Of a stretch of 64,000 nucleotides of DNA, positions 1 to 64,000 are shown one piece after another. The first letter of the stretch is position 1. Each line of letters starts with the position of its first letter. The stretch spans positions 7,713 to 71,712 of the forward strand of contig JBBIGP010000004.1 in assembly GCA_037447475.1 (NCBI GenBank). The letters run 5' to 3'. The stretch is from Candidatus Aminicenantes bacterium (GTDB lineage: Bacteria; Acidobacteriota; Aminicenantia; Aminicenantales; Saccharicenantaceae). A program made the position numbers and the translations under genes. A model generated the notes under the pieces. The model saw only the letters and a list, made by a program, of their open reading frames with translations, made no database searches and was not told where the DNA came from.

Positions 1-2751
<2,751 letters not shown>

Positions 2752-2806
2752 TTATCATCTTCTATCAGAAAGACCCTGGAAAGTCAATTTGCGGCCGCCC
2801 TGGCGC

Positions 2807-2835
2807 TTTACAGAAGTCCCTGTTTCCCCTATAAT
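2807..2835 (+). promoter_or_regulatory. Candidate sigma70 promoter for feoAB (TTTACA-N17-TATAAT)
   Basis: TTTACA at 2807-2812, a 17-nt spacer, and a perfect TATAAT at 2830-2835, about 85 nt upstream of the feoA ATG. Sequence match only. Confidence 0.45.
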
Positions 2836-2918
2836 TGGACGCCTTGCCCCCTCCCGGAAGAACGGGGCGAACCCCGTCGAGCTCCGAGAGGGAAGGCTGT
2901 ACGGAGAGGAATTTCGGC

Positions 2919-3161
2919 ATGACGCTCATCGAAGCCCCGCTCGGAACCCCCCTTCGGATCGTCGACCTGGCCGGCGGCGAAGGGATCCGGCGCCGGCTCA
3001 TGGCTTTGGGCTTCCACAAGAACGACATCATCGAGCTCGACGGCCAGGCCATCCTCCGGGGCCCGCTCCTCGTCCGCAACGTCACGACTGACACGAAGGT
3101 CGCGCTCGGCCGGGGGGTCGCCCAGAAGGTCGTTGTCGAAGAGGTTCATGAGCGGTCCTAG
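2919..3161 (+). CDS. feoA: Ferrous iron transport protein A (FeoA domain)
   Basis: Internal ATG of ORF 2835-3161. MTLIEAPLGTPLRIVDLAGGEGIRRRLMALGFHKNDIIEL is a typical FeoA SH3-like domain. Overlaps the feoB start. Confidence 0.85.
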   Translation: MTLIEAPLGTPLRIVDLAGGEGIRRRLMALGFHKNDIIELDGQAILRGPLLVRNVTTDTKVALGRGVAQKVVVEEVHERS

Positions 3162-5079
3162 GGTCCCCGTCGTCGTCTTCATCGGCCAGCCGAACAGCGG
3201 CAAGAGCACCCTGTTCAATTCCATCGCCGGGCACAAGGCCGAAACGTCGAATTTCCCGGGCACGTCCATCCAGCATACCCATAGCCGCGTCAACATCGAG
3301 GGCCGGCTCCTCGACATCGTCGACCTGCCCGGCACCTACACCCTCTGCCCCACGGACCGGGCCGAGCAGGTCGTCCTCTCCCACCTTTTCTCCGAGAAGC
3401 CCGACCTCGTCGTCAACGTCGTCGACGCCTCGACGCTCAGCCGGAGCCTCGAGCTGACGCTCGAGCTCGTCGAGCTCGGGTACCCCCTGGTCGTCGCCCT
3501 CAACATGATGGACCTGGCGGAGAGGAAAGGCATCGAGGTCGACGCCGCGAAGCTCGGGTCCCTCCTCGGCGCGCCGGTCGTCCCGATCATTGCCGCCTTC
3601 GGCCGAGGGATCAGGGAGCTCCTGGAACAGGTTTTCTCGGTCCTGGACGGCGGGCAGCGCCTGCAGGGGATACAGGGGTCCGGGGACGTGGAGGACATGA
3701 TCGCCGAGATGGAAAGGCTTGTCCCCCCGGGCTTTCCCATCGTCGGGAACCGCCGGTTCACGGCCGTCAAGCTCATCGAGGCGGGCGGGATGGCCTGCGG
3801 CGACCTGATCGGCGAGGTCGACCCGGAACTGGCCTCCATTCTGGCCGGCATCCGAAAGGGACTCGAAGAGAGCCGCGGCGCGCCGGCCTACGAGATCATC
3901 TCCGCCGAACGCCACCACCTGGCCATGAAGTTCTTCGAGGAGTCGTGCCGCGTCCTGCGCGGCAGGCGCCTGACCTGGGAGACCAAGGCCGACGCCGTCC
4001 TCATGCATCCCGTCCTCGGCTATCTCATCCTGATCGCCGTGTTCCTGGCGTTCTTCTTCATCATCTTCAAGGTCGGCAACCCCCTCGAGGCCCTTCTCCT
4101 CGGGCCCTTCGAGGGCCTCAAGGACACGCTGGCCTCGCGCCTGGGCGACGGATTGGTTTTCTATCTCGCCGAAGGGCTCGTCCAGGGCGTGGGCGGGGGA
4201 GCGGCCATCGTCCTGCCCTATTTCCTCCCCCTGCTGTTCCTGATGGCCCTGCTCGAGGACCTCGGGTACCTGGCCCGGGCCGGCTTTCTCCTGGACACGT
4301 TCATGCACCGCATCGGGCTGCACGGGAAGTCGGTCTCGCCGTTCATCCTGGGCTTCGGTTGCAACGTCCCGGCCATCGTCTCGACGCGCATCCTCGAGTC
4401 GCACCGGGACCGGGTCCTGACTGCGCTGCTCATCCCGTTCATCCCGTGCGCCGCCCGGACGACGATCATCCTGGCCCTAGTGGCCTCCTATCTGGGCCCG
4501 CTCTGGGCCATGGGCTTCTATGTGGCCAACATCGCCGTCGTCGCCCTGGTCGGGGGCCTCCTCAGCCTGTTCCTCAAGGAGCCCTCGCCAGGGCTCATCC
4601 TGGAGATCCCGTCCCTCAAGGCGCCGCGGCCGGGCTCCGTTCTCCGCAAGACATGGCTCCAGATCCAATCGTTCATCAAATTCGCTTGGCCCATCCTCAT
4701 CGCCGGCAGCCTCGTGCTCAGCCTGATGGGTTTTTTCGGCCTCGACCGGCTGGTCAACGACATCCTCGCCCCTCTCGTTTCCAAGGGCCTGGGCCTGCCC
4801 CGCGAGCTGGGGGTCACCCTCGTTTTCGGCTTCCTGCGCAAGGAGCTGTCGCTCATCATGATGCTCCAGGCCCTGGGCGTGGAATACCAGGACCTGCTCT
4901 CGGCGATCACCCGGGAGCAGATCATCGTCTTCACGGTCTTCATCAGCTTTTTCATCCCCTGCCTGTCCACGTTCGCCATCCTCTGGAAGGAGATCGGGAA
5001 GAGATGGGCCTTCGTTTCGGTCGGCCTGAGCGTGTCCGTGGCTTTGGCACTGAGCTGGCTCGTCCGTTTGGTGATCTGA
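3148..5079 (+). CDS. feoB: Ferrous iron transporter FeoB (G-domain plus membrane domain)
   Basis: GQPNSGKSTLFN P-loop, DLPGTY, then a polytopic membrane domain. ATG 3148 has a GAAGAGG SD; the track start at 3133 is a TTG. Confidence 0.95.
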   Translation: MSGPRVPVVVFIGQPNSGKSTLFNSIAGHKAETSNFPGTSIQHTHSRVNIEGRLLDIVDLPGTYTLCPTDRAEQVVLSHLFSEKPDLVVNVVDASTLSRSLELTLELVELGYPLVVALNMMDLAERKGIEVDAAKLGSLLGAPVVPIIAAFGRGIRELLEQVFSVLDGGQRLQGIQGSGDVEDMIAEMERLVPPGFPIVGNRRFTAVKLIEAGGMACGDLIGEVDPELASILAGIRKGLEESRGAPAYEIISAERHHLAMKFFEESCRVLRGRRLTWETKADAVLMHPVLGYLILIAVFLAFFFIIFKVGNPLEALLLGPFEGLKDTLASRLGDGLVFYLAEGLVQGVGGGAAIVLPYFLPLLFLMALLEDLGYLARAGFLLDTFMHRIGLHGKSVSPFILGFGCNVPAIVSTRILESHRDRVLTALLIPFIPCAARTTIILALVASYLGPLWAMGFYVANIAVVALVGGLLSLFLKEPSPGLILEIPSLKAPRPGSVLRKTWLQIQSFIKFAWPILIAGSLVLSLMGFFGLDRLVNDILAPLVSKGLGLPRELGVTLVFGFLRKELSLIMMLQALGVEYQDLLSAITREQIIVFTVFISFFIPCLSTFAILWKEIGKRWAFVSVGLSVSVALALSWLVRLVI

Positions 5080-5101
5080 TGCGGCGGAAGGAAAGGACCC
5101 C

Positions 5102-7231
5102 ATGAACCACAGCGCCCCCGTCCCCGAACGCATCGGCCGCTTGGCCGAGCTCGCCGACAATCTCTGGTGGAGCTGGCATCCTCCGGCGAGGGCGCTCTTC
5201 AAGGCCGTCAGCCTGCCGCTCTGGCGGGCAACGCTGCACAATCCCGTCCGGATCCTCCAGACGGTCAGTCCGGAGCGCCTGGACGCCTTGTCCCGGGACC
5301 CGCGGTTCCTCGACCTCTATGACCGGGTCATGACGGCCTTCGACACCGAGCTGAAGAACGGCCATCTCTGGTTCCCGAAAAACCATTCCGAGCTGCGGGA
5401 TCCCGTGGCCTATTTCTCGGCGGAGTTCGGTCTTCACAGCTCCCTGCCGATCTATTCCGGGGGGCTCGGCGTCCTCTCCGGGGACCACTGCAAGGAGGCC
5501 GGCGATCTCGGGCTGCCGCTCGTCGGCGTGGGCTTCATCTATCCGCAGGGCTATTTCCGGCAGATCATGCCGCCCGACGGCTGGCAGCAGGCCGTCTATG
5601 ACACCCTGAATTATGATCATGTCCCCCTCCACCTCGTGACGGGAGCGGACGGCAAGAGGCTGCTCGTCGAAGTGACGCTCAAGGCCGTCCCCATCTACGT
5701 CCAGGTCTGGCGGGTCAACGCCGGCCGGGTCCCCATTTTTCTGATGGACACGAACATCGACCGCAACGCCCCCTGGGACCGGGACCTGACGGCGCGGCTC
5801 TACGGCGGCGACCAGGAGGTCCGCGTCCGCCAGGAGATGGTCCTCGGCCTCGGCGGGGTCCGGGTCCTGCGGGCCCTGGGCATCGATCCGGCCGCCTGGC
5901 ACATGAACGAGGGCCATTCGGCGTTCCTGCTCCTCGAGCGTCTTCGCGAGGCGACCCACAGGGGCCTTCTGTGGGAGCAGGCCATCGACGAAGTCCGGAG
6001 AGCGACCGTCTTCACGACCCACACGCCCGTTCCGGCCGGCCACGACGCTTTCCCGTTCCACCTCATCGACGAATATTTCGGCCGGTTCTGGCAGGACATG
6101 GGCATCAGCCGGGAACAGTTCCTGGCCCTCGGCGAGTTCGACGGCCGGTTCAACATGACCGTGCTGGCCCTGCGCCTGGCCGGACGGTCGAACGGCGTCA
6201 GCCGGCTCCATGGCGAGGTCTCGCGGCGGATGTGGCAGCCCGTCTGGCCCGACAGGCGGCCGGAGGACGTGCCCATCGGGGCCATCACCAACGGCGTCCA
6301 CGCCCCGGGCTGGATCGCGTCGTCCCTGAAATCGGTCTTCGCGGAGCGCTTGGGAGGCGACTGGCTCGACCGCCACGACGATCCGGCCCTCTGGGACAGG
6401 ATCGACGACGTCCCCGACGAGGTCCTATGGGCGGCCCACATGGACCTGAAGGCCAAGCTGTTGGCCAGGATCCACGACCGTTCCCGGCAGCGTTGGACGT
6501 CCGGCTCCATGGACGCCAGCCAGATCATGCCGTCGGGGGCCCTGCTCGACCCCGACGCCCTGACCATCGGCTTCGCCCGGCGATTCGCCACCTACAAGCG
6601 GGCGACGCTCGTGTTCCACGACGAGCGCAGACTGAACCGCATCCTCCAGTCCGAGAGCCGGCCCGTCCAGATCATCTTCACCGGCAAGGCCCACCCCGCG
6701 GACGGCCAAGGCAAGGAGTTCATCCAGAAGGTCTATCACTATGCCCAGTCCACGGAGTTCGGCGGGAGGATCGCCTTCTTGGAGGACTACAACTTGCACA
6801 TCGCCCACTTCCTCGTCCAGGGCGTGGACCTCTGGCTCAACACGCCCCGGCGGCCCAACGAGGCCAGCGGGACGAGCGGCATGAAGGCGGCCATGAACGG
6901 GGTCCCGAACCTGAGCGTCCTCGACGGATGGTGGGCGGAATCCCACCGGCCCGCGGCGGAAGGGCGGGCGGCCAACGGCTGGGCCTTCGGCGAGGCCGAA
7001 TACGGCGACTGGGACACCCAGGACGAGATGGACAGCCAGGCCCTCTACCGCCTCCTCGAGGAGGAGATCGTCCCGCTCTATTACGACCGCGGCGCCGACG
7101 GCATCCCGAGAGGCTGGATCAAGGTCATGAAGGAGGCCATGAGGACCAGCCTGGCCGCCTTCTCCATGCGCCGCATGGTCAAGGAGTACATCGAGCGGAT
7201 GTATCTGCCGGCCATGCGCCGCGAGGGTTGA
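5102..7231 (+). CDS. glgP: Alpha-glucan (glycogen/maltodextrin) phosphorylase, GT35
   Basis: 709 aa. LWWSWHP N-terminal motif, EFGLHSSLPIYSGGLGVLSGDH, and the PLP-lysine region EASGTSGMKAAMNG. Confidence 0.9.
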   Translation: MNHSAPVPERIGRLAELADNLWWSWHPPARALFKAVSLPLWRATLHNPVRILQTVSPERLDALSRDPRFLDLYDRVMTAFDTELKNGHLWFPKNHSELRDPVAYFSAEFGLHSSLPIYSGGLGVLSGDHCKEAGDLGLPLVGVGFIYPQGYFRQIMPPDGWQQAVYDTLNYDHVPLHLVTGADGKRLLVEVTLKAVPIYVQVWRVNAGRVPIFLMDTNIDRNAPWDRDLTARLYGGDQEVRVRQEMVLGLGGVRVLRALGIDPAAWHMNEGHSAFLLLERLREATHRGLLWEQAIDEVRRATVFTTHTPVPAGHDAFPFHLIDEYFGRFWQDMGISREQFLALGEFDGRFNMTVLALRLAGRSNGVSRLHGEVSRRMWQPVWPDRRPEDVPIGAITNGVHAPGWIASSLKSVFAERLGGDWLDRHDDPALWDRIDDVPDEVLWAAHMDLKAKLLARIHDRSRQRWTSGSMDASQIMPSGALLDPDALTIGFARRFATYKRATLVFHDERRLNRILQSESRPVQIIFTGKAHPADGQGKEFIQKVYHYAQSTEFGGRIAFLEDYNLHIAHFLVQGVDLWLNTPRRPNEASGTSGMKAAMNGVPNLSVLDGWWAESHRPAAEGRAANGWAFGEAEYGDWDTQDEMDSQALYRLLEEEIVPLYYDRGADGIPRGWIKVMKEAMRTSLAAFSMRRMVKEYIERMYLPAMRREG

Positions 7232-7233
7232 GG

Positions 7234-7289
7234 CCGGGCAGGCTCATAGAGGGGATATCTATCGAGATCGCGGGGGCATATCTGCCCGG
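7234..7289. terminator. Possible bidirectional hairpin between convergent glgP and uvrC
   Basis: CCGGGCAG (7234-7241) pairs with CTGCCCGG (7282-7289), with an inner imperfect GATATC/GAGATC stem. There is no clear U-tract on either side. Confidence 0.25.
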
Positions 7290-7304
7290 AATCGGCAAAG
7301 GGAG

Positions 7305-9095
7305 CTATTTCTTATTGAGGTTCTCCCGAACCTTGGCGGCGGCCGTTCGGCCGACGATCCTCTCCAGATCGGGGACCGGGGCGGCTTGGACCGCCTCGAG
7401 ACTCCCGTAGCGCGCCAACAGAGCGGCCTTTTTCTTGGGCCCGAGGCCGGGGATCCCATCGAGCTCCGAGGCGAAGCTGCGCTTTTCTCGCCGGCCCCGG
7501 TGGTAGGAGATCGCAAATCGGTGGGCCTCGTCCCGGACGGCCTGGACGAGCTTGAGGGCCGCCGACGTCCGCGGCAGACGGAGACCTTGCGGCGCCCCGG
7601 CGGTGAAGAGGATCTCCTCGCGCTTGGCGATCGAGACGAGCGGAAGGTCTTCGAGGCCGAGGCCGGAGAGGGCCTTGCGGGCGGCCGAGAGCTGGGGCCT
7701 GCCGCCGTCGACCATGACCAGGTCGGGGAGGGGCCCCCGCTCCTCGAGGACCCGGCGGTACCGCCGGATGATGACCTCCTCGAGGCTGGCGACGTCGTTG
7801 GGGCCCTCGACCGTCCGGACCCGATATTTCCTGTAGGCGTCCTTGTCGGGCCGGCCGTCCCGGAAGACGACCAGCGAGCTGACCGGTTCCTCGCCGCCCG
7901 TGTTCGAGACGTCGAAGCCTTCGATCGTCCGCGGCGGTCTTTCCAGGCCGAGCGCCTGTTGCAGGGCTTCGAGAGGGCCCGGCCCCGGGGCCGTCTTGTG
8001 AAGGTGGGCCTCGGCGTTGCGGGCGGCCAGGGCCACGAGCTTGAGGTCCCGGCCGCCCCGGGGGACGTGAAGGGGTGAGCGGCGCCCGGTCCGCCCGCCG
8101 AGGACGGTCTCGAGGGCTTCGGCGTTCGTCGGCCGGAAGGGGAGCAACAGGCGCGGCGGGATCTCGCGGTCCGAAGGGCTCCCGTAGAATCCGGCAAGGA
8201 GCTTGCCCAGGACATCGGCGTCCGGCACCCCGGCGGGAGCCTCGATGAGGGCCGCCTCGGAGCTGCGGATCTTGCCCCGGCGCATGAAGAAGACGTGGAC
8301 GGCGGCCCGGTCCCCCTCCCGGGCGAATCCGGCCGCGTCCTGGTCCTCGAGGGCCACGGAGATCGACCGGGGCCGGTCCCGCATGTCCTCGACGGTCCGC
8401 AGGACGTCGCGCCAGCGGGCCGCCTCCTCGAACCTCTGCTCCCGGGCCGCCCCTTCCATCCGCTCGCGAAGGGTTCTTGCCAGCTCGGGCATGCGGCCTT
8501 CGAGAAAAAGGCATGCGGCCTCGACGTCGCGGCGGTAACCCTCTTCGGAGATGAATCCCACGCAGGGGGCCGAGCAGAGCTTCAGCTCATATTCGAGACA
8601 GGGTCGCTTCCGTCCCCGGAACACGGCATTCTCGCATCCCCGGACGCCGAAGAGCTTGTTGACGAGGTGGATTGACGTCCGGGCCCGGCGGGCGGGGCTG
8701 AACGGGCCGAAGTAGCGGGACGCGTCGCGCTCGACCCGGCGGCTCGAATAGACGCCGGGGAACATCTCGCCGGCCGTCACTTTGAGGCAGGGGAAGCTCT
8801 TGTCGTCCTTGAGCCGGAGGTTGAAGCGCGGCTGGTGGCGCTGGACGTAGTTGTTCTCGAGGAAGGCCGCCTCCTTCTCGGAGCCCGCCAGGACATAGTC
8901 GATGGACGCCGTCTCCCGGAGGATCGCCCGGACCTTGACGTCGGGGTCCGGCAGGAAGTACGACCGGACGCGGTCGCGCAGGGAGCGGGCCTTGCCGATG
9001 TAGACGACCTCGCCGGCGGCGTTCTTGAAGAAGTAGATCCCGGGCTTGGCCGGCATCTCCGCGGCCCGGGCCTTGAGGCGGTCGTCGGCGCTCAT
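7305..9095 (-). CDS. uvrC: Excinuclease ABC subunit C
   Basis: 596 aa. GIY-YIG N-terminus (PGIYFFKNAAGEVVYIGKA), UvrBC domain, C-terminal HhH. ATG start 1 nt after the uvrB stop. Confidence 0.95.
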   Translation of the reverse strand: MSADDRLKARAAEMPAKPGIYFFKNAAGEVVYIGKARSLRDRVRSYFLPDPDVKVRAILRETASIDYVLAGSEKEAAFLENNYVQRHQPRFNLRLKDDKSFPCLKVTAGEMFPGVYSSRRVERDASRYFGPFSPARRARTSIHLVNKLFGVRGCENAVFRGRKRPCLEYELKLCSAPCVGFISEEGYRRDVEAACLFLEGRMPELARTLRERMEGAAREQRFEEAARWRDVLRTVEDMRDRPRSISVALEDQDAAGFAREGDRAAVHVFFMRRGKIRSSEAALIEAPAGVPDADVLGKLLAGFYGSPSDREIPPRLLLPFRPTNAEALETVLGGRTGRRSPLHVPRGGRDLKLVALAARNAEAHLHKTAPGPGPLEALQQALGLERPPRTIEGFDVSNTGGEEPVSSLVVFRDGRPDKDAYRKYRVRTVEGPNDVASLEEVIIRRYRRVLEERGPLPDLVMVDGGRPQLSAARKALSGLGLEDLPLVSIAKREEILFTAGAPQGLRLPRTSAALKLVQAVRDEAHRFAISYHRGRREKRSFASELDGIPGLGPKKKAALLARYGSLEAVQAAPVPDLERIVGRTAAAKVRENLNKK

Positions 9096-9096
9096 G

Positions 9097-11088
9097 TCAC
9101 AGGTCCAGCTCGAGCTCGCGCTTCTTGAGGCGGGTCAGCTCGTCGCGGTAGCCGGCGGCCTTCTCGAACTCGAGGGCCCGGGCCGCCTCCTTCATGAGCT
9201 TTTCGAGCTCCTCCATCCGTTTCTTGCGCTTCTGCGGCGACAGGTAGATCTCCTTGTCCTCGGCGACCCGGGTGTAGTCGAGGTAATCGCGCTCGTAGAC
9301 GCTGGACAGGACGGCGTCGATGCCCTTGACGATGCTCTGGGGCGTGATCCCGCGGGCCGCGTTGTAGTCCCGCTGGAGGAGGCGGCGCCGGTCGGTCTCG
9401 TCGATGGCCGCCCTCATCGAATCGGTCACCGTGTCGGCGTAGAGGATGACCCGGCCGGCGACGTGGCGGGCCGCCCGGCCGAAGGTCTGGACGAGGGCGG
9501 TCGCCGAGCGGAGGAAGCCCTCCTTGTCGGCGTCGAGGATGGCGACCAGGGAGACCTCGGGCAGGTCCAGGCCCTCGCGGAGAAGATTGATGCCGATGAG
9601 GGCGTCGAACTCCCCCTTGCGGAGGTCGCGGAGGACCTTGACCCTGTCCAGGGTCTCGACCTCGGAATGGAGGTAGCGGACGCGCAGGCCGAGCTCGTGA
9701 TAGTGGCGGGCCAGGTCCTCGGCCATCTTCTTGGTCAGGGTCGTGACCAGGACCCGCTCGTTGCGGGCGGCCCGGGCCCGGATCTCGCCCATGAGATCGT
9801 CCACCTGGCCTTTGACGGGCCGGACCTCAAGCTCGGGGTCGGTCAGGCCGGTCGGCCGGATGATCTGCTCCACGACGCGGTCCGGGGCCTTCGCGAGCTC
9901 GTAGGGGCCGGGCGTCGCCGAGACATACAAGACCTGGCCGACGCGCCCTTCGAACTCGTCGAAGTTCAGAGGCCGGTTGTCGAGGGCCGACGGGAGCCGG
10001 AAGCCGTGTTCGACGAGGGTCGTCTTCCGGGAGCGGTCGCCGGAGTACATGCCGCCGATCTGGGGGACGGTGACGTGGGATTCGTCGATGATCGTCAGGA
10101 AGTCCCCGGGGAAATAGTCGAGGAGAACGGCGGGCGGCTCGCCGGGCCGGCGGCCGCTGAGATGCCGGGAGTAGTTCTCGATGCCCGGGCAGTATCCGAA
10201 CTCGCGGAGCATGTCGAGGTCGTAGAGGGTCCGTTCCTCGATGCGCTCGGCCTCGACGGCTTGCCCGCGGCGCAGGAAGTGCGCGACGCGCTCGGCCAGT
10301 TCCGCCTCGATCCCGGCGACGGCGGCGCGGAGGACGTCGGGGGGGGTCGAGAAGAACGTCCGGGGGTGGATCATGACCGACTCGAGGGACTTGAGCGTCG
10401 TGCCGAGCAGGGGATCGACGAACGAGAGGGCCCGGATCGCCCCGTCCTCGAGCTCGATGCGGATGGCCGAGTTCTCGTAGCTCGGGAAGACCTCGACGAT
10501 GTCGCCCCGGACGCGGAAGCTGCCGCGCTTGAAGTCGCCCTCCTGGCGCTCGTACTGGACGGCGACGAGCTTGTCGAGCAGGGCCTTGCGGGTCGTGGGC
10601 CGGCCGACGGCCAGGCTGAAGCTCATCGAGTAGTAGGTCTCGGGGGCCCCGATCCCGTAGATGCAGGAGACCGAAGCGACGACGATGACGTCGCGGCGGG
10701 CGAAAAGGGAGTTCGTGGCGCAGAGGCGGAGACGGTCGATCTCGTCGTTGATGGTCGCTTCTTTGGCGATGTAGACGTTCGAGGCGGGGATGTAGGCCTC
10801 GGGCTGATAATAATCATAGTAGCTGACGAAATACTCGACGGCGTTCTGGGGGAAGAAGCGCCGGAACTCCTGGTAGAGCTGGGCGGCCAGGGTCTTGTTG
10901 TGGGAGATGACCAGGACGGGGCGGCCGACGCGCCCGATGATGTTGGCCATCGTGAAGGTCTTGCCGGATCCGGTCACGCCCTTGAGGACCTGGTGGCGTT
11001 CGCCCTTCTCGAGTCCCTCGGTCAGGCGGTCGATGGCCCGGACCTGGTCGCCCTTGGGTTCGAACTCGGAGCGTAACGTGAAATTCAT
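9097..11088 (-). CDS. uvrB: Excinuclease ABC subunit B
   Basis: Start re-picked at ATG 11088 ([22 protein letters not shown]). GVTGSGKT Walker A, DESH box, C-terminal UVR domain. The 62-aa upstream extension in the track is Arg/Pro-rich and looks non-coding. Confidence 0.95.
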
Positions 11089-11146
11089 GGCCGCCGACAG
11101 CGGGTCAAGCCTTCGTCCTTTCCGGCCTTCCGACGGATCTCGAGGC

Positions 11147-11527
11147 CTAGGACTTGGCTCCCGTCCGGATGCCGCCCTTGAATCGGGCTCCGTCCGCGAC
11201 CGTGATCTTCGGGGCGGCGACATCGCCGTCCATCCGGGCGGTATCGAAGATCTGGACGCGTTCGCCGGCGTCAACGTTGCCCGCGAGCTCCCCGTGAAGG
11301 ACGAGGGTCCGGACCTTGATCTCGCCCTCGGCGCGGGCCCCCTTGGCGACGGTCAATGTCCCGGACGGGAGCGTGATCGTTCCTTTGAGCCGGCCTTCGA
11401 TGAGGACGTCCTCGTGGGCCTCGAGATCCCCTTGGACGACGACGCTCGGCCCCAGGCGCGTGGCGCCGGGACGCCCGGTCCGTTCCGAGGATGAGTTCTG
11501 GGCCTGGCTGGCTTTTTCGTCCGACAT
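11147..11527 (-). CDS. Bactofilin-family polymer-forming protein
   Basis: 126 aa with repeated beta-helix pattern ([19 protein letters not shown]...[26 protein letters not shown]). ATG start. Confidence 0.8.
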
Positions 11528-11604
11528 GGGTGGTCCTCCCGTCTGGCCGGTCTGAACGGTCCACTGCGATTATAGGGGGGCCTCCGGAGCCTGTCAACGC
11601 TGCT

Positions 11605-11632
11605 TTGAAACGCCCGGGAAATGTGCTAGAAT
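11605..11632 (+). promoter_or_regulatory. Candidate promoter of tRNA-Gly (TTGAAA-N16-TGcTAGAAT, extended -10)
   Basis: TTGAAA at 11605-11610, TG at 11624-11625, TAGAAT at 11627-11632, 14 nt before the mature tRNA 5' end. Same -35 hexamer as the tRNA-Leu promoter. Confidence 0.5.
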
Positions 11633-11646
11633 GCGGCTTTCCGTGA

Positions 11647-11721
11647 GCGGGCATAGCTCAATGGTAGAGTACCGGCTTCCCAAGCCGGGTGTTGTGGGTT
11701 CGAGTCCCATTGCCCGCTCCA
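11647..11721 (+). tRNA. tRNA-Gly (anticodon CCC), CCA encoded
   Basis: Cloverleaf folded by hand: acceptor GCGGGCA/TGCCCGC, anticodon stem CCGGC/GCCGG with loop TTCCCAA, T-arm GTGGG-TTCGAGT-CCCAT, discriminator T, CCA. Confidence 0.9.
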
Positions 11722-11728
11722 TTTTTTT

Positions 11729-11819
11729 AGAGGGGGTCAAATCTCCACTTATTAAATTTTGGACGGCGCGTCGACCATGAACGAAAAATTCGATAATAAG
11801 TGGAGATTTGACCCCCTCT
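11729..11819. repeat. AT-rich long-stem hairpin element, copy 1
   Basis: Left arm AGAGGGGGTCAAATCTCCACTTATTAAATTTT. The right arm reverse-complements to AGAGGGGGTCAAATCTCCACTTATTATCGAATTTTT. 26 bp of perfect stem and a ~23-nt GC-rich loop. Near-identical element at 46831-46925. Confidence 0.75.
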
Positions 11820-12613
11820 GGTCTTTGATCGTTGAGCCGGAACCCCTCCCCGGGGCCCGGAACATGGCCGTCGACGAGCATCTTTTCTTCTTGGCTCAGG
11901 CCCGGCCGCGAACTTTCCTGCGCTTCTACCGCTGGGAGCGGCCGACGGTCTCCCTCGGCTTTTCCCAAGAGGCGGACAGAGTCGCCGACCTCGATTTCTG
12001 CCGGAGGAACGGCATCGATGTCGTCCGGAGGCTGACCGGCGGCAAGCTCGTCCTCCATCACCGAGAGGTGACCTACTCCGTCGCCTCTTCGGACACCGCC
12101 CGCTTTCGCGAGACGGTGCGCGACTCCTACCGGCTCATCTCCCGGGCCCTGCTCGCGGGTCTCGAGCTCCTGGGAATCCCCTCCCGGATGGCCGGCCCGG
12201 CCCCGCCGTCCTACGCCCGGGGGACCATGCCCTGTTTCGCCCACGCGGCCCGCGATGAGATCGAGAGCGGCGGCCGCAAGATCATCGGAAGCGCCCAGAA
12301 AAGGCTCGGGCCGGCCTTTCTCCAGCACGGATCCATCCCCCTCGAGGACGACACCGCCCTCCTGGCGGCCGTGTCGCGTCCCGGCGGAGCGGGGCCCGGC
12401 GGAGGAATGACCTCCCTCTCCGAGGCCGCCGGCCGCCCCGTCGATTTCGCCGCCGCCGTGTCCGCCCTGTCCCGTGGCTTCGCCGATTCTTTCGGGGTGG
12501 AGCTCGTCCCGTTCGCCCTCGGTCTTGCCGACGAGAGCGCCGTCTCCGCCCTCCGATCCGCCAGATACGGCGACGAGGCCTGGACCCTGCGCCGCCCGCC
12601 CGGGCCTCGTTGA
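11777..12613 (+). CDS. Lipoate-protein ligase / octanoyltransferase family protein (BPL_LplA_LipB domain)
   Basis: NMAVDEHLF...FLRFYRWERPTVSLG...GGKLVLHH...GRKIIGSAQKR (catalytic-Lys region). Start is uncertain. ATG 11777 lies in the loop of the hairpin element; TTG 11825, just after the element, would give the family-typical ~14 residues before NMAVDE. Confidence 0.8.
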   Translation: MNEKFDNKWRFDPLWSLIVEPEPLPGARNMAVDEHLFFLAQARPRTFLRFYRWERPTVSLGFSQEADRVADLDFCRRNGIDVVRRLTGGKLVLHHREVTYSVASSDTARFRETVRDSYRLISRALLAGLELLGIPSRMAGPAPPSYARGTMPCFAHAARDEIESGGRKIIGSAQKRLGPAFLQHGSIPLEDDTALLAAVSRPGGAGPGGGMTSLSEAAGRPVDFAAAVSALSRGFADSFGVELVPFALGLADESAVSALRSARYGDEAWTLRRPPGPR

Positions 12614-12663
12614 CTTTTCTTTCGGGGCGGTGTTACACTTCCCTCCGGAGCGAAGACGGTCCC

Positions 12664-13563
12664 ATGAACGAGATCGAAGAACTTTCCAAGGTGGACCCGG
12701 CCAGCCTTCCGCCCCTCCGGGCCATGCTTCTCGACGACCTCTACCAGAGCGTCCTCAAGAACCTCCACCTGGAGCTCGGCAGCGGTCCCGTCCTCTACCT
12801 CCTCTCGCCGAGCTATTCCGTCCTCAATCCGGCCGCCGACGCCCGCATCTCGGATTTCATCACCCGCCACGAGCCCGTCCTCGACTGTCTCAAGGAGTCC
12901 ATCGTCCAGAACCTGGCCGTCCACTCCGTCCTGGTCGATATCAGCAGCTACTTCATCGAGCAGAACAACGGTCTCGTCCTGGCCCGGCTCCGTGACCGCA
13001 ATGCGGAGGGCCGGCGGTTCGAGATCAAGTTCTACACCCATTCCCCGAAGGAGCTTCTCAGCCATTACGAGGACAAGATCTACATCGGGCGCGACTTCCT
13101 CGACCTGTTCACCCCCCACCGGAAATACTTCGGGATCAAGGACTTCATCGTCTCCCTGAAGGCCCAGTTCGACCGCCTCTCCGAACGGGCCGGGGCTAAG
13201 CTCAAGAAGGCCCAAGAGTTCGGGTCCTATTTCCAGGAGATCGGTGAGTCCGTCGGCGAGCTCCACACCGAGAGCCTCCTCATCCTGCAGAGCCTGCCGC
13301 CGCACCTCGACCTGGCCAAGCTCGGGGCCCAGGACCTCATCGACATCAACGCCCAGTACCGGACCATCAACCACTACGTCATCGAGCTCCACGACACGGT
13401 GGCCGAGTTCGAGAATCTGCTGCGGTTCAAAGAGAAGTCGGATTTCGTCCGCTATGTCACGAAATACAAGAAGGACGTGACCAACCTCATCTCCTATTTC
13501 AATATCAAGATCAACGGGGCCATCACCCAGCGGATCTACCAGTGCAGGAACCGCCACGCCTGA
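12664..13563 (+). CDS. Hypothetical cytoplasmic protein, no recognisable domain
   Basis: Uninterrupted ORF from ATG 12664 (MNEIEELSKVD...). Helical/charged composition. No motif I recognise. Confidence 0.55.
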   Translation: MNEIEELSKVDPASLPPLRAMLLDDLYQSVLKNLHLELGSGPVLYLLSPSYSVLNPAADARISDFITRHEPVLDCLKESIVQNLAVHSVLVDISSYFIEQNNGLVLARLRDRNAEGRRFEIKFYTHSPKELLSHYEDKIYIGRDFLDLFTPHRKYFGIKDFIVSLKAQFDRLSERAGAKLKKAQEFGSYFQEIGESVGELHTESLLILQSLPPHLDLAKLGAQDLIDINAQYRTINHYVIELHDTVAEFENLLRFKEKSDFVRYVTKYKKDVTNLISYFNIKINGAITQRIYQCRNRHA

Positions 13564-13572
13564 CGGGCGGGC

Positions 13573-14886
13573 TCAGAATTTCCTTCCCGCCTCCTTGATG
13601 CGGATGTCCGCGTAGGTCGTCTCCAGGTAAAGGGCCGGCCTGTCCGCGCGGTCCTGGAAGGCCTTGAGAACGGACGACCCGTTCGACGTCACGGCGTCGG
13701 GCTTTCCGTCGAGGCCCCAGTCGACGGCCCCGCCCCTGGTGCGGGCCTCGAGCCGGGCGGCCTCTCCGGCCGGCCAGTCGAGGAGGATCATGCCGTGCTC
13801 GTTGCGGACCTCCATCCCGTGCTTCAGATCGATCGGCTTGAGGACGGCGTTGCCGTTGCGCAGGACGACCGACACTTCGGCCGAGAAGCCGTCCAGCTCG
13901 ACGTTCGCGTAGGACGTCCGGACCGAAACGCTCCCGCCGCCGACGCGCGTCGCCGAAACGGAGCCGTTCCGGGAGGCGACTTTGAGATCGCCGCTGACGT
14001 CCGTCGCCCGGACCCTTTGATAGCTCGTTTCGATGTCCAGGTCCCCTCGGACCGTCGCCGCCGTGATCGAGGAGTGGCGGGCCCGGACGACGGCCGGCCC
14101 GACATCCTCGAGCGCGACCTTCTGGTAGCTCGTCTCGACCGAGACGGGGCCCCCGACGCGCCGCGCTTCGACCTCCATGTGGCGCCCGACGATATCGGCC
14201 CGGCCCCCGACATCCTCGACCCGGGCCCGGGCGTAGCTCGTTTCGACCCGCAGGCCGCCCGACACGGATGCCGCCCGGACACTGGCGTGTTTGCTCGTGA
14301 TCGAGCAGTCGCCGTCGACGCCGTCCACGTCCGCGGCTTGATAGCTCGTCTCCAGCGTGCAGGGTCCTCGGATATCCGAGACGAAGAGCTTCCCGTGCCG
14401 GTTCCGGACGACGAGCCCGGCCACGGACTCGACACGGACCGGGCCGTGGGCGTTGACGACCTCGACCGTCATTCTCCGCGGGACCGTCAGGATGAAGCCC
14501 GTCTCGAAGTTCCGCCTGCGGAATTCCTCACGGTTGGTGCCGAGGGCCAGCCGGTCCTCATCCCGGCGGACGGTGTATTGCAGCTGCCCGGCGACGTCTT
14601 GGGCGTCCTCCTCGCTTCGCCGCCGGATGATCTTCTTGAAGGTCAGCTCGATGTGGCCCTGATCGCCGCCCCGCACCTCGACCCATCCGTGGCCGTTTTG
14701 GACCTCGAGCGCCGCGGGCACGGGGGCCTCGAAGACCAGGGTCTCCTCGTAGGAATACTCCCGGCTCAGACCGAACCACTCCTCGTCCCAATCGAACCGG
14801 ATGTCCCAGCCGCCGGTCTGGACCTGGTAGACGACGAACCCGGCGACCAGCAGGACCGCGAGAAGAACGATCTCACGGAATCGCAT
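13573..14886 (-). CDS. DUF4097-type beta-helical repeat protein with N-terminal membrane anchor
   Basis: N-terminal TM (IVLLAVLLVAGFVVY). Five tandem ~36-aa repeats, each starting ETSY/RTSY (ETSYQAADVDG, ETSYARARVED, ETSYQKVALED, ETSYQRVRATD, RTSYANVELDG). Confidence 0.8.
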   Translation of the reverse strand: MRFREIVLLAVLLVAGFVVYQVQTGGWDIRFDWDEEWFGLSREYSYEETLVFEAPVPAALEVQNGHGWVEVRGGDQGHIELTFKKIIRRRSEEDAQDVAGQLQYTVRRDEDRLALGTNREEFRRRNFETGFILTVPRRMTVEVVNAHGPVRVESVAGLVVRNRHGKLFVSDIRGPCTLETSYQAADVDGVDGDCSITSKHASVRAASVSGGLRVETSYARARVEDVGGRADIVGRHMEVEARRVGGPVSVETSYQKVALEDVGPAVVRARHSSITAATVRGDLDIETSYQRVRATDVSGDLKVASRNGSVSATRVGGGSVSVRTSYANVELDGFSAEVSVVLRNGNAVLKPIDLKHGMEVRNEHGMILLDWPAGEAARLEARTRGGAVDWGLDGKPDAVTSNGSSVLKAFQDRADRPALYLETTYADIRIKEAGRKF

Positions 14887-14890
14887 GGCC

Positions 14891-15106
14891 TCAATCCTGC
14901 GGCGGGGCCGGCGGCTTCTCGCGCTCGCGCCTCTCCTTAAGACCGAGCATGAGCTTGTTGGCGCCCCAGACGATCAGGATGACCGGCCAGAGCCTCCAGA
15001 CATAGCGCCAGACGGCGACGTCGAATTGCTCGAGCAGGAAGATCCCGCCGAGGACGATGAGGATGATGCCCCAGACGAGCGAATCGCGCTGTCTCTGCTT
15101 TGCCAT
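14891..15106 (-). CDS. Small membrane protein, LiaI/LiaF-like (DUF5668) domain
   Basis: 71 aa with two TM helices (LVWGIILIVLGGIFLL...LWPVILIVWGANKL). ATG with GGAGGA SD. Confidence 0.6.
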   Translation of the reverse strand: MAKQRQRDSLVWGIILIVLGGIFLLEQFDVAVWRYVWRLWPVILIVWGANKLMLGLKERREREKPPAPPQD

Positions 15107-15118
15107 GATGGTCCTCCT

Positions 15119-15616
15119 TCAGTTCCCGTTGCCGTTCTTCTTCCTGGCCATGGAGTCGGTGACCAGCTTGAGTCCGATGGCGATGACCGCGACGGGCCAG
15201 AAATCGAAGAGGGTCTCGTAGCGGATGACGTCGAAGTTGGCCAGGATGAGAAGGCCGCCGAGGCCGATGAGAACGGCCCCCCAGAAGATCGAGCCGGATG
15301 GCACGATCTCGGGCAGGCCCTGTATCCCGGCTTCGTCCGGCTTCTCGCCGGCGGCCTTCAGGTTGATGGCCTTGGCGACCTGGACGCTGTCGATGACCTG
15401 GAAGACGTAGAACCCGGCCAGCAGCAGGGCCTTGAAGGGCTGCCCGCCGCCGCTCTCTTGGATAGTGATCAGACCGGCGAAAAGGATCATGTAGAAGATG
15501 CCCTTCGCGATCTGCCCGTTGTAGAGGGCCCCGGTGCCGGGGAAGACGGCCGACAGGATGCCGGCCGCCGCCGGCGACTTGGGCGGCTTCCGCGGGATGA
15601 CGGATCTTTCGTCCAT
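15119..15616 (-). CDS. Membrane protein with C-terminal DUF5668-like domain
   Basis: 165 aa with four predicted TM segments. The C-terminus (IFWGAVLIGLGGLLILANFD...FWPVAVIAIGLKL) resembles the downstream small protein. Confidence 0.6.
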   Translation of the reverse strand: MDERSVIPRKPPKSPAAAGILSAVFPGTGALYNGQIAKGIFYMILFAGLITIQESGGGQPFKALLLAGFYVFQVIDSVQVAKAINLKAAGEKPDEAGIQGLPEIVPSGSIFWGAVLIGLGGLLILANFDVIRYETLFDFWPVAVIAIGLKLVTDSMARKKNGNGN

Positions 15617-15636
15617 GGAAATGACCTCCGTTGATG

Positions 15637-16152
15637 TTAGGGTTTATCCTCGCCGGCCTTCAAGAGATCGAAATCCTTGAAGGACCTGATGACGTTTCCC
15701 GTGAACTCGCCCAGCCCGCTCTTGATCGAGCCCGCCTCGGCGTAGAGCTTCTCGACCGTGCCGACGCCCCGGTGGAGCTGGACGTCGATCGTTTTCCGGA
15801 CGGCCTGTCCCTCCGGGTGGAAGAGGACGAAGGACAGGGCGACGAGCAGGACGGTGAACGCGGCGTAAACGGGCTGGAGGGCGGGCCGGACCAGGAGGTC
15901 GATCGCCGCCCGGACGCCCCTTTTCCTCCCGGCTCTCTCGCCGGGGATCCCGTACAGACGGGCCATGAGGGCGGGGGAGGGCTCGGCCTCGGGGAAGACG
16001 GCCATGGCCCCGGTCACCTCCCGGAGCGCCTCCAGCAGCCCCGCGCAATCGGGGCAGGCGGCGAGATGGATTTCCGTCTCGGCCCGCTCCGCGGCGCCCA
16101 GCTCGCCCTCGAGGTAGGCGGAGAGAAGCCCTTCGACGCGTTCGCAGGTCAT
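15637..16152 (-). CDS. Anti-sigma factor, zf-HC2 type, single TM
   Basis: ATG 16152 overlaps the sigma-factor stop (ATGA). MTCERVEGLLSAYLEGEL...HLAACPDCAGLL is the HxxxCxxC zinc motif, followed by one TM helix. Confidence 0.8.
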   Translation of the reverse strand: MTCERVEGLLSAYLEGELGAAERAETEIHLAACPDCAGLLEALREVTGAMAVFPEAEPSPALMARLYGIPGERAGRKRGVRAAIDLLVRPALQPVYAAFTVLLVALSFVLFHPEGQAVRKTIDVQLHRGVGTVEKLYAEAGSIKSGLGEFTGNVIRSFKDFDLLKAGEDKP

Positions 16153-16703
16153 GACGTCCCTCCCTTGGCTTCCCGGAGGACCCGGGCCAGCTGGATCCGG
16201 GCCCGGTTGACGCGCGACTTGACCGTGCCCAGCGGCAGGCCGAGCAGGCCGGCCATCTCCTCGTAGCTGTGCCCCTGCAGGTCCCTCAGGACGATGACCG
16301 TCCGCATCTCCGGCGACAGGCGATCGAGCCCCTGCCAGACGAAGGCCTTGGTCTCCTTGTCGGCGAGGCTCTCCTCCGGGCCGTCGGCGGCGGCGTGGGC
16401 CAGGACGCGTTCGTCGAACTCGTCCCGCCGGGCGCGCTCCCATTTGGTCCGGCGGTACTCGTCGATGAGGTGATTCTTGGCCAGGGTCAGGAACCAGGCC
16501 TGGAAGTTCTTGGCGGGGTCGTACTTGGGCAGGGCCCCGTGGAGCTTGAGGAAGACCTCCTGGGTCATGTCCTCGGCCTCCTGCCGGCTCCCGCTGAACT
16601 GATAGGCCATGTTAAAGATCCTCCCGGCGAACTGGTCCACCAGCGTTCTCCATGCTCCCTGGCTCCCGGCCAGGCACTGGCTGACGACTTCGCTCAAATC
16701 CAC
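16149..16703 (-). CDS. ECF (sigma-70 family group 4) RNA polymerase sigma factor
   Basis: 184 aa, GTG start. Region 2 (FNMAYQFSGSRQEAEDMTQEVFLK, AWFLTLAKNHLIDEYRR) and region 4 HTH (SYEEMAGLLGLPLGTVKSRVNRAR). Confidence 0.9.
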   Translation of the reverse strand: MDLSEVVSQCLAGSQGAWRTLVDQFAGRIFNMAYQFSGSRQEAEDMTQEVFLKLHGALPKYDPAKNFQAWFLTLAKNHLIDEYRRTKWERARRDEFDERVLAHAAADGPEESLADKETKAFVWQGLDRLSPEMRTVIVLRDLQGHSYEEMAGLLGLPLGTVKSRVNRARIQLARVLREAKGGTS

Positions 16704-16719
16704 TCAATCCACCCTGGTT

Positions 16720-16745
16720 GACGGGACCGGACGGCGAAAAGTTCC
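16720..16745 (-). promoter_or_regulatory. Candidate ECF-type promoter (GGAAC-N17-CGTC) upstream of the ECF sigma gene
   Basis: On the minus strand, GGAAC (plus-strand gttcc, 16741-16745), 17 nt, then CGTC (plus-strand gacg, 16720-16723), about 16 nt upstream of the GTG start. Motif match only. Confidence 0.3.
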
Positions 16746-16988
16746 GTTTCCGGGCCCATTTTCTTATAAAAACGCCCCCCGGGCAACCCGGAAAGGAGGT
16801 GCTTCTGCCCGGCTCGGGACGTTCCTCTCGCGGCGCACCCCCGTCCGTGCTCGCCGCTCCAAAGGGCTCTTCGGCATCAGCGGCTGCGCACGGGCGGGGG
16901 GCCCCCACGCCGCTGCGTCACTGTCCCTCGCCCTTCCGAGTCCGGCCTCCTCAGGCCCTGGGGCGGGCGTGCCGGGCGGGGGCCGTCT

Positions 16989-16997
16989 TGCTATAAT
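16989..16997 (+). promoter_or_regulatory. Extended -10 element (TGcTATAAT) upstream of the second ECF sigma gene
   Basis: TG at 16989-16990 and a perfect TATAAT at 16992-16997, with no good -35. Followed by a 10-bp leader hairpin at 17004-17029 that abuts the GAGGAG RBS. Confidence 0.35.
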
Positions 16998-17052
16998 GAA
17001 AGAGGGGCGGGAACGCAACTTTCCGCCCCCTGAGGAGTTAAAGGTAGTGAGC

Positions 17053-17637
17053 ATGGACGAACAAGAGCTGATCCGGCGCGTCCAGGACGGGGACGAATGG
17101 GCGTTCGGCCGGATCATGGCTCTTTATAAGGACCGCATCGTGAACTACTTGTACCACTTCTCGGGCGATTATCAGAAGGCCGTCGAGCTGGCCCAGGAGA
17201 CGTTCCTGCGGGTCTACTTCAAGGCGGGGAAGTACCGCCCCATCGGTCCCCTGTCCTCGTGGATCTATACGATCGCCTCCAACCTGGCCAAGACCGACGC
17301 CCGCAGGTCCCGGCGGGCGGCCACCGTCTCCCTGGAGGACATCCCCAACGACTTCGCGAGCGGCGCCTACTATGAGGACCCGGTCGATCCCGGGCTCGTC
17401 AGGAACCTTCGGGAGGCCCTCGACGAGCTCCACCCCCGCTACCGGATCCCCGTCGTCCTCAAGGACGTCGAGGGCTTCTCCCAGGAGGAGATCGCCCGGA
17501 TCATCGACCGTCCGGTCGGGACGGTCAAGGCCCGCATCAGCCGGGGCCGCGACCAGCTCAAGCGGAAGCTGGAGAAGGCCCTCGAAGGCCGGGTCACGCA
17601 AGTCGACAGCGAGGTGAGCGAACATGGAAGGGCATGA
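17053..17637 (+). CDS. ECF RNA polymerase sigma factor (second copy, divergent)
   Basis: MDEQELIRRVQDGDEWAFGRIMALYKDRIVNYLYHFSGDYQKAVELAQETFLRVY, with region 4 SQEEIARIIDRPVGTVKARISRGR. GTG 17047 is an alternative start. Confidence 0.9.
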   Translation: MDEQELIRRVQDGDEWAFGRIMALYKDRIVNYLYHFSGDYQKAVELAQETFLRVYFKAGKYRPIGPLSSWIYTIASNLAKTDARRSRRAATVSLEDIPNDFASGAYYEDPVDPGLVRNLREALDELHPRYRIPVVLKDVEGFSQEEIARIIDRPVGTVKARISRGRDQLKRKLEKALEGRVTQVDSEVSEHGRA

Positions 17638-18049
17638 CATCCTCGGCAAGATGAGAAAGGTCGGCGCCCCGCCCGACTTCGACCAGAGGGTCTTTTACCG
17701 CCTGCGGGAGGCCCGCAGGGAACGGGCCCGGCGCCGGGCCGTCGCCCGCTATGCCCTGGCCGGCTCGGCGGCCCTGTTCCTGGCCGCGTTCCTGATATTC
17801 GACAGGGGCTTCATGCGGCAAGGGGCCTTTCCGTGGTCAGCGGGGAAGCGTGCCGCCGAGGCCGAACAGAAGCTCGAAACGAAGGATCCGTCCCCATGGC
17901 GGGGGCCGGAGGCAGCCGGCCGGCCGTTCGTCCCGGTCCTCGAGACCCTGGACTACGCGGCCGATGTCCGGCGCGACTCCCCCGGGCCCCGGACGGTTTA
18001 CATACTGGAGCAGGTTTCCGATGTCCGAACGTCGGGAATCATCTACTAG
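17624..18049 (+). CDS. Putative membrane-anchored anti-sigma / regulatory protein
   Basis: Overlaps the sigma gene by 14 nt. 141 aa with one TM (YALAGSAALFLAAFLIF). Called from position only; no zinc motif. Confidence 0.5.
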   Translation: MEGHDILGKMRKVGAPPDFDQRVFYRLREARRERARRRAVARYALAGSAALFLAAFLIFDRGFMRQGAFPWSAGKRAAEAEQKLETKDPSPWRGPEAAGRPFVPVLETLDYAADVRRDSPGPRTVYILEQVSDVRTSGIIY

Positions 18050-18064
18050 GAGGTCTTCGCAGCC

Positions 18065-19711
18065 ATGAATATGAAACATGGATCGGCCCTCACGGCAATG
18101 GTCGTCCTTTTCGTCGCAGGCCTCTCGCCGCTCGCCGGGCCGGCGGCGGCGATGGGCGCTCAGCGCGACAGCGCGGATATCGCGAAAAAGGTCTACCCGT
18201 CCGTGGTCCGGGTCGAGGCCCAGAACCACACCCGCAAGGTCGCCACGGGCGTCGTCGTCGAAAAGGGCGGGTACATCGTGACGACGGCCCTCATCTCGCC
18301 GCGCGACCAGAGGATCGTCGTCACCACGGCCGACGGCAAGACGATCGAGGCCGAGTTCCTCGGCTTCGACACCGAGACCCAGCTGGCCCTCGTCCGGGCC
18401 AAGGATGCCGCCGGGCTTCCCGCCCTGGCCGCAGGGAGGGCCGCCGACCTTTCGGCGGGCTCCTGGATCTGTGTCGTCGGGGTCTCCCCCGAGAGCGCGC
18501 CGGCCGTGACCCAGGGCATCGTCAGCTCCATCGCCGAGGACCGGCTGCGGCTCAACGTCTGGGTGACGCCGGGAACGAGCGGCGGCCCCGTCGTCGACGA
18601 CAAAGGCCGGATGGTCGGGCTCCTCCGGGGCATCTACGTCGAGGAGAAGCCCGTCGTCTTCCAGTTCCGCGACCGCGAACAGACGGGCTCCGGTCTCGTC
18701 ATCAGCCGCGGCGAGGCCCCGTCGTCAGGGATGGCCGTGGCCGTACCCGTGGACGTCGTCAAGGACGTCGCCGCCCAGATCAAGGACAAGGGCTGGGTCG
18801 AACGCGGCTGGCTCGGGGTCGGCATCGGGCAGGACGCCGACGGCCGGATCATCATCGGCCAGGTCGACAGGGAAAGCCCGGCCGAGCTGGCCAAGCTCCG
18901 GCCCGGGGATATCATCCTCAAGATCGGGGACAAGGACATCGCCGGACCCGACCAGCTGGCCGCCGAGATCCGCAAACGGAAGCCGGGCCAGGAGGTCACC
19001 CTGAGGATCGAGCGGGACGGAAAGCCCCAGGACGTCAAGGTCAAGCTCGGCGAATACGCCGAGGCCGACGCCAGGCGGGAGCTTGAGTTCCGCTTCCCCC
19101 GGCTCTTCCCTCCGCCGCCGGAACAACCTGCCGCGCCGGCGGCTCCCAAGGGACTGGCGGCGCCGGCCGTGCCGGCCCGTCCGGCTTGGGCCTTCGAACA
19201 GCGGAAATACATCGGGATCTATCCCTTGGAGCTCAACCGGGAGCTGGCCGAGCACTACGGCGTCAAGGATGGCACGGGGCTGCTCGTCTCGCGGCTGACC
19301 GCCGGCGGCCCGGCCGAGAAGGCCGGCCTCAAGGTCGGCGACGTCATCGTCCGGGTGGACGGCCGGCGCGTGGAATCGACCAACGATCTCATCGACCGCA
19401 TCCAGGCCAAGGCCAAGGGCGACAAGGTCAAGGTCGAGGTCCTGCGGGAGAAGAAGACCGTCAGCCTCGAGATCGAGGTCGCCGAGGAGAGCTCGGGGGG
19501 CTTCTTCGGCCCCGAGGGCCTGAGGGACGCGCTCGAGTCCTGGCAGGGCGCCACCGATGCCTTCGAGACCGTCCTCAAGAGATGGCGGTCCGATCATCTC
19601 CCGGAGATCCGGGAGAACCTGAAGAGGATCCAGGAGGAGATGGCAGTCAAGAGCAAGGAGTCAGCCAAAGAGGTCGCCGCTCTCGTCAGGGGGGTCTTGC
19701 GAAGGGTCTAA
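18065..19711 (+). CDS. HtrA/DegP-like periplasmic protein with two PDZ domains (catalytic His and Asp apparently substituted)
   Basis: Signal peptide, trypsin-like fold (GGYIVTT..., TPGTSGGPVVDDKGRMVGL), and two PDZ-like regions (GWLGVGIG...; LTAGGPAEKAGLKVGDVIV). See the finding on the triad. Confidence 0.85.
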   Translation: MNMKHGSALTAMVVLFVAGLSPLAGPAAAMGAQRDSADIAKKVYPSVVRVEAQNHTRKVATGVVVEKGGYIVTTALISPRDQRIVVTTADGKTIEAEFLGFDTETQLALVRAKDAAGLPALAAGRAADLSAGSWICVVGVSPESAPAVTQGIVSSIAEDRLRLNVWVTPGTSGGPVVDDKGRMVGLLRGIYVEEKPVVFQFRDREQTGSGLVISRGEAPSSGMAVAVPVDVVKDVAAQIKDKGWVERGWLGVGIGQDADGRIIIGQVDRESPAELAKLRPGDIILKIGDKDIAGPDQLAAEIRKRKPGQEVTLRIERDGKPQDVKVKLGEYAEADARRELEFRFPRLFPPPPEQPAAPAAPKGLAAPAVPARPAWAFEQRKYIGIYPLELNRELAEHYGVKDGTGLLVSRLTAGGPAEKAGLKVGDVIVRVDGRRVESTNDLIDRIQAKAKGDKVKVEVLREKKTVSLEIEVAEESSGGFFGPEGLRDALESWQGATDAFETVLKRWRSDHLPEIRENLKRIQEEMAVKSKESAKEVAALVRGVLRRV

Positions 19712-19941
19712 GCCTGATTTATTCACGAGTCGAGGCGGCTGCAGATGCCATCCCTTCGCAACGCAGCAGATGCGGCCGGATCGGCTCGCCCGGAGGGTGA
19801 AAATGCCGGTCTTTCTGAGAGGCGCTTGTAAAAAGCCCTGGAAAAATTGGAGAGCTGGATATCCTGCAGATATCGCAAGACTTAGAGAACACATCGGCAT
19901 TTTCATGAATAGGTCAGGTAAGAGACCTGCTCCTGTCTATA

Positions 19942-19975
19942 GGGGGACATGCACTTCTGGTCCCCCTTTCTTTCT
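19942..19975 (+). terminator. Intrinsic-terminator-like hairpin
   Basis: GGGGGAC (19942-19948), an 11-nt loop, GTCCCCC (19960-19966), then TTTCTTTCT. The U-rich tail exists only in the plus orientation. Confidence 0.4.
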
Positions 19976-20558
19976 ATTCGAGCTCCAGCCACTTTCTCCG
20001 CAGCTTCTCAAGGTCCTCGGCGGGCAGGCGGGGCGCGTCTAAATAGCCCTTTTCCGACCTCTGGCGCAGGGCTTCGTAGAGGATGACGGCGACCGAGACC
20101 GACAGGTTGAGGCTCTGGACCATGCCCAGCATGGGGATGCGGACGATCCGGTCGGCGAAGGCCAGGGCCTCTTCCGAGATGCCCTCGGCCTCGCTGCCGA
20201 AGACGACCGCCGTCGGGCGGCAGAAATCGATCTCCGTGTAAGGGACCGAGTCCTTGCGGAGATGGGTGGCCAGGACCTGGAAGCCCGCCGTTTTCAGCGG
20301 TTGAAGGCCCGCGGCCGGCGTGCCGTGGACGCCGATCTCGAGCCACTTGTGGGCCCCCGTCGAGATGGCTTCGCTGAAATGGAGGAGCTCGGGATTCGGC
20401 GAGACGAGGTCGAGATGGAGGACGCCGGCCGCGTCACAGGTCCGCATGACGGCGCTGGCGTTGTGGGCCATGGCCACGCCTTCGAGGACGACCCGCAGGT
20501 CGGGCTGGCGAAGGAATAGGACGCGGTCGACCTTCTTCGTCCGCTCCGGCGTCGGCAT
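19974..20558 (-). CDS. trmH: tRNA (guanosine-2'-O)-methyltransferase, SpoU/TrmH family
   Basis: MPTPERTKKVDRVLFLRQPDLRVVLEGVAMAHNASAVMRTCDAAG, with C-terminal SPOUT knot motifs (VVFGSEAEGIS, IPMLGMVQSLNLSVS). ATG 20558 preferred over the track's TTG at 20594. Confidence 0.85.
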   Translation of the reverse strand: MPTPERTKKVDRVLFLRQPDLRVVLEGVAMAHNASAVMRTCDAAGVLHLDLVSPNPELLHFSEAISTGAHKWLEIGVHGTPAAGLQPLKTAGFQVLATHLRKDSVPYTEIDFCRPTAVVFGSEAEGISEEALAFADRIVRIPMLGMVQSLNLSVSVAVILYEALRQRSEKGYLDAPRLPAEDLEKLRRKWLELE

Positions 20559-20756
20559 GGATGAAATATACCAGAGGGGCGGGGGACGGGGCAACCATTC
20601 GGCCGTGCAGGTCAGGGAGGCATCGGGCCTGGGTAGAACAATCCGGAAGAGCGGGCGAGGTCCGGCCCAATCAGGATTTGGGAAGCCCCGACGGATAGGT
20701 GAAAGTCCTTGGTGAGAAAGGGAATGAAGCCTATTCGATCAACAGAGGTCCCGTTA

Positions 20757-20785
20757 TTGAAAAGAGGCGGCTTTTCCCTTATAGT
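20757..20785 (+). promoter_or_regulatory. Candidate sigma70 promoter of tRNA-Leu (TTGAAA-N17-TATAGT)
   Basis: TTGAAA at 20757-20762, 17-nt spacer, TATAGT at 20780-20785, 11 nt before the tRNA 5' end. Confidence 0.55.
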
Positions 20786-20796
20786 GAACGGGCCGC

Positions 20797-20882
20797 GCCG
20801 GTGTGGCGGAACTGGCAGACGCGCTGGACTCAAAATCCAGTCCGGAGCAATCTGGGTGTGGGTTCGATTCCCTCCACCGGCA
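20797..20882 (+). tRNA. tRNA-Leu (anticodon CAA), type II with long variable arm, no encoded CCA
   Basis: Acceptor GCCGGTG/CACCGGC, anticodon stem CTGGA/TCCAG with loop CTCAAAA, variable arm CCGGA-GCAA-TCTGG, T-loop TTCGATT. One U-U mismatch in the T-stem. Confidence 0.85.
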
Positions 20883-21027
20883 TACCGTTCTTTCTCATAG
20901 GCCCCCATTTCTCAAGCCCCCGGCGCCCCTCGTTTGACAACCCTGCCCCGCGGGACTATCATGCTTCCTTCGCCGGCACCCGGTATCCCCCCGGCGTCCG
21001 CCGGCATCCCTTGCGAGGAGAGTGACG

Positions 21028-21936
21028 ATGAAGAGACGCGGGATCCTCGGCGGTTTGCTCCTGACGGCCGTTCTCCTGGCGGGCTCGCCCGGCCCGGCCC
21101 AAGAATACGACTGGGAACAGTACAAGAGCTACGACGTGCCCTTCGTGCCGACCCCCATGGAGGTCGTCGACGAGATGCTCCGCCTGGTCGACATCAAGGC
21201 GGGCGACATCCTCTACGACCTGGGCTGCGGCGACGGACGGATCGTCGTCGCGGCGGCCAAGCGATACGGGATCAAGGCCATCGGCATCGACATCGATCCC
21301 GTCCGCATCTCGGAGAGCAAGCAGAACGCCATCGAAGGCGGGGTCGCCGACAAGGTCAAGTTCATGGAGGGCAACCTCTTCGAGGCCGATTTCAAGGACG
21401 CCTCGGTCATCACCATGTACCTCCTGACCTCGGTCAACCTGAGGCTGCGGCCCAAGCTGCTGGCCGAGCTCAAGCCGGGCACCCGGCTGGTCTCCCACAG
21501 CTTCGACATGGGGGACTGGAAGCCGGACAAGACCTCCATCGTCGGAACGGCCTACGATGACGAACGCCACGTGTATTTCTGGATCGTCCCGGCCAACGTC
21601 AGCGGCCGGTGGGATTGGACCGTCGCGGAGGGAGGCAAGAACCGGCGCTACACGTTCCAGGCCGAACAGAAATTCCAGGCCGTCAGCGCAACGGTGACCG
21701 CGAACGAATGGCCGCTGGCCGCCAAGGACATGAAGCTCGTGGGGGACCGGATCTCCTTCCGGCTCGACGTCGATGTCGACGGCAAGATGACGCCCTACTT
21801 GTATGAGGGCCGGGTCCAGGGGCACGCCATCGATGGCACGGCCCGCCCCCTCGGCAACCCCAAGAACTCGGAATTCAAATGGCGGGCCGTCCGCGACCCC
21901 AAGACCGTCGTGCCTCTCGACACCGGCGACGACTGA
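21028..21936 (+). CDS. Class I SAM-dependent methyltransferase with N-terminal export (Tat-like) signal and C-terminal ~110-aa domain
   Basis: ATG 21028 with GAGGAG SD. MKRRGILGGLLLTAVLLAGSPGPAQE, then PTPMEVVDEMLRL...ILYDLGCGDGRIVVAAAK (motif I) ...IGIDIDP. Confidence 0.8.
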   Translation: MKRRGILGGLLLTAVLLAGSPGPAQEYDWEQYKSYDVPFVPTPMEVVDEMLRLVDIKAGDILYDLGCGDGRIVVAAAKRYGIKAIGIDIDPVRISESKQNAIEGGVADKVKFMEGNLFEADFKDASVITMYLLTSVNLRLRPKLLAELKPGTRLVSHSFDMGDWKPDKTSIVGTAYDDERHVYFWIVPANVSGRWDWTVAEGGKNRRYTFQAEQKFQAVSATVTANEWPLAAKDMKLVGDRISFRLDVDVDGKMTPYLYEGRVQGHAIDGTARPLGNPKNSEFKWRAVRDPKTVVPLDTGDD

Positions 21937-21964
21937 GCCTGCCTCGGGCGTTGCGGGGGCATCC

Positions 21965-22666
21965 GTGAAGCGGATCGGCCTCATCGGCGGCATGACCTGG
22001 GAGTCGACGCTCGAGTATTACCGGATCATCAACGAACAGGTCAAGGCCCGGCTCGGAGGCTTCCACTCGGGCCGGATCCTGATGGATTCCCTCGATTTCG
22101 ATGAGATCGAGGCCTGCCAGAGCCGGGGCGACTGGGACGGATCCGCCCGCATCCTCGGCGACTCGGCCGAACGCCTGGAGAGGGCGGGCGCCGACCTCCT
22201 CCTCATCTGCACGAACACGATGCACAAGGTCGCCGACGCCGTGGCCGCGAGTGTCCGCATCCCGCTCCTCCATATCGTCGACGTCACGGCCCGCAGGATC
22301 CTGGCCGCCAGCTTGAGGACGGTCGGTCTCCTGGGCACGCGCTTCACCATGGAACAGGACTTTTACAAGGGCCGGCTCGCGGCGAAGTTCGGCGTGACGG
22401 CCCTGGTCCCCGGTCCCGAGGAGCGGGCCGTCGTGGACGGCGTCATCTACAACGAGCTGACCTTCGGGATCATCTCGCCGGAGTCGAGACGAAAGTACGT
22501 CCGGACGATCGAGGGTCTGGCCGAAAGGGGGGCCCAAGGCGTCATCCTCGGCTGCACGGAGATCCCGCTGCTCGTCCGGCAGGAGGACGTCCGAGTCCCG
22601 GTCTTCGACACGACCCGCATCCACGCGGAAGCCGCCGTCGAAGCCGCTCTCGGGATCAGGGATTGA
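21965..22666 (+). CDS. Aspartate/glutamate racemase family protein
   Basis: GTG start. KRIGLIGGMTWESTLEYYRIIN, LLLICTNTMHKV and GVILGCTEIPLL carry the two catalytic-Cys regions. Confidence 0.85.
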   Translation: MKRIGLIGGMTWESTLEYYRIINEQVKARLGGFHSGRILMDSLDFDEIEACQSRGDWDGSARILGDSAERLERAGADLLLICTNTMHKVADAVAASVRIPLLHIVDVTARRILAASLRTVGLLGTRFTMEQDFYKGRLAAKFGVTALVPGPEERAVVDGVIYNELTFGIISPESRRKYVRTIEGLAERGAQGVILGCTEIPLLVRQEDVRVPVFDTTRIHAEAAVEAALGIRD

Positions 22667-22693
22667 AGACCCGCCCGGGCCGGGAGGGGGGCT

Positions 22694-23062
22694 TCAGGAG
22701 ACCGAGGAGGGGATGCCTTCCCGTTCGCTGTAGAGGTGCCGGATCAGCGACAGAAGGGTCTGGGATATGCTGTGAAGGAACTCCACGCCGATCTCGAAAC
22801 GCTCCCCGTCCTCGCTCTTGCGGGTCCATTTGACCTCGCCGTCGATCTTCAGGGACTGGTGGGTCCTCTCGAGGTCGATGACGATCCGGATGACGCTGCC
22901 CACGGGGAAATCCTGCTGGCTCGAGATCCGGGCCCCGGACAGGGACAGATCCCGGGTGCAGGCGTTGATGCCGCGGTTGCCGGCCGCTTCCCGGGGTTCC
23001 AACGCCCCCTTGATGACGACGTTGTTCTCTTCCACGAAACGCTTATCTTTGCGGTGTTCCAT
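22694..23062 (-). CDS. PilZ domain protein (c-di-GMP receptor type)
   Basis: 122 aa. RKDKRF (RxxxR-like) and DLSLSGARI (DxSxxG) motifs. Strong GGAGGA SD. Confidence 0.8.
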   Translation of the reverse strand: MEHRKDKRFVEENNVVIKGALEPREAAGNRGINACTRDLSLSGARISSQQDFPVGSVIRIVIDLERTHQSLKIDGEVKWTRKSEDGERFEIGVEFLHSISQTLLSLIRHLYSEREGIPSSVS

Positions 23063-23212
23063 GTCAAGGTCCTCCGGGCGCCTTCACGGCGATCGTTCCA
23101 AGCGGCATTCTCATACGACCCCTTCGAGGGGTCAATCACCCCTAAAGGTGATTCGAAGGGTGATATCTCACCCCCTCGAGGTCACCCCGTCACCCGATCC
23201 TTTTTCTATCCT

Positions 23213-24283
23213 TCACTTCCTCCTTGTCAAGCTGAATGCGAGGAGGGTTTCCAGGACCTGGCGATAGCGGCGGTCGACAGGCAGGTCCCGGATGGCTGCC
23301 CCCGCGAGGCGCCCGTGACGGTCCATGGTCCGGCGGACGTCGTCGTCGATCCCATAGCGCCTGGCGAGCTCCCTGACGGCCCCGATGTCCTCTTCGGAGG
23401 CGTCCCGGCATCCGAGGATGGCCGTCAATCTCCTCCGTTCGCCGGCCGTGGCCTTCTCGAGCAGCTGGAGATGGATGAGCGTTTTCTTGCCCTGCCGGAT
23501 ATCGGACCCCACCGGCTTGCCCAGGACCTCCTCCTCGCCGAACAGCCCGAGCTCGTCGTCCTTGATCTGGAAGATCAGCCCCATGGCCTCGCCCAGGCGC
23601 TCCAATCGCCTCCGGACGGGGACTTTCCCGCCTCCGAGGACCCATCCCGCGGCCAGGGGGAGAGAGAAGGAATAGCGGGCCGTCTTGAACCGGTAGATGT
23701 CCAGGATCTCCTTTTCCGCGACGGACCGGGAGGAGGCCCCGGCGTGGATGTCCCGCATCTGGCCCAGGCCGACGAGGGCGAACGTGCTGGCGAAGAGCCT
23801 CTGAACGGCGGACGCCCGGTAGGGCGGGAGGCGGGGCGAGAGACCGGCCAGGGCCTCGAAGGCCAGGAAAATGGCGATCTCGCCGGCGCAGACGCCCATG
23901 CTGACCCCGAAGTGATCGGCGTCGGGAAGCCCCTCCTTTTCGGCCAGGAGGGCGTATTGGCGGTGGAGGGAGGGGGCGCCGCGCCTCCGGGGATCCCTGT
24001 CCATGATGTCGTCGTGGACGAGGAGGGCCGACTGGATGAGCTCCAGCGCGGCCCCCGTCCGGACCGCGTCCGCGGAGACGCGTCCTCCAGCCATCTCGCA
24101 TCCGAGGCAGACCAGCCCGCCGCGGATGAGCTTGCCTTTGCGGGTGAAGCCGGCCAGACGCCCGACGACGTCCTTCCCCCAGGGCCCGAGCCGGGCCATT
24201 TCGGCCTTCTTGCCTTCCAGGAAGCCGTCGAGGAACCTCAGCAGCCTCTTTCGGGTCCGCTCGAAATAGGTCTCGAAGGCCAT
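23213..24283 (-). CDS. Polyprenyl diphosphate synthase (GGPP/FPP synthase-like)
   Basis: Start ATG 24283 (MAFETYF...) overlaps the upstream stop by 1 nt. FARM LVHDDIMDRD. The SARM region is FQIKDDELG, where the third Asp is replaced by Gly. Confidence 0.9.
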   Translation of the reverse strand: MAFETYFERTRKRLLRFLDGFLEGKKAEMARLGPWGKDVVGRLAGFTRKGKLIRGGLVCLGCEMAGGRVSADAVRTGAALELIQSALLVHDDIMDRDPRRRGAPSLHRQYALLAEKEGLPDADHFGVSMGVCAGEIAIFLAFEALAGLSPRLPPYRASAVQRLFASTFALVGLGQMRDIHAGASSRSVAEKEILDIYRFKTARYSFSLPLAAGWVLGGGKVPVRRRLERLGEAMGLIFQIKDDELGLFGEEEVLGKPVGSDIRQGKKTLIHLQLLEKATAGERRRLTAILGCRDASEEDIGAVRELARRYGIDDDVRRTMDRHGRLAGAAIRDLPVDRRYRQVLETLLAFSLTRRK

Positions 24284-25128
24284 CAGATGCCTCCCCGCGG
24301 CTCGAGGACGTTGCGCAGCCCCGTGACGAAGATCCTGGCCCTCGACGGCCGGACCTTGCGGCGGAAGACGATGAACGGGTCGGCCGCGATGCGCCCGGCG
24401 GTCCATTCATACATCCGGGCGGCCGTCCGGACCGGGGCCCGAAAACGCCGGGGGATGAAGGCGTATCCTTTTTCGGCCTCGGCCTGCCAGGTCCTGTACC
24501 TGCCGATCTGCCCACCGACGAACTCCCGGAAGGCTTGCGGCCGGGACCTGGCCTCCTCTTCCGCCAGGGAGGACAATCCCGCCGCCCGCATCTCGTCCCG
24601 GGGGAAATAGATCCGGCCGAGGGCCAGGTCCTCCCGGATGTCCCGGAGGAAGTTGATGTACTGCATGGCCCGCCCCAGGAGACGGGCGCAGGGAAAAGCC
24701 TCGGGGGCGAGCCCCAGGATGCGCGACATCATCAGGCCGACGACCTCCGCCGACCCATAAACGTAGGACAGCGTCTCGCCGAGGGTCGCGTATTCCGTCT
24801 TGACGAGGTCCATGGACATCGAATCCAGGAAGGCCTCCGTCCAGGCCGGATCGAATCCGCGTCGCAGGGAGAGGTCGACGAAGCGGTCGATGACCGGCCC
24901 GGCCGAGGCCGTCTTCCCGTCCCGGCGGCCGGCATAGGCCTCCCGGAGCTTTCGGAATCCCGCCGCGTCCTGGGGCACGCGGTCGACAAGATCGTCGGCC
25001 GTCCGGACGAACCCGTAGAGGATCCCGACGTCCTCGCGGACGGGCCTCGGGAAGAAGCGGGAGCTGCGGAAGTAGGTCCGGCTCCCGCTCCGGAAGATGC
25101 CCGAGAAGACGCGGCCGTCAGTCTTCAT
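24283..25128 (-). CDS. Phytoene/squalene synthase family protein (CrtB/HpnD-like)
   Basis: YGFVRTADDLVD and YINFLRDIREDLALGRIYFP Asp-rich motifs. ATGA overlap with ispH. Confidence 0.9.
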   Translation of the reverse strand: MKTDGRVFSGIFRSGSRTYFRSSRFFPRPVREDVGILYGFVRTADDLVDRVPQDAAGFRKLREAYAGRRDGKTASAGPVIDRFVDLSLRRGFDPAWTEAFLDSMSMDLVKTEYATLGETLSYVYGSAEVVGLMMSRILGLAPEAFPCARLLGRAMQYINFLRDIREDLALGRIYFPRDEMRAAGLSSLAEEEARSRPQAFREFVGGQIGRYRTWQAEAEKGYAFIPRRFRAPVRTAARMYEWTAGRIAADPFIVFRRKVRPSRARIFVTGLRNVLEPRGGI

Positions 25129-25991
25129 GGACGACCCGTTCCGCGGCGGGCCCGGGCCTCCAGCCGCTCGACGACCTCGGAGATCAGGCTCTCGGGCGTC
25201 GAGGCGCCGGAGGCGATGAACACGGCCGCGTCGTCAGGGATGTCGATCGTCTCGACGCTCTCCGCGCTGTCGACGAGGTGAGTGCGGGGATTGATCCTCT
25301 CGGCGATGTGGAAGAGGTGCATGGTGTTGGCGCTGCGGCGGGAGCCGATGACGATGACGCAGTCGGCCGACCGGGTGTGCCGCTCCACCTCTTGCTGCCG
25401 GCTCTTTGTCGGCTGACAGATGGTGTCGTGGAAGACGACCTCAGGGACGACCTCGCGGATGCGCTCCAGGATGCGCCGGGCGTCCGCCTCGACGAACGTC
25501 GATTGGACGACGACGCCCGCCCTCGCGACGCCCTCGAAGAGCTCCGGGGTCACCTCCTCGGGCCTTCGAACGACCAGGGCCCGCCGGACCTGGCCGACGA
25601 TGCCCTGGACCTCCTCATGGCCGACCTGCCCGATGACGACAGGGGTGAGGCCCTCGGCTTCGATCTCCCGTATCCGTTCGTGGATGATGCGGACCATGGG
25701 ACAGGTCGCGTCGATGAACTCAAGCCCGCGCTCCCGGAGCTCCAGGTAACGGCGCAGGGGAGACCCGTGGCTCTGGAGGAGGACGACCCCGCCGGGCGGG
25801 ACCTCCTCCAGGGTCTGGACGATCTCCAGCCCCTTGGACCGCAGGGCCTCGATGACGTGCTCGTTGTGGACGAGCTCCCCGAGCATGTAATAGGAACGGT
25901 CCTGGTTCTCCGCCAGCAGCCGCTCGGTCAGGTCGAGCGTCTTCCGGACGCCGAAGCAATAGCTCAACGTCTCGGAAAGCACGATCTTCAT
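25125..25991 (-). CDS. ispH: 4-hydroxy-3-methylbut-2-enyl diphosphate reductase
   Basis: 288 aa. SYCFGVRKTL, GELVHNEHV and DTICQPT carry the three Cys of the 4Fe-4S site. Confidence 0.95.
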   Translation of the reverse strand: MKIVLSETLSYCFGVRKTLDLTERLLAENQDRSYYMLGELVHNEHVIEALRSKGLEIVQTLEEVPPGGVVLLQSHGSPLRRYLELRERGLEFIDATCPMVRIIHERIREIEAEGLTPVVIGQVGHEEVQGIVGQVRRALVVRRPEEVTPELFEGVARAGVVVQSTFVEADARRILERIREVVPEVVFHDTICQPTKSRQQEVERHTRSADCVIVIGSRRSANTMHLFHIAERINPRTHLVDSAESVETIDIPDDAAVFIASGASTPESLISEVVERLEARARRGTGRP

Positions 25992-26009
25992 GACGGCACA
26001 GGACCTCTC

Positions 26010-26258
26010 TCAGGCGTTCCGGACGTCGAAACGCCGCGGGGCGTAAAGGAACCCGAAAGACCGGGCTTGGCCCTTGCCGAAGCTCTGGTGGCGGTCGGCA
26101 TGCGCCCGGACGATTCGCTTGAGGTAGAACGTCCAGGGCTTGAGACGGAGCCCCCGGACCCGCTTATGGAACATGACATGCTTGTGGGTGGCCCAAGCCA
26201 CGCCCTCCATGAGGACGGCGACGGACAGAGCGAGCAGAATGGCGGCCGCGGCGATCAT
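26010..26258 (-). CDS. Small membrane protein resembling a CrtZ (beta-carotene hydroxylase) with the central two His-boxes missing
   Basis: MIAAAAILLALSVAVLMEGVAWATHKHVMFH...YLKRIVRAHADRHQSFGKGQARSFGFLYAP. Remembered Pantoea CrtZ has VIGMEVIAALAHKYIMH at the N-terminus and YLKRLYMAHRMHHAVRGKEGCVSFGFLYAP at the C-terminus. An alternative GTG start at 26414 would add another TM helix. Confidence 0.45.
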   Translation of the reverse strand: MIAAAAILLALSVAVLMEGVAWATHKHVMFHKRVRGLRLKPWTFYLKRIVRAHADRHQSFGKGQARSFGFLYAPRRFDVRNA

Positions 26259-26419
26259 CGGTGTTCCCTTGGAGAGGCTATCTTGGCAGAAGTCCGAAGG
26301 CCTGTCAACGCGCGAAAAACTCGAGGAGCCGCTCGTTCGGCCTCGCTCCCAGCGGAACATCCTGGCGGAGAGCAGGACGCCGATGACCAGGGGCCCGGCG
26401 AGGACGGCGATCACCGTAG

Positions 26420-27430
26420 TTACCGGGAGAGGGGGTTGCCGAACGTACGCCTATAATGCTCCCAGCCGTCGCGGACCGTCTTTTCGATAGGGGTGTACGC
26501 GTGCTCGAACCCCAGCCGGCTCTTGGCGTTGTCGTAATAGGCCGTCCATCCGCTCAACCGCCCGTACGCGGCCGTGAGCAGCGGCCGTCGCCTGCTCACC
26601 CGGCTGACCCCTTCGAGGAGGCCGCCGAGGGCGGCGAGCAGGCCGGCCGGCAGCGGGAAGGGATGCGCCCGGCGTCCGCAGGCCCCGGCGATGAGGCGGA
26701 TGACCTCCCGATAGGGCAGGTTGGCCCCGACGACGAGGTAGCTTTCGCCGCACCGGCCGCGCCCCTCGAGCGCCTTGAGGATGACGGCGACGAGATCGCG
26801 GACATCGACCACGGCCAGTCCTCCCGAGAACGAGCCGAAGAGGCGTCCGTTCGAGATCCGGCGATAGAGCTCGTTGTGCGGGCTTTTCAAGTTATGGTCG
26901 CCCGGGCCCATGATGGAGGCCGGGTTGAGGATGACGGCGGGAAGCCCGTTTTCACGGACGGCCCGTTCGACGAGGTCCTGTCCGCGCCGCTTCGAGCCCA
27001 TGTAAAGGATATCCGGCGGCCAGTTGAAGGGGGTCGATTCGTCCGCGGGCCGGCCGGACCTGTCGAAACCGATCGCGCCCACCGAAGAGATATGGATGAG
27101 CCGGCTCACGCGGGCGGCCAGGCAGGCCTCGATGATCGACCGGACGCCGTCGACATTGATCTCGTCCAGCCAGCCGGCGTCCCCCTTCCAGTACGAGATG
27201 AACCCGGCCAGATGGACGACATGGGTCTGCCCGTCGACGGCCCGTGCGACGGAGGGACGGTCCCGAATGTCGCCTTCGAACAGGCGGATCCCCGACCGCC
27301 TCCAGGCGTCGGACAAGGGGTCGCCGGGCAGAGCGAGAGCGGAAACGCTCTCCCGACCGTAACGGTCGACGAGTTCCGGGACCAGGACGGAACCGACGAA
27401 ACCCGTCGCCCCGGTGACGAGGACCTTCAC
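26420..27430 (-). CDS. Extended SDR, NAD-dependent epimerase/dehydratase (3beta-HSD/HpnA-like) 1
   Basis: VKVLVTGATGFVGS Rossmann motif and YMGSK catalytic YxxxK. GTGA overlap with the downstream gene. Confidence 0.85.
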   Translation of the reverse strand: MKVLVTGATGFVGSVLVPELVDRYGRESVSALALPGDPLSDAWRRSGIRLFEGDIRDRPSVARAVDGQTHVVHLAGFISYWKGDAGWLDEINVDGVRSIIEACLAARVSRLIHISSVGAIGFDRSGRPADESTPFNWPPDILYMGSKRRGQDLVERAVRENGLPAVILNPASIMGPGDHNLKSPHNELYRRISNGRLFGSFSGGLAVVDVRDLVAVILKALEGRGRCGESYLVVGANLPYREVIRLIAGACGRRAHPFPLPAGLLAALGGLLEGVSRVSRRRPLLTAAYGRLSGWTAYYDNAKSRLGFEHAYTPIEKTVRDGWEHYRRTFGNPLSR

Positions 27431-28134
27431 GGCCTCTTTTCCCGCCTTCGCAGAAAGAGAATGGTGTCCGTGGCCACCCCCGCCGCGGCGTGGAGGATGA
27501 ATGGATAGAGGAACGAGCCCGTCAGCCAGGCGATGATCCCGAAAACGAGCCCCGCTCCGGCCGCGGCGAAGACCTCGGTGTCGGGGTGCCCGATATGAAG
27601 GAGAGTGGAGATCATCGTCTGCACGGCGAGGGCCGGGATGAGCCCGATGGCCGGGACGAGCGGCAGGAAGAGGACGCCCCGGAAGACGAATTCCCAGGGG
27701 AGGTAGTAAAGGACGACGAACGCGGCCTCATAGGCCACGAAGGTCCGGGCCGAGGCGCAGGCGTCCTTGGCGAAGGGGTACATGCGGGCCATCCCGGGAT
27801 CGCGGGCGCCGATGGCGCTGGCCGCGACAGCCACGGGGATGCCGACCGCGGCGATGAGCGCTCCCAGGTCCGCCCGCCCGAAGGTCCAGCCCCAGGAGGC
27901 CAGCGTGATCATGGGTTCGGCTGCGGCCAGGCACACGATGAGCAGGGGAGCGGCCAGGGCGAGGCCGAAGAACGAGACGAAATAGAGCCGGACGGCGCGC
28001 AGCTCGGGCCTCTTCTCCCGGAGGCGCCGGAAGTGAAGCCCCGTCGCGAGCAGGGTCAAGGCCAGAACCAGCTCCAGATAGACCAAAGACAGAGGCCATT
28101 TCAAGCCGGCGGCTTCATCGATCCACGCGCCCAC
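27427..28134 (-). CDS. CPBP-family intramembrane metalloprotease (CAAX protease-like)
   Basis: Polytopic. PWEFVFRGVLF (EExxxR-type motif 1 variant) and TLLHIGH / FILHAAAG His motifs. GTG start overlaps the upstream gene by 20 nt. Confidence 0.7.
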   Translation of the reverse strand: MGAWIDEAAGLKWPLSLVYLELVLALTLLATGLHFRRLREKRPELRAVRLYFVSFFGLALAAPLLIVCLAAAEPMITLASWGWTFGRADLGALIAAVGIPVAVAASAIGARDPGMARMYPFAKDACASARTFVAYEAAFVVLYYLPWEFVFRGVLFLPLVPAIGLIPALAVQTMISTLLHIGHPDTEVFAAAGAGLVFGIIAWLTGSFLYPFILHAAAGVATDTILFLRRREKRP

Positions 28135-29119
28135 GGTCCCTCCCTTCGAGATACCAGGCGACGATCTCCGCGAACTGCCGCTCGACGTCGTCGTCCGGAT
28201 CGTAGCCGAGCTCGGCGATCGTCTTCGAGATGTCGTAGGTCGTCTCGGTGGTGATCCGCTTGATCCGGTAGTAATTCAACTGCCGCTCCATCCGCGGGAA
28301 GATCTTGGACATGAACCCGGAGGCCCCGGCGACCGCGAAGGCGAACCAAACGGGGATATAAACGCGCTGTCGCCGCCCGAGCCCGGCCTGCAGGGCCCCG
28401 AAGAAATCCCGCCACGTCGGCATGACGCGGTTGGTCACGGTGTAGGCTCGGCCCTCGATCCCGTCCCGGGTCAGGGCCAGCTCCACGGCCCGGCAGAGGT
28501 TGCCGACATGGCAATAGCCGAACCGCCAGCGGCCGTTCCCGACGATGAGCGGCGCACCCCGTTCGCATCCCCGAAGAAGTTTGGCGCAAGTGACCCGGTC
28601 GTTGGGACCGAAAACGTCACCCGGGCGGAGGAGGACGAGAGGCAGCCGGCCGGCGGCATGTTCGGCCAGCAGCTCCCTCTCGGTCCGGATCTTGTGGCGG
28701 ACGTAGGGCATGAACTCGGCGGATTCCCCCGGCCGCCCTTCGGAGATGTCGAGGCCGTTGTACCCGAGGGTCAGGGCCGAGGAGAGATAGACGAAACGCC
28801 GCAGAGGGGCCCCGGCCGAACGCAGGCCGTCGACGAGGTTCCGGCTCGTGTCGAAGATGTTCGACCTGCATTCTTCGTCGTCCGCCATGTCGGAGACGAG
28901 GGCCGCGGCGTGGACGACGTACGGGACATCGCCGGGGAAAGCGATCCCCGCAGGCTCCCGGAGATCGCCGCGGATGAGACGGACATCGAGACCCTCGAGG
29001 AAACCGAGGTCCGAGGACTCCCGGACGAGGCCTTCGACGCGCCAGCCCCGTTCGATGAGGAAACGGCAGAGGTTGGAGCCGATGAAGCCGTTGGCGCCGG
29101 TGATCAGGACGCGCTTCAT
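28115..29119 (-). CDS. Extended SDR, NAD-dependent epimerase/dehydratase 2
   Basis: Start ATG 29119 (MKRVLITGANGFIGS), an ATGA overlap with the PAP2 gene stop. PYVRHK YxxxK motif. The longer track ORF (to 30160) is a frame read-through artefact. Confidence 0.85.
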   Translation of the reverse strand: MKRVLITGANGFIGSNLCRFLIERGWRVEGLVRESSDLGFLEGLDVRLIRGDLREPAGIAFPGDVPYVVHAAALVSDMADDEECRSNIFDTSRNLVDGLRSAGAPLRRFVYLSSALTLGYNGLDISEGRPGESAEFMPYVRHKIRTERELLAEHAAGRLPLVLLRPGDVFGPNDRVTCAKLLRGCERGAPLIVGNGRWRFGYCHVGNLCRAVELALTRDGIEGRAYTVTNRVMPTWRDFFGALQAGLGRRQRVYIPVWFAFAVAGASGFMSKIFPRMERQLNYYRIKRITTETTYDISKTIAELGYDPDDDVERQFAEIVAWYLEGRDRGRVDR

Positions 29120-30039
29120 GGCCCCTCGCCGGCCCGCCGGCTGGCCCGGGAGTCCCATGCCTTCCGGACGACCGGCGACACGAGCAGGACGGGAACGGCC
29201 ACGGCGATGCCGATGACGGCATCGGTGAAATAATGGAAACGGCCGTAAACGGTCGAAACGTAGACGGACAGGACGATGGGGGCCAGCACCCAGAATCCCC
29301 ACCGGGCGTGTCTCTTGGCCATGAACCACATGACCGTGGCCGCGGCGCAGTGGGGGCTGGGGATGGTCCCGCCCGGGGCGTGGAAATGCGTCCGGATGTA
29401 CTCGGCGGCCTGTCCGAATCCGCGGACGGGGAGAGGCTCCGTCAAAAGGCCCCGGACGCTGTCCCAGTGCAGCGGGCCCTTGACGGGAAACAGGATGAAG
29501 CCCCATCCGCAGAGGAGGTTCACGAGCCCCAACCCGAAGAGATAATCCTCGTTGGCGGACTCGCCGCGCCGGAAATAGATGACCGCCCCGAGCAGGGGAT
29601 AGATGACGACGTAGGCGACGTAGACGAAGAACATCCAATCGGAGAGCAGGGGAGAATAGAGCTTCTGGATCCAGACGAGCGGCTGGGTCTTGAAGAGCGC
29701 GCTTTCCCAGCGGAGCACGGCGTTGTCGTTCCAGCCGAAGAACAGCAGCTGGAGATCGCGGCTCATGAGGTAGATCTGCAGCAAAAGGATCTGGACCGAT
29801 CCCGTCCGGACCAGGAATCGCAGCCAACGGGGACGCAGGCTGGGAAGAACGGCGACGGCGGCCAGATAGGGGAAAAGGAAGAGGAGGTGCCGCCCGATGA
29901 TCGGCCAGGGATCGGCCAGCCTCGCACGGAACACGACGGCCAGGAGGACGAGCACCGCGCTCCCGCCGAGGACCACGGCGTCGGCGGGCCTCAGGCCTAG
30001 CCCCAGGATGCGGACGGAGAGTGGACCGCCCTTGGTCAA
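29116..30039 (-). CDS. PAP2-superfamily membrane phosphatase/phosphotransferase (PAP2_3-like)
   Basis: Polytopic. C-terminal PAP2 motifs IPSPHCAAAT (SxH) and GRFHYFTDAVIG (RxxxxxHxxxD). TTG start overlapping the upstream stop (TTGA). Confidence 0.7.
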   Translation of the reverse strand: MTKGGPLSVRILGLGLRPADAVVLGGSAVLVLLAVVFRARLADPWPIIGRHLLFLFPYLAAVAVLPSLRPRWLRFLVRTGSVQILLLQIYLMSRDLQLLFFGWNDNAVLRWESALFKTQPLVWIQKLYSPLLSDWMFFVYVAYVVIYPLLGAVIYFRRGESANEDYLFGLGLVNLLCGWGFILFPVKGPLHWDSVRGLLTEPLPVRGFGQAAEYIRTHFHAPGGTIPSPHCAAATVMWFMAKRHARWGFWVLAPIVLSVYVSTVYGRFHYFTDAVIGIAVAVPVLLVSPVVRKAWDSRASRRAGEGP

Positions 30040-31034
30040 GCGCTTTCTCCCCGGCGACGTGGCCTTCCGGGCACGACCGCGTCCGCCGCCCGCCGGACGG
30101 AGTCCCGCATGGTCCTCTCCGCCCGGAAACCCAGGTCCCGTTCGAACCTCGAGCCGTCATAGATCCAATGATAGGCCCGGCCGGACCTTACGATCTCCCG
30201 GGTCAGAAGGGGCGGGCGGCGGCTGAGGCGGGCGGTCTTCTCGGACAGCCAGGCGGCCATGATCTGGACGATATAGGGCACGCGCAGGACCGGTCCTCGG
30301 AGCCCGAGCTCGTCACGGACGGCCTCGAGGATGTCCTTCCAGGCATAGGCCCGGCCGTCGGTCACAAAGAAAGTCTTTCCGACGCTGCGGGGGTCCTCGG
30401 CCGCGAGGATGAGGGCTCTGACGAGGTCCTCGACGTCGATGAGGCTCGTCCGGGGGCGGCCGTTCCCGAGCGAGGGGACGATCCGCCGGCGCATCATCCT
30501 GACGGCTTCCTCGAGCTCGGGCTGCCCCGGGCCGAGCACGTTCGGCGGGCGGAGGATGGTCGCCGGGAGGCGGTCGAAGGCGGCCCTGACCAGCTTTTCG
30601 GCCTCGAGCTTGCTGCGGCCGTAGGGCGAGACCGGCCGGGGCTCGGCGTCCTCGTCGAGGATCCCGCCCTCCGGGCTCGGGCCCGCGGCGGCGATGCTGG
30701 AGACGAAGACGAAGCGTTCGAGACCAGGGGCGGCCCGCAGGCAGGCTTCGAGAAGGTTTGACGTCCCCCGGACGTTGGCCGCATCATAGGCCTCCCAGCT
30801 CGGGGCGCTGATGGCACCGGCCAGGTGGAAGACGACATCCCGACCCTTGACGGCCGGGAGCAAGGAAGCGGCGTCCCGGAGATCGCCTTCGATAAGGGAG
30901 ACCGGGAGGTCCCGAAGCCTGGTCGTCCGGCTCGTCGGGCGGACGAGGCAGGAAACGTCGGCGCCCCTGCGGACCAAGGCTTCGACGAGATGACCGCCGA
31001 TGTAGCCGCTGGCGCCCGTGACCAGCGCCTTCAT
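30036..31034 (-). CDS. Extended SDR, NAD-dependent epimerase/dehydratase 3
   Basis: Start ATG 31034 (MKALVTGASGYIGGHL) with GAGAGGG SD. YGRSK catalytic motif. Confidence 0.85.
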   Translation of the reverse strand: MKALVTGASGYIGGHLVEALVRRGADVSCLVRPTSRTTRLRDLPVSLIEGDLRDAASLLPAVKGRDVVFHLAGAISAPSWEAYDAANVRGTSNLLEACLRAAPGLERFVFVSSIAAAGPSPEGGILDEDAEPRPVSPYGRSKLEAEKLVRAAFDRLPATILRPPNVLGPGQPELEEAVRMMRRRIVPSLGNGRPRTSLIDVEDLVRALILAAEDPRSVGKTFFVTDGRAYAWKDILEAVRDELGLRGPVLRVPYIVQIMAAWLSEKTARLSRRPPLLTREIVRSGRAYHWIYDGSRFERDLGFRAERTMRDSVRRAADAVVPGRPRRRGESA

Positions 31035-31202
31035 GCCGCCCTCTCTGACAATCGCCCTCCGGTCGGGATGGAATGAAATGGGTTTGATTCTAGCAAAAGC
31101 CGAGGGCCGAGCCAAGCCCCCCCGGCGCCGGCCCCCGGCGCCGGACGCCCCGTCGGATGACCTCGCCCGGCCTCGGGCCAAGGACCGGCGGGAATGCCCC
31201 GG

Positions 31203-31688
31203 TCAATCCGTTCTATGGATCGGTTGACTCGTGGCCCGCAGGAGAAACGAGCGGCCTGCCCGGGTGACGGCCCGGACCACGACCTCGGCCCGGGTCCCCG
31301 TTTCCCACTTGGGACCGCCCCTTGCGATCTTCTCGAGCTGATGGGGATGGAGGCCGTCGCGGGGCCTGTTCTCTCCCGAGAACGCCGTCTCCCAGACGTC
31401 CCGGCCGTTGATGACCCAGAGGCGGTCGGCGTCGAGGTCGGAGGGGAAAGGCTGGAGGTCGACGGCCGTGATCCGCACGACGGCCCTGAGATCGGAGCCA
31501 TCGGGAGGGCTGACCGGCATGAAGTCGCGCCAGAGAAAGGTCTCTAGAACGTACTTTCGCCCGGCGACCTCGATCTCCAGCGGGGCGGACAGCAGTTCCT
31601 CCAGAGGAACGGAAGGGACGGTCGGGCCGGGGCAGCCGACGGCCAAGAAGACCGCCGCGGCGGCGATCCTAGGGAACGGCTTCCTCAT
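31203..31688 (-). CDS. Hypothetical lipoprotein
   Basis: MRKPFPRIAAAAVFLAVGC lipobox. No recognisable domain. Confidence 0.55.
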   Translation of the reverse strand: MRKPFPRIAAAAVFLAVGCPGPTVPSVPLEELLSAPLEIEVAGRKYVLETFLWRDFMPVSPPDGSDLRAVVRITAVDLQPFPSDLDADRLWVINGRDVWETAFSGENRPRDGLHPHQLEKIARGGPKWETGTRAEVVVRAVTRAGRSFLLRATSQPIHRTD

Positions 31689-31867
31689 GGGACGGACACC
31701 TTCAATAAAAATAGGGCCATCGAGGGAGGCTGTCAAGCGCACCCTCTGATCTGTCAGCGCTCATGTCCGCACACAGAGCCCTTCCGGGCCTTGACTTGCG
31801 AAGGGGAAATGATTAATTATCTGAATATCGAGAATCCGAAACTCATATTGTCAAAGGAGGGAAAGAA

Positions 31868-34576
31868 ATGAAAAAGCCGCTCATCGCGCTGGGCATGATA
31901 GCCCTGTTCCTCATGACGGCCGCCGTCTCCGCGCAGGAGCGCGGCTCGGTCCGCGGCGTCGTCAAGGACCAGGACGGGAACGCCATCCAAGGCGCCACCG
32001 CGACGATCGCGGGGGCATTCCTTCCGCGGGGGAGGGAGTTCGTCACCGGCCGTGACGGGATCTTCCTCTTTCAGGCCCTGCCGCCGGGCAATTATACGCT
32101 TCTCATCATCCATCCGCAGATGATGGACTATACGTCCGATGTCATCGTGGCCCTCGACCGGCAGACGGCCGTCAACGTCACGATGTCCGCCGTCGGCCGG
32201 GTCCAGGAGGAGATCACGGTCATGGCCGCCTCGCCCATCGTGGACCTGAAATCGACGTCGATCTCCGCGAGCTGGCACAAGGACCTCGTCGAGAAGCTGC
32301 CCATGGGCCGGTCCTACGCCTCGCTCTTCCAGCTGGCCCCCGGGGTCGCGGACAACCGCGATTTCGCGCCCAATGCCGGGGGGAACAAGCAGGACAACGT
32401 CTATCTCTACGACGGCTCGAACATCACGAATCCCCTTTTCGGGTATCTCGGGGCGAACTTCTCCGAGCTCGACATCCAGGAGGTCAACATCAAGAGGGGA
32501 GGCGTCACCGCCGAGTTCGGGCGGGCCGCGGGAATGGTCACCAACGCCGTCACTAAATCGGGCTCGAACACGGTCTCAGGCTCGATGCGGTTCATCTTCG
32601 AGCCCGCCGCGTTCACGGCCGGCTTCGTCGACCCCAACATCGTCACTAAATACAACCAGTACCAGCCGGCCGTCGGCGTCGGCGGCCCTCTCGTCAAGGA
32701 CAAGCTGTTCTGGTACGTCTCGGGGAACCTCCCTTACTCCCTGACCACGGGCCGGGTCAACAACTTAGGCAGCGTCCCGGATTCCAAGAGGACCTCGAAC
32801 GAGTTCTTCGGCAAGATCACCGCCAACCCCCACAAGGCCCACACGATCACCCTGAGCATCCGCAACAACGACTACAAGAACAGAGACGCGGGGATCGGCG
32901 TCAACGACCATCCGAGCGCCGCCTACGACAGCGAAGGATTGAACCGGATCATCTACGGATCTTGGGTCTGGACGATCTCCCAGAACACGATCCTCGAGAC
33001 CCGCTACAACCACGTCAACGAGGACTATTCCGCTGTTCCCATTACGGATCTCGGCTACCGCCCGGCCTTCGACATCAACAACCTTCCGGCCATGGGCTAT
33101 TTCCGGACGGCGACAGGCTATATCGTCGGCGGGGCCACGGCCAGCGGCCAGTTCGTCGGCGGCTATTCAATGAAAGACACCCAGAACTTTTTCCGGGATG
33201 AGCTCAAGTTCGTCCTGAGCCACTATGCGGATTTCCGCGGGCACTCCCATGTGCTGAAGGCGGGATTCTCTTACGACGACGGCGGGGAGTACCTGGACAG
33301 GATCGCCAACGGTTGGGGCTCCATCACCGTGACCACCTACGGAGGCCAGCCCGTTTTCCGGGCCGCGTATTACTCCGAGCAGGCCCCCCAGGATTCCCGG
33401 GGCCGGACCTATTCCATCTTCATACAGGACACGGCCACGATCGGCGAGCGCTTGACCCTGACCGCGGGCCTGCTCTTCAACCGGGACGAGTTCAGCGCCA
33501 AAACGGCCGCCGAAAAGAACACCTTCCTCAGATTCAGTTTCGAGCAGGAAGTCCAGCCGCGCATCGGGCTCGCGTTCACCCTCGACCCCAAAGCCGGCGA
33601 CAAGATCTACGCCAACTGGGGCCGTTACAACAACATGGACAACCGCAGCCTGTCCCGGGCCGCAGCCCCTATCCGGATCTTTCTGTCCGATGCCTATTTC
33701 CTCCGCTCGGACGGCTCCCTGATCGCCGACCTTCCCCGCACCGCGGAGACCGGCAAGGTCATCCTGCCAGGCCTCAAACCGACCTACACGGATGAGGTCG
33801 TGGGCGGATACAGCCGGCCGCTCGGCCGCGTCTGGAGCATCGATGTCTGGGGCCAGTATCGGACCATGAAGAACGTCATCGAGGATTTCCCGACCCGTAA
33901 CAGGGAAACCTCCCCAAGCCAGTATGTTTACGCAAACCTCAACGGGCAAACCATCTCTTATGGCGGGAACCCTGCGTTCGAAGCCGGCAAGGCCCGCCGC
34001 GTCTACAAAGCCGCCAGCTTCGAGCTCAAGAAGCAGTACGCGGACCGCTGGTCGATGACGTTCATGTACACCTGGAGCCGTCTCGAGGGGAACTGGGACC
34101 TCGACTATGCCGCGTCGGCGTTGTTCTACGCCTCTTCCGCTCTCGAGGATGGCCCCGGCCTGTACGTCAGCGACCCCAACCGCGACGGGCTCCTTATCGG
34201 GCACAGGACCCACGTCCTCAAGTTCTTCGGAAGCTGGGAATTCTACAAGAACTTCACCCTGGGCTGGTTCAGCCGGATCCAGAGCGGCCGTCCTTGGGAA
34301 TCGCGGGGCTTGGATTACGTCAACAGCTACCGCAGATACCTGGAGCCGGCCGGATCGAACACCCTCAAGGACTGGGGCAACCTCGACCTACAGGTGTCCT
34401 ACGCAATCCCCATTGGCCGGACGTTCCACGGCATAATTGAGGCCCGCATCATGAACCTCTTCAACGACCAGACGGCGCTGACCATCGACCAGCGCGCAGA
34501 CCAGCCCACTTTCAAGAACCCGACATCCTATGCGCCGCCGAGGAAGTTCGCACTCTCGTTCCACCTCAACTTCTGA
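31868..34576 (+). CDS. TonB-dependent-receptor-like outer-membrane beta-barrel with N-terminal CarboxypepD_reg domain
   Basis: Signal peptide. GSVRGVVKDQDGNAIQGATATI...PPGNYTLLI (carboxypeptidase-regulatory fold), a plug-like segment, a long barrel, and a C-terminal aromatic residue (LNF). AAAGGAGGG SD. Confidence 0.85.
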   Translation: MKKPLIALGMIALFLMTAAVSAQERGSVRGVVKDQDGNAIQGATATIAGAFLPRGREFVTGRDGIFLFQALPPGNYTLLIIHPQMMDYTSDVIVALDRQTAVNVTMSAVGRVQEEITVMAASPIVDLKSTSISASWHKDLVEKLPMGRSYASLFQLAPGVADNRDFAPNAGGNKQDNVYLYDGSNITNPLFGYLGANFSELDIQEVNIKRGGVTAEFGRAAGMVTNAVTKSGSNTVSGSMRFIFEPAAFTAGFVDPNIVTKYNQYQPAVGVGGPLVKDKLFWYVSGNLPYSLTTGRVNNLGSVPDSKRTSNEFFGKITANPHKAHTITLSIRNNDYKNRDAGIGVNDHPSAAYDSEGLNRIIYGSWVWTISQNTILETRYNHVNEDYSAVPITDLGYRPAFDINNLPAMGYFRTATGYIVGGATASGQFVGGYSMKDTQNFFRDELKFVLSHYADFRGHSHVLKAGFSYDDGGEYLDRIANGWGSITVTTYGGQPVFRAAYYSEQAPQDSRGRTYSIFIQDTATIGERLTLTAGLLFNRDEFSAKTAAEKNTFLRFSFEQEVQPRIGLAFTLDPKAGDKIYANWGRYNNMDNRSLSRAAAPIRIFLSDAYFLRSDGSLIADLPRTAETGKVILPGLKPTYTDEVVGGYSRPLGRVWSIDVWGQYRTMKNVIEDFPTRNRETSPSQYVYANLNGQTISYGGNPAFEAGKARRVYKAASFELKKQYADRWSMTFMYTWSRLEGNWDLDYAASALFYASSALEDGPGLYVSDPNRDGLLIGHRTHVLKFFGSWEFYKNFTLGWFSRIQSGRPWESRGLDYVNSYRRYLEPAGSNTLKDWGNLDLQVSYAIPIGRTFHGIIEARIMNLFNDQTALTIDQRADQPTFKNPTSYAPPRKFALSFHLNF

Positions 34577-34799
34577 TCCGGCGTTTCGTTCGGGAAGAAA
34601 AGGGCGGCGACGTCTTCTTTTCGGCGGCGAGCACCCCGGCGGCCATGAACCCCCGGGGGGACATCTCCTGGATCCAGACCCGGATCGTCTCGAGAGGGGC
34701 GCCGATGGATTCGTGGACGGCCTCCGTGACGGCCGCGAGCAGGGCCTTCTTCTGATCGTCCGTCCGGCCTTCGAGGAGGTGGATCTCGATGAGCGGCAT
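34566..34799 (-). CDS. 4-oxalocrotonate tautomerase family protein
   Basis: MPLIEIHLLEGRTDDQKKALLAAVTEAV with catalytic Pro1. Overlaps the 3' end of the OMP gene by 11 nt (convergent). Confidence 0.8.
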   Translation of the reverse strand: MPLIEIHLLEGRTDDQKKALLAAVTEAVHESIGAPLETIRVWIQEMSPRGFMAAGVLAAEKKTSPPFSSRTKRRIRS

Positions 34800-34906
34800 G
34801 GGCGGCTCCTTTCGGGCCTATTCTATCAAAAAAGGGGCAGTGATTCCGGCGCGCGGTTGACTTTGGCCAGGGCTTCTGATAAACAAATGAGCGAAGGCGG
34901 GCCATC

Positions 34907-35254
34907 ATGACCATAGCGACCCGAGACACGGACGGCGTTGTCATTTTCGACATCACGGGCGAGATCCGGCGCTCCGACAACATGGAAACGACTCTCCATC
35001 ACCTCGTCAAGTCCCACCTCGACCGGGGCAAGCGCAGGATCATGCTCAACTTGGAGAAGGTCGATTTCATCGACAGCTTCGGCGTCGGCGAGATCCTCGC
35101 TAGCTACATCTCCACCCAGAACCTGGGCGGGAGGTTCAAGCTCTTCAGCATCTCGAAAAAGCTCCTCCTCATCTTCCAGATCACGATGCTGACCAAGGTC
35201 CTCGACATCTACGAGGACGAGGGCTGCGCCCTGCGGAGTTTCGAACAGGCGTGA
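34907..35254 (+). CDS. STAS-domain protein (anti-sigma-factor antagonist, SpoIIAA/RsbV-like)
   Basis: 115 aa. VVIFDITGEI...IMLNLEKVDFIDSFGVGEIL carries the DSxG phosphorylatable-Ser motif. Confidence 0.85.
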   Translation: MTIATRDTDGVVIFDITGEIRRSDNMETTLHHLVKSHLDRGKRRIMLNLEKVDFIDSFGVGEILASYISTQNLGGRFKLFSISKKLLLIFQITMLTKVLDIYEDEGCALRSFEQA

Positions 35255-35281
35255 CCGGGCCGGCGCTGAGCGCGACGCTCC

Positions 35282-37849
35282 ATGCCTGACGACGGCCGGC
35301 TGAACAGGTTCCTGAACCGTTTCGGCTTCGCCGATGTCCGCGTCCCCGAAACGCGGGCCGTGTCCTATCTCTTCGCCCTCTTCTTCCTGACGACATTCTC
35401 GTTCTACATCATCAAGCCGGTCAAGGAGACCTTCCTCATCGGGGTGACTCCCGCCTGGTGGCCGTACGCGGACCTGGCCACGGCCCTGCTCATCGGCTTC
35501 GTCGTGGCCCTCAACGCCAGGCTCCTCAACCGCCTTCCGCGGCGGGCCTACTTGACGGGGACCGTCCTGTTCTTCGCCGCCTGCTTGTTCGTCTTCTGGT
35601 ACGTTTTCGACGCCGCCCTGCAGCTCCAGATCCGGACGCCCGTGATCCACTCCTCGGCCATTTTCGGCGTCATTCCCTTCCAGGTCGCCGTCCGCAACAT
35701 CTGGCCCCTTCCGGTGTTCGCCTTCAGCTTCTTTTCCGATGTCTTCATCGCCATGTCCGTCACCCAGTTCTGGATCGCGGTCAACGATACCCTCGATCCC
35801 TACCAGGCGAAGAGGACGGTCGGCCTGTTCGTCTCGGGGGGGCTGTTGGGCGGGATCGCCGGCGCCCTCCTGACGTCCCTCCTCGTCCGCGTCGTCGGCC
35901 CCGAGAACCTTCTCCTCGCCTGCCCCGGCATCCTCCTCGTCGTCCTGGCCGCCGTCCGCCTCGTCTACGGCGAGCAGAAAAAGCACAGGGGGGAGGCCGA
36001 GCCCTCGGCATCCCCGCCCAAGGCCCGGGTCGGCTACCTGGAGAGCTTCGGCGCCGTCCGGAGGAACAGGTATCTCCTGCTCCTGGCCGGGCTCCTGGCC
36101 TCGGCCATGGTCGCCGGGTCGCTCATCAACTATCAGTTCAAGATCGTCGTCAAGAGCGTCTTCGCGAGCAGCGTCGACCGGACCTCGTTCCTGGGCTCGT
36201 TCTTCTTCGCCATTCTCGTCCTCTCGACCCTTTTCCATCTGGCCGCCACGCGCCTCGTCCTGAAGAATTTCGGCATCCGGCTGGCCCTCCTCGTGGCCCC
36301 CGTGGTCCTGCTCCTCGGCTCGCTCTCGGTCTTCCTCCTCCCGGCCGGCGCCCTGATGGCCTGGGCCAGTCTCGTCAGGGGCGGCGACAAGATCTTCGAC
36401 AACACGATCGGCCAGTCGGTCCGGGAGCTGCTCTACATCCCCGTCCCGGACGAGATCAAGTACAAGGCCAAGATCTTCATCGACATGTTCGTCAACAAGT
36501 TCGCCGTCGGGCTCGGGGCCGGGCTGTTCCTCCTGCTCTACCACGCGTCGCGCTTCGCCTACAAGGCCGAACCGGCGCAGGTCCGGGAGGTCGGCGTCCT
36601 GGCCGTCGCCTTCATCGCCCTCTGGATGGTTCTCACGGGCGTCGTCTACGGGGAGTACCCGAGCGTCGTGAAGAAGGACCTGGCCCGCAAGTGGAAGGAC
36701 GCCGACAAGGTCGTCGAGGAGAGCGTGGACGTCGATGTGACCCGCCGCGTCTTCGACACCGTCCAGAGCCGGGAGCGGAGCGCGACCCTGTACGTCATGA
36801 ACGTCTTCGACCTCATGCGCCGCGGCCGCCTCAGCCCCGAGCTCAAGGAGCTCTTGGGATCCCAGAGGGACGAGCTCAGGGCCCGGTCCATGGACTGCTT
36901 GTTCGACGTCGGGGGAGAGGTCTTCTTCCAGGGGTTCGAGGAGGCCATCGCCGACGAGGACTTCGGGAAAGAGGTCGAGAAGGTCATCCAGTCGGACGAT
37001 TACAAGGCCCTCATGGAGGGACGCCTCGAGACGGTCGCCGGGTCCGCGTCGGAGATCGAGCGCATGGAAGCGGCCAGGCTCATCGGGATGATGGACCCGA
37101 CGCCCCGGGCCATGAGGGTCCTGAGCGTCCTTCTCCAGGACCCCTCGTCCGAGGTCGCAACGTACGCCCTCGACAGCGCGGCGATCCACCGGAGGAAAGA
37201 GCACATCCCCCTGGCTCTCTCCCAGCTGAGCAATCCCTTGACCTGCCAGGGCGCCCAGGCCGCCTTGGCCGCCTACGGCCCGGCCGCCGAGGAGGCCCTG
37301 AGAGCGGCCCTCCAGGACGAAGACCTGCCCCCCGGCGTCCGCCGGGCCATCCCCGATGTCCTGGGCCGGATCGGGACCCAGCGGGGGGCCGACATCCTTC
37401 TCGCCGAGCTCGGGAGGTGCGGCGAGGACATGGAGCCGGAGATTGTCGGAGCCCTTTACAGGATCCGCTCCGCCCGGCCGGGCGTTCTGTTCAAGGAGAA
37501 GAAGGTCCGTCCCGAGATCCTCCGCCTGGTCAGGAAAGCGGGGGAGATCTTCCTCGAGAGGGTCCTGGACGGACAGGACCCCGGCGCCACGGCGGCCCTC
37601 GACCTTCATGTCAAGCGGATTTTCGACCTGCTGACGCTCGTCCAACCGGCCGAGGACGTCGTCAAGGCCTACCAGAACATCCTTCAAGGGACGAAGCGGT
37701 CTGTCGATTATTCCCTCGAGCTTCTCGACAACCTGCTCGATCGGGAGCTCAAGAGGGCCCTCTTCCCGCTCCTCGAGGACCTCCCGCCCGAGGACAGGAG
37801 CGTCCGGCTGAGAAAGGCCCTTCGGGGCCTCGGCCGGGGCCGGGGTTGA
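35282..37849 (+). CDS. TLC/NTT-family (ATP/ADP translocase-like) transporter fused to C-terminal HEAT-repeat domain
   Basis: N-terminal ~440-aa polytopic domain with TLC signatures (FSFYIIKPVKETFLI; DNTIGQSVRELLYIPVPDEIKYKAKIFIDMF). The cytoplasmic tail has HEAT/PBS-lyase-like repeats (LQDPSSEVATYALDSAA; DEDLPPGVRRAIPDVLGRIG). Confidence 0.85.
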   Translation: MPDDGRLNRFLNRFGFADVRVPETRAVSYLFALFFLTTFSFYIIKPVKETFLIGVTPAWWPYADLATALLIGFVVALNARLLNRLPRRAYLTGTVLFFAACLFVFWYVFDAALQLQIRTPVIHSSAIFGVIPFQVAVRNIWPLPVFAFSFFSDVFIAMSVTQFWIAVNDTLDPYQAKRTVGLFVSGGLLGGIAGALLTSLLVRVVGPENLLLACPGILLVVLAAVRLVYGEQKKHRGEAEPSASPPKARVGYLESFGAVRRNRYLLLLAGLLASAMVAGSLINYQFKIVVKSVFASSVDRTSFLGSFFFAILVLSTLFHLAATRLVLKNFGIRLALLVAPVVLLLGSLSVFLLPAGALMAWASLVRGGDKIFDNTIGQSVRELLYIPVPDEIKYKAKIFIDMFVNKFAVGLGAGLFLLLYHASRFAYKAEPAQVREVGVLAVAFIALWMVLTGVVYGEYPSVVKKDLARKWKDADKVVEESVDVDVTRRVFDTVQSRERSATLYVMNVFDLMRRGRLSPELKELLGSQRDELRARSMDCLFDVGGEVFFQGFEEAIADEDFGKEVEKVIQSDDYKALMEGRLETVAGSASEIERMEAARLIGMMDPTPRAMRVLSVLLQDPSSEVATYALDSAAIHRRKEHIPLALSQLSNPLTCQGAQAALAAYGPAAEEALRAALQDEDLPPGVRRAIPDVLGRIGTQRGADILLAELGRCGEDMEPEIVGALYRIRSARPGVLFKEKKVRPEILRLVRKAGEIFLERVLDGQDPGATAALDLHVKRIFDLLTLVQPAEDVVKAYQNILQGTKRSVDYSLELLDNLLDRELKRALFPLLEDLPPEDRSVRLRKALRGLGRGRG

Positions 37850-37850
37850 A

Positions 37851-40034
37851 ATGGCCGGACGCGTCGTCTACAATGAGGGCGCAGGGGATGACATGCCCGA
37901 CTTCTACGTCTATCCCAAGACGGGCGATCCGTTCACCGTGCCGCTGAAGCCCGGCAAGATCACCATCGGCCGGGCGCCGACGAACGACCTCGTCCTTTCC
38001 GACCAGTTCAGCTCGGGATGTCACGCCTCCGTCTATCCGACGACAAGCGGATTCGTCCTTCTCGATCACGGCAGCAAGAACGGCACGTTCGTCAACGGCA
38101 AGAAGGTCACGGGGGAGATCCTCCTGGCCCGGGGGGACGAGATCCTCATCGGCTCGACGAGGATCTACTTCGACCGGGAGTTCCAGAGCAGCATCGAGAT
38201 GGTCGAGGGGACGACCTTCACCCACAGCTCGAACACCATCATCCAGGTCAAGGACATCCTGAAGAAGGCCCCCACGGCCGGCGACTACAGGACGCCCGGA
38301 GGGGAGCTCGACCTGGGGAAGCTCCAGCAGGAGCAGAAGATGATCGCGGTCATGGGGGAGGTCAGTCAGGCCCTCATCTACCACATGCCCCTCGACAAGC
38401 TGCTCAACCACATCATGGACGTTCTCATCCAATACCTGCCCATGGACCGGGGCGTCCTGATGCTCAAGGACCCGGCGACGGGCGAGCTCGCCCACAAGGT
38501 CGTCCGCGTCCAGAGCGGGTCCCTGAGGACGCAGAACATCGCCATCAGCAAGACCATCGTCCAGACCGCCGTCGAGAAGAACTCGGCCATCCTGCTGTCC
38601 GACATCCGGTCGGACGAGAGGTTCGGCGGCCAGGCCAGCGTCATCCAGGCCCAGATCCATTCGGCCATGTGCATCCCCCTCTGGAACAACCAGAACATTC
38701 TCGGGCTCATCTACGCCGACCGGGCCTCCCTCGTCGAGCAGTTCACGGAAGACGATCTGAAGCTGCTGACCCTGCTCGCCAACCTGGCCGCGGTCAAGAT
38801 CGAGAACGCCCGGCTCTACGAGAATTCCCTCAAAATGGAGCAGATGGAGCGCGAGATGGCGATGGCCGTCCAGATCCAGAAGAACTTCCTGCCCCGGGGG
38901 AACCCGTGGTTCGAACCCTACGACGTCAGCGGCAGCATGCGGGCCTGCCACCACGTCGGCGGGGACTACTACGATTTTCTGCCCGAGGCCGACGACCGGC
39001 TGGGCATCGTCATCGCCGACGTCTCGGGGACGGGGGTCAGCGCGGCCCTCCTCATGGCCAACCTGAGGGGGGCCCTGACCGAGAAGTTCCCGGTCACGCC
39101 GGACCTGGGCGAGCTGGTCGCCAAGCTCAACGACTTCGTCCATTCGAGCTCGGACAGCCATTGCTTCATTTCTTTTTTCCTGGCCGTCCTGGACCGCGCC
39201 CGGGACAGGCTGACCTACGTCAATGCCGGCCACAACCCCCCCCTGCTCGCGGACGATCGCGGCCGGATCAGCCGGCTCGAGAGCACGGGTCTCTGTCTCG
39301 GCATGTTCCCGGCCCGGGCCTACGAGCAGCGGACGATCGACCTCGGGCCGGGGGACGTGCTGTGCCTCTACACGGACGGGATCGTCGAGGGCCGGAACAA
39401 GGGCGGGGAGGAATTCGGGGAGGAGAGGCTCGCGGGGATCCTCCGGTCCGCCGCGGCCATGCCGGCCCGGGGGATCATGGAAAGGATCTACGAGGAGGTC
39501 CTCGCCTTCACGGACTGCTCCGCGGCCGGCGACGACATGACCCTCGTCGTCGTCCGGAAGAACCCGCGGCGGGAGGACGGCGAACGGTCTTCGACGGAAA
39601 GGGACGTGCGGGAGATCCGGGTCCCCGCCGCTCTCGAAGCCGTCGACCGCGTCAGGGAGTTCCTCCGGGCCTACATGGGCGAGCAACGGGTCCCCGACGA
39701 GGAGGCCCTGGCCGTCGAGCTCTCGCTCCACGAGATCTGCGTCAACATCGCGATGTACGCCTACTCCGGGGGTCCGGCGGGAGAGATGGCCGTCCGGATC
39801 TGGAACGATGACGGCATGCTGTTCCTCGAGATCCGCGACCGGGGCGTCCCCTTCGACCCCGCGGGAAAGCCGGACCCCGACCTTCTCGTCAAGGTCCGCC
39901 GCGGGCAGCGGGGCGGATTAGGCGTCTTTTTCTTCAAGACCCTCATGGACGGCTTCACTTACCGCCGGGAGAACGGGGAGAACGTCCTGACCGTCCGCAA
40001 GCGGATCCCGCCCCGGCCCGCTCCGGTTCAGTAG
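37851..40034 (+). CDS. Multidomain signalling protein: FHA - GAF - PP2C/SpoIIE phosphatase - RsbW-like HATPase
   Basis: FHA (ITIGRAPTNDLVLSD...GSKNGTFVNG). GAF (DRGVLMLKD...LGLIYADR). SpoIIE (VGGDYYDF, ADVSGTGVSAAL, NAGHNPP, LYTDGI). HATPase_c_2 (LHEICVNIAMYAY, IRDRGVPFD, GGLGVFF). ATG 37893 is an alternative start. Confidence 0.9.
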   Translation: MAGRVVYNEGAGDDMPDFYVYPKTGDPFTVPLKPGKITIGRAPTNDLVLSDQFSSGCHASVYPTTSGFVLLDHGSKNGTFVNGKKVTGEILLARGDEILIGSTRIYFDREFQSSIEMVEGTTFTHSSNTIIQVKDILKKAPTAGDYRTPGGELDLGKLQQEQKMIAVMGEVSQALIYHMPLDKLLNHIMDVLIQYLPMDRGVLMLKDPATGELAHKVVRVQSGSLRTQNIAISKTIVQTAVEKNSAILLSDIRSDERFGGQASVIQAQIHSAMCIPLWNNQNILGLIYADRASLVEQFTEDDLKLLTLLANLAAVKIENARLYENSLKMEQMEREMAMAVQIQKNFLPRGNPWFEPYDVSGSMRACHHVGGDYYDFLPEADDRLGIVIADVSGTGVSAALLMANLRGALTEKFPVTPDLGELVAKLNDFVHSSSDSHCFISFFLAVLDRARDRLTYVNAGHNPPLLADDRGRISRLESTGLCLGMFPARAYEQRTIDLGPGDVLCLYTDGIVEGRNKGGEEFGEERLAGILRSAAAMPARGIMERIYEEVLAFTDCSAAGDDMTLVVVRKNPRREDGERSSTERDVREIRVPAALEAVDRVREFLRAYMGEQRVPDEEALAVELSLHEICVNIAMYAYSGGPAGEMAVRIWNDDGMLFLEIRDRGVPFDPAGKPDPDLLVKVRRGQRGGLGVFFFKTLMDGFTYRRENGENVLTVRKRIPPRPAPVQ

Positions 40035-40921
40035 AGGACCTTCTCTTCTCCGTTCATCCTGACGAGCCTGTCGATCTCCTTGAGGACGAGGTCCCTGCGG
40101 ACGAGCACGGCCTTGATCTCCTCGTCCGTGAGGTACTCGCCCACGACGCCCTTGACGGCCTCGGCATCGAGCGTCTTGATCTTGTCGACGATGGCCCGGG
40201 GCAGCTCGCTCATGAGCTTGGGGCCTTCCTTGTGCTTTTCCGTGTAGATCAGGCTCTTCGTGAACTTCCCCGAGGCCCGGAAGGACCGGGAGTGGTCGAT
40301 GAGGATCATCCGCCAGTCGGGCTGGGTGATGAGGATCTGGTTCTGGTGGCGGTCCTCGTTGGCGATGAGATTGTCCCAGAACCGCTGCAGGTAGGTCGCC
40401 CGGTTCCAATAATAGACCCTGATGGGCGGGACCTTGAGGTTCTTCTGCTCCTTGTCGCGGAGCGTGATGCAGTCCTCGACCCAGAGCTGGCAGGACCCGC
40501 GCTCCGCGCGGTAACGTCGCTCGACGGTCGGGGGGACCATGTTGAGCCCGAGGTGCTTGTCGAGGAGATAGGCGGCGACCTCGTAGTTCCAACCCTCCCA
40601 ATACCCGCCCATCCGGCCTTGGGCGTTCTTCCACAGGGCCCGGTGGGACACGTCGTCCTTTTTCAGGGTCAGGACCCAGGGGCTGGTCACGGATTCCCTT
40701 CCTGTCATCTGCCGGCTGTCGACGACCTCGGCCGTCCTCAGGAACTCCTCCCACTTCTCCCGCTCGGCCAGGTCTTCGGGCGTGAACTGGGCGGCGCCGA
40801 GTCGCGGGGCCGGCCCTCCGGGGCCGTTGGCCGGGCTCATGGCGTGGCCCAGGAGGACCACGGACAAGACGCCGGCGGCGATGGCGCCGGACACGATGGA
40901 TACGATCGCGGACTTTTTCAT
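40028..40921 (-). CDS. Exported PI3/PI4-kinase-like (type II PI4K-like) protein, paralogue 1
   Basis: Signal/anchor MKKSAIVSIVSGAIAAGVLSVVLLGHA. Motifs RALWK, EVAAYLLDKHLGLNMVPPT, GSCQLWVED, NLIANEDRHQNQILI, WRMILIDHSRSF. Strong GGGAGGG SD. Confidence 0.7.
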   Translation of the reverse strand: MKKSAIVSIVSGAIAAGVLSVVLLGHAMSPANGPGGPAPRLGAAQFTPEDLAEREKWEEFLRTAEVVDSRQMTGRESVTSPWVLTLKKDDVSHRALWKNAQGRMGGYWEGWNYEVAAYLLDKHLGLNMVPPTVERRYRAERGSCQLWVEDCITLRDKEQKNLKVPPIRVYYWNRATYLQRFWDNLIANEDRHQNQILITQPDWRMILIDHSRSFRASGKFTKSLIYTEKHKEGPKLMSELPRAIVDKIKTLDAEAVKGVVGEYLTDEEIKAVLVRRDLVLKEIDRLVRMNGEEKVLY

Positions 40922-40970
40922 TCTTCCCTCCCTGATCTATCCGGTCGATGGCCCAGCCATCTCCTCTCCC

Positions 40971-41807
40971 TCAGTAGAGGACGGCGGCTTCGCCCTGTTC
41001 CCGGACCATCTGGCGGATCTCCTTGAGCAGGAGGTCGCGGCGGGCCAGTACGGCCCGGATCTCCTCGTCCGTGAGGTACTCTCCCACAGCGGCCCGGATG
41101 GTCTCGAACGATAACTCCCGGATCCGGTCCACGAACGAGCGTGGCAGGCGCCGGAAGAGGAACGGCGTCCCCTGCATGGACGTCTGCAGGCCCCGCTGTC
41201 CGAACATCAGCCTTTTCGTGTGCTCCTTCGTCGCGCGGAACGACCGCGAGTGGTCGATGAGGATCATCCGCCAGTCCTCGGTGTAGAGGATGTTCTGCTG
41301 GTTCCGGTCCTCGTTGGCGATGAGACTGTCCCAGGCGCGGGTCAGCCACTTCATCTTTTCCGTGTGTTCCGTCACGGAGTCGGGAATGCGGATGTTGTTG
41401 TCGACGATCTTTTCCAGGCTGTGCTTGTTCTCGGCCCAGAGGACGAGGGCGCCGCTCTGTCCCTGGAACTCCCGCTCGACGGCCGGTGGGATCATGTTCA
41501 AGCCGATGAGCTTGTCGAGGCGGTAGGCGGCGATCTCGAATCGCCAGCCCTCGTAGAAGCCCAGCTGCATGCCGCTCGGGTTCTTCCAGCAGGCCGCCGC
41601 CTCGCGGTCTCCCTGTTTGAGAGTGAGCTTGAAGGGCTTGGTCACCCCTTCGCCGATCTCCTTGAAGCCGGCGATCTCGGCCGTCCTCAGGAACTCCTCG
41701 AACGCTTCTCTCGCGGCGATCTCGTCCGGGGTGAATTGCCCGAACAGGGCGGCCGGAGCCGCTATGAGCAGGAGAAGGCAAACGGCGGCCCGAAACGCAC
41801 ATATCAT
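40971..41807 (-). CDS. Exported PI3/PI4-kinase-like (type II PI4K-like) protein, paralogue 2
   Basis: Start re-picked at ATG 41807 (GGAGGA SD 7 nt upstream): MICAFRAAVCLLLLIAAPAALFG. Motifs AACWK, EIAAYRLDKLIGLNMIPPA, ALVLWAEN, SLIANEDRNQQNILY, WRMILIDHSRSF. Confidence 0.7.
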   Translation of the reverse strand: MICAFRAAVCLLLLIAAPAALFGQFTPDEIAAREAFEEFLRTAEIAGFKEIGEGVTKPFKLTLKQGDREAAACWKNPSGMQLGFYEGWRFEIAAYRLDKLIGLNMIPPAVEREFQGQSGALVLWAENKHSLEKIVDNNIRIPDSVTEHTEKMKWLTRAWDSLIANEDRNQQNILYTEDWRMILIDHSRSFRATKEHTKRLMFGQRGLQTSMQGTPFLFRRLPRSFVDRIRELSFETIRAAVGEYLTDEEIRAVLARRDLLLKEIRQMVREQGEAAVLY

Positions 41808-41915
41808 CGAATCTTCCTCCGATGGCACCCTGATGCTCCTATCATAAGGAGGGTCAAGGGGGAAATCAAGCCCAGCCCGAGCCCCGTTTCCGCTTCGTGT
41901 GGCCGTCGAGGGGGA

Positions 41916-43406
41916 TCAGGCTTTGGCAAGGGCATCCTGGGCGGTCTTCCGCCTTCGGTAGGCGGGAATGATCTTGAGACAGATGCCGATCAGGACGGCC
42001 ACGGCGAAGACGTTGAGGAGAGCGTAGTTTTCGATGTGAAGTCCGAGAAGGTGGACGCCGATGAGGACGGCCAGCGCTGAAAGCGTGTCTCCCCCCCTGA
42101 CAAAGAAGGTGTCGATAGCCGCCTTGGCTTTATACTTCTCCTCCCGCTTGGTGACCAGGAACAGCGCGGCCTTGGTCGTATTCTGAAGGGAATAGTCGGT
42201 GCCGTTCTCGAAGGCCTTGACCCAGCGGACGAGCACGAGAACGGCTCCGAAGGAAATCAGCGTGTAGCCGCCCAGGGCGATGAGAGGAAGGAAGAGCAAG
42301 GCCCCTCCCACGCCGATCCACTTGAAGATGCGCGAGACCAGGAAGAGCTGGATGATGAGGGCGATCAGATTGGTCAGGAACTGGTAGTTCATGAATGCGC
42401 TGTGAATGGCCTTGCTCTCCGTTCCGGCGGGCAAGGCCGGGGACGCCGCCGGGCGCTTCCGATCGGCTCCATCGTCGGGAAGCGGGACGAGCCGGCCCCG
42501 CGGGCCTCCCGCGGCTCCATCGGCTATCGACTCCCTGACCGTGACGGCGGTGATGATATATTCCCCGGTCGCATTGATGAAATTATAGAGGCCGATCATG
42601 GCCGCGATGAGAAGAAGGTAGCGGCTCTTGAAGATCAGCCGGAACCCTCCTCCCGCTCTTAGCGGCTGTTCACTGGCGACGCTTTCCTCCTCGGCCTTGG
42701 CCAGGCCCTTTTCGCGGGCCTCGCGGGTGTCCCGGACGGCCCGGTTGTGGATATGCCAGGCCAAGGCGATGCAGAGCAGCAGGATGAGGCCCGCGATGAG
42801 CATGAGCTCGTATTCCCAGTTCTCCCCCAGGATATCCCTCAACCGCTTCATGATCGGCAAGGTCGCGACGAGCCATCCGAGCGTGGCTCCCAGGGCGACG
42901 AGCGGAAACGTGCGCTTTCCGACCTCGTCCGAATAGAGGTCGTTCGCGAAGCCCCAGAACTGGGCGATCACGAAATAATTGAATATGCCGATCCAGATGA
43001 AGAACATGATCCCCATGGGCTTGACGGCCATCCCGCTCAAGTTGAGGAAATAGAAGACGACGAGGTTGGAGATGAAGAATGATGTTGTCCAAGTGATAAG
43101 GATATGCCGAGGCACCCTGGAAGCGAGGCGACTGAATGCCTTGATGACGAAGATGAAGAGAACGGCTTGGGCCCCGCTCAGGTAGCTCTTGACTTGAGGG
43201 GAACCCTGGTCAACAAGGAGAAGCGACTCGCGCAGCGGCTTGAGGATGTAGTAGGCCAGAAGCAAAAGAAAGATGTTGAGGGCGAGCAGGAGGGCCTTCA
43301 GGGCTTCCCCCTTGCGGACGTCGGCGAACAGCCTGAGGAAGCCGTAGCCGATGTTCGAAGTAGCGCCGCCCGACGGCGGGATCCCCCCGCGGATTCTATC
43401 CCCCAT
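41916..43406 (-). CDS. TLC/NTT-family (ATP/ADP translocase-like) nucleotide transporter
   Basis: 496 aa, polytopic. LLLAYYILKPLRESLLL; IAQFWGFANDLYSDEVGKRTFPLVALGATLG; DYSLQNTTKAALFLVTKREEKYKAKAAIDTF. These match remembered Rickettsia Tlc motifs (FWQFANQI..EAKRFY; KYSLFDATKNMAYIPLD..KGQAAVE). Confidence 0.85.
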   Translation of the reverse strand: MGDRIRGGIPPSGGATSNIGYGFLRLFADVRKGEALKALLLALNIFLLLLAYYILKPLRESLLLVDQGSPQVKSYLSGAQAVLFIFVIKAFSRLASRVPRHILITWTTSFFISNLVVFYFLNLSGMAVKPMGIMFFIWIGIFNYFVIAQFWGFANDLYSDEVGKRTFPLVALGATLGWLVATLPIMKRLRDILGENWEYELMLIAGLILLLCIALAWHIHNRAVRDTREAREKGLAKAEEESVASEQPLRAGGGFRLIFKSRYLLLIAAMIGLYNFINATGEYIITAVTVRESIADGAAGGPRGRLVPLPDDGADRKRPAASPALPAGTESKAIHSAFMNYQFLTNLIALIIQLFLVSRIFKWIGVGGALLFLPLIALGGYTLISFGAVLVLVRWVKAFENGTDYSLQNTTKAALFLVTKREEKYKAKAAIDTFFVRGGDTLSALAVLIGVHLLGLHIENYALLNVFAVAVLIGICLKIIPAYRRRKTAQDALAKA

Positions 43407-43427
43407 GTCGACCTCCCTCCGGGACGC

Positions 43428-45311
43428 TCAGATCAGGACATGGCCCTCCCCGCGGGTCTCGATGAGCCTTTTGATGATCCGGATGATGAGGTCACGGCGG
43501 GAATGGAGGGCTTCGATCTCTTCTTTGTCGAGATGGGGCGACAGAAGGAGGAAGACCGCCTTCCTGTCCCACCCCAGGAGCTTGCCGAAGAGGTCTTTCG
43601 AGCACTTGCGGATCTCGCATCCGGGCGGAAGGCTCTTCCGGGGCGCGAAGGCTTCCGAGAAATCGACGCGGTAGATCCGCTGGTCGTCGCGGCTGACGAG
43701 CACGTCCCGGTCGTTGTCGCACTCTTCGTGGACGAGCATCTCGAAGAGCCGCAGGTCTTCCCGGTCCCGCTCGAAGGCCGCGGGCCGGGCCGGGGCGAGC
43801 TTCTGCTCCTTCCAGTCGAATTCCGAGATGGCGTTCTCGACGAAGACCTGCAGGGAGCCGGGGATCCCGTCGATCTCCCGCTCGATGACAGGCGGGACGA
43901 ACGCCAGCTTGAGGTACTTGGCGAGGTCGTAAGCGGCCAGCTCGTAGCGGTAGCTGTCGGGGAGCGGGTGAGGGCGGCGCCGGTCGATGTACTTGAACAT
44001 GGCCCTGCGCGTGACGCCGTCCTTCTCGAGGGTCACCCGCCAAGGCTCCGTCCGCCCGGCGGCGGCCGTCTTGCGGGCCATGGCCTTGGCCGTCCTGAGG
44101 AACTCCTCGACGGCTTTGGCCGAAGCGAGCGGTTCCGGGCGGGTGACGACCGGAGAGCTGCGGGCGGCGGCCTCTTCCGTCTCGCCCCAGAGCTCGAACC
44201 GTCCGTCCTCGTAGATGAGGGCCGCGGGCAGGCCGCCGTAAAACTCGGAGATCCCGGTGTCGATGACGAAGACCTTGCCGCCGAAGCGGCTGACGGTCTC
44301 GAGGGTCGCGATGGGGCTCGACCCGGCGTTGTTGACAGGCAGATAGCTGTGGCCGACGACGATGGCCCGGGCCCCGAGGTTGTCCAGGATACGGTCGACC
44401 TCGGCCTGAGCGGTGCCTTCGATATGGGTCGTCAGGCCCCGGAACCAGACCGGGCCGTCCGGCGCGTAGACGAGCTTGGGCTTGAAGGGCCTAAAATAGC
44501 GATGAGGGGACTTGATCCTCTCCCGGAACTCCTCGAGCTCCTTTCTCATGAGGTCGTTCGTCTCGCGCAACGGCCGTTTCGAGTAGTGCTCGTTGACGCC
44601 CCCGTGGAGGTAGACGACGTCGTTGATCTTGATGATGGTGTTCTTCGTCAGCAGCCAGCTTCCGTACAGGTCGTTGAAGGCGTTGACATAGGCCAGGCGG
44701 GCCTCCCGGTCGTGGCGGATGACACGCTGCCAGTAGGCCCGCAGAGCTTCGTCCGTCCCGAGATCCAGGCCCTCGGCCTCGGCCTGGCGGCGCCGGTCGC
44801 GGGGGAGCCTGGCGATGTAGGCCGCTTCCAGGGACCTGCGGACGCCGTCCGGGAGGAAGGAGACGAACTGCTCGGGCGTGACGTACTGAGGATAGTCCAG
44901 GGCGATGCCGGTGATGTTCATCTCCTCGTGGTTGCCGATGAGGACGTGGACCAAGCCGCCGGCCGCCTCGGCTTCCTTTTCGAGGCGCATGAGAAGGTCC
45001 ATGATCTTCCTGGCGTCGGGGCCGCGGTCCATGATGTCGCCGAGCTGGACGAGGTGGGCCGTCCCGGCGGTCCATCGGAGGTCCGCGTCGATGACGCCGA
45101 CCTCGGGGTTCGAGAGGATGAAGACGAACCGGTCGTAGTCGCCGTGCAGGTCGCCGACGGCGACGACGCGGCCGACGCCGGACCAGGCATAGGGGATCTC
45201 GGAGGCGGGAGAGAGCGGGACATGGAGCAGGATGAGCAGGAGAAGAATAAACAGACCTTTGAGGGGCCGACATGGGGCCTGTCGCGACCATCCCCTGCTG
45301 CGTTCGGGCAT
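43428..45311 (-). CDS. Exported PPP/calcineurin-type metallophosphoesterase fused to a degenerate PI4K-like domain
   Basis: Signal-like N-terminus (LKGLFILLLLILLHVPLSPA). GDLHGD, GDIMDRG, GNHE, LHGG and VGHS motifs in residues ~50-325. Residues ~395-627 are homologous to the two downstream kinase-like proteins but carry DNDRDVLV / YRVDFSEAF. Confidence 0.8.
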   Translation of the reverse strand: MPERSRGWSRQAPCRPLKGLFILLLLILLHVPLSPASEIPYAWSGVGRVVAVGDLHGDYDRFVFILSNPEVGVIDADLRWTAGTAHLVQLGDIMDRGPDARKIMDLLMRLEKEAEAAGGLVHVLIGNHEEMNITGIALDYPQYVTPEQFVSFLPDGVRRSLEAAYIARLPRDRRRQAEAEGLDLGTDEALRAYWQRVIRHDREARLAYVNAFNDLYGSWLLTKNTIIKINDVVYLHGGVNEHYSKRPLRETNDLMRKELEEFRERIKSPHRYFRPFKPKLVYAPDGPVWFRGLTTHIEGTAQAEVDRILDNLGARAIVVGHSYLPVNNAGSSPIATLETVSRFGGKVFVIDTGISEFYGGLPAALIYEDGRFELWGETEEAAARSSPVVTRPEPLASAKAVEEFLRTAKAMARKTAAAGRTEPWRVTLEKDGVTRRAMFKYIDRRRPHPLPDSYRYELAAYDLAKYLKLAFVPPVIEREIDGIPGSLQVFVENAISEFDWKEQKLAPARPAAFERDREDLRLFEMLVHEECDNDRDVLVSRDDQRIYRVDFSEAFAPRKSLPPGCEIRKCSKDLFGKLLGWDRKAVFLLLSPHLDKEEIEALHSRRDLIIRIIKRLIETRGEGHVLI

Positions 45312-45430
45312 CTGTATCCCTTATACACGTTTTTGTGGTGGGAATCAACGGCTTGGCCGTCCACGATGCGTGTCATCGATAGACACCACGGGACCGGTCG
45401 TTTCCCATCAGGGGAGTGGAGCCGAAAGAA

Positions 45431-45460
45431 TTGACTCCGCCGCCGGGCCCCTGATATCCT
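45431..45460 (+). promoter_or_regulatory. Candidate promoter (TTGACT-N18-TGaTATCCT) for the DUF1343 gene
   Basis: TTGACT at 45431-45436 and TATCCT at 45455-45460 with an upstream TG. Motif match only. Confidence 0.3.
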
Positions 45461-45477
45461 GAGGCGCGCGGGCAAGG

Positions 45478-46830
45478 GTGACGAAAGGACGGTGGACCGT
45501 GCGTTTCGGATCGTTCGTTGGTGTCATAGGGCTTGTGGGAATGTTTGTCGTTCTTGCCGGGGTTTCCGGCTGCAGGGGAGGCGGGCGGCCGGTCCCCTCC
45601 GAGGATGTCGCTGTGACGGTCAAGCCGGGCGTCGAGGTCTTCCTCGAGAGATATGTCGGGCTCGTGGAGGGCAAGCGCGTCGGCCTGATCACCAACCCGA
45701 CGGGAGTGGATGGGCGCCTGCGGTCGACGGTGGACCTGTTCGCCGGGAGCCCCGATATCGACCTGGTCGCGCTCTATGGCCCCGAACACGGCGTCAGGGG
45801 GAACGCGCAAGCCGGCGAATACGTGCCGTTCTACATCGACGACAAGTACGGTTTGCCCGTTTTCAGCCTCTACGGACAGTCGTTCAAGCCCCCGCCGGGC
45901 ATGCTCAAGGACATCGACGAGCACATGCGGTCGTTCGACACGGACATCGCCGGGAAGGTCCCCGAGAAAGCCATGGTCGAGAGCGTCGACGTCCTCGTCT
46001 TCGACGTCCAGGACGTGGGGACGAGGGTCTACACCTATATCGCCACCATGGCTTACGCGATGCAGGCGGCGGCCGAGAGCGGCATCGAGGTCATCGTCCT
46101 GGACCGCCCGAACCCCGTCAACGGCGTGGACATGGAGGGGCCGATCCTGGAGTATCCCGCATTCAGCTCGTTCGTCGGGCTCTATCCCGTCCCTGAGCGC
46201 TTCGGCATGACGATGGGCGAGCTGGCCCTGCTCTTCAACGACAGGTTCCTGGAGAAGAAGGCCCGTCTGACGGTCGTCGCCATGGAGGGCTGGAAGAGGC
46301 CGATGTGGTTCGACGATACGGGACTGCCCTGGATCATCCCTTCGCCCAACATGCCGACCCTCGACACGGCCACGGTCTATCCGGGCCAGGTCTATATCGA
46401 GGGGACGAACATGTCGGAAGGCCGGGGTACGACCCGGCCGTTCGAGCTGTTCGGAGCGCCTTGGATCGACGGCCACGAGCTGGCGAAAAGGCTCAACGGG
46501 CTCGGCTTGCCGGGCGTCGTCTTCCGGGAGACCTGGTTCACGCCGTGGTTCTCCAAGTTCCAAGGGCAGCTCTGCGGAGGCTGCCAGGTCCATGTCACGG
46601 ACAGGGAGGCATACCGGTCGTTCGGGACCGCGCTGCACGTCATCAAGACGGTCCGGGACATGTATCCGGACAAGTTCGCCTTCCATGCGGACTACTTCGA
46701 CAAGGTCATGGGGACGGACAAGGTCCGCCGGGCTCTCGAAGCGGGGGAGACCGTCCCAGCGATCCTCGAGAGACTGGAGCCCGGGCTGGCCGCCTTCGCC
46801 GCGCTCCGCCGCCCGTATCTGCTCTATTAG
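45478..46830 (+). CDS. DUF1343 family lipoprotein (NamZ-like exo-beta-N-acetylmuramidase family)
   Basis: Lipobox LAGVSGC. GLITNPTGVD, ALYGPEHG, VLVFDVQDVGTRVYTYI, IVLDRPNP and PSPNMPT are typical DUF1343 motifs. GTG start (45478, or 45499). Confidence 0.85.
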   Translation: MTKGRWTVRFGSFVGVIGLVGMFVVLAGVSGCRGGGRPVPSEDVAVTVKPGVEVFLERYVGLVEGKRVGLITNPTGVDGRLRSTVDLFAGSPDIDLVALYGPEHGVRGNAQAGEYVPFYIDDKYGLPVFSLYGQSFKPPPGMLKDIDEHMRSFDTDIAGKVPEKAMVESVDVLVFDVQDVGTRVYTYIATMAYAMQAAAESGIEVIVLDRPNPVNGVDMEGPILEYPAFSSFVGLYPVPERFGMTMGELALLFNDRFLEKKARLTVVAMEGWKRPMWFDDTGLPWIIPSPNMPTLDTATVYPGQVYIEGTNMSEGRGTTRPFELFGAPWIDGHELAKRLNGLGLPGVVFRETWFTPWFSKFQGQLCGGCQVHVTDREAYRSFGTALHVIKTVRDMYPDKFAFHADYFDKVMGTDKVRRALEAGETVPAILERLEPGLAAFAALRRPYLLY

Positions 46831-46925
46831 CAAGAAGGGGTCAAATCTCCACTCATTAAATTTTCAGCTGCCATGTCGTCGGGAAATCGAAAAATTTAAT
46901 GAGTGGAGATTTGACCCCCTCTTGT
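46831..46925. repeat. AT-rich long-stem hairpin element, copy 2
   Basis: Left arm CAAGAAGGGGTCAAATCTCCACTCATTAAATTTT. The right arm reverse-complements to CAAGAGGGGGTCAAATCTCCACTCATTAAATTTTT. About 33-bp stem with one mismatch and a 25-nt loop. Starts on the base after the DUF1343 stop. Confidence 0.75.
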
Positions 46926-46953
46926 TGCATCCTTGCCGCTGTTCCCATAAAAT
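46925..46953 (+). promoter_or_regulatory. Candidate sigma70 promoter (TTGCAT-N17-TAAAAT) for the glutamine-synthetase-family gene
   Basis: TTGCAT at 46925-46930 and TAAAAT at 46948-46953, directly after the hairpin element. AAAGGAGAG SD before ATG 47003. Confidence 0.45.
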
Positions 46954-47002
46954 GAATGCTCTTGCCTTACGGAGCCACAATCATAAAAAGGAGAGCGACG
47001 AG

Positions 47003-48574
47003 ATGGCGAACAAGACCCTTCACTACGCCCTGGTCAACCCGCTGTCCAAGTTCCTCGATAAGCCGGCCGCCGACTTCACCCGGGCCGACCTGCTCAGGGT
47101 CATCGAGGACCGGCAGATCGAGCGCATCACCTTCCACTACACGGCGGTCGACGGCAAGCTCAAGGAGCTCAAGATCCCGGTCGCCGGCCGGTCCCAGATC
47201 GAGGCCATCCTGGCCGAAGGCGAGCGGGCCGACGGCTCCTCGCTCTTCAAGGGCATGGTCGATATGGCTCTGTCGGACGTCTATATCGTGCCCCAGTACC
47301 GGTCGGCCTTTTTCAATCCGTTCGACGAGGGCAGCCTGGACTTCGTCTGCCGCTATCTGACCAAGGAGGGCGACCTCGCCCCGTTCACCCCGGACAACAT
47401 CCTGGCCCGGGCCGCTGCGATGTTCCGCCGGACGACCGGCCTCGAGTTCAACGCCCTGGGCGAGCTCGAGTTCTTCCTGCTCCTCGAGCCGTCGGACCGG
47501 AGGTACCCGGCCGAGCCTCAGCGCGGCTACCACGGCTCGTCTCCCTTCGTCCGCGGCGGCCCCATCCTCGACGAGATGCTGCGCCACATCGCCCGCGTCA
47601 CCGGGGCCGTCAAGTACGCCCACAGCGAGGTCGGCCTTGTGGACAGCCTGAAGAGCGACCTCGACGAGATCCGCGGCCGCCGGGCCGAGCAGATGGAGGT
47701 CGAGTACCTGCCCAAGCCCGTCGAGGACATGGCCGACGACCTGGTCATCGGCCGCTGGATCATCCGCAACACGGCCTACCGCCACAACGCGATCGCTACC
47801 TTCGCCCCCAAGCTCGAGGAAGGGGTGGCCGGCAGCGGCCTCCATTTCCATCTCGAGTTCACCAAGGACGGCCGCAACGTCATGGCCGGCCCCGACGGCA
47901 AGCTCACCGAGGCCGCCCGCAGGCTCGTCGGAGGCCTTTGCGAATACGCCGACTCGCTGACGGCTTTCGGCAACACGGTCTCTTCGGCCTACCTCCGCTT
48001 GGTCCCCCACCAGGAGGCCCCGACCCGCATCTGCTGGAGCGACCTCAACCGCAGCGCCCTCATCCGGGTGCCCCTCGGCTGGCACGGCCTCGGAAACCTG
48101 GCCCGGCGCGTCAATCCCCAAGAGACGGGGGAATTCGTCGACCCGCGCGGCGGCCGCCAGACCGTCGAGATCCGCAGCCCCGACGGCAGCGCCAACATCC
48201 ATCTGACCCTGGCCGGCATCTGCATGGCCGCCAACTGGGCTTTCGCCTCCGACCAGGACCTCCACAAGGACCATGGCCCTCTCGACCTCGCCGAGCGCCT
48301 CTACGTCAAGGGCAATATCTTCGCCGACAAGGAGCTCCTCAAGCGCCTGCCGACCCTGCCGTCGAGCTGTGTGGAATCGAGCCGCCTCCTCCTCAAGAAG
48401 CGGGCGCTTTACGAGCGCGACGGGATCTTCCCCCCGAGCGTCATCGACTGCGTCGCCCGCATGCTCCAGGCCGAGGACGACGAGGCCATGAACAAGAAGC
48501 TCGCCGGCCTGCCGGCCCACGAGCGGCTTCACGAGATCCGCAAGATCATGCACAAGGACCTCCACAAGCATTGA
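47003..48574 (+). CDS. Glutamine synthetase family protein
   Basis: Start ATG 47003 with strong SD. Beta-grasp N-domain (ITFHYTAVDGKLKELKIP) and catalytic domain (GELEFFLL, AFGNTVSSAYLRLVPHQEAP, ALIRVP). The track ORF extension from 46592 crosses the repeat and is spurious. Confidence 0.85.
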   Translation: MANKTLHYALVNPLSKFLDKPAADFTRADLLRVIEDRQIERITFHYTAVDGKLKELKIPVAGRSQIEAILAEGERADGSSLFKGMVDMALSDVYIVPQYRSAFFNPFDEGSLDFVCRYLTKEGDLAPFTPDNILARAAAMFRRTTGLEFNALGELEFFLLLEPSDRRYPAEPQRGYHGSSPFVRGGPILDEMLRHIARVTGAVKYAHSEVGLVDSLKSDLDEIRGRRAEQMEVEYLPKPVEDMADDLVIGRWIIRNTAYRHNAIATFAPKLEEGVAGSGLHFHLEFTKDGRNVMAGPDGKLTEAARRLVGGLCEYADSLTAFGNTVSSAYLRLVPHQEAPTRICWSDLNRSALIRVPLGWHGLGNLARRVNPQETGEFVDPRGGRQTVEIRSPDGSANIHLTLAGICMAANWAFASDQDLHKDHGPLDLAERLYVKGNIFADKELLKRLPTLPSSCVESSRLLLKKRALYERDGIFPPSVIDCVARMLQAEDDEAMNKKLAGLPAHERLHEIRKIMHKDLHKH

Positions 48575-48582
48575 CCCGCGAC

Positions 48583-49629
48583 ATGATGACCCCGCTCGAG
48601 CGTTGGCGGGCCGTACTCGAGGGCCGCAAGCCCGACCGCGTCCCCATGGACTACTGGGGCACCGAAGAAGCCACCCGCAACCTCATGCGCCACCTCGGCT
48701 GCCGGACCCGGCGCGAGGCCCTCCGCAGGCTCCGCGTCGACTACGAAGTGCGCGTCAAGCCGCGCTATATCGGCCCGCGCCTGCCCCGCATGACGGACGA
48801 GTTCGGCCGCCGCTTCCGGAAGGTCGACTACGGGACCGGCGCCTACCGGGAATGCATCCATTTTCCGCTGGCCGGCTTCCGGTCGGTCGCCGAAATCGAG
48901 CGCGGGTATATCTGGCCCTGCCCCGACTGGTGGGACTACTCCGATATCGCCGCCCAGGTCCGCGGCCACGAGGAGTATCCCATCCGCGGCGGAGGGTCGG
49001 AGCCGTTCCTCATCTACAAGGAGCTCCGGGGCCAGGAACAGGCCTTCGTCGACCTCATCGAGAACCCGGAGATCGTCCGCTATGGCCTGGGGAAGCTCTT
49101 CTATCTGGCCTACGAGAACACGGTCCGGATCTTCGAGCGCCTCCCCGGCCGGGTGACCATCTGCTACATCGCCGAGGACATGGGCGGCCAGACCGACATG
49201 ATGATCTCGGTCCGCCATGTCCGCGAATTCCTCCTGCCCGGCATGAAGCGGATGATCGACCTCGTCCACTCGGCGGGCGCCTACGTCTTCCACCACAACG
49301 ACGGCAGCTGCTGGCGCATCGTCCCCGACATGATCGCGCTCGGCATCGACATCCTCAATCCCCTCCAGTGGCGATGCCCCGGCATGGAACGTGAGCGGCT
49401 CAAGGCCGAGTTCGGCCCGAAGGTCGTCCTCCACGGGGGAGTGGACAATCAGTTCACGCTCCCGTTCGGAACGGTCGAGGACGTCCGCCGCGAGGTCGAG
49501 GACAACCTGCGCATCCTGGGCGCGGGCGGCGGCTACATCCTGGCCCCCTGCCACAACATCCAGGCCAACACCCCCCCGGAGAACGTCGTGGCCATGTACG
49601 AAGCCGGCCTCGAGCTCGGCCGGACCTAG
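48583..49629 (+). CDS. Uroporphyrinogen decarboxylase (URO-D) family protein / methyltransferase-like
   Basis: MMTPLERWRAVLEGRKPDRVPMDYW... and GGYILAPCHNIQANTPPENVVAMYEA are typical URO-D/MtaA-like termini. Confidence 0.75.
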   Translation: MMTPLERWRAVLEGRKPDRVPMDYWGTEEATRNLMRHLGCRTRREALRRLRVDYEVRVKPRYIGPRLPRMTDEFGRRFRKVDYGTGAYRECIHFPLAGFRSVAEIERGYIWPCPDWWDYSDIAAQVRGHEEYPIRGGGSEPFLIYKELRGQEQAFVDLIENPEIVRYGLGKLFYLAYENTVRIFERLPGRVTICYIAEDMGGQTDMMISVRHVREFLLPGMKRMIDLVHSAGAYVFHHNDGSCWRIVPDMIALGIDILNPLQWRCPGMERERLKAEFGPKVVLHGGVDNQFTLPFGTVEDVRREVEDNLRILGAGGGYILAPCHNIQANTPPENVVAMYEAGLELGRT

Positions 49630-49647
49630 GTCTTTTTCCGCAGAAGC

Positions 49648-51207
49648 TTAGTCTGCGCCGCCGGGCTTCAGTCCCCCGCGCTGGGCCTTGAACTCGGGGA
49701 TGAGGCGCTTCCACAGGGAATTGAACCGGTCTTGAAGTTCGGCGTAAGTCGCCGCGTTGGCCGGGTCGGTCACGGCCGCCAACTTGCCCAGCGAAACGCG
49801 TTCGTCGGTGATCTCGGCGATCGTCACTTTCTCGCCCTTCTCCCGGAGGAAGCACCAGATCGATTGGAGGGCCGCCCCGAAAGCGGCCGCCTCCTGTTCC
49901 TGGAGCGTGACGACCGGCGCGCCCAGGACGTCGGCCGCGATCTGCAGCCAGAGCCGGCTCTTGGCGCCGCCTCCCGTGGCCCGGATCTCGCTCGGCTCGA
50001 GCCCGAGCTTTCGCATCCTGGCCATCCCGTACCCGAGGTTGAGGATGGCCCCTTCCATGACGGCCCGGGCGATATGGGCCGCGTCGAAGCTCCGGCGGTC
50101 GAGTCCGAAAAGAACGGCGCACGCGAAGGGCAGCGCCGGGACCCGCTCGCCGTCGACGAACGGCAGGAAGAGAAGCCCGCCGGCCCCGGCCGGCGCCGAA
50201 CGGGCCAGGGCCTCGAGGCGGACGTTGTCGATCCTGAAGAGCGGCTTGACGAGCTCGGTCGTGTTGGTGACGTTCATCGTGCAGAGGAGCGGGAGCCAGC
50301 CCCCCGTGCTGTCGCAGAAGGATGCGATCTCGCCCCGGGGATCGACGAACGGCTTTGCGGAATACGAATAGACCGTCCCCGACGTCCCCAGGCTCAGCGT
50401 GCAGGCGCCGGGCTTGACATTGCCGCTGCCGACGGCGCCCATCATGTTGTCGCCGCCGCCGCCCGAGACGAGGACCTTGCCGAACCCGAAGCGGGCCGCA
50501 ACGCTCTTCTTTATCAGGCCCGCCGGCTCGGCCGGGTGGCTGAGGCGCGGGAGCTTGACGGCCAGGCCGGGATCGACGGTCCGGACGGCCTGCGGGCTCC
50601 ATCGTCGCCGCCGGACATCCATGAGACCGGTCCCCGACGCGTCGCCGTATTCCATATGGATGCGGCCGGTCAGGTGGTAGTTCAGATAATTGTGGGGCAG
50701 GAGAACGGCCGCGAGCTTCGCGAAGTTTTCAGGCTCGCGGCGCTTGAGCCAGAGGATCTTTGAGATCGTGTAGCCGACCGCCGGGGCGATGCCCAGCTTC
50801 TTGATCCAGCCTTTCGCCCCGCCGAGCCGGGCCAGCAGCTCCTCGGTCTCCTCGATGGTCGAGGTGTCGTTCCAGAGCTTGGCCGGCCGGATGGGCCGGC
50901 CCTTGCCGTCGAGCGGAACGAACCCATGCTGTTGCCCGGAAACGCCCAGCGAGACGACGCTCCGGGGCTCGACCCGGGACTCCCGGAGGGCCGCGGCCAG
51001 CGCCTTGTCCATGGCCCGGACCCAGGTCGCCGGGTCCTGCTCGCTGGCCCCCGGGCCGAGCCCGGCGATCATTTCGTGGGGCGCGTATCCGCGGCCGAGG
51101 ACGCGGCCCGAATCGAAGTCGACGACGAGGGCTTTCGTGCCTTGGGTGCCGGAATCGATGCCGACGGCGCATCTCGCGCTTTTCGCCCGCGACGGTATAT
51201 TTTTCAT
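49648..51207 (-). CDS. xylB: FGGY-family carbohydrate kinase (xylulokinase-like)
   Basis: Start ATG 51207 (CAVGIDSGTQGTKALVVD). SEQDPATW and GGGAKSRLWLQIAADVLG are FGGY C-terminal motifs. Confidence 0.8.
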   Translation of the reverse strand: MKNIPSRAKSARCAVGIDSGTQGTKALVVDFDSGRVLGRGYAPHEMIAGLGPGASEQDPATWVRAMDKALAAALRESRVEPRSVVSLGVSGQQHGFVPLDGKGRPIRPAKLWNDTSTIEETEELLARLGGAKGWIKKLGIAPAVGYTISKILWLKRREPENFAKLAAVLLPHNYLNYHLTGRIHMEYGDASGTGLMDVRRRRWSPQAVRTVDPGLAVKLPRLSHPAEPAGLIKKSVAARFGFGKVLVSGGGGDNMMGAVGSGNVKPGACTLSLGTSGTVYSYSAKPFVDPRGEIASFCDSTGGWLPLLCTMNVTNTTELVKPLFRIDNVRLEALARSAPAGAGGLLFLPFVDGERVPALPFACAVLFGLDRRSFDAAHIARAVMEGAILNLGYGMARMRKLGLEPSEIRATGGGAKSRLWLQIAADVLGAPVVTLQEQEAAAFGAALQSIWCFLREKGEKVTIAEITDERVSLGKLAAVTDPANAATYAELQDRFNSLWKRLIPEFKAQRGGLKPGGAD

Positions 51208-51401
51208 GCTCCCGCCTTTCGTCCGAGGAACACATCGTGATGAAGAATCGGCTTCATTGTAAGGAAGCCCGCGCGGAGGTGTCAACCGCGCTCGATATCA
51301 ATGGGCGGCAATCTCATAGCTTTGTCAGCGGCCGGACCTTGACATGCCATGAAGGGAGCCATAGAATGGCTCAACCCGAGCGTCGTGATAGCGAGAGACC
51401 G

Positions 51402-51965
51402 ATGAAGAGAACACACCTTAGGTTGTTGATCGCGGCGATCTTGGTCCTGACGGCCGGCAAAGCATGGGGGGCCGGGTTTTCGCTGACGCTCAAAGGCGGC
51501 TATTTCATGCCCGCCGACCAGGTATTCAAGGACGTCTACGGGAGCGGCCCCATCTTCGGGGCGGAGTTCGCGGCCCCGCTCGCCGGCGGCCTCCACGTCT
51601 GGACCGGGGCCGAGATCTTCACGAAGAAGGGCCTTCTCCCGGTGACCGAGGAGGAGACGAGCGCCCGCATCGTGCCCGTCTTCGCCGGGCTCCGCTATCA
51701 CGTCGGGTCCTCTTCCGTCCGGCCCTATCTCGGCGCCGCCGCCGGCTATTTCATGCTCCACGAGGAGAACCCCCTGGGCACGGCCAACGAGAGCGGCTTC
51801 GGGTTCCTCGTCCGCGGGGGCCTGCTCGTCAAGATCGCCGGCCCTCTCTCGCTCGACCTGCACGGGAATTATTCCGGGTGCACCATCAAGTCCGACGATC
51901 CCGACCCGCTCGAGGCCAAGATCGGCGGGCTCCAGGCCGGCGGCAGCCTGGTCATCCGGTTCTGA
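51402..51965 (+). CDS. Small outer-membrane beta-barrel protein (OmpW/OmpA-barrel-like)
   Basis: Signal peptide MKRTHLRLLIAAILVLTAGKAWG, alternating beta-strand pattern, C-terminal aromatic residue (VIRF). Confidence 0.65.
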   Translation: MKRTHLRLLIAAILVLTAGKAWGAGFSLTLKGGYFMPADQVFKDVYGSGPIFGAEFAAPLAGGLHVWTGAEIFTKKGLLPVTEEETSARIVPVFAGLRYHVGSSSVRPYLGAAAGYFMLHEENPLGTANESGFGFLVRGGLLVKIAGPLSLDLHGNYSGCTIKSDDPDPLEAKIGGLQAGGSLVIRF

Positions 51966-52041
51966 CCGGCCTCCGCCGCTTGAAAAACCGCGGCTGGCCC
52001 GCTACACTGGATTCCCACGGAACGAAGATCCTGGAGAAGCC

Positions 52042-52671
52042 ATGAGCACCGTCCTCAGATCCCTTGGCGCCGCCGCCGCCCTGTTCATGCTAACCGTCTC
52101 CTCCTTCGCCGTCCTCAGCCCGGGAGATACGCTCATCCCGTTCTCCCTGCTCGACGTCGACAACAGGGAATACACGGTCTTCCTGGAGGACGGCAGGCTG
52201 ACCCTGACCGTCTCCGAGACGGCGGTGGGCGGGACCCGGACTGTCAAGTCCTATCCGGACGCGGTCCTCGTCGATTTCTGGGCGACATGGTGCGTCCCTT
52301 GCCGCAAGGCCATGCCCCACCTGCAAAGCCTCTTCGAGAAGTTCGGGCCGGCCGAGGGCCAGGAAGAGGGCGGGCTGTGGGTCATCGGCATCGCCCTCGA
52401 CGACGCCGGCTCGAAGGTCGTCCGGCCGTTCTATCGCAAGCTCAAGATCACCTACCCCATCCTCGCCGACTCTTCCAAGGGGGGAGCCGCCGCCGGGACG
52501 GTCATCTCGGCCAAGGATATGATGAGCCGCTACAAGGTCCAGGAGATCCCCGTCGTCTATCTCATCGACGCCCGAGGCCGCATCACCCATGTCCATGTCG
52601 GGTTCAAGGAGGAGTTCGTCGCCGAGCTCGATCACGCCGTGATGGGTCTGGTCAAGGGCAAGACGCCATGA
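52042..52671 (+). CDS. TlpA/ResA-like periplasmic thiol:disulfide oxidoreductase
   Basis: Signal peptide and thioredoxin fold with FWATWCVPCRKAMPHL (CxxC). Confidence 0.85.
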   Translation: MSTVLRSLGAAAALFMLTVSSFAVLSPGDTLIPFSLLDVDNREYTVFLEDGRLTLTVSETAVGGTRTVKSYPDAVLVDFWATWCVPCRKAMPHLQSLFEKFGPAEGQEEGGLWVIGIALDDAGSKVVRPFYRKLKITYPILADSSKGGAAAGTVISAKDMMSRYKVQEIPVVYLIDARGRITHVHVGFKEEFVAELDHAVMGLVKGKTP

Positions 52672-52802
52672 AGCGCAAGCTCCCCTGGGTCCTGCTGGCG
52701 CTCTTTTCGGGGCTCATGGTCGCCGGTCTCCTGCTCGGCGAATACAAGGTCGTCTTGGAGAAGGCCGTCATGGTCTGTCTCGACTGCATCGGGATCGGAT
52801 GA
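52668..52802 (+). CDS. CD1871A-type small CXXC membrane protein
   Basis: 44 aa: MKRKLPWVLLALFSGLMVAGLLLGEYKVVLEKAVMVCLDCIGIG. One TM plus the C-terminal CLxCIGIG signature. ATGA overlaps on both sides. Confidence 0.6.
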   Translation: MKRKLPWVLLALFSGLMVAGLLLGEYKVVLEKAVMVCLDCIGIG

Positions 52803-53695
52803 AAAAGCCCAGGGACAGAAGAGCTTGGTACCAGGCGGCGAGCGCCCTGGCCATGAACGCCTGGCTCCCGGGCTGGCTCAAGGGCCGCATCTTCCAGGGC
52901 GGAATCAAGGGCGTCTGCGTCCCGGTCCTCAACTGCTACTCGTGCCCTTCGGCCCTCGGCGCGTGTCCCATCGGGGCCATGCAGACCTCGTTCGGAGGGC
53001 TGCGCTTCAACCTGTCGATCGCCGAGAAGAAGTTCGGGCTCTACGTCATCGGCTTCCTCGGCGCGGTCGGCGCTCTGGTCGGCCGGCTGCCCTGCGGTTG
53101 GCTCTGCCCCTTCGGCTTTTTCCAGGAGCTCGTCCACAAGATCCCCTCGCCCAAGGTCCGGATGCCGTCGTTCTTCTCCTATTTCCGGTACGTCTTCCTG
53201 GCCGTCTTCGTCGTCGCGCTGCCCCTCCTCGTCGTCGACGAGTTCGGCTTCGGGGAGACCTGGTTCTGCAAATGGATCTGCCCGGCCGGGACCCTCGAGG
53301 CCGGCCTGCCCCTCGTCGCCCTCAACGCCAACCTGCGGGCCCTCGTCGGCTTCATGTATTACTGGAAGGTCGGGCTGCTCGTCCTGTTCATGGCCGCCAT
53401 GGTCCTCGTCCGCAGGCCCTTCTGCCGGGCCGTCTGCCCGCTGGGCGCGATCCTCGGCCTGTTCAACAAGGCGAGCATCTTCCGGATGGCCGTGGACGAC
53501 GAGAAGTGCACGCGATGCGACCAGTGCCTGAAGGACTGCCCCGCCGGCATCCGGATCTACGAGTCGGCCGACACTCCGGATTGCGTCCGCTGCCTCAAGT
53601 GCGTCTCCTCGTGCAAGTACGGGGCCGTGAGCTACTCGTTCCTCAAGAAGCGCGAGGTCGCCGAGGACTTGAGGGCCGCCCGCGGCCGGGCCTGA
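52799..53695 (+). CDS. Membrane-bound 4Fe-4S polyferredoxin (NapH/MauN-like)
   Basis: CYSCPSALGACP, GWLCPFG, KWICPAG and RAVCPLG membrane Cys motifs, plus a C-terminal 2x[4Fe-4S] region (CTRCDQCLKDCP, CVRCLKCVSSC). Confidence 0.8.
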   Translation: MKKPRDRRAWYQAASALAMNAWLPGWLKGRIFQGGIKGVCVPVLNCYSCPSALGACPIGAMQTSFGGLRFNLSIAEKKFGLYVIGFLGAVGALVGRLPCGWLCPFGFFQELVHKIPSPKVRMPSFFSYFRYVFLAVFVVALPLLVVDEFGFGETWFCKWICPAGTLEAGLPLVALNANLRALVGFMYYWKVGLLVLFMAAMVLVRRPFCRAVCPLGAILGLFNKASIFRMAVDDEKCTRCDQCLKDCPAGIRIYESADTPDCVRCLKCVSSCKYGAVSYSFLKKREVAEDLRAARGRA

Positions 53696-53723
53696 GATCC
53701 GGGACTCTCCCCGCCCTTGGTCC

Positions 53724-56162
53724 CTACTTGACGACGACCTTGTCCCGCCAAACGGGATCGGACCGCCCGTCGCCGTCGGCGTCAACATAAATGGGGTTTG
53801 TCAGGGCGTAGGGAAGTGCGGCGTTCTCCGCCTGCCCGTCGCCGGAGCGGCGCTGGACGAGAGGGAAGAGCGACGCCCGGCCGACGACCTCGACGGCGAT
53901 CCAGGCGTCGCGCCCGAGCGTGAGCCGGACGCGGTCGCGGAACTTGACGACCGCGCCGGGCCTCGTCCGGACGGCCAGCGGTTCCCGCCGCAGGCCGTCG
54001 ACGACAACCCGGACCTCCGAGACATCCATCCACGGCGCTCCCGTCACTGTGATGTCCAGGTCGACGCGCCCGTTCCGGGCCGTCACGAGGTCCCCGAACG
54101 TCGCCCGGCCGTTGGCCCGGACGGCGACGACCGGCCCGGTGCTGACGAAGGACCGGCCCGCCTTGACGGCCTCGACGAGGGCCCCGGCGTCGAGCCCGGC
54201 GCCCTTGGGCCCCTTGTAGAGAACGTAGGTCCGGGCGTATCCCGGCTCGCCGCCGTCGATCGTGTGGGCGTCGGAGGTCCCGACGATCCGGATGGGATAA
54301 CCCCGATTGAGCAGGTGGAACCAGTCCTCGATGGACTGGCGGTTGGCCTCGTTGACGGCCGGCCCGTTCATGGCCTCCATGACGTCGAACCTCAGGTCGA
54401 AGGGCGCGGCCGCGGTCGCCGCGAACTCGGGGTCCAGCTGATAGGACGCGAAATAGTCCAGGCCGGGCGTGCGGGGATGGTTGACGTGGATGAGCGTCCC
54501 GGGGTTCTTCTCCCGGCTGAGGGAGAACAGCGTGCCCGGGGTCTCGTCCCGGACGCTGACAGCCCCGCGGCCGGGTTCGCCGGGCCTGACGGCGTCGGGG
54601 AAGGTGTTGTAGTGGAGGCTGCCCGTCCGGGCCGTGACCTCGTTCCCCGGGATGACCGCGAGGAACGCGTCCAATCCCAGGGCCTTCAAGTCGGGCTCGT
54701 AGTCCGTGACGAAATTGTGATCGGAGGCCACGGCGACCTCGATGCCCTCGGCGATGACGCTCCGCAGGCGCTCGGGGATGCCAACGGCCCCGTCCGAGTT
54801 CCGGGTGTGCATGTGGGAGTCGAGGGAGATGAGCCCCCGGGTGTCGACCGCTTTCTCGATCGTCAGGTCGAGCTGAAGGTTCTCGCCGTTGAGGACCTCG
54901 ATGACCCTCGTTTCCCGCGTGTATTCGGGGCCCCGGGAGCAGGCCACGAGATAGGTCCCGACGGGCAGCTGGACTTCGAGGACGTCATTCATCGGGAAGA
55001 CGGAGTTCTTGAAGGTCTCCCAGCTCCGGCCGGTCTCGATCGGGTCGTCGGGTTCGAAATAGGGGGAGGGGATCGGAGCCAACCCGATGAACGAGACTTT
55101 GCCCGGCACGTGCCTGCCGCGTCCGTCCCTTATCGCGATCTTGAGGCTGCCGAACGCCGGGACGGCCAGCTTCCATGACCGGCTCTCCGGCCGGCCGTCA
55201 ATCGCGAAGACCCGCTCGACGACCGCCGGGAAGAAATGGGCCTGAGCGCGGTACGTCCCTTTCGGCGCCGGGAACGAGATGGGGGCCGCCCGGCCGAGGA
55301 ACGTCCGGAAGAAAACGGCTCCGGTGGCGGGCTCCCGGACCAGGATCTCGACCGGGCCGTCGAACTCGCCGAGGTCGAGCTTGACTATCTCGGTCGCGGC
55401 GCCCGCCAGCCGGTAGATGCGCTCGAGGACGTCCGCGATGTCCGTGCCGGTCAGAAGACCGTAGGCGACCTTGTGGACCTGGCCGGGGCGCAGGGTGCCT
55501 GGCAACGGCTTGTCCGAGGTTTCTACAGGGTTCGGATTGAACCAGGCCAGAACATGGTCGGGCCGCTCCCAGACGCGGAAATTCAGCTTCGGAAAGGCCT
55601 CGGCATGGAAGGGGCTGAAATTGAAGTTCTGGGCGGCGCTGGCCCCCAAGCCGAAGCTCAAGTCCTCGACCACCGCCTTGCCTGCGTTCCGGATCTCGGA
55701 CGTGACGGAGATCCTGCCGGCGTCGAAGGCAAAATCGTAGCGGGTCCTGATCTCGAGCCGGGCCCCGCCGGGGCCTTCGCAGGAGGAGAGCGCGACGATG
55801 CCCGTGCCGGACCGCTCGACCGACCGGGTCGAAGCGGCCAGCGCCTTCCCGGCGATCCGCACAGCCGGCGCCCCGAACTGGGCCATGAGCCTTTTCTCGG
55901 CGCCTTTCGGCGCGAAGGCCAGCACGAAGCCGTTGATCTCGGGGTGGTCGTAGTTGATGGTCGAGAACATCGTCCGCGGCGAGCCGGCGACGACGGCCGT
56001 GTATTTCCCGTCGGTGACCAGGAGATCGCCTTTCCGGACGAACTCCCGCCACGGGGCAGGGAGCTCTCCCGTGTCCTCGACGGTCTTGATCTCGAGGCTC
56101 GCGGCGAGGACCGGGCCGCAAAGGAGCAGGACGAGGATGGCCAGACGGGCGGCTTTTTTCAT
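53724..56162 (-). CDS. Exported PHP-domain metallohydrolase (CehA/McbA-like) with a large N-terminal domain of unknown function
   Basis: Start ATG 56162 (MKKAARLAILVLLLCGPVLA). PHP motifs LDSHMHTRNSDG, VASDHN, IHVNHP and GTSDAH. Confidence 0.7.
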   Translation of the reverse strand: MKKAARLAILVLLLCGPVLAASLEIKTVEDTGELPAPWREFVRKGDLLVTDGKYTAVVAGSPRTMFSTINYDHPEINGFVLAFAPKGAEKRLMAQFGAPAVRIAGKALAASTRSVERSGTGIVALSSCEGPGGARLEIRTRYDFAFDAGRISVTSEIRNAGKAVVEDLSFGLGASAAQNFNFSPFHAEAFPKLNFRVWERPDHVLAWFNPNPVETSDKPLPGTLRPGQVHKVAYGLLTGTDIADVLERIYRLAGAATEIVKLDLGEFDGPVEILVREPATGAVFFRTFLGRAAPISFPAPKGTYRAQAHFFPAVVERVFAIDGRPESRSWKLAVPAFGSLKIAIRDGRGRHVPGKVSFIGLAPIPSPYFEPDDPIETGRSWETFKNSVFPMNDVLEVQLPVGTYLVACSRGPEYTRETRVIEVLNGENLQLDLTIEKAVDTRGLISLDSHMHTRNSDGAVGIPERLRSVIAEGIEVAVASDHNFVTDYEPDLKALGLDAFLAVIPGNEVTARTGSLHYNTFPDAVRPGEPGRGAVSVRDETPGTLFSLSREKNPGTLIHVNHPRTPGLDYFASYQLDPEFAATAAAPFDLRFDVMEAMNGPAVNEANRQSIEDWFHLLNRGYPIRIVGTSDAHTIDGGEPGYARTYVLYKGPKGAGLDAGALVEAVKAGRSFVSTGPVVAVRANGRATFGDLVTARNGRVDLDITVTGAPWMDVSEVRVVVDGLRREPLAVRTRPGAVVKFRDRVRLTLGRDAWIAVEVVGRASLFPLVQRRSGDGQAENAALPYALTNPIYVDADGDGRSDPVWRDKVVVK

Positions 56163-56191
56163 GGATTCGGACCTCCTCAAGGAAGAATGAC

Positions 56192-56776
56192 CTACTTGCC
56201 GGATGTCCGGAAGACGATCTTCTCGAAGACTTCGGCGTGGGTGTCGACGGTTGTCCGCGAGGCCCGGACGACGGGCACGGCGACCGTAAAGGCGATCTCC
56301 GCGGGCGGCAGGCAGGTCGCGTCGTCGCACGCTTGGTAGCTCAGGGTCCCCTGGAGCTCGATGGTCCCCGGGGCGATCTTGCCGGCCGCCTTGAGAAGCA
56401 GGCCGAGGATGACCCGGCCCTCGTAGACGGCGACCTCGACGTCGGAATAGTCGACCTTCGTCCGGCGTCCGGCCGGGTAGAAGGTCTCGAGGAGCTCGAT
56501 CCCGGCCGCGTCTTCGATGTCCAGGGACGTAGGGTACAGGAATTCGTCCAGGGGGGCGCTGTCGTTGATGTGGAAGCCGGGCTTGACCTCGAGGATGACG
56601 GCGGCCTTGAAGGTCTCGCCGGGCCGGACGGCGTCGCGCGAGAGGAGGACTTCGATGGAGGTGATGACCTGGACCTCCTGGCCGGCGGCGCCCGGACCGG
56701 CGCCTGCGGCGAGCGTCAGAATGATAAGGGCGGCCCGGGGTCGGACCAGCGATCCCTTTCTCACGTGATCCCTCAT
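56192..56776 (-). CDS. DsbD N-terminal-domain-like (DsbD-alpha) periplasmic protein
   Basis: Signal peptide. KPGFHINDS and LSYQACDDATCLPP resemble the Ig-like thiol-disulfide interchange domain. Confidence 0.6.
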   Translation of the reverse strand: MRDHVRKGSLVRPRAALIILTLAAGAGPGAAGQEVQVITSIEVLLSRDAVRPGETFKAAVILEVKPGFHINDSAPLDEFLYPTSLDIEDAAGIELLETFYPAGRRTKVDYSDVEVAVYEGRVILGLLLKAAGKIAPGTIELQGTLSYQACDDATCLPPAEIAFTVAVPVVRASRTTVDTHAEVFEKIVFRTSGK

Positions 56777-56777
56777 C

Positions 56778-58550
56778 TCAGACCTTCACTTCCTTGACCC
56801 AGAGCTTCGGCAGGAGTTTGACGAGCCCGAGCCCGCTCGCGACGAAGACCGCCGTCCAGACGAGCCCGAGCGTCGTTTTGCCGTAGATGTAGCTTCCGGC
56901 CCCGAACAGGGCGGCATAGACGAAGGCGATGCCCGTCACCCAGCACAGGAGGGCGTTCGGCAGGCTGTCGGGGGAGGCCTCGACGCCGGCCTCGGCCCGG
57001 ACGGGCTCCCAGCCGCGGCCGCCAGGCCGGACCAGCCGGTAAAAGCTCACGAGGGTCATCCGGTCCGCGGGCTTGGTCAGGAAGGTCACCGTGAGCCAGA
57101 CGACCGTCGTCACGGCGATGGTCAGGACGAGCGAGACGTGCGTGGGCACGGGATGGCCCGTCCTGCCCAGGATGAAGAAGGTGAAAGCCATCAGGAAGGA
57201 GCTGGTCATGGCCGCGATCTCGCTCCAGGCGTTGATCCGCCACCAGAACCAGCGCAGGAGGTAGATGAGCCCCGTGCCGGCCCCGACCGACAGGAGCAGG
57301 TCGAAGCTCGTCTTGGCCGTGTCCAGGACGTAGGTCAGCAGGGCCGCCAGGACCATCAGCAGGGCCGTCATGACCCGGCCGGCCAGGACGTAGTGCTTCT
57401 CGCCGGCGTCCTTCTTGATGAACCGGCGGTAGAAGTCGTGGACGACGTAGGAGCTGCCCCAATTGAGGTGGGTGATCAGGGTCGAGACATAGGCGGCCAG
57501 GAGCCCGGCGACCATCAGCCCCAACAGACCCGCCGGCAGGAACCGGAGCATGGCCGGGTAGGCCATGTCGGGCCCGACGAGCTTGGGATCGACGCCGGGG
57601 AAGGCCGCCTGGATGTCCGAGAGCTCGGGGTAAACGATGAGCGAGCAGAGCCCGACGAGGATCCAGGGCCAGGGCCTCAAGGCGTAGTGCATGGCGTTGA
57701 AGAGCAGGGTCCCGCCGAGCGCGTCCTTCTCCGACTTGGCGGCCAGCATGCGCTGGGCGATGTAGCTGCCGCCGCCCGGCTCGGCGCCCGGGTACCAGAC
57801 CGACCACCACTGGACGGCGACGGGGATGATGAAGATGGACAAGGCCAGCCCCCAGTCGCCGAAGTCGGGCAGGATGCTGATCATCTTCGGGTCGAGCTTC
57901 TCGAACAGGCCCGAGAGGCCCCCGATCTGGGGCTGCTTGACGGCGAAGTAGGCCGCCGAGAAGGCCCCGGTCATGGCGATGCCGAACTGGATGAGGTCGA
58001 TGACCAGGACCCCCCAGAGTCCCGACGAGACGGCGAAGAAGATGTTGATGGCCGCGCAGATGAGCAGGGTCTTGGTCATCGGCCAGCCCAGGAGGACGTT
58101 GGCGATCTTGACCGCGGCCAGGTTGACGGTGGCCATGATGACGCAGTTGAAGAGCAGTCCCAGATAGACGGCCCGGAAGCCGCGGACGAAGCTCGCCGGC
58201 TTCCCCGAGTAGCGGATCTCGTAGAACTCGAGGTCGGTCAGGACCCCCGAGCGGCGCCACATCCGGGCGTAGAAGAAAACGGTCATCATGCCGGTCAGCA
58301 GGAAGGCCCACCAGACCCAGTTGCCCGCGACTCCCTGGGTCCGGACGATGTTCGTCACCAGGTTCGGCGTGTCGGTGCTGAAGGTCGTCGCGACCATGGA
58401 GACGCCGACCAGCCACCACGGCGCGGCCCGGCCCGAGGTGAAGAACTCGGCCGTGTTCTTCCCGGCCCGCCGGCTGAAGAGAAGAGCGGGCACGAAGCAG
58501 ATGGAAACGGAGGCGGCGATGATGATCCAGTCGATCAAGACAAGTCGCAT
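56778..58550 (-). CDS. Sodium:solute symporter (SSS) family transporter
   Basis: 590 aa, ~13 TM. GKNTAEFFTSGRAAPWWLVGVSMVATTFSTDTP is a typical SSS N-terminal motif. Confidence 0.9.
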   Translation of the reverse strand: MRLVLIDWIIIAASVSICFVPALLFSRRAGKNTAEFFTSGRAAPWWLVGVSMVATTFSTDTPNLVTNIVRTQGVAGNWVWWAFLLTGMMTVFFYARMWRRSGVLTDLEFYEIRYSGKPASFVRGFRAVYLGLLFNCVIMATVNLAAVKIANVLLGWPMTKTLLICAAINIFFAVSSGLWGVLVIDLIQFGIAMTGAFSAAYFAVKQPQIGGLSGLFEKLDPKMISILPDFGDWGLALSIFIIPVAVQWWSVWYPGAEPGGGSYIAQRMLAAKSEKDALGGTLLFNAMHYALRPWPWILVGLCSLIVYPELSDIQAAFPGVDPKLVGPDMAYPAMLRFLPAGLLGLMVAGLLAAYVSTLITHLNWGSSYVVHDFYRRFIKKDAGEKHYVLAGRVMTALLMVLAALLTYVLDTAKTSFDLLLSVGAGTGLIYLLRWFWWRINAWSEIAAMTSSFLMAFTFFILGRTGHPVPTHVSLVLTIAVTTVVWLTVTFLTKPADRMTLVSFYRLVRPGGRGWEPVRAEAGVEASPDSLPNALLCWVTGIAFVYAALFGAGSYIYGKTTLGLVWTAVFVASGLGLVKLLPKLWVKEVKV

Positions 58551-58566
58551 GCGGGAGTCCTTTCGG

Positions 58567-59349
58567 TCAGTATCTCTGCCAGTCGGGCTTGTTGTCGTAG
58601 ACCCATCGGTAGTAGGGGGCCATCTCGAGCTCCGAGGCCGCGTCCTCGTCGAGGATGACCACGGTCCGGGGATGCATCTGGAGGACCGAGCCGGGGACCA
58701 TGGCCGTGACCGGACCTTCGACGGCCTTGGCCACGGCCCGGGCCTTCTTGCGGCCGAAGGCGAGGAGGAGGCACATCCGGCTGTCCATGATCGTTCCGAG
58801 GCCCATGGTGATGACGTGGGCCGGGACCCCTCCGGGCCCGCCGAAGCCGGCCGCGGCGTTCCGCCGGGACTCCTCGGTCAGCGTCTTGATCCTCGTGCGC
58901 GAGGACAGGGAGGAAGTCGGCTCGTTGAAGCCGATATGGCCGTTCGTCCCGATGCCGAGGATCTGGGCGTCGATCCCGCCGGCCGACCGGATGGCCTGCT
59001 CGTACTGCCGGCAGAAGGCCGGGATGTCCCGGGCCAGGCCGTCCGGGATGTGGATGCGCTCCTTGGGAACGTTGATGCGGCTGAACAGATGGGCCCACAT
59101 GTAGCTGTGATAGGAGGACGGGTGGGAGGGAGATATGCCGACGTACTCGTCGAGGTTGAAGGTCGTGACGGCGCCGAAATCGAGCCCGTTCTCCCGATGC
59201 ATGCGGACGAGCTCCCGATAGAGCGACAGGGGAGTGTTGCCTGTGGCGAGGCCGAGGACGGCGTGGGGCTTGTCCTCGACGAGCCGGGCGACGATGCGGG
59301 CCGCGACCCCGCTCGCTTCGCGGCCGTCCCGCTGGATGACGATCTCCAT
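58567..59349 (-). CDS. nagB: Glucosamine-6-phosphate deaminase
   Basis: VLGLATGNTPL, FNLDEYVG and LLGIGTNGHIGFNEP motifs. GGAGGAAG SD. Confidence 0.9.
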   Translation of the reverse strand: MEIVIQRDGREASGVAARIVARLVEDKPHAVLGLATGNTPLSLYRELVRMHRENGLDFGAVTTFNLDEYVGISPSHPSSYHSYMWAHLFSRINVPKERIHIPDGLARDIPAFCRQYEQAIRSAGGIDAQILGIGTNGHIGFNEPTSSLSSRTRIKTLTEESRRNAAAGFGGPGGVPAHVITMGLGTIMDSRMCLLLAFGRKKARAVAKAVEGPVTAMVPGSVLQMHPRTVVILDEDAASELEMAPYYRWVYDNKPDWQRY

Positions 59350-59376
59350 CTCTTCCTCCTCCGGACCGGGGCCCTT

Positions 59377-60237
59377 TCAGGGCTTCTTGACCCAGTATCG
59401 CTCGATCGCGCCGGCGACGCTCCGGCGGAACTTGTCGACGTGCGACAGGACGAAATCCGGCACGTCCAGGGAGGCGTCCCGGACGACCGGGGTCAGGTCT
59501 ATGGCGAACCAGAGCTGTTCGGCCGCGTCGGTGTGATGGGACTGGAAGTAAGAGGCGTTGGCCCGGCGGCGGCCCATTGTCGCCAGGTCGTACCTTTTGC
59601 CGCCGGCCACTTGCGAGTCGTAAACGCCGATAAGGGCCATGGCCAGTCCCTCCCGTGCCCCGACGTCGAAAGCGACCTTGTCGCCGTCGTCCATCCAATC
59701 CAAGCCCCTCCAGACCTCGCAGCCGTAGACGGCCCGGGGACGCTCTTCGGCCGGGAGCTCGCGGAGGGCGGCCAGGGCCGTGAAGACGACGGCCAGATGG
59801 GTTTCGTGCTTGTCGATGGGATTGTGAGTATAGACGAACTCCGGCCGGGCGGCCCGGAGGGCTTCGACGAGATCGGCTTTGAGCCTGCCGTTCGCGACAT
59901 CCTTGACGGCGGCGCTCGGATGGTTGAGCTGGATGAGGATACCGTAATTGCCGAGAGCGGCCGCCTTCTCCTGTTCGCGCCGTCTCAGGGCCGCCATTTC
60001 CCCGTCCGTATAGGAGGCGTACTCGCCGGACCGGGGGCTGCCGCCGCCGTTCGTGCAGATCACGGCCCCGAACCACAGGTCCCGGCGATGGAAGCACTGC
60101 TCGATGCCGTGGAAGGCCATGATCTCCAGGTCGTCCTGGTGGGCGCCGATGCCTAGATGGGTGGTCCGGCGGACGGCCTCCGGGACCGCCGCGCCGTCGG
60201 GCACGAAGATCGAGGCTTCGGAGTTGCGGAACTTCAT
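59377..60237 (-). CDS. PIG-L/LmbE family deacetylase
   Basis: Start ATG 60237 (ATGA overlap with the upstream stop). LGIGAHQDDLEIMAF (HxDD motif) and THNPIDKHETH. Confidence 0.8.
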   Translation of the reverse strand: MKFRNSEASIFVPDGAAVPEAVRRTTHLGIGAHQDDLEIMAFHGIEQCFHRRDLWFGAVICTNGGGSPRSGEYASYTDGEMAALRRREQEKAAALGNYGILIQLNHPSAAVKDVANGRLKADLVEALRAARPEFVYTHNPIDKHETHLAVVFTALAALRELPAEERPRAVYGCEVWRGLDWMDDGDKVAFDVGAREGLAMALIGVYDSQVAGGKRYDLATMGRRRANASYFQSHHTDAAEQLWFAIDLTPVVRDASLDVPDFVLSHVDKFRRSVAGAIERYWVKKP

Positions 60238-61676
60238 GGGCGCGCTCCTTGAGGATCTGGGGGGCCTTCGAGCTCGGGGAGGCTGGCCGCGGCCACGGCC
60301 TGGCCCACCCTCCGGCTCTTCTCGTCCAGGAGGTGGATCCGGACCCGGGCGGCCGTTCCGGGGTAAGAGGACTCCAGGACCTGGCCCGCCTTGCGGACGA
60401 TGATCTCGCCCCCGGGGCCCGACATGACCCGGCCCAGGACGAGCAGGTTCCTGAACCGGTAGAAGACCTCGTACCACGGGACCGTGTGCCCCAGGTAGAT
60501 GCCGATGGATTCGTAGACGCGGGCCGCCCGCTCGTCGCCGGCGTCCATGCGGGCCTGGATCTCCTTCAGCCGTTCGGGGAGGGGTCGATCCGGGGAAAAG
60601 ACGAAGCCCGCGGCGACGGCCAGGCGGTCGGCGGCCTGCTGCGAGAAATAGTTGGCCCCGACGCCCCTGTCTCCCGACCATTCGTCCATGGGGGCCAGGG
60701 GATTCAGGTCGACGGGCGCGAAGGCCAGCTCGTCGAGCCAGTCCATGAGATGCCCGTCCTCGTTGAGGAAGCCCGCCGCCTGGCTGGAGCCCATGGCGAT
60801 CCCCAGGACGGCTTTCTCGCCGAGCGAGAGCATCCCGGCCAGGGCCGTGACCTCGCCGTCGTTGAGGACCTCCAAGGGGACGCCCCATTCCCGTCCGAGG
60901 CGACGGAACATGCCCTTGACCTTGTCCTCGAAGACGTCCTCGGGCACGGCCCGGAAGAGCGAGGCGATGCGGACCTGGTTGTTGATGAAGACGCCCGCCG
61001 AGCTCCCGCCGATGGCGTCGACGCGGGGGAGATGGGCGGCCGCTCTCTTCAAGCCGTCCTGGATGCGCCGGTAATGATAATCGGGATCGGCCTCGACCGC
61101 GGGCGTCCAGGGGAGCTCCGCGCAGAAGACGGGCTCTCCGTCCTTGACGGCGGCGATCTTGTAATCGCTCGCCCCGAGGTCGAACCCGATCCGGCAGCCG
61201 TCGAGAAAGCCGCCCAGGTGGCGCCGGCTTTCCCTCGCTTCGGGGAATGTCCCATCGCGATGAAGGACGACCTCGAAGGGCCGCTCGTAGATGCGGCCCA
61301 TGAGGCGGATGTCGAAATCCCGCGGGCCGCCGGCGGCATATATGGCCCGAAGGCGCTCGCCGGTCCCGTCCGGGCCCAGGAAATGGATGCGCCAGCCGCC
61401 GCGCGACCAAAGCAGGAACTTGACGAGCCGTTCGACGACTTGCCGCGTCTCTTCCCCTCGAGGGTCCCCGGCCGGGTCCGGAATGGATGTCTCGAACGTC
61501 GAGACCTGACCGTCCTCGCGCTCGACCCCGATCTTGACCCGGATCTGCCCGACGCGGGCGGCCCGGTCCAGCATGTCCCGATAGGCGAAGACGATCGGAC
61601 GGAATCCGGGATCGCAGGGGGGGGCGATCGGCGGCGGCCCAGGCCCGCGGGCGTTCGAGGAACCGGGAACGGTCAT
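60234..61676 (-). CDS. ROK/ASKHA-family sugar kinase (polyphosphate/ATP glucokinase-like) with ~130-aa N-terminal extension
   Basis: RIGFDLGASDYKIAAV (phosphate-1), IGGSSAGV, LNDGEVTALAG. No CxCGxxGC zinc motif seen. Start uncertain. Confidence 0.6.
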   Translation of the reverse strand: MTVPGSSNARGPGPPPIAPPCDPGFRPIVFAYRDMLDRAARVGQIRVKIGVEREDGQVSTFETSIPDPAGDPRGEETRQVVERLVKFLLWSRGGWRIHFLGPDGTGERLRAIYAAGGPRDFDIRLMGRIYERPFEVVLHRDGTFPEARESRRHLGGFLDGCRIGFDLGASDYKIAAVKDGEPVFCAELPWTPAVEADPDYHYRRIQDGLKRAAAHLPRVDAIGGSSAGVFINNQVRIASLFRAVPEDVFEDKVKGMFRRLGREWGVPLEVLNDGEVTALAGMLSLGEKAVLGIAMGSSQAAGFLNEDGHLMDWLDELAFAPVDLNPLAPMDEWSGDRGVGANYFSQQAADRLAVAAGFVFSPDRPLPERLKEIQARMDAGDERAARVYESIGIYLGHTVPWYEVFYRFRNLLVLGRVMSGPGGEIIVRKAGQVLESSYPGTAARVRIHLLDEKSRRVGQAVAAASLPELEGPPDPQGARP

Positions 61677-61689
61677 GGGCGCGGACCGT

Positions 61690-62889
61690 TCAGCGGGCCT
61701 TGAACTCCACCGTGACCGGGGCGAGAAGGCGGGCGGCGAGATTCTCGATCCGCAGGGCCCAGTTCTGGGCGGCCGGCACGCCGGGCGAGGTGGTGCCCCT
61801 CTCCCAGGAACCCGCGACCCAGAATGTCAACACCTGGGAGGCCTGAGCCTTGAGCTTGACGGCCCGGTCGACGGCTCCTTCCTCCAATCCGGCGAACCGG
61901 GCAGGGGGGAAGATCACGGCCAATCCGATCTCGCCGGCGCCTGGCGCCTTGCCCCACCCGGCGATAAACCCCTTGGCTTCCTTGAGGGCCCGGGTCTCGG
62001 AAGCGAGCTTCTTGAGGCCGGGGCCGGCATGGATCGGCCCCTCGGCCTTCGTGTCGATGGTGACGTCATGACGGGACCAGGCGTTGTCGGCGAACGCCGA
62101 GAAGCGGACGGTCACGCCGGCCGGCACGCCGCCGGCCAGCTTGACCGTCCCGAATTCCGCCTTGACCATGGCCCGGAGGGGCCCGGAGGCGACCACGCTC
62201 AGCTTGGCCTCGGGCGCGGACGGGCCGAAGAGAGGCCGCCGCGTGTCCCCGTCCCACAGGGACAACCCGCCGAGACCGCCCGAGTCGCCGGCGTCGAGGA
62301 CGTTCATGCCCCATTCCTGCAGGCGCCTCTCGTCGGCCGGGAGCTTCTTCAGCATGAGCTCGTCGTAGGACTTGCCGTAGAACTCGATCCGGCCGTTCAC
62401 GAACTTGTAGGCGGCGAGGTTCGACTCCCAGCCGGCCGTGGACGAGCCGGGCTCCCAGCCGATGCGGGCGCCTGCCTTGGCGACCGGCATGAGCTGGAAG
62501 CTCCGGGTGGGGGAGTAGTAGCAGATCAGCCTCGTCTTGGACCGCGGCCCGAGGCTGCGGAGGAAGACGATCTCGTCGTGATAGCGGTCCCCGTCCAGGT
62601 CGTCGGCCTGGGTGACGACGAGGTTATAATCGCCGCCGGCCTCGTCGAATACGGCGTAATTGTAGCTGTTGAAATCGGGAGCGAAGGCGCGGACGGCCGC
62701 GACATCGACCACGATGGGGTGGTTGTCGAGGGCCGCGGGCCCGGGATTGGAAAGCTCGATGACGAACCGTTTCTTGAACCCGAGGACCGAGGGGTCCTGG
62801 CCCTGGGCGGCGGCCCACCCGGCCGTGAGCCAGGCCAGGGCGAGGAGGCCGGCCGGCGCGCGGACGGCCTTATGGGCGGGACGGAACAT
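61690..62889 (-). CDS. Exported DUF4861-like protein (polysaccharide-utilisation-associated)
   Basis: Start ATG 62889 with GGAG SD. Signal peptide LLALAWLTAGWAAAQG. The overall pattern (GWESNLAAYKF, YGKS) recalls DUF4861; assignment is from memory. Confidence 0.5.
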   Translation of the reverse strand: MFRPAHKAVRAPAGLLALAWLTAGWAAAQGQDPSVLGFKKRFVIELSNPGPAALDNHPIVVDVAAVRAFAPDFNSYNYAVFDEAGGDYNLVVTQADDLDGDRYHDEIVFLRSLGPRSKTRLICYYSPTRSFQLMPVAKAGARIGWEPGSSTAGWESNLAAYKFVNGRIEFYGKSYDELMLKKLPADERRLQEWGMNVLDAGDSGGLGGLSLWDGDTRRPLFGPSAPEAKLSVVASGPLRAMVKAEFGTVKLAGGVPAGVTVRFSAFADNAWSRHDVTIDTKAEGPIHAGPGLKKLASETRALKEAKGFIAGWGKAPGAGEIGLAVIFPPARFAGLEEGAVDRAVKLKAQASQVLTFWVAGSWERGTTSPGVPAAQNWALRIENLAARLLAPVTVEFKAR

Positions 62890-63002
62890 CGGCGTCTCCT
62901 TTCCGTGACGGTGGCGAGATGACCATTCTACCTCAATTCCGCGGAAACGGGTAGGCGCGACGACGGACTGGTCGGGCGCCGGGCCGGGTGGCGGCAGCGG
63001 GC

Positions 63003-63998
63003 TCAGCGGCACCCGTCAGGGACGGCGACCGGCCCTTTCCCGCCGCGGAGAACGCCGGCGATCTCCTCGACGAGCGGCTTCGAGCCGAGGTAGAGGGCCG
63101 TCCGCTGATGGTGATGTTCCGGGACGATGTCGAGAATGGGCCGGCCGCTCTCGTCCACGGCCGCGCCCCCGGCCTCGCAGCACATGAAGGCCACGACGGC
63201 CGCCTCGTACATCAGCCGGAGCTTGCCCTGGGGGCGGTTCTTCTTGGGGTTGGGGTGGTTGACGATGGCCGGGTACATGAACAGGCCGCCGTTGAGGAGG
63301 ATGCGATGGAAGTCGCCGGCCAGGGCCCCGAGATAGCGGAAGACGAAGGACGTCTCGTTCTTCCGGACCCACTCCTGGATGCCCGCGGCGCAGTGTTCGA
63401 GGTTGGCGGCGTTGAAGGACAGCTCCCATGTCTTGCGGTCCTCGGGCAGGACCATCCGACGGGGCTTGACGTAGTTCATCATCTCGTCGATGTGGAACCG
63501 CCAGCAGCCCGCGTCGCGCAGGGCCAGGGTGAAGGTTCCCGTGGGGATGACGAACATCCCGGCCGCCCGGAACTCGTTGCCGGCCCGGAGGTGGTTGTCC
63601 TCCGGGCCTTCGAGGTTCCGCTTGCCGATCCCGAAGAGGAACCCCACCGGCAGGTTGTGGGGGACGTTGGACGTGCCGTCCATCGGGTCGTAGTAGAGGA
63701 AGTAGCGCCCCCCCTCGACGTTCATGGGGATGATGTCCTCCTCCTCCTCGGAGACGGCGTGGATGACCCGGCCCGACCTCAGGAGGTAATGCTTGACGAC
63801 CTCGTTGGCGATGTCGTCCATCTTCATGACGTCCTCGCCCTGGACGTTGACCGAGCCGGCCAGGCCGAGGTTCCCGTGCAGGGCCCCGGTCAGATAGTAG
63901 TACTGGATGCGCTTGGCGGCGTTGAGGATGGAGTTCATGAGGATGAGGAAGTGATAGGTCCGGTGATGGCGCTCCTGGTGCTCGAGAAGGAAATCCAT
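63003..63998 (-). CDS. fbp: Fructose-1,6-bisphosphatase class 1
   Basis: AVSEEEEDI, YDPMDGTSN, MYPAIV and KLRLMYEAAVVAF motifs. ATG at 63998 near the window edge, so a longer N-terminus cannot be excluded. Confidence 0.9.
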   Translation of the reverse strand: MDFLLEHQERHHRTYHFLILMNSILNAAKRIQYYYLTGALHGNLGLAGSVNVQGEDVMKMDDIANEVVKHYLLRSGRVIHAVSEEEEDIIPMNVEGGRYFLYYDPMDGTSNVPHNLPVGFLFGIGKRNLEGPEDNHLRAGNEFRAAGMFVIPTGTFTLALRDAGCWRFHIDEMMNYVKPRRMVLPEDRKTWELSFNAANLEHCAAGIQEWVRKNETSFVFRYLGALAGDFHRILLNGGLFMYPAIVNHPNPKKNRPQGKLRLMYEAAVVAFMCCEAGGAAVDESGRPILDIVPEHHHQRTALYLGSKPLVEEIAGVLRGGKGPVAVPDGCR

Positions 63999-64000
63999 GA

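Follow-up and report, generated by a model that had tools for sequence, protein, structure and literature searches.

What kind of element is a pair of long, AT-rich hairpins in the DNA of an uncultured Aminicenantes bacterium, and what acts on it? The window (the whole 64-kb stretch of DNA that was analysed) contains two copies. Copy 1 (11729-11819, unstranded) consists of a left arm on the plus strand (11729-11754; AGAGGGGGTCAAATCTCCACTTATTA), a loop (11755-11793) and a right arm (11794-11819, minus strand) that is the reverse complement of the left arm. Copy 2 (46831-46924, unstranded) has its left arm (CAAGAAGGGGTCAAATCTCCACTCATTAAATTTT) at 46831-46864 on the plus strand, its loop at 46865-46890 and its right arm at 46891-46924 on the minus strand. 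The arms of copy 1 are 26 nt long and 100% complementary, those of copy 2 are 34 nt long and 97% complementary, and a ranking of repeats placed the two copies first and second among the inverted repeats of the whole window. The 16-mer GGGGTCAAATCTCCAC occurs exactly four times in the window, once in each arm. The inverted repeat that ranks third (42286-42425; arms of 25 nt, 80% complementary, with 90 nt between them) has no sequence relationship to the hairpins.

Both copies are far more stable than shuffled sequence. Folded as RNA they reached -51 to -57 kcal/mol (z -8.9 to -12.3), folded as DNA they gave z-scores of -10.6 and -11.7, and none of 200 shuffles folded as well. The GC content of the elements is 0.43-0.44, falling to 0.375 in the lowest 80-nt window, compared to 0.66 for the full 64 kb. 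At one stem position copy 1 has a T·A pair (ACTTATTA/TAATAAGT) and copy 2 a C·G pair (ACTCATTA/TAATGAGT), while the similarity of the two loops is at the level of shuffled sequence, that is, they are unrelated. The description in an earlier note on this DNA, of two hairpins at these positions forming AT-rich islands in GC-rich DNA, with long, nearly perfect stems, one stem difference present on both arms and loops with little in common, was thus borne out. The note had also assigned the arms to no named REP/BIME, Correia, ERIC or attC family, and the GTAG/CGTC REP tag is absent from them; a scan of the window against Rfam at gathering thresholds returned two tRNAs only and no family matching the hairpins.

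Searching species-representative genomes for a 20-nt arm pattern gave 49 loci, nearly all of them in three MAGs of Aminicenantes, VGJC01 (V), JAWOHF01 (J) and CAYREO01 (C). The hairpins extracted, 49 in number with a median length of 84 nt, were distributed as 19 in V, 15 in C, 13 in J and 2 in the window (W), so that 13-19 copies were found per MAG, a moderately repeated family; lone arms were present besides. The hairpins sort into 29 orthology groups. The window represents a fourth, related genome, in which the flanks of both copies are 78-87% identical to V and J. The ortholog of copy 1 (L003:4080-4158) also follows a tRNA-Gly(ccc) gene, and copy 2 has positional orthologs (L020:4315 and L009:5644) with an unrelated loop and a different left boundary. 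Since both copies are orthologous to hairpins at the same sites in other genomes, a local duplication is ruled out, and the dispersed family that had been proposed from the two copies is real. Each member is an inverted dimer of a unit of ~30 nt, AAGA[A/G]GGGGTCAAATCTCCACT[T/C]ATTAAAT, and the two units are separated by a non-conserved spacer that is usually about 30-47 nt long. Collapsed forms were also seen: a 34-nt perfect palindrome at L050:3784-3819 (AAGAAGGGGTCAAATCATGATTTGACCCCTTCTT) and 50-nt forms without most of the inner stem and the loop at L015:6393-6442 and L031:1357-1407.

The arm sequence AAGAAGGGGTCAAATCTCCACTTATTAAAT also forms the terminal inverted repeats around a gene for a 321-aa protein in three MAGs. 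At L021 (V), L017 (J) and L039 (C) the arms lie ~1.07 kb apart with one 321-aa ORF between them, and at all three loci the flanking repeat has exactly the sequence of copy 1's left arm. The protein has an HUH/Y1 nuclease domain at its N-terminus and matches Pfam Y1_Tnp at 36.2 bits (cutoff 23), and its best NCBIfam match, at 63 bits and under the 80-bit cutoff of that model, is REP_Tyr_transpos (REP-associated tyrosine transposase). The residues H60-Y61-H62 and Y119-x-H-x-N-P-V (Y119 to N123-P124) are invariant in 33 homologs. The top PDB fold for an AlphaFold (AF2) model of the protein (pLDDT 84) is 4ER8, E. coli TnpAREP bound to a REP hairpin (E = 1.6e-5, TM 0.71, rmsd 2.4 Å), ahead of the TnpA structures of IS608 and ISDra2. 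The C-terminal ~70 residues resemble the helix-turn-helix of DnaA domain IV (fold 3PVP, 3pvp_B, TM 0.73; profile E = 7e-4). A single-sequence phmmer search of PDB returned nothing relevant; the matches came from profile and fold searches. The family has >6000 relatives, many of which carry the JGI label "REP element-mobilizing transposase RayT". Among the fetched loci there was one transposase hit per MAG. By tblastn there is no transposase gene within the 64-kb window, and we infer from the three relatives that the window's own genome carries one.

RAYT-like genes with long terminal inverted repeats have been named TIRtrons and their enzymes TIRYTs (Di Nocera et al. 2013, BMC Genomics 14:522, PMC3733652). 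TIRtron repeats often start with GGGGWSAS and are moderately abundant as dispersed singles, dimers and groups, and the Acidobacteria have a sharply defined, distinct group of TIRYTs (PMC3733652). Most TIRYTs belong to TnpAREP subclass 2.1, which has a DnaA_C/HTH-like C-terminus and for which no associated REP-like repeats near the gene were reported (Quentin et al. 2018, BMC Genomics 19:475, PMC6006769). Four of the five features that define the TIRtron/TIRYT type fit here, and the fifth, GGGGWSAS, agrees at 7 of 8 positions, the arm start GGGGTCAA having A instead of S at the last. As in TIRtrons, a RAYT-like Y1/HUH gene is flanked by long terminal inverted repeats and not by REP hairpins, the repeat has a GGGG-type start, the protein ends in a DnaA_C/HTH-like domain, and dispersed repeats occur in moderate numbers, here 49 dimers plus lone arms in four genomes. 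Apart from that one motif position, the differences are the host, an uncultured Aminicenantes lineage for which a literature search found no link with TIRYTs, and the dominant form, which here is an inverted dimer making a hairpin of ~90 nt.

Because a RAYT-like Y1/HUH gene has these arms as its terminal inverted repeats, the hairpins belong with the TIRtron/TIRYT (REPIN-like) class. They are a new family of an already known type of small bacterial repeat and not a new class of element. We consider it highly probable that they are repeat dimers of a TIRtron/TIRYT (TnpAREP subclass 2.1) and that they work in the manner of a REPIN–RAYT system, with copy 1 an inverted dimer of the TIRYT terminal repeat. 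The earlier note had offered a choice between a MITE-like and a structured-RNA family. "MITE-like" is fair in the broad sense that the elements are dispersed, non-autonomous and palindromic, and the second label does not apply. The note had further reasoned that arms matching the terminal repeats of a known insertion sequence would make this an ordinary MITE; the arms do match the terminal inverted repeats of a transposase gene, but that gene encodes a RAYT-like Y1/HUH enzyme at one locus and is not an insertion sequence of the DDE type.

The transposase gene lies at one syntenic locus in eight genomes, with amino-acid identities of 51-100%. The order at this locus is SIS_2-like gene, TIRYT, KamA, the neighbours being a ~730-aa gene with a faint SIS_2 match and a KamA-type radical-SAM gene, and five orthologs of 51-65% identity (P0003, P0028, P0008, P0020 and P0040) have these neighbours in common with the three MAGs. 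The two repeats around each gene agree with one another over 15-34 nt and differ between lineages, as in AAGAAGGGGTCAAATCTCCATTCATTAAAT, AAGAAGGGGTCAAATCTTCATTCTGCCACTTTTT, ACGGGGTCAAACCTCCACTTTTAC, GGGGTCAAACCTACACTTTTC and, at L132, GGGGTCAAACCTTAATTCTTATAATT. Perfect flanking inverted repeats of 21-34 nt were found at seven of eight loci (L021, L017 by eye, L050, L051 and L132-L134); the perfect run at L039 is just 15 nt. The L132 repeat equals the arms of hairpins L061, L063 and L064, which were found independently at the site downstream of NamZ on other metagenome contigs, so in that lineage the hairpin arms equal the gene's own repeats. At L050:9866-9915 a second hairpin with another arm variant (GGGGGCAAACCTACACTTTTC…) lies between the left terminal repeat and the transposase start, and its arm is similar to the repeats around the gene of a different lineage (L133).

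Relatives of copy 2 provided a record of DNA turnover at a single site. In the window, the gene for NamZ, an exo-beta-N-acetylmuramidase (45478-46830, plus strand), ends in a TAG stop codon (46828-46830) that directly abuts copy 2, and a glutamine synthetase gene (47003-48574, plus strand) lies downstream. Comparison of 80 orthologous NamZ loci, over the sequence from the NamZ stop codon to the glutamine-synthetase promoter, identified this site as a recurrent insertion hot spot among relatives. It is empty in L059 and L108 (junction TACTGA/ATTGCTTCGG, the slash marking the insertion point) and filled by elements with lineage-specific arms in, for example, L055, L058, L071, L076, L079 and L089. 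Target-site duplications, for which the earlier note had advised a search, were not found between empty and filled NamZ sites (for example, TACTGA/GGGGG…CCCCCTCTTG/ATTGC). L052, the closest relative of the window, retains only an end remnant, TATTTGACCCCATCT, and L060 retains AGGGGCTTGACTCCTTCTT. Partial arm starts stand beside full elements at the NamZ site in L057, L062 and L065 and occur at other sites in L001 (~4955-4985), L025 (~4895-4915) and L046 (reverse complement). These partial duplicates are 11-20 nt long and directly upstream of the full elements (for example, TAAGAGGGGGTCAAATGA/TAAGAGGGGGTCAAATC), and in L062 flank and arm start are duplicated together (TACTGAGGGGG occurs twice). 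In another lineage a different palindromic family, AAGAACGGACCTGGTCTTCGCAA… and its complement (L056:~1560-1650), occupies the same spot downstream of NamZ, also with a partial arm-start duplicate.

Orthologous loops in V, J, C and W fell into two sets, those retained at 72-100% identity and those that are unrelated (about 50%, as for shuffled sequence). The loops of L004:2527 and L025:4914 are unrelated, as are those of L012:2910 and L029:4050, with arms and flanks conserved in both cases; likewise L009:5644, L020:4315 and the window copy at 46837 have conserved arms and flanks and wholly unrelated loops. Even between V and J, the closest pair of MAGs, about half of the comparisons showed an unrelated loop. 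An unrelated loop comes with a changed boundary or a changed state of the T/C position, which points to replacement of the whole element. Hypermutation confined to the loop is disfavoured, since replaced elements differ too in boundary, T/C state or adjacent remnants. In two ortholog groups the centre of the hairpin was inverted in situ with collinear flanks: L007:7072-7165 and L034:207-301 are identical at 45 of 46 nt after the centre is reverse-complemented, and the centre is inverted likewise between L010:1899-1991 and L012:4459-4552. At L019:952-2850 (J, JAWOHF01) an arm with half a loop and a full hairpin bracket a segment of ~1.8 kb with genes for an ECF sigma factor, for a putative anti-sigma factor and for a membrane protein. 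The equivalent site in V and C has a single hairpin.

Loops of paralogous hairpins are at most 0.65 identical, no more than random sequences; loops are shared just within a tandem pair in L002 and at the split site of L019. Cut-and-paste between sites is unsupported, as no loop recurs at a non-orthologous site of another genome. A search for donors of the replaced loops in about 0.7 Mb of genomic DNA, a test of low power, gave no match. The idea that loops are remnants of the transposase interior was dropped, agreement by eye being limited to the first few nucleotides beyond the arm.

In the mechanism that we propose, single-stranded DNA such as the lagging-strand template would let the two arms form a long hairpin, and TIRYT would act on it in trans. 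By analogy with related enzymes, what is recognised is probably this long single-stranded hairpin formed by both arms. TIRYT would cleave and rejoin the foot of the hairpin via a 5'-phosphotyrosine, as IS200/IS605 TnpA and E. coli TnpAREP do, and cleavage and rejoining could excise, re-insert or flip the element. Such an exchange at the foot would explain why insertion leaves no duplication, why end remnants occur and why an element can re-enter a palindromic site either way round. The gene, with its 1.1-kb "loop", would stay put, and its immobility fits because its repeats are too distant to fold readily. The HTH domain may hold the duplex stem. Any effect of hairpins at 3' ends on transcripts would be a secondary consequence.

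The positions of the hairpins raise a different possibility, namely that they are RNA elements selected by the host, transcribed 3'-end structures such as bidirectional terminators, processing sites or stabilisers, with a link to the transposase that is merely historical. Copy 1 begins 7 nt past the 3' end of tRNA-Gly(ccc) (11647-11721, plus strand), as the earlier note had observed, and 45 nt downstream of it is a gene of the LplA/LipB ligase family (11864-12613, plus strand; PF21948, 99 bits). In the L007/L034 ortholog group the hairpin is likewise just 3' of a tRNA gene, tRNA-Arg(tct). The hairpins are extragenic, frequently abut stop codons or tRNA 3' ends, many within a few nucleotides, and keep their positions across the four genomes. 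On both strands the GGGG/CCCC foot of the stem is followed by UUCUU. Some loops are also better conserved than their coding flanks; the L001 and L046 loops are identical at 36 of 36 nt with flanks of 72-87% identity, which hints at a constraint beyond mobility. The L001/L046 and L007/L034 loops contain small internal palindromes (TGATCAGG…CCTGATCA and GGAAA…TTTCC), and their conservation between V and C exceeds that of the adjacent coding sequence.

Scans for consensus terminators and promoters at both copies did not support this possibility, as neither whole hairpin was called. The sole terminator call, an imperfect stem of 6 pairs (GGGGGTCAAATCTCC; minus strand, 11816-11802), falls within copy 1's right arm. 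This stem is no more stable than shuffles, so the idea that an arm is a REP-like mini-hairpin was dropped, and a single arm alone folded no better than shuffles (z -0.55 and +1.17). An intrinsic terminator was rejected for the whole hairpins, which were uncalled and have a tail of just TTCTT after the stem, that is, a U-tract of only UUCUU. Among 24 groups that could be classified from stop-to-stop ORF calls, in which 5' ends are unreliable, flanking genes were convergent in 8, tandem in 11 and divergent in 5, a distribution that is not clearly non-random; by these crude calls about 5 of 24 groups would lie between divergent 5' ends, which counts against a role as 3'-end structures. Upstream of tRNA-Gly, two promoter-like sites stand back-to-back (region 11569-11632): a perfect TTGACA-17-TATAAT on the minus strand (11597-11569) and TTGAAA-16-TAGAAT with an extended TG on the plus strand (11605-11632).

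The stems themselves were examined in 57 arm pairs. Stem cells pair in 88% of cases and both sides have changed at 21 of 32 stem positions, values that none of 500 shuffles reached, and the pairing and double changes count in favour of an RNA element. When one copy per orthology group was scored for concordance (28 groups), the T/C position (position 18) was concordant in 25 groups and discordant in 3, compared to 12.6 discordant groups expected (Fisher p = 5e-5). In contrast, the A/G position beside GGGG (position 0, AAGA[A/G]GGGG) was discordant in 13 of 28 groups against 10 expected and shows no co-variation. The repeats that flank the transposase gene, 1.1 kb apart, carry the same both-arm changes as the hairpins, so covariation cannot separate the causes. 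Orthologs that disagree in T/C state have often had the entire element exchanged. Covariation cannot tell selection on the hairpin from co-evolution of two sites with a protein, from descent or from arm-to-arm conversion. The inference in the earlier note, that the compensatory change indicates selection on the hairpin rather than on a protein-binding half-site, is thus weak: the concordance of the T/C position agrees with it and the behaviour of the A/G position does not. The identical sequence moreover stands on both sides of a gene, with 1.1 kb between the repeats, where an RNA hairpin of this kind is not expected; the close relatives L052, L059 and L108 have an empty site or just a remnant; and no Rfam family matches. 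As the main explanation, a host-selected RNA element therefore appears unlikely. It is compatible with the TIRYT explanation as a secondary role, and where the hairpins are transcribed, a role at gene and tRNA 3' ends is possible.

The resemblance of the C-terminal domain to DnaA domain IV suggests another alternative, in which the arms are duplex sites bound by the DnaA-like HTH of a domesticated TIRYT and serve as operators or as nucleoid- or replication-related sites instead of mobile DNA. The gene is at a single locus and vertically inherited across deep divergence, the arm sequence is conserved even at a position whose pairing is not (position 0), and the arms and the gene's own repeats shift together between lineages, all of which speaks for a binding network. 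On the other hand, the invariant catalytic HUH and Tyr residues argue for retained nuclease activity, and the presence and absence states, remnants, inversions and replacements amount to DNA turnover at the sites. The best match of the arm to a DnaA box is 6 of 9 positions (TCTCCAC against TTATCCACA), which is within chance and is not conserved in other lineages. We regard a network of binding sites as improbable.

A variant of the TIRYT explanation concerns how the hairpins arise. Copy-and-paste of whole hairpins would yield shared loops, so the unshared loops of paralogs count against simple copy-and-paste. It is conceivable, though in our judgement improbable, that the hairpins are not made by copying at all, and that TIRYT acts at fixed sites as a domesticated single-strand recombinase, unlike the copy-and-paste of REPINs. 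Such an enzyme would repeatedly excise, invert or rebuild palindromes, with fold-back synthesis, or foreign single-stranded DNA captured between two arms, as possible routes. The frequent turnover at sites, the unshared paralog loops, the centres flipped in place and the partial arm starts beside full elements are what suggest this. The failure to find donors for replaced loops, and loops better conserved than neighbouring coding sequence, likewise leave room for a process less ordinary than copy-and-paste.

The terminal inverted repeats around a short non-coding body, and a doublet that folds as REPINs do, might recall an ordinary MITE of a DDE-type insertion sequence or canonical self-palindromic REP/REPIN doublets with the GTAG/CGTC tag, but either origin is very improbable given that empty and filled sites differ by no target-site duplication, that the sole gene found with the arm repeats encodes a Y1/HUH enzyme, that a single arm does not fold by itself, that the tag is absent and that spacers are unrelated among copies.

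Known systems resemble the TIRYT-linked hairpins in different respects. REPIN–RAYT systems (Bertels & Rainey 2011; Bertels et al. 2017) likewise combine a vertically inherited Y1 transposase, single-copy (here by one hit per MAG among the fetched loci) and flanked by the repeat, with non-autonomous extragenic inverted doublets that form long hairpins. REPIN spacers vary more than the REPs themselves, their stems often carry compensatory changes, and excision is asymmetric, leaving a few bp of one end behind (Bertels & Rainey 2011, PMC3116915); compensatory changes are common here as well, and the end remnants resemble that asymmetric footprint. The present arms differ in that they are not self-palindromic REP units and lack the GTAG/CGTC tag, the spacers of paralogs are unrelated and not just less conserved (in REPINs the doublet replicates as a unit, so its copies have a recognisable spacer in common), there are tens of copies and not hundreds, and the protein has an extra HTH domain. 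IS200/IS605 elements (IS608 and ISDra2 TnpA) share the HUH/Y1 fold, insertion without target-site duplication and a single-stranded DNA hairpin as presumed substrate. They have subterminal imperfect hairpins without terminal inverted repeats, whereas such repeats are present here, and they are multi-copy and horizontally mobile, whereas the gene here is at one fixed locus. Correia/NEMIS, ERIC and RUP elements are, like these hairpins, short, non-coding, intergenic and bounded by inverted repeats that form hairpins, but as MITEs they have DDE-type partners, target-site duplications and conserved internal sequence. What is new relative to TIRtrons is the fixed syntenic locus, the repeats that track lineages, the turnover at one hot spot and the inversion of hairpin centres in situ.

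For annotation, these hairpins should be masked as repeats, and labels such as predicted terminator or sRNA are unwarranted from sequence. A gene of subclass 2.1 is here tied to a dispersed population of hairpins in an uncultured lineage of phylum level (Aminicenantes/Acidobacteriota), which makes it a clean natural example. Its fixed locus over deep divergence, together with repeats that change between lineages, supports the view that such enzymes are domesticated and vertically inherited and not selfish. The series of empty, filled, remnant, flipped and replaced sites, along with the unshared loops of paralogs, bears on how palindromes are made and maintained, a question that REPs pose in general. 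If TIRYT does act as a recombinase at fixed sites, palindromes would arise and be maintained here in a way that differs from the copy-and-paste of REPINs.

Follow-up and report, generated by a model that had tools for sequence, protein, structure and literature searches.

A STAS, kinase and phosphatase module paired with an NTT-HEAT-type transporter gene in Aminicenantes: a candidate transporter-centred phospho-switch

Gene content of the module and its flanks

The locus lies within a 64-kb stretch of DNA (the window, meaning the whole sequence analysed) from an uncultured sediment bacterium of the Aminicenantes, and comprises three genes transcribed in the same direction (Table 1). The first codes for a small STAS protein, the second for a TLC-family transporter with a long C-terminal tail, and the third for a protein in which FHA, GAF, PP2C phosphatase and HATPase domains follow one another. 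The three open reading frames, which together span 34907-40034, fall exactly where a preliminary description of this DNA had placed them, and the 27 nt between the STAS and transporter genes and the 7 nt overlap between the third gene and the convergent open reading frame at its 3' end are also as given there. The third gene is an exception in one respect. Its open reading frame begins 1 nt after the transporter gene, the gap originally reported, but translation most likely starts at the ATG at 37893 (Met15) and not at 37851, because an AGGGGA Shine-Dalgarno sequence lies upstream and both an independent gene call and the starts of orthologous reading frames agree; the gap from the transporter gene is therefore 43 nt. 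Every domain for which the preliminary description had proposed a search (STAS, TLC, HEAT, FHA, GAF, PP2C and HATPase) is matched by Pfam.

Table 1. Positions of the genes and domains of the module and its minus-strand neighbours, numbered along the window.
Feature	Position	Strand	Remarks
STAS gene	34907-35254	+	115 aa
TLC-HEAT transporter gene	35282-37849	+	855 aa
Transporter membrane domain, residues 1-469	35282..36688	+	12-helix MFS fold, TLC/NTT type
Transporter HEAT-repeat tail, residues 470-855	36689..37849	+	presumed cytoplasmic
Third-gene ORF (FHA-GAF-PP2C-HATPase)	37851-40034	+	727 aa; likely start 37893
FHA-GAF-PP2C part of third gene	37893..39557	+	
FHA domain	37959-38153	+	Pfam
GAF domain	38391-38801	+	Pfam
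SpoIIE/PP2C domain	38991-39557	+	Pfam
HATPase_c_2 serine-kinase domain, RsbW-type	39621..40034	+	fused to phosphatase in window
Paralogous atypical kinase-like genes	40028-40921, 40918-41802	-	convergent, syntenic with module
Second TLC-family transporter gene	41916-43406	-	496 aa; Pfam TLC 60.3 bits; without HEAT tail
Metallophosphoesterase-kinase-like fusion gene	43428-45311	-	627 aa; Pfam Metallophos 42.8 bits

The STAS protein has the features of a partner-switching antagonist. It is a single-domain protein (Pfam STAS, 42.8 bits) that scores 59.9 bits against TIGR00377, the NCBIfam anti-sigma factor antagonist superfamily, above the cutoff of 53.45 bits. The phosphorylatable DSFG motif noted earlier is present as FIDSFGVGE, conforming to the DSxG context, and its serine is invariant across 43 orthologues and in a further STAS alignment.

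The transporter matches the Pfam families TLC (47.2 bits, against a gathering score of 21) and MFS_1 (40.3 bits). Its fold is that of a 12-helix MFS protein whose nearest solved structures are nucleotide transporters of the NTT type: with a structure model in which the membrane domain is of moderate confidence only, Foldseek ranks 1-5 are all NTT1 structures of C. pneumoniae and Arabidopsis at 19-21% identity, and the top matches, the NTT1 ATP/ADP translocators 9j3n and 9j3l, have target-normalised TM-scores of 0.71-0.74. A profile search against PDB sequences also recovers 9j3n (E=2e-13). In the region of the C-terminal NTT signature, E..YIP...K.K.K..ID...FGKSGGA, SVRELLYIPV...KYKAKIFIDMF of the transporter aligns with STKEMAYIPL...KVKGKAAIDVV of 9j3n. 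At the end of the signature the transporter reads FAVGLGA, and the lysine of FGKSGGA, which we take to be the residue implicated in ATP recognition, is replaced by valine. Against the NCBIfam model TIGR00769, 'NTP/NDP exchange transporter', the protein scores 35.2 bits versus a cutoff of 387.2 bits. Nucleotide exchange by this transporter, which the preliminary description had supposed, is an assumption, and the gene should not be named as an ATP/ADP antiporter. The reading of the C-terminal tail as HEAT-like holds up well, since it forms a confident HEAT solenoid with a HEAT_2 match of 36.5 bits at residues 650-708. With a TLC domain followed by a C-terminal HEAT-repeat domain, the protein has the architecture of the NTT-HEAT clade; a cNMP_binding domain was not matched in the transporter or in the neighbouring genes of the window.

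The third gene carries Pfam matches to FHA (61.4 bits), GAF (62.4 bits), SpoIIE/PP2C (PF07228, 172.6 bits) and HATPase_c_2 (PF13581, 90.2 bits). The phosphatase is of the SpoIIE/RsbU type used in partner switching and retains the metal-binding aspartate motifs, with GGD, DVSG.G, TDG, DD and NAGH conserved among 37 orthologues. The kinase domain is of the RsbW/SpoIIAB type, matches the solved RsbW (6m36) and SpoIIAB (1til) by sequence, and has the motifs HE...N, D.G and GG.G, comprising the N-box E/N and the G-box glycines, conserved among 38 orthologues. That phosphatase and kinase share one polypeptide is correct for the window and for a 90%-identical relative (L001), and a Logan assembly made independently of the same sequence shows the fusion too, but the arrangement does not extend to the other 36 of 38 sequences (37 loci and the window), in which the HATPase is a separate open reading frame of 138-152 aa. 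A fusion of the SypE, HsbR or Rv1364c type is thus not a conserved family feature among these 38 sequences. Because the kinase is so generally a separate gene the fusion is, as judged from these gene arrangements, recent and lineage-specific and reflects no design principle. In its ancestral form the kinase stands alone as an RsbW-like protein of ~140 aa, as canonical anti-sigma factors do.

Four genes lie beside the module on the opposite strand. The two nearest, convergent with the module, encode paralogous kinase-like proteins with a below-cutoff match to the SCO1664 family TIGR03843 (44.8 bits) and weak matches to PI3_PI4_kinase and HipA_2; searches of PDB sequences with both proteins returned nothing usable. 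The gene at 40028-40921 is present in 35/37 eligible loci and that at 40918-41802 in 31/35. Next to them lies a second TLC gene, confirming the preliminary description on its presence, and it is syntenic in 29 of 34 eligible loci. In one locus (L050) a 48%-identical paralogue of this gene adjoins a paralogous TLC-HEAT gene. The suggestion that two TLC genes are unusual in a free-living genome is not upheld, because free-living bacteria commonly carry NTT and NTT-HEAT genes (PMC5381601) and the second gene is itself syntenic. The minus-strand operon starts with a gene, found in 31 of 33 eligible loci, that joins a calcineurin-like metallophosphoesterase to a kinase-like half of the same family as the product of 40028-40921; two deep variants, L057 and L038, encode these halves as individual genes beside the module. 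An open reading frame on the plus strand at 43104-45434 is rejected as a shadow of this gene, on the basis of the Pfam match and antisense matches.

Conservation of the STAS-transporter pair

Comparison with related genomes shows that the pairing of STAS and transporter genes is near-invariant. In all 40 eligible species-level Aminicenantes genome loci the gene immediately before the transporter encodes STAS, with the FHA-GAF-PP2C gene downstream in 39 of the 40 and a kinase in 37 of 39. The reverse comparison uses metagenome loci retrieved with STAS alone, of which 75 are eligible, and in 74 of these a TLC-HEAT gene starts less than 400 nt downstream of the STAS stop codon, most often at a spacing of 17-98 nt. 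The transporters recovered in this way span at least four TLC-HEAT subfamilies. The co-occurrence called for in the preliminary description is therefore near-invariant in Aminicenantes loci, with the transporter as the conserved partner, and the sporadic adjacency that would have spoken against its proposal is not seen.

The variants of the block are informative. STAS proteins are 58-63% identical where the adjoining transporters share 32-38% identity with that of the window. The transporter gene has undergone tandem duplication in four loci (L038, L041, L055 and L057), and in the two of these with downstream flank available (L041 and L057) the duplicated transporters still lie between STAS and the phosphatase. 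These same two loci carry a Hanks-type kinase gene (Pkinase-TPR) upstream of STAS and are missing the HATPase gene, and the type of kinase thus varies among loci. A further locus (L053) has HATPase and STAS without PP2C. The exceptions are L046, which has neither phosphatase nor kinase, and L100, where STAS is followed by the phosphatase. Synteny is lost directly outside the block, and the block itself is kept.

The association has limits within the wider transporter family. TLC-HEAT paralogues of the same lineage occur without an adjoining STAS gene in L050, L052 and L056, and STAS was not found beside distant NTT-HEAT genes in the three loci sampled. Distant NTT-HEAT proteins have a cyclic-nucleotide-binding domain, either fused or encoded in an adjacent gene, and some have a Pkinase-TPR gene alongside, which points to a regulated transporter family. 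Taken at the level of gene order, the pairing strongly supports a functional coupling of STAS and transporter, although part of its conservation could reflect shared ancestry, since all of the evidence consists of gene neighbourhoods from one class, the Aminicenantia.

The preliminary description had noted that the operon is devoid of a sigma factor gene, and this holds both for the operon here and for 48 related genome loci. In a motif search of the window and these loci (~700 kb of related loci) there is no SigB/F-type (group-3) sigma factor encoded with the module or elsewhere in the sequences searched, and group-1 to group-3 sigma motifs in general are absent from them. The sole sigma factor gene in the window lies 18 kb from the module and encodes an ECF sigma, which is accompanied by a zf-HC2 anti-sigma of its own. 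The L057 and L041 variants have no anti-sigma-type kinase, and an anti-sigma mechanism therefore cannot be the conserved function of the module. The STAS and RsbW-type genes of these loci should not automatically be annotated as regulators of a sigma factor.

A candidate switch and its alternatives

A plausible scenario, to which we assign about even odds (a probability of roughly 0.5), is that the module is a phospho-switch centred on the transporter and not on a sigma factor. What such a switch controls is most likely the transporter, as the almost invariant pairing of STAS and transporter across relatives suggests. The 115-aa STAS protein would be the dedicated partner of the 12-helix NTT/TLC-like MFS transporter with its HEAT solenoid. 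The RsbW-type kinase domain would phosphorylate STAS at Ser58, a role that a Hanks-type kinase may fill in sister clades, and the FHA-GAF-PP2C phosphatase would remove the phosphate, with its activity set by a putative ligand of the GAF domain and by phosphothreonine bound at the FHA domain. The phosphorylation state would then decide whether STAS is seated on the kinase or on the transporter, where the HEAT tail is the most probable docking site, and would thereby turn transport on or off, the direction of control and the substrate being conjectural. The more specific form of this proposal, in which the free-standing STAS is a trans-acting, phosphorylation-controlled regulatory subunit that docks on the HEAT tail of an NTT-like MFS transporter, is put forward tentatively, at somewhat less than an even chance. 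Because kinases of the RsbW type respond to the ATP/ADP ratio, the module could couple transport to energy status.

The roles could also be reversed, with the transporter as the input: the HEAT tail would recruit the phosphatase, the kinase or both, substrate flux through the transporter would set the phosphorylation state of STAS, and STAS or the kinase would act on a target encoded elsewhere, for instance a sigma factor or an enzyme. This reading, which we consider unlikely, is the most probable of the alternatives. The tight conservation of the gene set fits it equally well. The free-standing ancestral kinase, with its resemblance to canonical anti-sigma factors, would suit an output of this sort, there is well-established precedent for transporters that serve signalling proteins as co-sensors (DctA/DcuS and BceAB/BceS), and FHA domains are found on the regulated transporter Rv1747. 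Against these stand a block that holds no conserved candidate output gene, the Hanks-kinase variants with no anti-sigma-type protein of any kind, and the fact that it is STAS, and not the enzymes, that never leaves the transporter.

Rather improbable is a constitutive role, in which STAS would be a structural or activating subunit of the transporter and phosphorylation a minor or lineage-specific modulation. The invariance of the phosphorylatable serine and its DSFG context is difficult to reconcile with this, as is the presence of a kinase of some type and/or a PP2C with the pair wherever the flank suffices, even though no other partner is as conserved or as constant as STAS, and loci differ in which kinase and phosphatase genes they hold. 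Precedents for such a subunit are MlaB on MlaFEDB (PMC7367683) and the cis STAS domain of SLC26/SulP transporters, with the part of the SLC26 domain in transporter stability and function (PMC8256260). The least probable reading is a canonical anti-sigma switch with an unlinked sigma factor, the transporter gene being merely co-transcribed because it belongs to the regulon or because the gene order was inherited. In its favour, all loci come from one class, and regulation of a sigma factor is the default annotation, and often the actual function, of STAS, RsbW-like and RsbU-like proteins (NCBIfam). Against it, the pairing survives transporter divergence to ~32% identity, tandem transporter duplication, the swap of an RsbW-like for a Hanks kinase, local loss of PP2C and the disappearance of flanking synteny, and ~700 kb of related loci contain no group-3 sigma factor.

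A transporter-centred switch, if borne out, would mean that membrane transporters join the partner-switch outputs other than sigma factors, of which more and more are known. One system would then unite the two historical parts of the STAS name, 'sulfate transporter' and 'anti-sigma antagonist', providing a functional bridge from the anti-sigma antagonists to the STAS domains that SLC26/SulP transporters carry. To our knowledge the NTT-HEAT proteins, which range through cyanobacteria, Chlamydiae, deltaproteobacteria and oomycetes, have been without an assigned function or mode of regulation since their description in 2017. The near-obligate pairing with STAS in Aminicenantes offers a concrete handle on this family, and the switch, if correct, would be its first regulatory logic, in which energy charge and second messengers control the gating of transport.

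Comparison with known systems

Major, Embley & Williams (2017, Genome Biol Evol, PMC5381601) described the NTT-HEAT fusions as a monophyletic clade that is widespread but has no characterised function, and the transporter described here shares their domain order, TLC/NTT at the N-terminus and HEAT repeats at the C-terminus. That the domains appended to NTT-HEAT proteins have a regulatory role has already been proposed in that study, in which a cyclic-nucleotide-binding domain is fused or adjacent in many but not all members; one Aminicenantes NTT sequence is in its dataset, with the architecture not stated, and an association of STAS, phosphatase and kinase genes with NTT-HEAT is not mentioned. 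The window differs in having STAS, an FHA-GAF-PP2C phosphatase and a serine kinase in place of the cyclic-nucleotide-binding domain.

The signalling proteins correspond to those of the RsbV/RsbW/RsbU and SpoIIAA/SpoIIAB/SpoIIE systems, with a conserved STAS serine as the phosphorylation site, an HATPase_c_2 kinase and a PP2C phosphatase, the motifs of each being intact. Unlike those systems the module has no sigma factor gene, and a transporter gene separates its STAS and phosphatase genes; FHA and GAF domains provide the phosphatase inputs, and in sister loci a Hanks kinase takes the place of the RsbW-like one. Partner-switching modules with outputs other than sigma factors are known (PMC8256260; bioRxiv 10.64898/2026.04.08.717354), and STAS phospho-switches of this kind include SypE/SypA of Vibrio fischeri, HsbR/HsbA of Pseudomonas, BtrU/V/W of Bordetella and HenR/All4160 of Anabaena. 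SypE, HsbR and M. tuberculosis Rv1364c (matched over residues 369-665) also have PP2C and HATPase in one polypeptide. However, the SypE, HsbR, Btr and HenR systems have receivers as inputs, where the module here has FHA-GAF and its fusion is recent, and their outputs are biofilm, flagellar or secretion regulators or a glycosyltransferase, none of them a membrane transporter.

STAS folds that act on transporters provide a second point of comparison. One of them is MlaB, a STAS protein by which an ABC transporter is regulated (PMC7367683). Both MlaB on MlaFEDB and the C-terminal STAS domain of SLC26/SulP are physically attached to the transporter and needed for its function or regulation, but they are not known to undergo a phosphorylation cycle run by a kinase and phosphatase dedicated to them, and they act on the ABC and SLC26 families, whereas the transporter here is an NTT-like MFS protein with a HEAT tail.

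Finally, Rv1747 is an ABC transporter with FHA domains that is regulated by the Ser/Thr kinase PknF, and its FHA domain (6cah) is among the best PDB sequence matches of the FHA domain of the module. The two systems are alike in tying FHA-type, phosphothreonine-dependent regulation to a transporter. They differ in where the domains reside: in Rv1747 the FHA domains are within the transporter, whereas in the module the phosphatase bears the FHA domain and the transporter has a HEAT tail.

Organization of the STAS-transporter module

The three plus-strand ORFs of the module and their domains (all Pfam matches above gathering scores) agree with the preliminary description in every coordinate, as do the DSFG motif of the STAS protein (present as FIDSFGVGE), the 27 nt gap between the STAS and transporter genes, and the 7 nt overlap of the third gene with the convergent ORF. 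The 1 nt gap claimed before the third gene is instead a spacer of about 43 nt, because translation probably starts at ATG 37893 (Met15). This codon follows an AGGGGA Shine-Dalgarno sequence by 4-5 nt, was chosen independently as the start when genes were called on an identical Logan contig, and aligns with the first possible start codon of many orthologous ORFs.

Features of the window in and around the STAS module, with presence among eligible Aminicenantes loci
Feature	Coordinates	Strand	Length	Domains or scores	Loci with gene/eligible
ECF sigma factor	16149-16703	-	184 aa	Sigma70_r2, r4_2	
ECF sigma factor, zf-HC2 anti-sigma, LiaF-like membrane protein	15637-16703	-			
Small tautomerase, 4-oxalocrotonate tautomerase family, divergent from STAS	34590-34802	-			
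STAS protein	34907-35254	+	115 aa	Pfam: STAS	40/40, directly upstream of transporter
TLC-HEAT transporter	35282-37849	+	855 aa	Pfam: TLC, MFS_1, HEAT_2	
Phosphatase-kinase	37851-40034	+	727 aa (ORF)	Pfam: FHA, GAF, SpoIIE/PP2C, HATPase_c_2	FHA-GAF-PP2C, downstream, 39/40; RsbW-like kinase 37/39
First kinase-like gene	40028-40921	-			35/37
Second kinase-like gene	40918-41802	-			31/35
TLC2, second TLC gene	41916-43406	-			29/34
Calcineurin-like metallophosphoesterase (N-terminal) and kinase-like domain (C-terminal)	43428-45311	-	627 aa		Metallophosphoesterase 31/33
Four-gene operon (metallophosphoesterase/kinase-like, TLC2, two kinase-like)	40028-45311	-			
NamZ-type exo-beta-N-acetylmuramidase	45478-46830	+		PF07075 268.8 bits, PF20732 195.4 bits	

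At 37846-37874 on the plus strand, a sigma-70-like promoter match (TTGAAA, 17 nt, TACAAT; 10/12) runs across the stop codon of the transporter gene and the earliest start available to the third gene. Were translation to begin at 37893, the match could serve the phosphatase-kinase gene as an internal promoter; two promoter-like sites were found in 6 kb compared with 0.5 expected. About 100 nt of promoter space separates the STAS gene from the tautomerase gene, which is kept in 33/40 loci (71-97% identical where found) and is absent from the deep variants.

The signalling parts are well preserved. The STAS serine is invariant in orthologue alignments, the PP2C motifs GGD, DVSG.G, NAGH, TDG and DD are kept in 37 orthologues, and the kinase N-box (HE...N) and glycine boxes in 38; the FHA core (GR, S..H, NGT) is conserved too. 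The closest solved relatives are an RssB-type PP2C response regulator of P. aeruginosa, the fused phosphatase-kinase Rv1364c of M. tuberculosis, the FHA domain from Rv1747 (an ABC transporter), GarA/OdhI, RsbW and SpoIIAB. They fit a functional kinase-phosphatase pair for STAS, one able to read phosphothreonine.

Conservation of the module and its variants

Scanning one genome per GTDB species gave 48 loci, all from Aminicenantes, whose transporters are 41-91% identical to that of the window; only loci with enough flanking sequence were eligible for the presence counts in the table. The names of its closest homologues place the window, too, in Candidatus Aminicenantes (Acidobacteriota). Only the closest relatives share the upstream TonB-dependent receptor and epimerases and the downstream glutamine-synthetase-like gene, so the block is kept while its surroundings change. 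Locus L046 (7556-10670) is an exception, in which the transporter ORF diverges past residue 777 and no phosphatase or kinase was found within 8 kb after it. Many of the orthologue records (L001, L004, L007 and others) are titled 'uncultured Eubacteriales bacterium' (TPA_asm bins), which looks like a placeholder or incorrect taxonomic label.

The presence of phosphatase and HATPase on one polypeptide is true of the window, yet its significance had been overstated. Among 38 sequences (37 loci and the window) the fusion occurs only in the window and in L001, a 90%-identical relative, and it is also seen in a Logan assembly of the window sequence and is therefore not an assembly error. In the other 36 the FHA-GAF-PP2C protein ends at about residue 565-572 and the RsbW-like HATPase has an ORF of its own (138-152 aa), which overlaps by 4 nt or lies at most about 25 nt downstream, except for a 160 nt gap in L021 and L022. 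Since the kinase is separate in 36/38, the ancestral operon was one of four genes, STAS, TLC-HEAT, FHA-GAF-PP2C and RsbW-like kinase, and the joining is a recent event.

A more varied picture is seen in deeply diverged loci, which are the most informative. The transporter gene is tandemly duplicated in L038, L041, L055 and L057, and in the two with downstream flank available (L041 and L057) both copies lie between STAS and phosphatase; at these two loci there is no HATPase gene, and the position directly before STAS is taken by a Hanks-type Pkinase-TPR gene. In L053, whose transporter is 32% identical to the window's by BLASTP (34% in the HMMER listing), the order is RsbW-like kinase, ATP sulfurylase, APS kinase, STAS and TLC-HEAT, and no PP2C was found nearby. 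Genes for SAM synthetase and AdoHcy hydrolase are placed divergently upstream in L053 (3196-8394, contig Ga0366835_1001459). Given these neighbours, sulfate, APS and PAPS become candidates for the substrate or signal of this subfamily.

The reverse comparison began from the STAS protein alone, with which 80 metagenome loci were fetched, 75 of them with 300 nt or more of sequence downstream. In 74 of these the start of a TLC-HEAT gene lies no more than 400 nt from STAS, mostly at 17-98 nt. The transporters fall into four or more subfamilies, and in one of these the remaining members have no STAS. The exception, L100 (1866-2956), has the phosphatase about 260 nt after STAS with no transporter between. 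Across the deep-variant and reverse-test loci STAS is 115 aa, 58-63% identical to that of the window and invariant in DSFGVGE[IV]LASYIST, whereas the adjoining transporters are only 32-38% identical to the window's. By gene order, within one bacterial class, the constant pair is STAS and TLC-HEAT, with interchangeable phosphate-writing and -erasing enzymes. TLC-HEAT paralogues without an adjoining STAS are present in the same lineage (L050, L052, L056), and STAS is also lacking from the three distant NTT-HEAT loci examined, where a cNBD or Pkinase-TPR gene is present.

We note that a large Hanks-type Ser/Thr kinase with TPR repeats adjoins TLC-HEAT in several subfamilies (L052, L055, L056, L057, L058, L021, L022, L038 and L041), among them a subfamily that has no STAS (L056) and another of the distant type with a fused cNBD (L058); it may be a second recurrent regulator of the family.

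The transporter and the minus-strand operon

An AlphaFold2 model of the full-length transporter has only moderate confidence (mean pLDDT 70.9), yet Foldseek places NTT1, the ATP/ADP translocator of Chlamydia pneumoniae and of Arabidopsis, at the head of its PDB matches, ahead of generic MFS transporters. A family sequence profile also finds these NTT1 chains in the PDB (E=2e-13), in an alignment that includes the TLC signature region ...ELLYIPV...KYKAKIFIDMF.... The HEAT-like character claimed for the tail is borne out by a confident model of the tail alone (41 sequences; pLDDT 83.6, pTM 0.79), and on these models the protein is an NTT-like MFS transporter with a predicted HEAT solenoid. Nucleotide exchange is a hypothesis rather than a finding, since identity to NTT1 is 19-21% and the NCBIfam NTP/NDP exchanger model, which has a cutoff of 387 bits, gives the transporter 35 bits.

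This architecture is not new. Major, Embley and Williams 2017 (PMC5381601) reported NTT-HEAT as a monophyletic, widespread and uncharacterised clade, with one Aminicenantes NTT sequence in their dataset, and proposed as regulator a cyclic-nucleotide-binding domain often fused to, or following, NTT-HEAT. In our searches the family comprises 609 clusters at 50% identity (E<=1e-30), and distant members of 900-1250 aa have cNMP_binding in the protein or as the next gene. Two TLC genes in a free-living genome had been considered unusual, a view that does not hold, as NTT-HEAT is found in many free-living bacteria (PMC5381601) and the family searches agree.

An atypical kinase-like domain, weakly similar to SCO1664/TIGR03843, PI3/PI4-kinase and HipA, occurs in the minus-strand operon in three paralogous copies, one of which (paralogous to 40028-40921) is fused to the metallophosphoesterase; the two halves are separate adjacent genes in the deep variants L057 and L038. 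In most Aminicenantes this operon keeps its synteny with the STAS module, and it may form a second layer of phospho-signalling or a small-molecule kinase pathway. The NamZ-type gene marks the far end of the block (59-83% identical in about 30 loci), a hint at cell-wall sugar recycling, and not nucleotides, as a possible context of the kinase-like and transporter genes beside it. A plus-strand ORF at 43104-45434 (776 aa) was rejected as a gene; it has no family match, its 'homologues' are antisense to real genes, and it is a shadow ORF in DNA of 65% GC, opposite the metallophosphoesterase gene 43428-45311, which is the real one. At L050 (6398-10535) a gene for a lone TLC domain (474 aa, 48% identical to TLC2) is divergent beside a paralogous TLC-HEAT without STAS, so that short-TLC and TLC-HEAT pairs recur at two paralogous Aminicenantes loci.

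A candidate phospho-switch and its alternatives

A plausible scenario, to which we give a probability of about 0.5, is that STAS shuttles between kinase and transporter and sets transport activity. From family knowledge, Ser58 would be phosphorylated by the kinase with ATP and the phosphate taken off by PP2C, the GAF domain would bind a small ligand, and the FHA domain would dock on phosphothreonine, which in sister clades the neighbouring Hanks kinase probably generates. Kinases of the RsbW type are sensitive to the ATP/ADP ratio. The comparative pattern, one of gene order within a single bacterial class, suggests that STAS alternates between the kinase and the transporter, where the HEAT tail is the most plausible docking site. 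The post-HEAT position holds a cyclic-nucleotide-binding domain in distant relatives and a GAF-containing enzyme in the window, which suggests that second-messenger or metabolite control is general in TLC-HEAT transporters. The earlier interpretation of the transporter as regulatory output is upheld in part, as to the conserved partner and the HEAT-like tail; direct contact of STAS with the tail and a nucleotide substrate are conjectural, and too much weight was placed on the recently fused enzyme.

The main rival shares the constant STAS-transporter pair and reverses the direction, the transporter being a flux sensor that feeds the switch; we consider this unlikely. Somewhat less probable still, STAS would be a constitutive transporter subunit like MlaB or the SLC26 STAS domain, a reading that accommodates the changing enzymes but has the invariant serine against it. 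A canonical partner switch with an unlinked sigma factor is improbable: the transporter, and no sigma factor, is the conserved STAS partner in the forward (40/40) and reverse (74/75) comparisons, and, as had been claimed for the operon, a six-frame motif search for the group 1-3 sigma region 2.2 signature gave no hit in the window or across related loci that total about 700 kb. A match to the ECF motif at 16.5 kb proved to be the only sigma factor detected in the window, 18 kb from the module; with the zf-HC2 anti-sigma immediately downstream it forms a self-contained pair unrelated to the STAS module. No anti-sigma-type protein was found in the loci with a Hanks kinase.

STAS, PP2C or RsbW-like neighbours are not mentioned in PMC5381601, and our literature search returned no report joining a partner-switching module to an NTT-type transporter. 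Partner switches with non-sigma outputs, STAS-regulated transporters and NTT-HEAT fusions are each already known.

Follow-up and report, generated by a model that had tools for sequence, protein, structure and literature searches.

The analysed stretch of DNA, a window of 64,000 nucleotides from a Candidatus Aminicenantes bacterium, carries an operon which combines exported kinase-like proteins and an exported phosphatase with a transporter of the TLC family. In our view this locus is best read as a kinase/phosphatase system which operates outside the cytoplasm and obtains its nucleotide through a regulated exchanger, a reading to which we give about an even chance. The observations underlying it are the anatomy of the genes, the folds and families of their products, the catalytic residues, the export signals and a linkage which extends across distant lineages. 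No earlier description of such a module was found in the literature.

The source organism is a sediment bacterium. According to the list of open reading frames of the window, the operon consists of four genes pointing in the same direction on the minus strand and separated by gaps of 21, 87 and 49 nt, in agreement with the coordinates and the short spacing (21-87 nt) given by the initial annotation. The first gene (43428..45311) encodes a protein of 627 aa which comprises a signal peptide, a Shewanella-like PPP phosphatase (Shelph) and a kinase-like C-terminal domain. It is followed by the gene of a small polytopic TLC/NTT-family transporter without a HEAT domain (41916..43406, 496 aa) and by those of two exported kinase-like proteins designated K3 and K4. 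K3 (40971..41807), whose catalytic set is complete and which carries a signal peptide, comprises 278 aa from the ATG chosen by gene callers; an alternative GTG start at 41828 would lead to 285 aa. At its N-terminus K4 (40028..40921, 297 aa) has either a signal peptide or an anchor; it further contains a linker rich in Pro and Gly and the likewise complete catalytic set K98, E114, D190 and D209. On the opposite strand, 2.2 kb downstream of K4, a second TLC-family gene absent from the initial annotation is present (35282..37849, plus strand), whose product of 855 aa matches Pfam TLC (E = 2e-12), MFS_1 and HEAT_2 and is referred to as TLC-HEAT. Directly upstream of it a STAS-domain protein is encoded (34907..35254, plus strand; Pfam STAS, E = 5e-11). 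The plus-strand gene of an FHA-GAF-SpoIIE(PP2C)-HATPase_c_2 protein (37851..40034; Pfam SpoIIE, E = 1e-50; HATPase_c_2, E = 1e-25; GAF; FHA) starts 1 nt past TLC-HEAT and converges on K4 with an overlap of 7 nt.

K3 and K4 are, as had been suggested, tandem paralogues (48% identity). The beta3 lysine, alphaC glutamate, catalytic aspartate and metal-binding aspartate of K4 are retained in 80/80 orthologues, while in K3 the lysine, the catalytic aspartate and the DFG-like aspartate are retained in 73/73 and the alphaC glutamate in 72/73. Judged by this conservation both proteins appear catalytically competent and may transfer phosphate from ATP. They belong to a large, unannotated family (4,512 clusters at 50% identity) most of whose members, K3 and K4 included, retain all catalytic residues. 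The PI4K-like fold claimed at the outset is borne out by a confident AF2 model for which Foldseek ranks PI4K2B and PI4K2A at the top. By sequence profile, PI4K2 was not found for the window kinases in the PDB, and in a Pfam profile search they stay below every kinase threshold. In the proposed check against PF00454 (PI3_PI4_kinase) the window proteins reach 16-17 bits at a threshold of 27.1; 52 of 99 family members match this profile, besides 31 matching HipA_2 and 17 matching Fam20C, and each non-kinase Pfam family is matched by at most one of the 99. The best NCBIfam match, TIGR03843, covers most of the domain (K4, E = 9e-12; K3, E = 3e-9), yet 36-45 bits are far below its cutoff of 172, so that the window kinases are not members of this actinobacterial SCO1664 family, whose proteins are probably cytoplasmic. 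Different from PI4K2A and PI4K2B, which are eukaryotic, palmitoylated and cytosol-facing, they have a signal peptide in place of the CCPCC motif, and their candidate substrate is not tied to phosphoinositides.

The closest structural relatives of the kinase-like domain, PI4K2, FAM20, CtkA, HipA and CotH, are all ATP-dependent phosphotransferases. This argues against the possibility, which we consider unlikely, that the exported enzymes are active but, like SelO, perform AMPylation or UMPylation, or else take the phosphate from a donor other than ATP, with the TLC protein moving, for instance, UTP, GTP or NAD+. Atypical kinase-fold enzymes catalysing non-kinase reactions are indeed generally known, and the TLC proteins in question are too divergent for substrate assignment; the co-conserved partner, however, is a phosphatase, which fits a reversal of phosphorylation. 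According to works in the reference list of PMC5381601, and in favour of such other chemistry, the substrates of TLC relatives include several nucleotides as well as NAD+.

In the fusion protein the signal peptide (about aa 1-37) precedes the PPP phosphatase (about aa 39-385; window ~44157-45197) and the kinase-like domain (about aa 395-627; window 43431-44129). Every PPP motif previously listed, namely GDLHGD, GDIMDRG, GNHE, LHGG and GH, is present, and Pfam Metallophos is matched with E = 1e-10. Over the catalytic domain the protein matches the structures of Shelph, a cold-active protein-tyrosine phosphatase (PDB 1V73/2Z72), with E = 7e-35, and it shares with Shelph the full GDxHG / GDxxDRG / GNHE / HGG / GH set and the N-terminal export signal. 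Unlike the solved Shelph, which is a stand-alone enzyme, the phosphatase described here is fused to or located beside a kinase-like domain and linked to TLC. Its clear assignment to the protein-phosphatase-type PPP enzymes and not to ApaH argues against a reading in which the phosphoesterase, aided by the kinase-like, nucleotide-binding domains, would process nucleotides, dinucleoside polyphosphates or further phosphoesters from outside the cell, and TLC would import nucleotides or products as it does in intracellular bacteria, no extracytoplasmic phosphorylation taking place. A weak match of the Metallophos region to the NCBIfam ApaH/PrpE tetraphosphatases (E = 1e-3 to 3e-3) and the presence of a SurE fragment as well as Na/Pi-cotransporter and PhoU genes near the distant locus L166 are in line with such scavenging. 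It leaves unexplained, however, why the full phosphotransfer catalytic set is strictly conserved in K3 and K4 and why phosphatase and intact kinase domain are found fused repeatedly. Moreover, the phosphatase would convert nucleotides to nucleosides, which are not known to be TLC substrates. We therefore regard scavenging as improbable.

The C-terminal domain of the fusion protein is homologous to K3 and K4, as had been stated, and aligns with K4 over its full length at 32% identity. Its degenerate catalytic loop, which reads HEECDNDRD in place of ANEDRHQNQ, had been overlooked. Since the catalytic aspartate is missing from this domain in 55/55 orthologues, it is probably a pseudokinase; the beta3 lysine is retained in 54/55 and the DFG-like aspartate in 55/55. 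The fusion architecture is kept at about 620 aa in at least 120 homologues, and among homologues Shelph and kinase-like domains occur both fused and as separate genes. Fused kinase domains outside Aminicenantes retain every catalytic residue.

The probable pseudokinase would also suit a system in which the exported kinase-like domains serve as sensors, be they ligand binders or pseudoenzymes, and TLC-HEAT is a transceptor or scaffold, with HEAT, cNMP-binding or STAS/PP2C/RsbW partners relaying an envelope signal inward and bulk nucleotide transport being beside the point. In the relative P0388, an anti-sigma factor, the extracytoplasmic domain is a degenerate family member, preceded by a zf-HC2 anti-sigma module and then a transmembrane helix; in addition, ECF sigma and anti-sigma genes adjoin several distant family members, and regulatory modules flank TLC-HEAT. 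That most members retain every catalytic residue, among them K3, K4 and, outside Aminicenantes, the fused copies, nevertheless argues for enzymes and not sensors, and the TLC membrane domain retains the transport signature motifs of its family. Pure signalling thus seems rather doubtful to us, and it is compatible with regulated ATP export and not opposed to it.

The claimed export of K3, K4 and the phosphatase is corroborated by signal peptides conserved in orthologues and family-wide. Those of the orthologues are of textbook type and stop right before a conserved QF(T/R)PEE (for example MKKILITFFSLVIIIAFNLQCFA directly followed by QFTPEE), and nearly all of 150 representatives of the kinase-like family possess one. 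The position of the domain behind the transmembrane helix of P0388 likewise speaks for an extracytoplasmic location. As the window encodes an outer-membrane barrel of the TonB-dependent-receptor type, the cell is diderm. ATP (~0.5 kDa) could escape via outer-membrane porins, which would render periplasmic ATP costly.

The TLC/NTT signatures attributed to the small transporter are present, and PF03219 is matched with 60.3 bits (E = 2e-16; gathering score 21). Homology to the solved NTT carriers 9j3n and 9j3j (E = 1e-5 and 5e-4), with which it has the motifs FWGFAN..KR and Y.L..TK..P..E.K.K.KAAID in common, likewise connects it to the NTT/TLC transporters. Its orthologues (73-86% identity) automatically receive the name ATP:ADP antiporter. 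Yet it is only very remotely related to the characterised NTTs, scoring 48.8 bits with NCBIfam TIGR00769 at a cutoff of 387, and its AF2 model has a pLDDT of 43. Because TLC relatives also carry NAD+, other NTPs and further substrates, ATP/ADP must not be assumed; this substrate pair and the direction of its transport are proposed here by inference. Whereas the NTTs characterised so far bring nucleotides of the host into plastids or obligate intracellular bacteria, the present case concerns a free-living diderm in which the next operon gene codes for the exported Shelph-kinase fusion. Between TLC-HEAT and the small TLC, identity (about 30%) is confined to the N-terminal 166 aa; TLC-HEAT is part of the lineage accompanying the kinase-like family in distant bacteria. 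The gene order STAS / TLC-HEAT / SpoIIE / HATPase_c_2 also occurs in the loci L001-L003, and the pair of SpoIIE and TLC-HEAT is conserved next to the cluster. By their position, the STAS protein is a possible regulator of the system and the FHA-GAF-SpoIIE-HATPase_c_2 protein possibly acts as a cytoplasmic partner-switching regulator. NTT-HEAT followed by a cNMP-binding gene, an arrangement seen in some of the distant loci treated below, is also described in Major, Embley & Williams 2017 (PMC5381601); passages of that paper report that NTTs without an assigned role are widespread in free-living bacteria and, in accordance with scavenging, that every characterised TLC/NTT protein imports in vivo. 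Its searched text makes no mention of a link between NTT and Shelph-kinase.

Among 51 Aminicenantes species loci, 36 have the small TLC upstream of K4 and co-directional with it, the order MPE-TLC-K3-K4 is found in 34, Shelph is present in 44, and TLC-HEAT occurs within +/-10 kb in 36; in 15 of the 51 the in-operon TLC is absent. Apart from Shelph (16 loci) and TLC-HEAT (7 loci), no real neighbour recurs in the distant metagenome loci, and no TLC is within reach in 19/24 long metagenome loci and for 3/4 distant single-domain members. TLC-HEAT adjoins kinase-like or Shelph-kinase genes in L097, L106, L135, L147, L160, L164, L165 and L169. A TLC-HEAT(-cNMP) gene abuts the Shelph-kinase fusion in three of five distant fusions sampled, start and stop codons overlapping by 4 nt in L165 and L169; in a fourth (L167, on a truncated contig) the cNMP-binding gene is located directly upstream. 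The neighbourhood of kinase, phosphoesterase and TLC is hence kept in Aminicenantes and recurs in very distant relatives. It is the TLC-HEAT(-cNMP) lineage, and not the small TLC, that accompanies the family over the widest phylogenetic range. Chance adjacency of unrelated envelope genes in one lineage would agree with the lack of at least one partner from some loci and with the many single-domain relatives in unrelated contexts, such as beside the ribosomal operon at L171. It is, however, highly improbable given that the linkage recurs across lineages with only ~30-35% kinase-domain identity, and that gene orders vary between lineages, with domains fused in some and start/stop codons overlapping in others.

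Taken as a whole, the initial interpretation is partly supported: each of its proposed checks that was carried out spoke for it, export and linkage hold, and the probable pseudokinase and TLC-HEAT are refinements to be made. According to the extracytoplasmic phosphorylation model, Sec-exported K3 and K4 would act in the periplasm on an envelope substrate, be it protein, glycan or lipid, on which the exported Shewanella-like PPP phosphatase would work as well; the pseudokinase domain of the latter may scaffold or activate the kinases, comparable to FAM20A for FAM20C. A TLC/NTT antiporter of the inner membrane would release cytoplasmic ATP and take up ADP (plus Pi) from the kinase/phosphatase cycle. 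Non-mitochondrial NTTs were reportedly found by Trentmann and co-workers in 2008 to counter-exchange ATP for ADP + Pi, a stoichiometry which, if reversed, would exactly recycle the products of this cycle. Costly ATP export would be gated by cytoplasmic appendages, in other phyla by HEAT and cNMP-binding domains, and in the organism analysed here by a partner-switching set of the STAS/PP2C/RsbW type. ATP-dependent phosphotransfer, ATP/ADP transport and its direction, regulation and kinase targets are the parts of the model which we infer; ATP-out/ADP-in exchange fuelling envelope phosphorylation would be consistent with all findings.

In the eukaryotic secretory pathway, FAM20C is the Golgi casein kinase, FAM20B a xylosylkinase and FAM20A a pseudokinase, and a nucleotide transporter dedicated to the ER/Golgi provides the lumenal ATP. 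In contrast to FAM20, the Aminicenantes system is bacterial and periplasmic, its kinase-like domain is much smaller (~250 aa), lacks the FAM20 N-terminal segments, scores below the Fam20C gathering score in the window proteins and is partnered, often fused, with a PPP phosphatase, while a TLC/NTT protein and not an SLC35-type carrier is the candidate nucleotide supplier. The module would constitute a bacterial counterpart of this lumenal phosphorylation. As the trio recurs in distant bacteria, bacteria may phosphorylate extracytoplasmic targets with exported ATP; no earlier description of phosphorylation of this kind outside the bacterial cytoplasm was found, and the present system is a candidate for it.

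The initial annotation had recognised four co-directional minus-strand open reading frames, an observation upheld in every particular, with gaps of 21, 87 and 49 nt between them. They encode a phosphatase carrying a C-terminal kinase-like domain (43428-45311), a small transporter of the TLC family (41916-43406) and two secreted kinase-like proteins, K3 (40971-41807) and K4 (40028-40921), which were rightly described as paralogues and share 48% sequence identity. The window has a GC content of about 65% and originates from a metagenome-assembled genome of Candidatus Aminicenantes (Acidobacteriota); Aminicenantes assemblies of this kind also provide the nearest relatives for all genes examined. 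As it codes for an outer-membrane barrel of the TonB-dependent-receptor type, the organism is a diderm possessing a periplasm. PADLOC yielded zero significant matches for all four operon proteins, for which reason a role in defence was dropped. K3 is separated from the TLC gene by 87 nt, and these contain a sigma-70-like promoter match (TTGATT-17-TATGAT, 9/12; 41841-41869, minus strand), so that K3 and K4 may also be transcribed separately. The promoter and terminator scan produced consensus-level matches only, that at 41869-41841 included, and was given zero weight.

Residues 39-322 of the phosphatase align with the cold-active "protein-tyrosine phosphatase" of Shewanella (1V73/2Z72) at an E-value of 7e-35. 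The structures 1v73, 2z72 and 2zbm match at E-values of 7e-35 to 2e-34, compared to which the match of the Rhizobiales-like phosphatase is far weaker (E 3.5e-4). The full set of PPP motifs previously read in the sequence (GDLHGD, GDIMDRG, GNHE, LHGG, VGHS) is present and the Pfam Metallophos model matches at E 1e-10. Because of its homology to 1V73/2Z72 together with all PPP motifs, the protein is to be regarded as a Shewanella-like PPP phosphatase (Shelph) and hence as more than a generic metallophosphoesterase. Its last approximately 230 residues are indeed homologous over their full length to K3 and K4, the identity to K4 amounting to 32%.

The motif-by-motif alignment of the kinase-like proteins with eukaryotic type II PI 4-kinase proposed in the initial annotation holds at the level of the fold but is not borne out by the family score. 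When the AlphaFold2 model of K4 (calculated from 37 sequences; pLDDT 81, pTM 0.80; confident except for signal peptide and linker) was compared with the PDB by means of Foldseek, PI4K type II beta and alpha ranked on top (E 2e-7, TM ≤0.56), followed by PI3K/PIKK kinases. Pfam PI3_PI4_kinase (PF00454), however, matches only the catalytic loop, with 17.0 bits for K4 and 16.1 bits for K3, which is below the gathering threshold of 27.1. As in PI4K2, an ATP-binding Lys, a DRxxxN catalytic loop and a DFG-equivalent Asp are present, whereas the CCPCC palmitoylation motif of this cytosol-facing enzyme does not occur in the window sequences, which feature a Sec signal peptide instead. Further matches are weak, namely HipA_2 (K3 only), FAM198 (K3 and K4) and, below the NCBIfam threshold, the uncharacterised SCO1664 family. 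With a sequence profile of the window proteins the sole solved relatives in the PDB turned out to be FAM20A (E 9e-4), FAM20B and FAM20C, with which the family has in common an N-terminal signal directing the protein out of the cytoplasm. The window proteins give no match to Fam20C (PF06702, gathering score 26.8) at E ≤0.1, and one member of the family, the relative P0245, exceeds this threshold with 29.4 bits. Among 99 diverse members, 52 match PI3_PI4_kinase (best 2e-7), 31 HipA_2, 17 Fam20C and 7 FAM198 at E ≤0.01, each non-kinase family being matched by at most one member. Both a PI4K2-type and a FAM20-type kinase fold are recovered; the family stands at the same distance from PI4K-II as from the FAM20 secretory kinases and belongs to neither.

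When 1.84 billion cluster representatives were searched exhaustively with HMMER, the family was represented by 4,512 of them at E ≤1e-3 and 674 at E ≤1e-30. They comprise secreted single-domain proteins of about 270-300 aa, Shelph fusions of about 620-800 aa, tandem duplications and an anti-sigma form. All names supplied by the sources read "hypothetical protein" or "metallophosphoesterase", and the kinase-like domain is not covered by any Pfam family.

A clear distinction between the three copies emerges from the residues occupying their catalytic positions, counted in orthologues from one genome per GTDB species. In K4 the beta3 Lys (K98), the alphaC Glu, the catalytic Asp (D190-R-H..N) and the metal-binding Asp (D209) are retained in 80/80 orthologues. 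The Lys and both Asp are likewise invariant in K3 (73/73), the Glu being present in 72/73. The Shelph-fused domain, in contrast, has lost the catalytic Asp in 55/55 orthologues (Cys takes its place in 36, and Ser, Arg, Gly or a gap in the rest), while the Lys is kept in 54/55 and the metal-binding Asp in 55/55. The assumption that all three kinase-like domains are active was therefore rejected for the fused copy, which in Aminicenantes is, judging by these residues, best read as a nucleotide-binding pseudokinase recalling FAM20A beside FAM20C. Since fused copies outside Aminicenantes are catalytically intact (NxDRNxGNxL ... IDH[ST]R[AS]F), the arrangement in Aminicenantes looks as though a duplication had taken place, after which the fused copy decayed.

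Export of the kinase-like proteins and the phosphatase, as postulated initially, agrees with the N-termini of K3, K4 and Shelph orthologues, in which, as read by eye, canonical signal peptides terminate immediately ahead of the conserved start of the mature protein (e.g. ...NLQCFA|QFTPEE and ...SSPAA|DIPYSWTG). Some K4 orthologues carry a lipobox in place of the canonical signal peptide, and of the family's 150 best representatives nearly all start with a signal peptide according to the same visual inspection. A divergent architecture is found in the metagenomic protein P0388 (488 aa), in which a cytoplasmic zf-HC2 anti-sigma domain and a single transmembrane helix are connected to the kinase-like domain by a long linker rich in Pro and Ala. 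The kinase-like domain thereby sits where an extracytoplasmic sensor domain is normally found; it has Gly in place of the metal-binding Asp (LRLIGHARSF) and a degenerate catalytic loop. The family has apparently been recruited here as an extracytoplasmic sensor module. Together with the pseudokinase copy and the many ECF-sigma neighbours of family members, this relative might suggest that the whole system is a sensor or signalling device. Since most members look catalytic, we consider this improbable, yet such a function can coexist with regulated ATP export.

The assignment of the small transporter to the TLC family was confirmed, as it passes PF03219 with 60.3 bits (E 2e-16; gathering threshold 21 bits). 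So does, with 47.2 bits, a second TLC-family gene of the window whose product is fused to HEAT repeats (TLC-HEAT, 855 aa; 35282-37849, plus strand). The two share about 30% identity within the N-terminal third only. The small TLC is a distant homologue of the solved NTT-type ATP/ADP carriers 9j3n (E 1e-5) and 9j3j (E 5e-4), the HMMER alignment with 9j3n being limited to the family signature motifs, which it shares. Crude hydropathy analysis suggests about 11-12 helices and a central loop of 119 aa; the AlphaFold2 model, calculated from a shallow alignment of 73-87% identical sequences, is of too low a quality for use (pLDDT 42.9). With 48.8 and 35.2 bits, both proteins remain below the cutoff of 387.2 bits for TIGR00769, "NTP/NDP exchange transporter". 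This distance from characterised members (48.8 versus 387 bits) would be compatible with a different chemistry or a different nucleotide, to which we ascribe a rather low probability. Equally little weight is given to a scavenging system, in which the TLC protein would act as an importer and the phosphoesterase as a nucleotide-processing enzyme. Such a system would match the known direction of characterised NTTs, but it leaves unexplained both the strictly conserved phosphotransfer residues and the kinase-phosphatase fusions.

Conservation across genomes of the neighbourhood of kinase, phosphoesterase and TLC gene, named as a check in the initial annotation, was corroborated in Aminicenantes and at distant loci, all figures referring to sampled loci rather than to a genome-wide profile. 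Among 51 species-level Aminicenantes loci with enough upstream flank, the complete order Shelph-TLC-K3-K4 is present in 34. A co-directional TLC gene precedes K4 in 36/51, Shelph is adjacent in 44/51, and a TLC-HEAT fusion gene is found within 10 kb in 36/51. In some clades Shelph is encoded separately from its kinase-like domain. As a stricter test, 80 metagenome loci were retrieved with a profile made from distant members only (about 30-35% identical to K3/K4). Clustering of their neighbours revealed Shelph (16 loci) and TLC-HEAT (7 loci, in 3 of them directly upstream on the same strand) as the only recurrent genuine partners. Nine more distant representatives, sampled with precomputed Pfam annotation, comprise five Shelph-kinase fusions and four single-domain proteins. 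TLC-HEAT genes abut three of the five fusions: at L165 (P0356) the coding sequence of a TLC-HEAT-cNMP protein shares 4 nt with the beginning of the fusion gene, and at L169 (P0361) the genes for TLC-HEAT, a cNMP-binding protein and the fusion follow one another, stop codons overlapping start codons. Immediately upstream of the fourth fusion (L167, P0345), which lies on a contig of 2.8 kb, the same cNMP-binding gene is found. A TLC gene is situated one gene away from one of the four single-domain members and is absent within 8-10 kb of the other three. Since two TLC lineages are tied to the kinase/phosphatase genes in differing gene orders, these data argue strongly for a functional, albeit not obligatory, link, and adjacency by chance is effectively excluded.

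A distant conserved operon consisting of TLC-HEAT, a cNMP-binding domain or gene and the exported Shelph-kinase fusion is represented by L164 (P0282), L165, L167 and L169. In 2017, Major, Embley and Williams (PMC5381601) described NTT-HEAT proteins paired with cNBD as common among free-living bacteria, without a known function. The distant operon adds one gene to this pairing, an exported Shelph-kinase gene beside NTT-HEAT and cNBD being unmentioned in the searched text of that article. At L168, a 652-aa unannotated protein upstream of the fusion was considered as a divergent TLC protein and rejected, as it contains one hydrophobic segment and gives no TLC HMM match. The neighbours of the fusion at L169 (PSCyt2/PSD1/DUF1501) are of Planctomycetota type, and from such neighbours the phyla of distant members may be loosely deduced. 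Genes for Omp85-family outer-membrane proteins and for ECF sigma or FecR-type anti-sigma factors adjoin several distant kinase-like genes (P0309, L168), which points to an envelope-related role.

In the window, TLC-HEAT belongs to a plus-strand operon (34907-40034) which also encodes a STAS protein ahead of it and, 1 nt behind it, an FHA-GAF-SpoIIE(PP2C)-HATPase_c_2 fusion, and which converges on K4 with an overlap of 7 nt. This operon looks like a partner-switching (RsbV/RsbU/RsbW-like) module arranged around a transporter, and most Aminicenantes loci retain the pair of SpoIIE and TLC-HEAT next to the kinase cluster. Divergently from the minus-strand operon runs a gene for NamZ, an exo-beta-N-acetylmuramidase (45478-46830, plus strand; Pfam E 3e-80), whose position is retained in the window-like Aminicenantes clade; a tie to the kinase module, for example via a glycan or peptidoglycan substrate, is conceivable. 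In Saccharicenans-type Aminicenantes an opposite-strand lipoprotein gene (about 277 aa, lipobox) with an SdiA-regulated/phytase-like beta-propeller domain (PF06977, E 7e-15) intervenes between the TLC gene and K3 (L030, 4592-5425; L034, 8010-8828; L038, 7228-8133; L045, 7247-8110; similar loci). The window does not contain such a gene. Two NCBI assemblies, L001 and L002, agree in the lengths and order of K4, SpoIIE, HATPase_c_2 and TLC-HEAT; their K4 proteins are identical and K3 is called with 290 and 278 aa, respectively. Upstream, L002 contains Shelph-TLC and L001 (3.2-Mb contig) DUF6599/DUF362/RmuC instead, reflecting either a true rearrangement or a mis-join in one assembly.

For the operon we propose an extracytoplasmic phosphorylation cycle fed by a TLC-family antiporter, a mechanism whose prospects of being correct we regard as evenly balanced. 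Gene anatomy, folds, conserved catalytic residues, export signals and linkage are results of the analysis, whereas the phosphate donor, what the transporter carries and in which direction, the regulation and the target are inferred. Exported K3 and K4 would use ATP to phosphorylate an envelope substrate, from which the exported Shelph would take the phosphate off again, and the antiporter would swap cytoplasmic ATP for periplasmic products. Non-mitochondrial NTTs are said to exchange ATP for ADP plus Pi, as reportedly found by Trentmann and co-workers in 2008; with transport running outward, this stoichiometry would bring back precisely what a kinase/phosphatase cycle produces. On the cytoplasmic side, HEAT and cNMP-binding modules might control the expensive export of ATP, candidates for this function in the window organism being the STAS and FHA-GAF-PP2C-HATPase_c_2 proteins flanking TLC-HEAT. 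If the nearest folds are taken as a guide, the kinases may act on a protein, as do FAM20C and CtkA, on a glycan, as does FAM20B, or on a lipid, as does PI4K2. More tentatively, we envisage that many free-living diderms export ATP to the periplasm via TLC/NTT antiporters including NTT-HEAT(-cNBD). The exported ATP would power secreted PI4K-II/FAM20-like kinases acting against a fused or adjacent Shelph. Such reversible envelope phosphorylation would be a bacterial equivalent, possibly an evolutionary relative, of phosphorylation in the eukaryotic secretory pathway.

The anatomical interpretation of the initial annotation is upheld with three refinements: FAM20 is as near a relative as PI4K-II, the fused copy is best read as a pseudokinase, and among the transporters TLC-HEAT is the partner with the wider occurrence. 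All parts of the operon belong to known superfamilies. Our literature search found no description in bacteria of a secreted kinase combined with a likewise secreted PPP phosphatase and a dedicated TLC-family transporter, which is not proof that none exists. It likewise returned nothing relevant on bacterial periplasmic, FAM20-like or PI4K2-like kinases, on SCO1664 or on the Aminicenantes operon.

According to textbook bacteriology the periplasm is devoid of ATP, so that the inner membrane or lipid-linked donors have to supply the energy for envelope processes. The conserved combination of secreted, catalytically intact kinases and a secreted protein phosphatase with a member of the ATP/ADP-carrier family directly challenges this view in a manner testable with three defined proteins. 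If the proposed function is true, it would overturn the assumption that the periplasm lacks ATP-dependent phosphorylation. It would also assign a role to the NTT and NTT-HEAT proteins of free-living bacteria, a question open since at least 2017 (PMC5381601). Moreover, the analysis defines a large unannotated kinase family of about 4,500 clusters at 50% identity without a Pfam model. In structure, these bacterial relatives are intermediate between the FAM20 secretory kinases and type II PI4K, which has a bearing on the origin of both eukaryotic families.
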